This document shows positions 1-14,382 of a stretch of 14,382 nucleotides of DNA, in pieces (the first letter of the stretch is position 1; each line of letters starts with the position of its first letter). The DNA lies in assembly GCA_048939725.1 (NCBI GenBank), contig JBHLPG010000086.1:1-14382 (forward strand), in the 5' to 3' direction. The DNA comes from Promethearchaeota archaeon (GTDB lineage: Archaea; Asgardarchaeota; Heimdallarchaeia; Hodarchaeales; Hodarchaeaceae). A program made the position numbers and the translations under genes. Under the pieces are notes generated by a model. That model had not been told where the DNA came from. It was given only the letters and a program-made list of their open reading frames with translations, and searched no databases.

Positions 1-3000
1 GTATTAAATAGGAAAAAATGTGGAGATAAGGAATAGATATACTATGAATATAATGGGATCCATTTGAAATGATTGATGTTTGATTTAAAATCCAAGTGGT
101 ATCAGTTTCATCAAAAACAGATAATGTTATATTATGATCATCAAAGGGATCCTGAATTTCACTCCAAAATAGTACTTTTCCGATGTTTTGGTTTTGTTGT
201 GATCTTTCTATGCCATGATTAAGGATTTCAGCTGGGTGATATTCTAAAATTTCTAAATTACTTTCTCCGATAATGAAAGTATTAAGTGACTCATCTTGGA
301 TCACAATACTGTAATTAAAAGCGCAGTTATGGATTATTTGTTTAGAGTGAATGTATAATGATCCGTTATAATGCATTTCAGCACTAATATTCCACGAATC
401 AAGACCATTGTAGTGATGAATTAACAAATTCACATTTGAAATGGTTCCAAACGGATCAACAGCATCAGCCCAAAAAACAAAAAGAGAGGAATAATGATTA
501 ATCGGTGTCTCTTCGAAATCGAAGCCGTTACAAACAGGTGGTGTTAAATCATAAATCGACACTGGTTGCCATGCAGTGCTTTCATTATTTCCTTTCTGAT
601 CCTCAGCTAGAATTCTATAGGTAAATGCCTGATTGGGTTCAAATCCTTCAATAGAAAAAGTAAAAAAGTTTCCAGAACCATTCCATATCATTGTACCATT
701 AATCTTGGATCCATGAATATATTCAAGAGTAACGGAAGTATTTTCCTCAGCTAAACCACTACCGTATTCTCCCTCTATAACTTCTGCCCAAATAGTTACT
801 GTACCGTTTTGATAAACATTTGGCCTATGATCTAAAATATTTGGGGGAGCATCATCTCCAATGACAATTGTCTTACTGATTTCTCCAACATTTCCCGCAT
901 TATCCTCTACCCAAATCCTTAGTGATACTTGATCCCCAAAAGGAAAACTATAGGATGTTCTATAATTATAAAACGCGTCATAATCCATTTCTAAAACAAT
1001 ATGATTCTCTAAATGGGTGAAATTCACATAGAAAGTGTTATTCACATAATAGGTTTCCCCGAATGGATCAATTGCATATGCAAAGACTGTTACCTCGCCA
1101 TCATTAACTGTAGAGTTCTCAAATGAATATATAATGTTTGGTAAAACTCTATCAGAAAGTGTAAAATTCGATGCTTGATTGATTCCAGGATTGTTCCAAT
1201 TATGTGTTGTATCAACAGCAGTTACATAATACCAAAGGTTCTGTAAATTATATTCTAGTGATTGGACACGAGCAAAATAAATTACATCGGATACTTGCTC
1301 CATTGAAAAATTTGTCCATGTTCCAATATAATTCTGTGTATATAATAAATAAGCAGAAGTTTCATTAAAAGGCCAATCAATTATTTCAGCATAGAAGTCT
1401 ACTGTACCATTTCCCCAATCTGTTTTCCAATACGAGGTAATAGGTATTGAATTATCATGTATAACGAACGGCCCCCGTGTTAATGATGTATTTAGGTTTT
1501 TAGCATAATCTGACACAGTGATCCAATAATATACAATATCATTGTACTCCAAATCTAAATTAAAATAATATTGATCCTCTGATTCAATCATAAAGAATGA
1601 AAAGATTTCACCATTTATATCAACATGTAATTGCACGCTACTCTCATTTATGCCACTTTGATAATCATTTTGATCCTCAACAGAGATATAAATTTCCACA
1701 TGACCCTGATAATGAGTGACGAAATTATCAATGATATCATCTTCATTGATAGGTGGAGGAACACTGTCAGTTGGTATAATTGTACGATAAGGTGGAGTTA
1801 ATAAGTATATTTTTGACCCGTTTTCATTTCCTAGACTATCTATGGCAGAATATATTGTATAATTTAAAAGCTCCCCGTAATAGGCCTCAATATAGCATAC
1901 CCAAAATCCAGAACCGTTTTGATGCATCTCTACAAAAGATTCATTTATCTGTAAGACCACAGGATCCATAACTAAGCTCATATTATCAGTAATATTTGCA
2001 TAGAATTGAAGGGTTCCATTTTGGTAATCAATTACATCATATTCAACAATATTGGGAGGGAAAGCATCACCTAAATAAAAAGAATAAAACTGGGTTGTCA
2101 TGGTATTATTAGCTATATCAATAGCTATAATATTGTAAAAAACCTGGACATTTTTATGAGTTAATGTATCAAGTGCACTTGCATTATAATATTGATTCGC
2201 AGTAAAGGCTTCCATTGTGAAATTTTCGTAAATGAGAACTACCTCATTCGTTATATTGATGACTGTTAAATTTAATAATACTTCAAAACTACTACTGTCA
2301 TAAACTTCTGCAAAAAATGTTGAAGAATTATCAAAAAGTGTGGATTCATTTACAAAATAGACATTTTGTACTAGAGGAGGATCATTATCCGTATACTCTG
2401 CGATTATTATATTAATTTCATATTTAGGGTTAATTTGATAGGTTAAATTGGTTGAAAATTCAAGAAATGAGAGTGTATTGTTAATCGAGTCTTCATATTC
2501 TACCGTTATGTTATAATAATCATAAGGTAGATTTGTAAAAATTGTATGCCCCGAAATTGTAGTATTTTGGGTCCAATTTATTGATGGATTAAAAGCATTA
2601 GTAATATTCACCCTAGCATTAGGAACGATTCTATTATCCAAATCTACAACATTAACCCGAACGCTTGCATTTTCAGGTCCTCTTGTTAGATCTGCAATAG
2701 TTATTCCATAGACGTCATTATTTTCGTTATCAAAATAGATTGTATAGATTCGTTCAGAAGAAATTAAATTTGTTCGTAGAACAATCCATTCAGCTTCTAC
2801 AGTGCTCACTTGACTTTCTGAACTCCAGGAATTTCCCCCATCAGTGGAGTTTTTCACAAAAATTGACTTATTGTTGATATAAACGGCAAAAAGAGTATTA
2901 TTTGAAATATCATATGCAGGTTTTACCTCATCTCCCCCTATTCCGCAATTTGTGACCACGTCACTTTTTTGACTCCAAGATCGATTATGATTAAAGAAAG

Positions 3001-5152
3001 CCCATGTTTCTAAATCCCCTGTTGTATTTAGAATGTCATTATTTAAAACAAGATAAACATTCTGGCTATTTGGATCAATGGTAGCTCCCCAATTAGCATT
3101 ATTATTGTAATCATCTTCTGGAGCCTCTGTTTCCGAAGTTAAAGTCGTTAAAAAGGTCGGAGATGCATCCCACATATCCAATTCATCATTATATATAAAA
3201 GAATATAACACGTTTGCAGTTGTATCCTCATAAATACAGAGAATATCGCCTCCACTTAAAGGAAGAAGCTGCCCGTGGTCATCATCATCATCAAGAAAAG
3301 AATAGGGGGGAGTAATATCATACCAGCTTGTATTATATTTCGCAAATTGGGGACCATTGGACATCCACGATGCTCCATAAATTTCTCCCTCTGTTGAAAT
3401 TGTGACTGTTCCTCCTCCATCAGGGGCATTATGAGAACCACCTGAAGCCATAATTATAGTCCATGCACCACTTGAGGTGTCATCTTTTGTATCAAGGTAA
3501 TTATAAACCATCTCATCATATGTGATTGAATTTCCAATAAGATGGATCTTTGTTCCAGTATTATTTGGTGTCCATTGGTCAAACCAACAACTAAAACTTC
3601 GGAAACGATATTCAGGTGGACCGCAATCAATATTAATTGGCCCTTCCCAAGTAGTCCCGTTGTCAGTTGTTTTATAATAAACAATTTCAGCCATACCCCC
3701 ATTTGTCTTTTGGAAAAATAAATATCCATGAGAGTCATTAATAAATACTATATTAGGTCCTGGATTATATTCATCTGTAGAATCATAGACATCATTATCA
3801 ATAATGACCTCCAACCAATCTGAGGGTGTATCGGAGTCTCTTTGTTCTTCAACACCAACAGTATAGAAGGATGTGGGATTTTTTTGATTATTGTACTCAG
3901 TTGTGATCCATTCTGCTAACCTTGAGACCTCAGAAATCCGTACTTCATCTATGATTCCATTCCAAAATCTGTTATCATAATTATAATATTGTCTTCCAAT
4001 ATGAGCCTCGAAACCACTTTCAATTAATGTTCTACTATCAGTATCAGTTTGTAGTGTACCATCAATATAAAGATAGTTCGTTCCAGCATCTATTACTCCC
4101 ACGACTTGGTGCCAATCACTATCAGTATAAGTGTTATCACTATCAGCACTTGTCATGACGCCATTTCCTACCCAAAATCTAAACCTGTTATCGCTATGTC
4201 TCACCAATGCATAACCATTATCATCAGTATCGTCTAACTTGCCAGCTATCCCCATATAATCTCCACTAGCACCTGCAATCTTCACCCACGCTTCGATTGT
4301 TAAGTGAGTATCAAACTCCAAACTAGTTGAACTAGGAATAGAAATATATCGCTCTGATCCGTCAAACTCCTGAGCATAACCGATTTTCGCAGAAACTTGT
4401 GTGGGAATTGAGCCTCCCCCTGTACCATGATTATTGTGCAGTGTGCTATCTCTATATTCATCTACATCTCCATTTCCACTTTCATCCAGATGCCAAACAC
4501 CCTTATAGGATGAGTCCCAGACACCTGTCGGATTTTCCTGACTGCTTATTGTGGAATTACCGTAATACATTATTATCGAGGTATTAATTTCACTTGATAG
4601 CAACGGTATTCTTACCCAAGCAACCATAAATGCATGAGTATTATTGAATACAACATCATAATGCTCTATCTCATGATCAAGTGTCTGGTTGTTTGTACCT
4701 AGGAAGAGGATATCATCACCATCCAATTGTGTATGATAACGAAGATCTCTATCGTAAAGAACAACCAACACTGGAAAATCAGTTAAATTAGCTGCGATAT
4801 TGCTGGAATCAATTGTGATATTTTTGCGATATTGAAAAGAAGGAGCTCCCCAGCCTTCTGATTGAATATCAGCTTTTACAGGGTACGATATAGAAGATGT
4901 CTTCACTCCTGTGCCACTAGAACTTCTTGATACTTCCGAACTCCCAAATTCACGCTCCCTTCTGACACTATCGGATCTGATATCTGCCATTAATCCATTT
5001 TTAAGCTTTGGCACTCTTATTCCATCATCTTTGCAATCTAAAACCTGATTATATGGAGAGAACACTGTACTGAATAATTGGGAAACAAACATAACTATAA
5101 GTAGACATAATAGATATCTATGTCTACATTTTAATTTTTCAGATTTCAACAT
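1..5152 (-). CDS. Giant secreted / cell-surface multidomain protein (adhesin- or S-layer-associated-like). The C-terminal end lies beyond the left window edge; at least 1717 aa.
   Basis: Hand translation of the minus strand starts at ATG 5152..5150, preceded in frame by TAA at 5167..5165. The frame (codon first bases at positions = 1 mod 3) stays open for 1717 codons down to position 2. I verified the frame at 4990, 4561, 3739 and 3304. The ORF is absent from the supplied track because no stop codon lies inside the window. The N-terminus is MLKSEKLKCRHRYLLCLLIVMFVSQLFSTVF. The translated sequence gives recognisable domain motifs along its whole length, which would not be expected from noncoding DNA at this AT content. 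Confidence 0.85.
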   Translation of the reverse strand, partial: MLKSEKLKCRHRYLLCLLIVMFVSQLFSTVFSPYNQVLDCKDDGIRVPKLKNGLMADIRSDSVRREREFGSSEVSRSSSGTGVKTSSISYPVKADIQSEGWGAPSFQYRKNITIDSSNIAANLTDFPVLVVLYDRDLRYHTQLDGDDILFLGTNNQTLDHEIEHYDVVFNNTHAFMVAWVRIPLLSSEINTSIIMYYGNSTISSQENPTGVWDSSYKGVWHLDESGNGDVDEYRDSTLHNNHGTGGGSIPTQVSAKIGYAQEFDGSERYISIPSSTSLEFDTHLTIEAWVKIAGASGDYMGIAGKLDDTDDNGYALVRHSDNRFRFWVGNGVMTSADSDNTYTDSDWHQVVGVIDAGTNYLYIDGTLQTDTDSRTLIESGFEAHIGRQYYNYDNRFWNGIIDEVRISEVSRLAEWITTEYNNQKNPTSFYTVGVEEQRDSDTPSDWLEVIIDNDVYDSTDEYNPGPNIVFINDSHGYLFFQKTNGGMAEIVYYKTTDNGTTWEGPINIDCGPPEYRFRSFSCWFDQWTPNNTGTKIHLIGNSITYDEMVYNYLDTKDDTSSGAWTIIMASGGSHNAPDGGGTVTISTEGEIYGASWMSNGPQFAKYNTSWYDITPPYSFLDDDDDHGQLLPLSGGDILCIYEDTTANVLYSFIYNDELDMWDASPTFLTTLTSETEAPEDDYNNNANWGATIDPNSQNVYLVLNNDILNTTGDLETWAFFNHNRSWSQKSDVVTNCGIGGDEVKPAYDISNNTLFAVYINNKSIFVKNSTDGGNSWSSESQVSTVEAEWIVLRTNLISSERIYTIYFDNENNDVYGITIADLTRGPENASVRVNVVDLDNRIVPNARVNITNAFNPSINWTQNTTISGHTIFTNLPYDYYNITVEYEDSINNTLSFLEFSTNLTYQINPKYEINIIIAEYTDNDPPLVQNVYFVNESTLFDNSSTFFAEVYDSSSFEVLLNLTVINITNEVVLIYENFTMEAFTANQYYNASALDTLTHKNVQVFYNIIAIDIANNTMTTQFYSFYLGDAFPPNIVEYDVIDYQNGTLQFYANITDNMSLVMDPVVLQINESFVEMHQNGSGFWVCYIEAYYGELLNYTIYSAIDSLGNENGSKIYLLTPPYRTIIPTDSVPPPINEDDIIDNFVTHYQGHVEIYISVEDQNDYQSGINESSVQLHVDINGEIFSFFMIESEDQYYFNLDLEYNDIVYYWITVSDYAKNLNTSLTRGPFVIHDNSIPITSYWKTDWGNGTVDFYAEIIDWPFNETSAYLLYTQNYIGTWTNFSMEQVSDVIYFARVQSLEYNLQNLWYYVTAVDTTHNWNNPGINQASNFTLSDRVLPNIIYSFENSTVNDGEVTVFAYAIDPFGETYYVNNTFYVNFTHLENHIVLEMDYDAFYNYRTSYSFPFGDQVSLRIWVEDNAGNVGEISKTIVIGDDAPPNILDHRPNVYQNGTVTIWAEVIEGEYGSGLAEENTSVTLEYIHGSKINGTMIWNGSGNFFTFSIEGFEPNQAFTYRILAEDQKGNNESTAWQPVSIYDLTPPVCNGFDFEETPINHYSSLFVFWADAVDPFGTISNVNLLIHHYNGLDSWNISAEMHYNGSLYIHSKQIIHNCAFNYSIVIQDESLNTFIIGESNLEILEYHPAEILNHGIERSQQNQNIGKVLFWSEIQDPFDDHNITLSVFDETDTTWILNQTSIISNGSHYIHSISIPYLHIFSYLI
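2..2389 (-). repeat. At least 8 tandem, highly divergent ~100-107-aa beta-sandwich (Ig-like) protein repeats inside the giant ORF
   Basis: Repeat-initial linkers recur with a 99-107-codon period, at codons starting 2389, 2068, 1768, 1456, 1153, 856, 550 and ~241. The linkers read DNDPPLV, DAFPPNIV, DSVPPPIN, DNSIPIT, DRVLPNII, DDAPPNIL, DLTPPVC and YHPAEIL. Each unit also has an early strand motif (GTLQFYANITD, GHVEIYISVED, GTVDFYAEIID, GEVTVFAYAID, GTVTIWAEVIE, SLFVFWADAVD, GKVLFWSEIQD). Each has a late strand motif as well (FYNIIAIDIANN, YTIYSAIDSLGN, YYWITVSDYAKN, WYYVTAVDTTHN, SLRIWVEDNAGN, TYRILAEDQKGN). The repeats are visible at protein level only; no DNA-level repeat is evident. Confidence 0.6.
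2395..2668 (-). other. Carboxypeptidase-regulatory-like (prealbumin-fold) domain
   Basis: The translated stretch ASVRVNVVDLDNRIVPNARVNITN...TTISGHTIFTNLPYDYYNITVEYED matches the recalled V-x-V-x-D-x-x-G-x-P-V-x-x-A-x-V ... T-x-x-x-G-x-F-x-F-x-x-L-x-x-G-x-Y-x-V-x-V pattern only loosely. Confidence 0.35.
2690..3823 (-). other. BNR/Asp-box (sialidase-like beta-propeller) region
   Basis: There are two clear Asp-boxes (S/T-x-D-x-G-x-T/S-W). One is YYKTTDNGTTWEGP, encoded about 3644..3675. The other is VKNSTDGGNSWS, encoded about 2822..2856. They are separated by beta-strand-rich sequence. The propeller fold and blade number are inferred, not seen. Confidence 0.45.
3885..4426 (-). other. LamG / concanavalin-A-like lectin domain (Laminin_G_3 type)
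   Basis: The translated stretch reads GYAQEFDGSERYISIPSSTSLEFDTHLTIEAWVKI...GYALVRHSDNRFRFWVGNG...DSDWHQVVGVIDAGTNYLYIDGTL...RFWNGIIDEVRISEVSRLAEWITTEY. This is the classic F-D-G ... T-I-E-A-W-V ... W-H-x-V ... L-Y-I/V-D-G ... F-x-G-x-I-D-E-V-R-I-S ... S-x-x-W-I pattern of that family. Confidence 0.65.
4556..4836 (-). other. DUF2341-like domain of the giant protein
   Basis: The translated stretch reads FQYRKNITIDSSNIAANLTDFPVLVVLYDRDL...DGDDILFLGTNNQTLDHEIEHYD...THAFMVAWVRIPLLSSEINTSIIMYYGN. It matches the recalled DUF2341 pattern (Y-R-x-x-I-T-I, L-x-D-F-P-V-L-V, D-G-x-D-I-x-F, L-x-x-E-I-E, W-V-K/R-I-P, I-x-x-Y-Y-G-N), a domain that commonly precedes LamG domains in prokaryotic surface proteins. 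Confidence 0.55.
5054..5152 (-). other. Signal peptide or N-terminal membrane anchor of the giant protein
   Basis: A basic n-region (K,K,K,R,H,R within the first 12 residues) is followed by a ~20-residue hydrophobic core, YLLCLLIVMFVSQLFSTVF. I cannot predict the cleavage site by eye. Confidence 0.6.
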
Positions 5153-5404
5153 TTCATAGTACTCTTATTATGTTCTACCATTAACAATGAGATGACCAGA
5201 GTCTTCTCTAATTTATTTTTCAGTTATAAATAAATCCTAATAGGAAGAAATCCTTTGAGGAGAAGACTTTGTCCACAAGTCCAATTTCAGCTTATGATGA
5301 GCTCCAAGTAGGATTAGGACAGATATTATTAAAATTAACCAAACAAATTCTCCGAATCATTATTAAAATTGCTTTTAAATCTAATATTATTCATTCCAAT
5401 CTGG

Positions 5405-5411
5405 AAAAAAA
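5405..5411 (-). terminator. Oligo-T (T7) archaeal-type terminator downstream of the GTPase gene
   Basis: The plus-strand A7 run at 5405..5411 reads TTTTTTT on the minus strand, 34-40 nt after the GTPase stop codon (5445..5447). Archaeal RNA polymerase terminates at oligo-T tracts. Confidence 0.4.
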
Positions 5412-5444
5412 CAGTTTTGTTTTATAATAGGAACTTTCTTCTGT

Positions 5445-6005
5445 CTATTGATATAATCTTTCAATTATCCTTTCCCCAAGTGCAGAAAAAGCCTGATCAA
5501 CATTTGTTCCATCTTTTGCAGAAGTCGAGAAATAATTAATATGTGCGGTAATATTTGGATGTTTATTAACTAGATATTTGGCAATATAGTCTTTTGCTGT
5601 TTTTACAGTAATCTGTATTTCATCTGTCAAATCCATTTTATTCCCCAAAACTATTATCGAGGAACTAGATAGATCAATATTTTTCGAGAATTCTTGAAGC
5701 CACCTTTCTAGGTTTTTTAGAGAGTTTAACCGAGTGAGGTCAAAGACAATAAATGCTCCCGTTGCGCCTTTGTAATATAGCTGACGAATTTGATCAAAAG
5801 CAGGTTGGCCCGCTAAATCCCAGATTTGAAATCGTAATTTCTTTAAACCATATACTGTATTTAATGTGACCTGTTTTGATAGAAAATCAGACCCTAACGT
5901 TGGAGTATATTCTGATGAAAAGCCTTTTCCAAGATATCGATTAATTAAAGAGGTTTTCCCAACTTTTCCATCTCCAAGTAGGCAGACTTTTGCAAGTAAG
6001 GTCAA
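5445..6005 (-). CDS. Rab/Ras-like small GTPase (Asgard-type eukaryotic signature protein), 186 aa, TTG start
   Basis: All five G motifs are present: G1 GDGKVGKT, G2/switch I YTPTLGSDF (compare Rab TIGVDF), G3 WDLAGQ, G4 GNKMDL and G5 TSAK. The start codon at 6005..6003 is TTG, directly after an in-frame TGA (6011..6009). The next in-frame ATG lies beyond G3, so the TTG start is needed for an intact P-loop. The C-terminus ...GERIIERLYQ has no Cys, so there is no CaaX/CC prenylation signal. Confidence 0.9.
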   Translation of the reverse strand: MTLLAKVCLLGDGKVGKTSLINRYLGKGFSSEYTPTLGSDFLSKQVTLNTVYGLKKLRFQIWDLAGQPAFDQIRQLYYKGATGAFIVFDLTRLNSLKNLERWLQEFSKNIDLSSSSIIVLGNKMDLTDEIQITVKTAKDYIAKYLVNKHPNITAHINYFSTSAKDGTNVDQAFSALGERIIERLYQ

Positions 6006-6036
6006 TGTTCAATCTTTTTAGACTAATCAAACATGA

Positions 6037-6044
6037 TATTTAAA
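6037..6044 (-). promoter_or_regulatory. Candidate archaeal TATA box for the GTPase gene
   Basis: The minus strand reads TTTAAATA (consensus TTTAWATA), centred about 35 nt upstream of the TTG start. This implies a very short 5-prime leader. Support is positional and consensus-based only. Confidence 0.4.
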
Positions 6045-6108
6045 AAACTTCCAAGTTAAACAAAAATGTTCTTTTTAATCACTATTACACAATCTGATTA
6101 CTATTCAT

Positions 6109-6362
6109 TTAAAAAGTTCCATTAATCCTTTGGAGATGTAATGCAATTAGTCTTTCCCCCAGTATAGTAAAAGCTTTGGGTACATTCTCCAGTCTTTGCA
6201 GAAGTCCTGAAAAATTAAATATTCTGAGCTAAGCTTGAAAATTGATCCACCATTTTTGATATGTTGAAGAAGGAGCTAGATAAGATCTCATCTACTAAAT
6301 CCATTTTAAAACGATTACAGATGTTGCTTTCATTTTTGATGATTCTTCGAGATTAAATTCCT
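6109..6362 (-). pseudogene. Decayed C-terminal fragment of a second Rab-like GTPase paralog
   Basis: Stitching three minus-strand frames gives EFNLEESSKMKATSVIVL / KMDLVDEILSSSFFNISKMVDQFSSLAQNI* FFRTSAKTGE / NVPKAFTILGERLIALHLQRINGTF*. This aligns with the neighbouring GTPase segment EFSKNIDLSSSSIIVLGNKMDLTDEI...INYFSTSAKDGTNVDQAFSALGERII. DNA identity runs include aaatccatttta (both copies) and ctttgcagaagtc (both copies). The defects are loss of the G-N of the NKxD motif with a frameshift near 6310, an in-frame TAA at 6215..6217, and a second frameshift near 6185. The G1-G3 half is absent because the upstream gene ends at 6393. Confidence 0.6.
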
Positions 6363-6392
6363 TGTCTGAGGTAGTTCTTTCTTAGATATTAA

Positions 6393-7634
6393 TCATAGTA
6401 AGAGTACAAACCAGATTATACTATATAATATGGTACCCAGTATAAAAAGGATCAGAATGGTCAAACCATACTTTGCCAAAAGTCCTGGTGTATATGGTTC
6501 TGGGGGAAGGAAATGCTTTAATGGTTCATTTTCGTCAAATATCATTTCAATATTCCTTTTCTTTAATTCCTCAAAGAATAAGTCAGGGGTATTAGCAGGT
6601 AATGCTTCTGGTGGGAGAACACCAGTTCCACTAATTCTTCCCTCGGCAAAAAGTTGAGCTGCAATCGCTGCTGGAATTCCAGTAAGTTCACCCATTGTAA
6701 TACTTGGTGTACAGTAAACCCAATGCACAGGTTTGTCTTGATAAGATCCAAAGATATCGATACGCGCAGAAGAAGCAGGAACTCCCCCTGCTGCAAAAAG
6801 CCTCTCTGTGGAATGTATGATTTTTCCCCAGAATTTTTGACGAGATCTCCCTTGAATCATATGGAAGTGCTTAAAAGATTCTAAAACTTTGTTATTCCAA
6901 TCAGGTGTTAACCCTCCTTTTAGGGTACACTCCGTTACGTTTGGTAAGAATCGGGGAATAGAGACTGGTTCTGGATGTCCGCAATCAAAGACATTCACCT
7001 TATTAATTGGATGAGGGAAATCAATTTTGACATTCCCTTTTCCAGCAGGAGCATTAATGAATTTTCCATTCTGATATGAAGGGAAGCTTCCCGTTACAGC
7101 ATAATAGACATGAAGAATGACTGCAAAACCTTCTGAATCAGCTGCACCTCCTGCCCAAGAGATGTTAAATCGAACAGGACCAGTATCTAGTTTATTATAC
7201 GCACGGAGAGCCATTAGGTTCGTCAAACCTGGAGTCCAACCATATCCAATGAAGATTGGAATTTTGGCTTCTTTCGCTGCAATATCCATCTCTAGCACTT
7301 CTTGGGTGGGATCAGGATCATCACAGATATCAACTAATGGAATTTTAGCTTCGATTGCAGCACTAGCAACTTTTGGGCCAAAAAAATAGAATGGGCCTAT
7401 TGCTGAGACTGCAATGTCATAATTCTTCATTAAATGAACCAGTTCTTTATGATTGGTCGCATCAACTTTAATAAGTTTTAAACGGGAGTCCTTTAATTGA
7501 GAGATCAATTTATTTGCTTTCTTTTCATTAATATCGGCAATTACTATTTCGGTCCATATTTTACCGAATTTCACGGCATCCCTCACAATGTAACTGCCCA
7601 TATCTCCTGCTCCACCTAATATTAGTAGTTTCAT
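6393..7634 (-). CDS. Saccharopine dehydrogenase family NAD(P)-dependent oxidoreductase with a C-terminal hydrophobic tail
   Basis: The N-terminal Rossmann motif is MKLLILGGAGDMGSYIVRD, and the ORF has the length and layout typical of the Sacchrp_dh N plus C domain family. The last ~30 residues, GLLAKYGLTILILFILGTILYSIIWFVLLL, form a predicted TM helix. The track starts at GTG 7643. I prefer ATG 7634 because AGGTGA (7645..7640, complementary to the archaeal 16S 3-prime end) lies 5 nt upstream of it. Confidence 0.8.
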   Translation of the reverse strand: MKLLILGGAGDMGSYIVRDAVKFGKIWTEIVIADINEKKANKLISQLKDSRLKLIKVDATNHKELVHLMKNYDIAVSAIGPFYFFGPKVASAAIEAKIPLVDICDDPDPTQEVLEMDIAAKEAKIPIFIGYGWTPGLTNLMALRAYNKLDTGPVRFNISWAGGAADSEGFAVILHVYYAVTGSFPSYQNGKFINAPAGKGNVKIDFPHPINKVNVFDCGHPEPVSIPRFLPNVTECTLKGGLTPDWNNKVLESFKHFHMIQGRSRQKFWGKIIHSTERLFAAGGVPASSARIDIFGSYQDKPVHWVYCTPSITMGELTGIPAAIAAQLFAEGRISGTGVLPPEALPANTPDLFFEELKKRNIEMIFDENEPLKHFLPPEPYTPGLLAKYGLTILILFILGTILYSIIWFVLLL

Positions 7635-7770
7635 ACCATTCACCTAGCTTTCTGAAGCAAAATTCTACCAATCTTTAAAAAAAAATAAACATTGCGAAGC
7701 TTCTAATAAACAAATAATTTTCTAAAGGAAGAATATTCTGTTGGTAAGAAGCACTTTATGGGATTAAATC

Positions 7771-8811
7771 ATGTCAATTAAAACTAATATCACCAAAATG
7801 TTAGGAATTAAGCATCCGATAGTAGCAGCTCCAATGGCTCCTTTCCACACAACTGAGCTGACGATTGCTGTTTCTGAAGCGGGGGGATTAGGTGTATTAT
7901 CTCAAATTGGTCTCTTAGATGAAAATAAAAATCCTATTGATGTAATGGAAGAGAATATGAAACATGTAGTTGAGCATACAGACAAACCATTTGGTTTTAA
8001 TATCCGAACTTCTAGATTAGAACCCTTTGCATCTGCTTTATGTAGAGAGATTCCTGAGTTCATTCTAAATAACCAGAAAATTCGAGAGCAGTGTATATAT
8101 GCTTTAACCAGTGCAGGATCAGCAAAACCACTTCCAAGTTCTAAATCGTTTCAAAAATTAAAAAAGAACTCCCAGATTCAGCATTTTCATGTTGCTCCAG
8201 CACTATGGTTGGCTGAGAAATGTGTGACTGCAGGAGTAGATGGATTAGTGGTTACAGGGAATGAGGGAGGTGGACACCAATCATATGAGAAAGTGAGTAC
8301 CTTGGTGCTACTTCAGCAGGTACAGCAGAAATTTCCAAATATCCCGCGAATTGCCTGTGGTGGATTTGCAACGGGTGAGGGATTAGCTGCCGCATTATCC
8401 CTTGGAGCGGGTGCAATAGCCATGGGATCCCGATTTATCGCTTCACGAGAATGTGAATTTCATCCTACGTATAAAAACGTCATTCCACCTGCTAAGGCGC
8501 AAGATACTATACTAGTCACGGGGATATTAGGGCCTATTCGCCTTTGGAAGAATAAATATAGTCTCCATCACGATTTAATTGCTGATCGAGAAGAAAAGTT
8601 AGTTGAAGAAGCAAGAATGGCTACTGAAGAATTAGCATCAGCAGCACGGGCATATGACCTAGCTTACCAAGGGAATGTGGACGATGGGGCAGTATTACTC
8701 GGTCAATCGATCGGTCTGATTAATAACATTGAAAGTGTGTCAGGGATTATTGATAGGATAGTGAAAGATGCTCAAAAAGCGATTAACAATATAAATACCT
8801 TACTTAAATGA
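7771..8811 (+). CDS. FMN-dependent nitronate monooxygenase / 2-nitropropane dioxygenase family protein (FabK-like enoyl reductase fold)
   Basis: Family motifs are GIKHPIVAAPMA...ELTIAVSEAGGLGVL at the N-terminus, GVDGLVVTGNEGGGH in the middle, and CGGFATGEGLAAALSLGAGAIAMGSRF. The true substrate cannot be called from sequence. Confidence 0.8.
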   Translation: MSIKTNITKMLGIKHPIVAAPMAPFHTTELTIAVSEAGGLGVLSQIGLLDENKNPIDVMEENMKHVVEHTDKPFGFNIRTSRLEPFASALCREIPEFILNNQKIREQCIYALTSAGSAKPLPSSKSFQKLKKNSQIQHFHVAPALWLAEKCVTAGVDGLVVTGNEGGGHQSYEKVSTLVLLQQVQQKFPNIPRIACGGFATGEGLAAALSLGAGAIAMGSRFIASRECEFHPTYKNVIPPAKAQDTILVTGILGPIRLWKNKYSLHHDLIADREEKLVEEARMATEELASAARAYDLAYQGNVDDGAVLLGQSIGLINNIESVSGIIDRIVKDAQKAINNINTLLK

Positions 8812-8934
8812 TTCAAAGATTATGGTTAGAACCAATGTATTTGAAGGATTTATACAAAAAATGATCATAAAATTGGTTTAGATGTAATCTTTGTTAAGAT
8901 TCCAAAGAAACCTTCCTATTCATGTGATAGAATC

Positions 8935-10635
8935 ATGAATTCACTAAATACTGATCAAGATCATGCAGGAAAAGACTTTATTCGAAAAATGATTTCAGAG
9001 GATGTGAAAAACAACAAAAACAATGGTCGTGTTCACACCCGTTTTCCCCCTGAACCGAATGGTTGGCTTCATATTGGGCATGCAAAGTCAATTTATCTTA
9101 ATTTCAGCATTGCAGAGGAATTTAATGGATTATGTAATTTAAGATTTGATGATACAGATCCAGCGAAAGAAAGTATGGAGTATGTAGAAGCTATCAAAAA
9201 TGATGTGAAATGGCTTGGATTCGATTGGGAGGATAGGCTATACTTTGCTTCAGATTATTTTGATCAGTTATATCAATTCGCTATAGAACTGATAAAAGCT
9301 GGCAAGGCTTATGTTTGTGATTTGAGCGTTTCCGAAATGAAAGAACAGAGGGGAACCTCTGAGGAACCAGGGATCGAAAGTCCTTATCGAAATCGACCAG
9401 TAGAAGAGAGTCTTGACCTTTTTGAAAGAATGCGTGAAGGGGAGTTTGAAGATGGATCCCGAGTCCTCCGAGCTAAAATTGATATGACTTCTTCTAACAT
9501 GTTAATGCGGGATCCAATCATGTACAGGATAAAGAGAGAACCGCACTATAGAACTGGAGAAGAATGGGTTATCTATCCCAGTTATGACTATACACATGGT
9601 CAATCTGATGCAATCGAAGGAATCACACATTCACTCTGTTCATTAGAATTTGAGACCCATAGACCTCTTTATAATTGGTATCGAGATCAATTATTAGCAT
9701 TAAACTTACTCAAATACCGTCCAGAACAGACTGAATTTTCTCGACTGAATTTAACCTATACTGTTATGAGTAAACGGCGTTTGTTGGAATTGGTTGAAGG
9801 TGGACATGTTTCTGGATGGGATGATCCTCGTATGCCAACGCTCGCTGGGCTACGGCGACGTGGTATTCCCCCTGCAGCGATAAGAAACTTCTTGGCAAAA
9901 GTTGGAATTTCAAGAAGAGAGAATTATATTGATGTTGGTCTCTTAGAAGCATGTGTCCGGGAGGAATTAGATAAAGAGTGTAACCGTGTTATGGCTGTAC
10001 TACGTCCATTGAAAGTTGTTATTCTGAATTATCCCGAGGATACCATTGAAGAAATAGAGGCTCCGAATCATCCCAAAGATGCGAGTATGGGGACACGAAA
10101 AATACCATTTTCGCGTGTATTGTTTATAGAGCGTGATGACTTTCTGGAGGAACCTCCAAAAAGGTTTTATAGATTAGCACCTGGAAGGGAAGTTCGATTA
10201 CGATATGCATATTTCATTAAATGTGTTGATATTATTAAAGATGATCATACAGGTGAGATCAAAGAATTATATGTTACATATGATCCAGAAACTAAAGGAG
10301 GATTCGCTCCAGATGGACGAAAAGTAAAAGCTACTCTCCACTGGATTTCAGCAAGCCACGCAATCTCAGCAGAGGCACGTTTATATGATCGTCTTTTTAT
10401 TAAGGAGAATCCGATGGAAGATGAGGATTTCATTCAAAATCTCAATCCTGAGTCTTTAGATAATCTTATATGTTATGTAGAACCAAGTCTTGCAAATATG
10501 GCTTTAGGAGCAAGGGTTCAATTTGAACGATTAGGATATTACTGCCTAGATTCAATTGATTATTCCTCTGATCGACTCGTTTTCAATCGAATAATAACCC
10601 TACGCGACACTTGGGCTAAGCTGAAAAAAAATTAG
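8935..10635 (+). CDS. glnS: Glutaminyl-tRNA synthetase (glutamine--tRNA ligase), bacterial-type architecture, 566 aa
   Basis: The ORF is collinear with E. coli GlnS as I recall it. Matching segments are [20 protein letters not shown] (HIGH), [63 protein letters not shown] (KMSKS variant), [28 protein letters not shown], and [11 protein letters not shown]...FNR...LRDTWAK at the C-terminus. Archaeal GluRS has RFAPNPSGPLH and lacks these GlnRS-specific blocks. A weak SD, GTGAT, lies 6 nt upstream of the ATG. Confidence 0.93.
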
Positions 10636-10655
10636 CTACTCACAAAAAAAATGAA

Positions 10656-10727
10656 CAGCCCCGCCCAGAATCGAACTGGGGTCATAGGATTCAGAGTCCT
10701 AGGTGATAACCTCTACACCACGGGGCT
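10656..10727 (-). tRNA. tRNA-Gln (anticodon CUG)
   Basis: The minus strand reads AGCCCCG UG GUGU AGAGGUUA UCAC C UAGGA CUCUGAA UCCUA UGAC CCCAG UUCGAUU CUGGG CGGGGCU plus G at the discriminator position. It has a 7-bp acceptor stem, a 5-bp anticodon stem and a 5-bp T stem. U8, G10, A14, G18-G19, U33 and the T-loop UUCGAUU are present. There is no intron and no encoded CCA. The gene is followed by GUUCAUUUUUUUU (oligo-T). Confidence 0.93.
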
Positions 10728-10752
10728 CAATATGCATTTCAACATTTTCTTT

Positions 10753-10760
10753 TTAATTAT
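10753..10760 (-). promoter_or_regulatory. Candidate TATA box for tRNA-Gln(CUG)
   Basis: The minus strand reads CTATAATTAAAA, with TATAATTA centred about 30 nt upstream of the mature 5-prime end (10727). It overlaps the T-rich trailer of the upstream tRNA. Confidence 0.35.
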
Positions 10761-10769
10761 AGAAAAGAA

Positions 10770-10842
10770 CAGCCCCGCCCAGATTTGAACTGGGGTCGAG
10801 AGGGTCAAAGCCTCTTATGCTAGTCCACTACACCACGGGGCT
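10770..10842 (-). tRNA. tRNA-Gln (anticodon UUG)
   Basis: The minus strand reads AGCCCCG UG GUGU AGUGGACUA GCAU A AGAGG CUUUGAC CCUCU CGAC CCCAG UUCAAAU CUGGG CGGGGCU plus G at the discriminator position. The cloverleaf is complete. The acceptor stem and 5-prime half are identical to the neighbouring tRNA. There is no intron and no encoded CCA. The trailer is GUUCUUUUC. Confidence 0.93.
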
Positions 10843-10866
10843 AGAATTTCCTTCTCTTTCTTTTCG

Positions 10867-10874
10867 ATAATATA
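10867..10874 (-). promoter_or_regulatory. Candidate TATA box for tRNA-Gln(UUG)
   Basis: The minus strand reads TATATTAT, centred about 28 nt upstream of the mature 5-prime end (10842). Confidence 0.4.
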
Positions 10875-10974
10875 CACCCACAAAATTCTATATATCTGTT
10901 ACTTTCTAATTAAATCGCTCGGAATTTCCCTCTGTTGAAATTTTTTATGAGTCCAATAGATATGGGACGTTCAA

Positions 10975-12432
10975 TTATTCTTCAATTTCTTTAGGAATTA
11001 AAAATGAAAAAGTACTGCCTTTTCCCTCTCCTTCTGATTCCACCCATATTTTTCCCTGATGTAATTCGATAATTGATCTGGATATATAAAGTCCTAATCC
11101 AAGACCCTTTTCTTGAATCCTCGGAGTTTCTTTATCCTTATATAATTCAAATATTATTTTAGAATTTTCTGGTAGAACTCCTATACCTTCATCTTTGACT
11201 GAAATGATATACCCGTTCTTTGTATCACTTAATGTGACAATAATTTCTCCACTGTCCGAATATTTTACAGCATTCTCGATTAAGTTTCTGAGGACCTGGT
11301 GAATTCTGTGTGGATCAATCAATACAAAGGCTCTTTGCTTCTTTGTGGCAAACTTAATAATTAAATCGTTTTTTTCAACAAATTTTTCCATGTTTTTCAC
11401 AGAATGAGTAATTAAATCCCATAGATCGACTTTTCCTTTTTCTAATTCAAATAAACCTCTTCTCAAACGAGATAAATCGTAGCTTTTGTCAATTAGCTTT
11501 TCGATTCGACGATAATTTCTTTCAATGGCGGTGAAAATTTTCCTACGCTGTTCTTCGGTAAGTTCACCTTTTTCAATATACTGATGTAAGAGCTCGATGT
11601 TTCCCCACATGATAGATAATGGTGTTCGTATTTCGTGAGATGCAAAGTCCATTAATTGATTCTTAATTTCATCCAATTCTTTCATTTCTTCTAATTGGAA
11701 CTCAATAATCTGCCATGTGATATTTCTCAGATGTTTACGAGTGATAACGAGTATTAAAATGGTAACAGCCAACCCAATAGTGTTTAAGAATCCTCCAACT
11801 ATCAAGAAGTCCACTGTGTCTCCAACAGCCTTTATTGATTCCCCTGTTCCTCCTAGTAGGATAGCTAAAGCAAAGAAATGAAGATATTCTCTTCTAACAA
11901 GAGTTTTCTCTATGCTAGGAAAAAATTTGTCTTTATATTTTTGTAATAAACTGACAAAAACAAAAAAAATGATAATTGATTCAGCCAACAGAAAAAATGA
12001 AAAAAACCAGATATCAGTCAAGAATAGTTGGAATACGGATGCAAGGATCAATCTTCCTCTATCGCAGATCAAATATCTAAGCATTGAGAAAAACCCAAAA
12101 AATACACAAATTCCCACAATGATTTTTGTTATCAAGTCTTGGTTAGGGTAGTCAGTATCTAAAACAATAAATAAAAACAGGTAAATCAATATTGAAGTGA
12201 GTGCAACGATTGTTACAACACTTACTACAGTATTTAAGAGTTCTACTCCTTCTTGGCTATATAGAGAAATATACAAGTAATGTGTGAAATGATATCCAGA
12301 AATGGATAGGAAGAAGAGCAATAACACTTTATTTTTCTGTGTACGAAGATCATAGCTATCAAGAAGATAAAATAATCCCATAAAGAAGAATAATAAAGCT
12401 AAAATGGTATTGGTCACATATATAAATGACAA
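10975..12432 (-). CDS. Sensor histidine kinase with a polytopic (about 7 TM) N-terminal membrane domain; no adjacent response regulator
   Basis: About 230 N-terminal residues form successive hydrophobic helices. A coiled-coil linker (IIEFQLEEMKELDEIKNQL) follows. Kinase motifs are the H-box FASHEIRTPLS, the N-box NLIENAVKYS, G1 DEGIGV and G2 GLGLGLYISRSI. The start is uncertain: the track uses TTG at 12432, the first start-like codon after an in-frame TGA at 12462..12460, and the first ATG is codon 18 (12381). Confidence 0.88.
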   Translation of the reverse strand: MSFIYVTNTILALLFFFMGLFYLLDSYDLRTQKNKVLLLFFLSISGYHFTHYLYISLYSQEGVELLNTVVSVVTIVALTSILIYLFLFIVLDTDYPNQDLITKIIVGICVFFGFFSMLRYLICDRGRLILASVFQLFLTDIWFFSFFLLAESIIIFFVFVSLLQKYKDKFFPSIEKTLVRREYLHFFALAILLGGTGESIKAVGDTVDFLIVGGFLNTIGLAVTILILVITRKHLRNITWQIIEFQLEEMKELDEIKNQLMDFASHEIRTPLSIMWGNIELLHQYIEKGELTEEQRRKIFTAIERNYRRIEKLIDKSYDLSRLRRGLFELEKGKVDLWDLITHSVKNMEKFVEKNDLIIKFATKKQRAFVLIDPHRIHQVLRNLIENAVKYSDSGEIIVTLSDTKNGYIISVKDEGIGVLPENSKIIFELYKDKETPRIQEKGLGLGLYISRSIIELHQGKIWVESEGEGKGSTFSFLIPKEIEE

Positions 12433-12497
12433 ATAAAGATTGGTTAATGGAATACCATTTCACCTCTTTTCTCGACACTTGGATTTCGGGTATTCAA

Positions 12498-12520
12498 ATC
12501 ATATTATTTTATAATATGAT
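12498..12520. promoter_or_regulatory. Perfect 10-bp inverted repeat with a 3-nt spacer, overlapping a TATA-like core, upstream of the histidine kinase gene
   Basis: The sequence atcatattat-ttt-ataatatgat is fully self-complementary. It lies 66-88 nt upstream of the kinase TTG start and about 100 nt downstream of the radical SAM stop. It is AT-only, so it is weak as an RNA hairpin and more plausible as a dimeric protein-binding or TATA element. Confidence 0.3.
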
Positions 12521-12621
12521 GAAAGGCGGAGGACCCTCTTCATTCTAAATAAATAATGGCATAACAACATAACTAAACATATCTAGAGAAAACGTCCTCA
12601 GATTTACTGAATAACAAAAAT

Positions 12622-13752
12622 TTAAGAAACTGGTTTCCATAAAATACCAAGTTCTTCAGCTCTATCGCGAGCTAAGGCTAATTCATTGAAAGTTATCCCG
12701 CGATTGATCTCTGCATATTTATCACGATGCTTAAGAACTTGATGCATTGGCCGATATTGCCCCATAATGTTGACTAATGCATTTGGAACGTTTTTAGCAC
12801 ACCATTCTAAAATTGGATAACTATCTGCTTCCACTCGTCCAGGCATTACTAAGTGACGGATTACTATCTCACCAGATCCTTGATCGTGTGCCATTTTAAT
12901 ATTCCGAGTGATTACTTCCCAATAATTAGGAATTTTGGACATTCGTTTTGCAAAAGTATTGTCAGCATATTTTAAGTCTGGAAGCCAAAAATCCATAACC
13001 TCTAGTAAGAGCTTCATTCCTTCCTGACTCAGATACATGTTTGAGTTCCAAAGTTGACAGATGTTAACCTCGAACTCCTGAAGAGCGTGAAGAATCACAT
13101 GAAGGTTTGATGTAGGATCACCGCCTACCCAATTGATATTCCGAGCTCCTTCTCGTGCCAATGCCCCAGCAATAAGAGCAATCTGCTGGGGAGTTCGATC
13201 AACCCCATCAAGAATGTTTCCACTTTTTTTATCTCTCCATTCTTGACTAATAGAATAATTCTGACAGAATACACATTTAAAAGTGCATCCTGAAAAAAAG
13301 ATTGTTCCTGATGGGACTAATACAGTTTCCTCTCCCGTATGTAAAAAAGCGGAACTAACAATTGCTTCTTTTCCCACTTGACAAACACCAAGTTCGCCAG
13401 CGTCTCGATTTTTTTTGCATTTGCGCTCACAAAAACAACAGTCTTTAAGCATTTCATCTGCTAATTTTATCTTTAAATCAAGAAAGGATGGAGTTAATGT
13501 TGGGGGTATTTTGCTCGCGTGACCTCCTTCATCGTATTCAATAAGGATTTTATGAAATTTTTCAGCTATCCGTTCATGTTCTCGCCAAAGAACCTGTATA
13601 TCTGCCTGTAGGCTGATATCCAATGGAATAGACTTTACTAAGAGATACCGTGCTACTTTCTCTTCATGAATTAACTGGTAATATCGGTTTAGCCTCGTCA
13701 CAACTTCTGGAATTTTCCACACAGAAATAGAATCAGGTCGAGTTCGCCACAT
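12622..13752 (-). CDS. Radical SAM protein, PflX-like (COG1313-type putative activating enzyme; function unknown)
   Basis: The canonical CX3CX2C cluster motif is present in FFSGCTFKCVFCQNY. An additional upstream Cys-rich segment reads CCFCERKCKKNRDAGELGVCQ. The ATG at 13752..13750 is an unambiguous start. T5 follows directly after the stop codon. Confidence 0.8.
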   Translation of the reverse strand: MWRTRPDSISVWKIPEVVTRLNRYYQLIHEEKVARYLLVKSIPLDISLQADIQVLWREHERIAEKFHKILIEYDEGGHASKIPPTLTPSFLDLKIKLADEMLKDCCFCERKCKKNRDAGELGVCQVGKEAIVSSAFLHTGEETVLVPSGTIFFSGCTFKCVFCQNYSISQEWRDKKSGNILDGVDRTPQQIALIAGALAREGARNINWVGGDPTSNLHVILHALQEFEVNICQLWNSNMYLSQEGMKLLLEVMDFWLPDLKYADNTFAKRMSKIPNYWEVITRNIKMAHDQGSGEIVIRHLVMPGRVEADSYPILEWCAKNVPNALVNIMGQYRPMHQVLKHRDKYAEINRGITFNELALARDRAEELGILWKPVS

Positions 13753-13821
13753 CTTTCTCTATTAATCTTTGAAATTTGATGTATTAATGTATGTCTAAGA
13801 AACAAATCTCCATTTTATTTG

Positions 13822-14382
13822 TTACAAAAATAATAGATATCGTGGTACTCTTTTCATATATTCTTGATATTCTTCCCCATACTTTTTTAAGCAAGCTTGT
13901 TCCTGTGCAAGTATATGAAAGTGATTAAAAAGTCTTGAAAAACCAAAGAGATAAAAAAGAAACCATGATCCGACTGAAAAACAAGTACCAAAAAAAGCAA
14001 TTGAAAGCATTGTTTCCTGGGGGTTTCGCGAATATTTATAGAGACCTCGAGTTACTGGTTCATCTAGAGGAGTCTCTTTGAAGTTGATTACAGCGATAAC
14101 TTCCCCAACAATCCCCAGTACAAATAAAAATAATCCAAAATAGAATTCTAGTTTTCCAATCATGAGGGGAGTGAATATTAGAATAATCTGAAACATAAGA
14201 ACTATGAATTTTGATATGCTCGTGAGAATTTTTTGATACTTAGTGAAATTTGATCGATCTAATAAGCGAGAACGAACCTCCTTAGGCATAATTACTAATA
14301 TACTAGGTTGTATAATAGCTACGCTCAATATGAAGAGCCAACCACTAAAAAACGACAATTCCAGTTGGGGGAAGAACTCCAT
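13822..14382 (-). CDS. Polytopic membrane methyltransferase of the ICMT / PEMT (isoprenylcysteine carboxyl or phospholipid methyltransferase) family
   Basis: There are four to five hydrophobic helices. The family motifs are PVTRGLYKYSRNPQETMLSIAFFG (compare G-x-Y-x-x-x-R-H-P-x-Y) and the C-terminal EQACLKKYGEEYQEYMKRVPRYL (compare E-E-x-x-L-x-x-x-F-G-x-x-Y-x-x-Y). The ATG is the last three bases of the window, so a longer N-terminus cannot be excluded. Confidence 0.6.
   Translation of the reverse strand: MEFFPQLELSFFSGWLFILSVAIIQPSILVIMPKEVRSRLLDRSNFTKYQKILTSISKFIVLMFQIILIFTPLMIGKLEFYFGLFLFVLGIVGEVIAVINFKETPLDEPVTRGLYKYSRNPQETMLSIAFFGTCFSVGSWFLFYLFGFSRLFNHFHILAQEQACLKKYGEEYQEYMKRVPRYLLFL

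Follow-up and report, generated by a model that had tools for sequence, protein, structure and literature searches.

The window analyzed here, a 14,382-nt stretch of contig JBHLPG010000086.1, carries a bacterial-type glutaminyl-tRNA synthetase (GlnRS) gene, glnS, at positions 8935..10635 of the forward strand. The open reading frame starts with ATG, encodes 566 amino acids, and was assigned from its TIGR00440, Pfam, and PDB matches. The protein scores 716.6 bits against the TIGR00440 glnS profile, above the curated equivalog cut-off of 425.8, whereas the archaeal gltX profile gives 353.1 bits, under that model's cut-off of 401.75. The profile comparison suggested in an earlier note on this DNA thus identifies the protein as GlnRS, a class Ib synthetase. 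Pfam recognizes the Rossmann catalytic domain PF00749 (E=4e-101) and both anticodon-binding beta-barrels, PF03950 and PF20974. In the PDB comparison, residues 13–563 are collinear with E. coli GlnS (664 bits), in agreement with the full-length collinearity claimed previously, and the P. aeruginosa enzyme matches at 687 bits. Identity to these E. coli and P. aeruginosa structures (PDB 1GTR, 1QTQ, 5BNZ) is 55–57% over the full length, with a shared three-domain layout, HIGH and MSK motifs, glutamine pocket, and anticodon readers. The HIGH motif (residues 46–49, 9070..9081, forward strand) is invariant in every group of our alignment. It is preceded by 45 residues, rather than the roughly 30 first estimated, and by 39 in E. 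coli. The MSK of the KMSKS loop (residues 278–280, 9766..9774, forward strand), placed by the same alignment, reads VMSKR.

As had been noted from the sequence, the long N-terminal domain of the eukaryotic enzymes is absent, and Pfam gives no match to it; the protein has no YqeY domain either. The top NCBIfam model is PRK14703, the Deinococcus-type GlnRS/YqeY fusion (PDB 2HZ7), at 831.7 bits, but the match covers model positions 7–560 of 769. The window protein ends at residue 566 and lacks the YqeY/GatB-like C-terminal domain (model positions ~560–769). The PGAP product name "YqeY domain fusion" is misleading for this protein, as there is no PF02637 match, unlike in the genuine fusion P0121.

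The glutamine-pocket residues R30, D66, Y211, H215, C229, F233, and Q255 are identical in the window enzyme and in 20/20 core Asgard sequences, and the equivalents of R341, R402, Q517, and R520, which read U35/G36 of the anticodon, are conserved in the window GlnRS. Since the catalytic, glutamine-pocket, and anticodon-reading residues of E. coli GlnRS are all kept, the enzyme would be expected to charge tRNA-Gln directly with glutamine, with the two beta-barrels reading U35/G36 and the tRNA 3' end hairpinned into the active site. Comparison of the window glnS with that of the related locus L001 gives a dN/dS of ~0.08 (0.078/1.0). Relative to E. coli GlnRS, the window enzyme has Ser for Leu136 and Thr for Asp235 in our alignment. 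The first of these, Ser142 (9358..9360, forward strand), stands at the position of the leucine that wedges open the 1:72 base pair and that matters for specificity in E. coli (PMC9976931). Serine is found here only in the innermost Hodarchaeales subclade (P0001–P0013), and most other archaeal and bacterial GlnRS have Leu. The second, Thr241 (9655..9657, forward strand), replaces the acceptor-stem reader of G2:C71 and G3:C70. Position 235 is Thr in 14, Asn in 5, and Pro in 1 of the core Asgard clade, and Asn in 11 and Asp in 1 of the Thermoplasmatota. The bacterial enzymes show D26/N7/V4/A2, with Asn in 7/41 bacterial GlnRS. Asp235 is kept in the enzymes of the deeper-branching Asgard loci L085, L086, and L210.

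Exactly 20 nt past the glnS stop, on the opposite strand, lie two tRNA genes, and ARAGORN and Rfam agree with their initial reading as tRNA-Gln(CUG) and tRNA-Gln(UUG). The CUG gene (10656..10727, reverse strand, 72 nt) scores 61.4 bits against RF00005 and the UUG gene (10770..10842, reverse strand, 73 nt) 57.5 bits; the L001 copy of the latter has exactly the same sequence. The glnS and tRNA-Gln genes are convergent and hence do not form one transcript. The 42-nt spacer between the tRNAs (10728..10769, reverse strand) carries an oligo-T run, TTCTTTTC, that immediately follows the UUG tRNA. About 26 nt upstream of the CUG tRNA it also carries a TATAATTA box. The two may be putative archaeal terminator and promoter elements, respectively, though the region is AT-rich and they could have arisen by chance. 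Both tRNAs have A1:U72, G2:C71, C3:G70, G10, A37, and G73 and no encoded CCA; position 38 is A in the CUG tRNA and C in the UUG tRNA. Glutamine identity in E. coli involves the anticodon, 1:72, 3:70, 10:25, and the discriminator (PMC9976931). Of the E. coli-type elements, G73, G2:C71, G10, U35, G36, and A37 are all there. The window tRNAs differ in having A1:U72, which is still a weak pair, in place of U1:A72, C3:G70 in place of G3:C70, and A38 or C38 in place of U38. Measured against canonical archaeal tRNA-Gln, they keep A1:U72 but have G73 in place of A73. We also considered a bacterial origin for the linked tRNAs and rejected it, as archaeal and bacterial sequences share nothing more than the general tRNA fold. 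Some bacteria, too, have a tRNA-Gln gene beside glnS (L013, L019, L031, L036).

The pairing of the enzyme with both of its presumed substrates, described earlier as a self-contained module, recurs: both tRNAs lie directly downstream of glnS in L001, L002, L003, L084, and L087 as well. Related arrangements occur in L085, L086, L210, and L211, and in L082 the tRNA-Gln genes are 2.8 kb from glnS. The linkage is not universal: within the core clade, the sequence examined around glnS lacks a tRNA-Gln in both L081, which belongs to a closed 3.16-Mb genome, and L083. The conserved arrangement of GlnRS and two tRNA-Gln suggests a functional unit. Every archaeal tRNA-Gln gene detected beside a glnS has G73 (21 genes, 12 loci), and these tRNAs have archaeal bodies (A1:U72). 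By group, the linked G73 genes comprise 16 in ten Asgard loci (window, L001, L002, L003, L082, L084, L085, L086, L087, L211), 2 in L210, and 5 in Thermoplasmatota (L120, L147, L160, L200, L208). The tRNA-Gln genes of some relatives contain introns of archaeal type; those in L003 and L084 were missed by ARAGORN and recovered by pattern search.

The Thermoplasmatota (e.g., Thermoplasmatales archaeon ex4484_30 and closed genome CP070672.1) likewise have a bacterial-type GlnRS in an archaeon, with a linked archaeal-body G73 tRNA-Gln and mostly Asn at residue 235. They differ from the Asgard loci in that the tRNA is upstream on the same strand, N37 is G, and the enzymes form a separate clade. From these sequence comparisons, G73 and glnS linkage arose separately in the two groups. 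We rejected A37 as a universal co-change, as G37 accompanies G73 in Thermoplasmatota and in L211; A37 is also present in some A73 tRNAs (L103, L158, L190).

Taken together, we consider it likely that the window encodes a functional system by which an Asgard archaeon charges tRNA-Gln directly, made up of an acquired bacterial-type GlnRS and retuned native tRNAs. The most likely substrates would be the two tRNA-Gln genes on the opposite strand just downstream. These are native archaeal tRNAs, with A1:U72 and an archaeal 5' sequence, whose discriminator has changed from A73 to G73, the nucleotide by which E. coli GlnRS folds back the acceptor end. Most linked Asgard tRNAs also have A37, L211 being G37. 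On the enzyme side, Asp235, the E. coli reader of G3:C70, gives way to Thr or Asn in the core clade, where the tRNAs carry C3:G70. This may be a matching adjustment, and the change of Leu136 to Ser in the window's subclade may be another. The covariation is imperfect, as L085 and L086 combine an Asp235 enzyme with C3:G70 tRNAs; in L210, the linked tRNAs are G3:C70 and the enzyme keeps Asp235.

The deeper-branching loci L085, L086, and L210 hold a third tRNA-Gln, of the A73/G37 type, beside the G73 pair; both kinds fall within 1.5–3.5 kb of glnS, but the third gene does not adjoin it. In L210 the paralogues share ~84% identity, with 12 of 73 nt differing, positions 3:70, 37, and 73 among them. 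This third gene, together with the retained Asp235, suggests that the GlnRS-specific tRNA set may have arisen by duplication and retuning of a native tRNA while GluRS/GatDE still ran. We tentatively extend this to a broader scenario, which we regard as possible but not yet probable. A single discriminator switch, from A73 to G73 in duplicated native tRNA-Gln genes, may have let bacterial GlnRS establish in archaea at least twice, in Heimdallarchaeia and in Thermoplasmatota. Some Asgard lineages, of the L085/L086/L210 types, would then run two mutually insulated systems in one cell, GlnRS with G73/A37 and GluRS-GatDE with A73/G37. The window lineage would be the end state, in which the enzyme's acceptor-stem readers had been adapted to the archaeal stem through the changes Asp235 to Thr and Leu136 to Ser. 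[quoted passage not shown] That system differs in being a bacterial GluRS duplicate that feeds the indirect route, whereas ours would be a GlnRS acquired by transfer and served by tRNAs with an altered discriminator.

In the archaeal indirect route, a non-discriminating GluRS and GatDE act on A73 tRNA-Gln and serve the same codons, and the window tRNAs keep A1:U72, the pair recognized by GatDE (PMC9499178). What sets the window apart from that route is a direct charging enzyme and G73 tRNAs; canonical A73/G37 copies come up only in L085, L086, and L210, relatives that branch deeper. GlnRS may, however, merely supplement an intact GluRS/GatDE pathway, with the linked G73 tRNAs as a dedicated set and A73 tRNAs elsewhere in the genome. 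This account overlaps with our preferred one, the sole difference being whether GatDE is retained, and we regard it as a real contender that stops short of being probable. The dual tRNA complement of L085, L086, and L210 fits it, as does L209, where glnS is in tandem with an archaeal-type gltX. In the reconstruction of Eme et al., too, a merged GatD/asparaginase family, which is not GatD-specific, was unreduced in the Hodarchaeales ancestor, at ~3 copies. Against it, no A73 tRNA-Gln was seen in the examined sequence around glnS in the window, L001–L003, L082, L084, or L087, and G73 is already present in both of the isoacceptors that reading CAA and CAG requires.

It is also conceivable that G73 is neutral lineage drift and that its adjacency to glnS is accidental, for example through foreign DNA integrated next to a tRNA gene. 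Transfer RNA genes are common integration sites, and the bacterial loci with tRNA-Gln next to glnS mentioned above would be in keeping with such an accident. In a metagenome sample, a pattern search gave 120 matches, about half of them chance matches within coding DNA that were discarded. Among 62 archaeal tRNA-Gln genes in the sample, 55 have A73 and the other 7 have G73. GlnRS adjoins 4/7 of the G73 genes but 0/55 of the A73 genes (p=6e-5). The three remaining G73 tRNAs, whose contigs carry no GlnRS, would fit drift, but the restriction of adjacency to G73 genes does not. Nor does drift account well for the appearance of G73 in two unrelated archaeal phyla, both times with GlnRS, or for single loci in which G73 and A73 paralogues coexist and glnS is flanked by the G73 ones only. 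In L210, moreover, the ~12 differences between paralogues fall in part on positions of E. coli GlnRS identity. We therefore consider drift unlikely and retain a direct charging system with retuned tRNAs as the better explanation.

To examine where the enzyme of this system came from, we built a neighbor-joining tree from corrected distances with 100 bootstraps, in which the deep branching order is unresolved. The Asgard GlnRS group in a single clade (bootstrap 94%; core 99%), placed with weak support among sequences of Desulfobacterota, Deferribacterota, and Thiotrichaceae. Thermoplasmatota GlnRS form a separate clade (100%), and 0/100 replicates pair it exclusively with the Asgard clade. Identity of the window enzyme is 67–69% to its nearest bacterial homologues and ~50% to eukaryotic GlnRS. 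The proposal that the gene was acquired, probably from bacteria, is thus supported by the nesting of the Asgard clade among bacterial-type GlnRS, and Asgard GlnRS are most simply explained by an ancient transfer from bacteria. A bacterial-type glnS would have been acquired once by an ancestor of the Heimdallarchaeia/Hodarchaeales group and then passed on vertically with full amelioration. GlnRS is common in the Asgard group and apparently vertically inherited.

The earlier note also connected the enzyme with the emergence of direct glutaminylation in eukaryotes, a connection that our comparisons do not support. Such a link would have GlnRS ancestral in the Heimdallarchaeia-eukaryote lineage, with bacteria as the recipients. 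The host does belong to an archaeal group reported, in the Appler et al. preprint and in Eme et al. 2023, as closest to eukaryotes, and the deep nodes leave some room for this order of events. However, the mean Asgard distance is 0.94 to eukaryote-type enzymes and 0.50 to bacteria, with 0.90 between bacteria and eukaryotes, and the Asgard clade sits, with weak support, inside a bacterial set. Asgard and eukaryotes grouped without bacteria in 0/100 bootstrap replicates. Eukaryotic cytosolic GlnRS (human 4R3Z, yeast 4H3S) share the catalytic core but fall in a separate clade and, unlike the window enzyme, have the N-terminal PF04558/PF04557 domain, which is present in 6/6 eukaryote-type representatives. 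Eukaryotic tRNA-Gln has U73 and G1:C72 (PMC9499178). We regard a eukaryotic connection as very unlikely: on these sequence measures, the window enzyme is bacterial-type and without special affinity to eukaryotes. As it is of bacterial type, the GlnRS of the closest archaeal relatives of eukaryotes does not speak to how the eukaryotic enzyme arose.

That the protein is a GlnRS paralogue serving some non-canonical function, such as regulation or a tRNA-dependent process outside translation, is scarcely credible. Appler et al. describe recurrent cox-gene adjacency, and L087 shows it, but such adjacency is not specific to this idea. The full-length architecture, the conservation of all active-site and anticodon-binding residues, strong purifying selection, and the linkage of both decoding isoacceptors speak against it.

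The contig is a genuine Asgard locus (Heimdallarchaeia/Hodarchaeales-like), as the earlier note had supposed in calling the genome archaeal. In a homology search, the GlnRS is 100% identical to an NCBI Promethearchaeota MAG protein; looking it up by exact sequence had given no match. A Ras-like GTPase is encoded among the window neighbors (Pfam), and GlnRS codon usage correlates 0.946 with neighboring genes. The GC content of the gene had been offered as a weak hint of foreign origin, which fails: GC3 is 0.275, against 0.24–0.29 in the neighbors, and the difference first noticed sits in GC1/GC2, which mirror amino-acid composition. That a bacterial glnS fragment was joined to archaeal DNA by assembly or binning, as the bacterial affinity of the protein and the inconsistent MAG taxon labels (Thor, Odin, Hermod, Heimdall) might suggest, has a next to negligible chance of being right, given the identical gene order in the closed 4.94-Mb chromosome CP070695.1 and two other assemblies, the archaeal tRNAs just 20 nt away, the GC3 and codon usage indistinguishable from neighbors, and the Asgard-typical genes (e.g., histone, Ribophorin I, ribosomal L40e) in related loci.

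To our knowledge, textbooks hold that no archaeon has GlnRS. Reviews from 2022 also describe archaea as lacking it (PMC9499178, PMC8762117). [quoted passage not shown] 2000, as cited in PMC9499178, PMC8762117), and the A73 mismatch has been put forward as the obstacle to transfer of GlnRS (PMC9499178, PMC8762117). The presence of the enzyme, presented earlier as a novelty, is already known: PGAP names these archaeal GlnRS proteins, the Appler et al. 2024 preprint mentions Asgard GlnRS in passing, and GlnRS is not rare in archaea. What is new lies in the tRNAs, as the linked ones have G73 instead of the archaeal A73. Together with the change at enzyme residue 235, this is in our view the most informative feature, and one that the earlier note did not mention.

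At least two archaeal phyla thus appear to have overcome the barrier, in both cases with a G73 tRNA-Gln in physical linkage to the enzyme, and loci with A73 and G73 copies side by side look like intermediate states. This makes the old incompatibility explanation experimentally approachable at N73, N37, 3:70, and enzyme residues 235 and 136. The linked genes also offer naturally occurring tRNA/synthetase pairs, which may prove orthogonal within an archaeal cell. If the two insulated systems are real, they would be such orthogonal pairs and would show the indirect pathway in the course of being replaced. The G73 of the linked tRNAs suggests how an enzyme that archaea were long held to lack could come to function in them.

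We identified the 566-residue open reading frame at 8935..10635 (+) as glnS. Its product scores 716.6 bits against TIGR00440 (cut-off 425.8) and falls below the cut-off of the archaeal gltX model in the profile search. The protein combines a catalytic domain with two anticodon-binding barrels and aligns end to end with the GlnRS of E. coli (664 bits) and P. aeruginosa (687 bits), compared with 461 bits for human and 413 bits for yeast GlnRS. The full-length enzyme proposed in the earlier note, collinear with E. coli GlnRS, is therefore borne out, although 45 residues rather than about 30 precede the HIGH motif. The alignment shows conservation of every catalytic residue and of all those that form the glutamine pocket or read the anticodon, and dN/dS against the copy in locus L001 is 0.078/1.0. 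The enzyme is intact, of bacterial type, and under purifying selection. Despite the PGAP name "GlnRS/YqeY domain fusion," the YqeY part is missing. A genuine C-terminal GatB_Yqey domain occurs in the bacterial GlnRS P0121 (791 aa), and many clusters among the top matches, such as P0049 (708 aa), are bacterial GlnRS with a C-terminal tRNA_bind domain (PF01588).

A protein 100% identical to this GlnRS is found on a 14.45-kb contig of an NCBI "Promethearchaeota archaeon" MAG; taxon labels of the compared genomes are the submitters' own and are mutually inconsistent. The window is collinear with L001 (closed 4.94-Mb chromosome CP070695.1), L002, and L003, which share the order giant LamG surface protein, Ras-like GTPase, saccharopine-dehydrogenase-like gene, NMO/FabK-like gene, glnS, two tRNA-Gln, histidine kinase, and radical-SAM gene. 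This agreement argues against a chimeric or bacterial contig. Nor is the composition of 8935..10635 foreign, as glnS and the remainder of the window correlate at 0.946 in synonymous-codon usage and the GC3 of glnS (0.275) lies within the range of its neighbors (0.24–0.29), which leaves the weak GC hint raised previously uninformative. Because gene order is collinear, GC3 and codon usage match, and dN/dS is low, a chimera or recent import of glnS is very unlikely, and the locus is truly archaeal.

Several neighbors deserve description. The giant ORF (2–5164, –), of at least 1721 aa, runs past the left window end and encodes a probable surface protein with Laminin_G_3 and DUF2341 domains; its L001 and L002 counterparts, at the edge of those loci, cover only the N-terminal 130–160 residues. 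At 5445–6005 (–) lies a 186-aa Ras/Rab-like small GTPase (E=1.7e-41 to Pfam Ras). This gene, of the eukaryotic-signature type known from Asgard archaea, is found as one region here and as two close same-strand matches each in L001 (674–1966) and L002. The membrane protein at 13822–14382 (–) combines a PEMT domain with weak similarity to isoprenylcysteine carboxyl methyltransferase (23 bits, far under the cut-off of 160), of possible interest given the neighboring Ras-like GTPases.

We then placed the enzyme in a distance-based neighbor-joining phylogeny built from 522 columns of 200 sequences with 100 bootstraps. Every GlnRS labelled Asgard falls, together with P0039, whose contig encodes a histone and Ribophorin I, into one clade (94% bootstrap), and the core Hodarchaeales subclade has 99% bootstrap. 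Thermoplasmatota GlnRS form a clade of their own (100%), and eukaryote-type GlnRS another, with the N-terminal PF04558 in 6/6 members checked. Mean distances from Asgard GlnRS are 0.50 to bacteria, 0.53 to Thermoplasmatota, and 0.94 to the eukaryote type, which upholds the bacterial assignment. The closest bacterial sequences (Thermodesulfovibrionales, Anaerolineae) are 67–69% identical to the window GlnRS, in a tree whose deep nodes lack the resolution to single out a donor. The suggested bearing on the origin of the eukaryotic direct pathway is not supported: bacterial GlnRS are at a mean distance of 0.90 from the eukaryote type, and none of the 100 replicates grouped Asgard with eukaryotes without bacteria. 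The Asgard enzyme is of bacterial type and tells nothing special about eukaryotic GlnRS. No replicate made Asgard and Thermoplasmatota exclusive sisters, and the Thermoplasmatota GlnRS is apparently a second, independent acquisition. Its nearest bacterial neighbor by distance is Anaerolineaceae L019.

Both ARAGORN and Rfam place tRNA-Gln(CUG) at 10656..10727 (–; 61.4 bits) and tRNA-Gln(UUG) at 10770..10842 (–; 57.5 bits), the first exactly 20 nt from the glnS stop codon, as had been noted. The genes are convergent with glnS and so form no operon. A TATA-like box ~26 nt upstream of each tRNA, an oligo-T run directly 3' of the UUG gene, and a T-rich stretch 3' of the CUG gene can be read from this AT-rich DNA. 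The 5' sequence AGCCCCGUGGUGUAG and the first pair, A1:U72, mark both tRNAs as having an archaeal body. ARAGORN missed the tRNA-Gln(UUG) beside glnS in L003 (11877–11983, –; 34-nt D-loop intron) and in L084 (11884–11986, –; ~30-nt intron in the T-arm region). Introns at non-canonical sites like these are an archaeal trait. The physical linkage of glnS to both glutamine isoacceptors is conserved. Many archaeal tRNA-Gln in metagenome contigs also bear introns of varied length and position (L089, L092, L095, L102, L107, L129, L132, L164–L166, L196, L199), and the tRNA 5' end in L206 appears to be partly duplicated in tandem.

The discriminator of both window tRNAs is G73, as opposed to the archaeal A73. 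G73 is found in every tRNA-Gln gene detected beside a glnS, 21 in all, in twelve archaeal loci. There are two each in the window, L001, L002, L003, L082, L084, L085, L086, and L087 and one in L211 (19 genes, entered as 16 for these ten Asgard loci after subtraction of three counted elsewhere in this list), two in L210, and five in Thermoplasmatota (L120; L147; L160, 7065–8455; L200, 3092–4906; L208, 9308–11689), where the tRNA lies upstream of glnS on the same strand. Among 62 archaeal-type tRNA-Gln from metagenome contigs scanned for the shared 5' sequence, an unbiased sample within the limit that it covers only tRNAs with that chosen pattern, 55 have A73 and 7 G73; a GlnRS gene adjoins 4/7 of the latter vs 0/55 of the former (Fisher p=6e-5). 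Bacterial tRNA-Gln immediately beside glnS in some Bacteroidota and Anaerolineae (L013, 11945–12247; L019, 923–995; L031, 3979–4052; L036, 9382–9455) are of the U1:A72 type and unrelated in sequence to the archaeal ones. Archaeal tRNA bodies thus carry G73 in glnS-linked genes.

The deeper-branching loci L085, L086, and L210 have a third tRNA-Gln(UUG), with A73 and G37, 1.5–3.5 kb away from the two G73 genes. Linked and unlinked copies in L210 are closely related paralogues (~84% identical) that differ, among other sites, at 3:70 (G:C vs C:G), 37 (A vs G), and 73 (G vs A), all E. coli GlnRS identity positions (PMC9976931). Most linked Asgard tRNA-Gln have A37, with L211 the exception. L210 and L211 share the order Vut_1/glnS/tRNA-Gln/Trm112p/99-aa ORF, and L085 and L086 have Trm112p and a 105-aa ORF near the A73 tRNA; this common neighborhood suggests an old, stable insertion site.

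Two acceptor-stem residues of the window GlnRS, 235 and 136, differ from E. coli, where Asp235 reads G2:C71 and G3:C70 and D235N is a classic relaxed-specificity mutant. At position 235, 14 of the 20 core Asgard sequences have Thr, 5 have Asn, and 1 has Pro; Thermoplasmatota have Asn in 11/12 and bacteria Asp in 26/41. Ser at the Leu136 position is confined to the window's innermost subclade (P0001–P0013). L210 combines Asp235 with G3:C70, and the core clade Thr or Asn with C3:G70. L085 and L086, however, pair Asp235 with C3:G70, so we regard the covariation as suggestive but not strict.

Dozens of MAGs assigned to Hodarchaeales/Heimdallarchaeota, two of them closed genomes, encode an orthologue of the window GlnRS, and over 120 Thermoplasmatota clusters have GlnRS (genomes of 1.9–4.2 Mb included, some closed). 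The enzyme's presence is thus common in the group and already visible in databases, which removes that part of the novelty; the annotation of a bacterial-type GlnRS next to both tRNA-Gln in an Asgard archaeon is correct. In the Eme et al. 2023 reconstruction, COG0008 has ~2.2 copies in the Hodarchaeales ancestor, 1.8 in Heimdallarchaeia, 1.6 in Loki, and ~1.1 in most other Asgard ancestors, a difference that passes there without comment. Appler et al. (bioRxiv 10.1101/2024.07.04.601786) mention in passing a GlnRS adjoining coxABC in Hodarchaeales. This fits L087 (3832–11737), where a DOMON-COX3-COX2-COX1-COX4-SCO1 cluster directly precedes glnS, for no apparent reason. L209 (2467–6153), on an "Odinarchaeota"-labelled MAG contig that also has ribosomal L40e and an RTC gene, carries glnS and, next in tandem after it, an archaeal-type gltX (TIGR00463, 473 bits), so that two Glx synthetases are neighbors. 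Reviews from 2022 (PMC9499178, PMC8762117) describe archaea as without GlnRS, citing tRNA-Gln incompatibility, and our literature search found no dedicated study of archaeal GlnRS.

We propose that GlnRS would charge the linked G73 tRNA-Gln directly with Gln, possibly in an E. coli-like mode, with opening of the weak 1:72 pair and a hairpinned 3' end stabilized by G73. The G73 tRNAs may derive from native tRNA-Gln genes that were duplicated and retuned, with residue 235, plus 136 in the window's subclade, then fitted to the archaeal stem. This retuned tRNA identity, with G73 on linked archaeal tRNA-Gln in two phyla and with apparent intermediates, is of specialist interest and directly testable.
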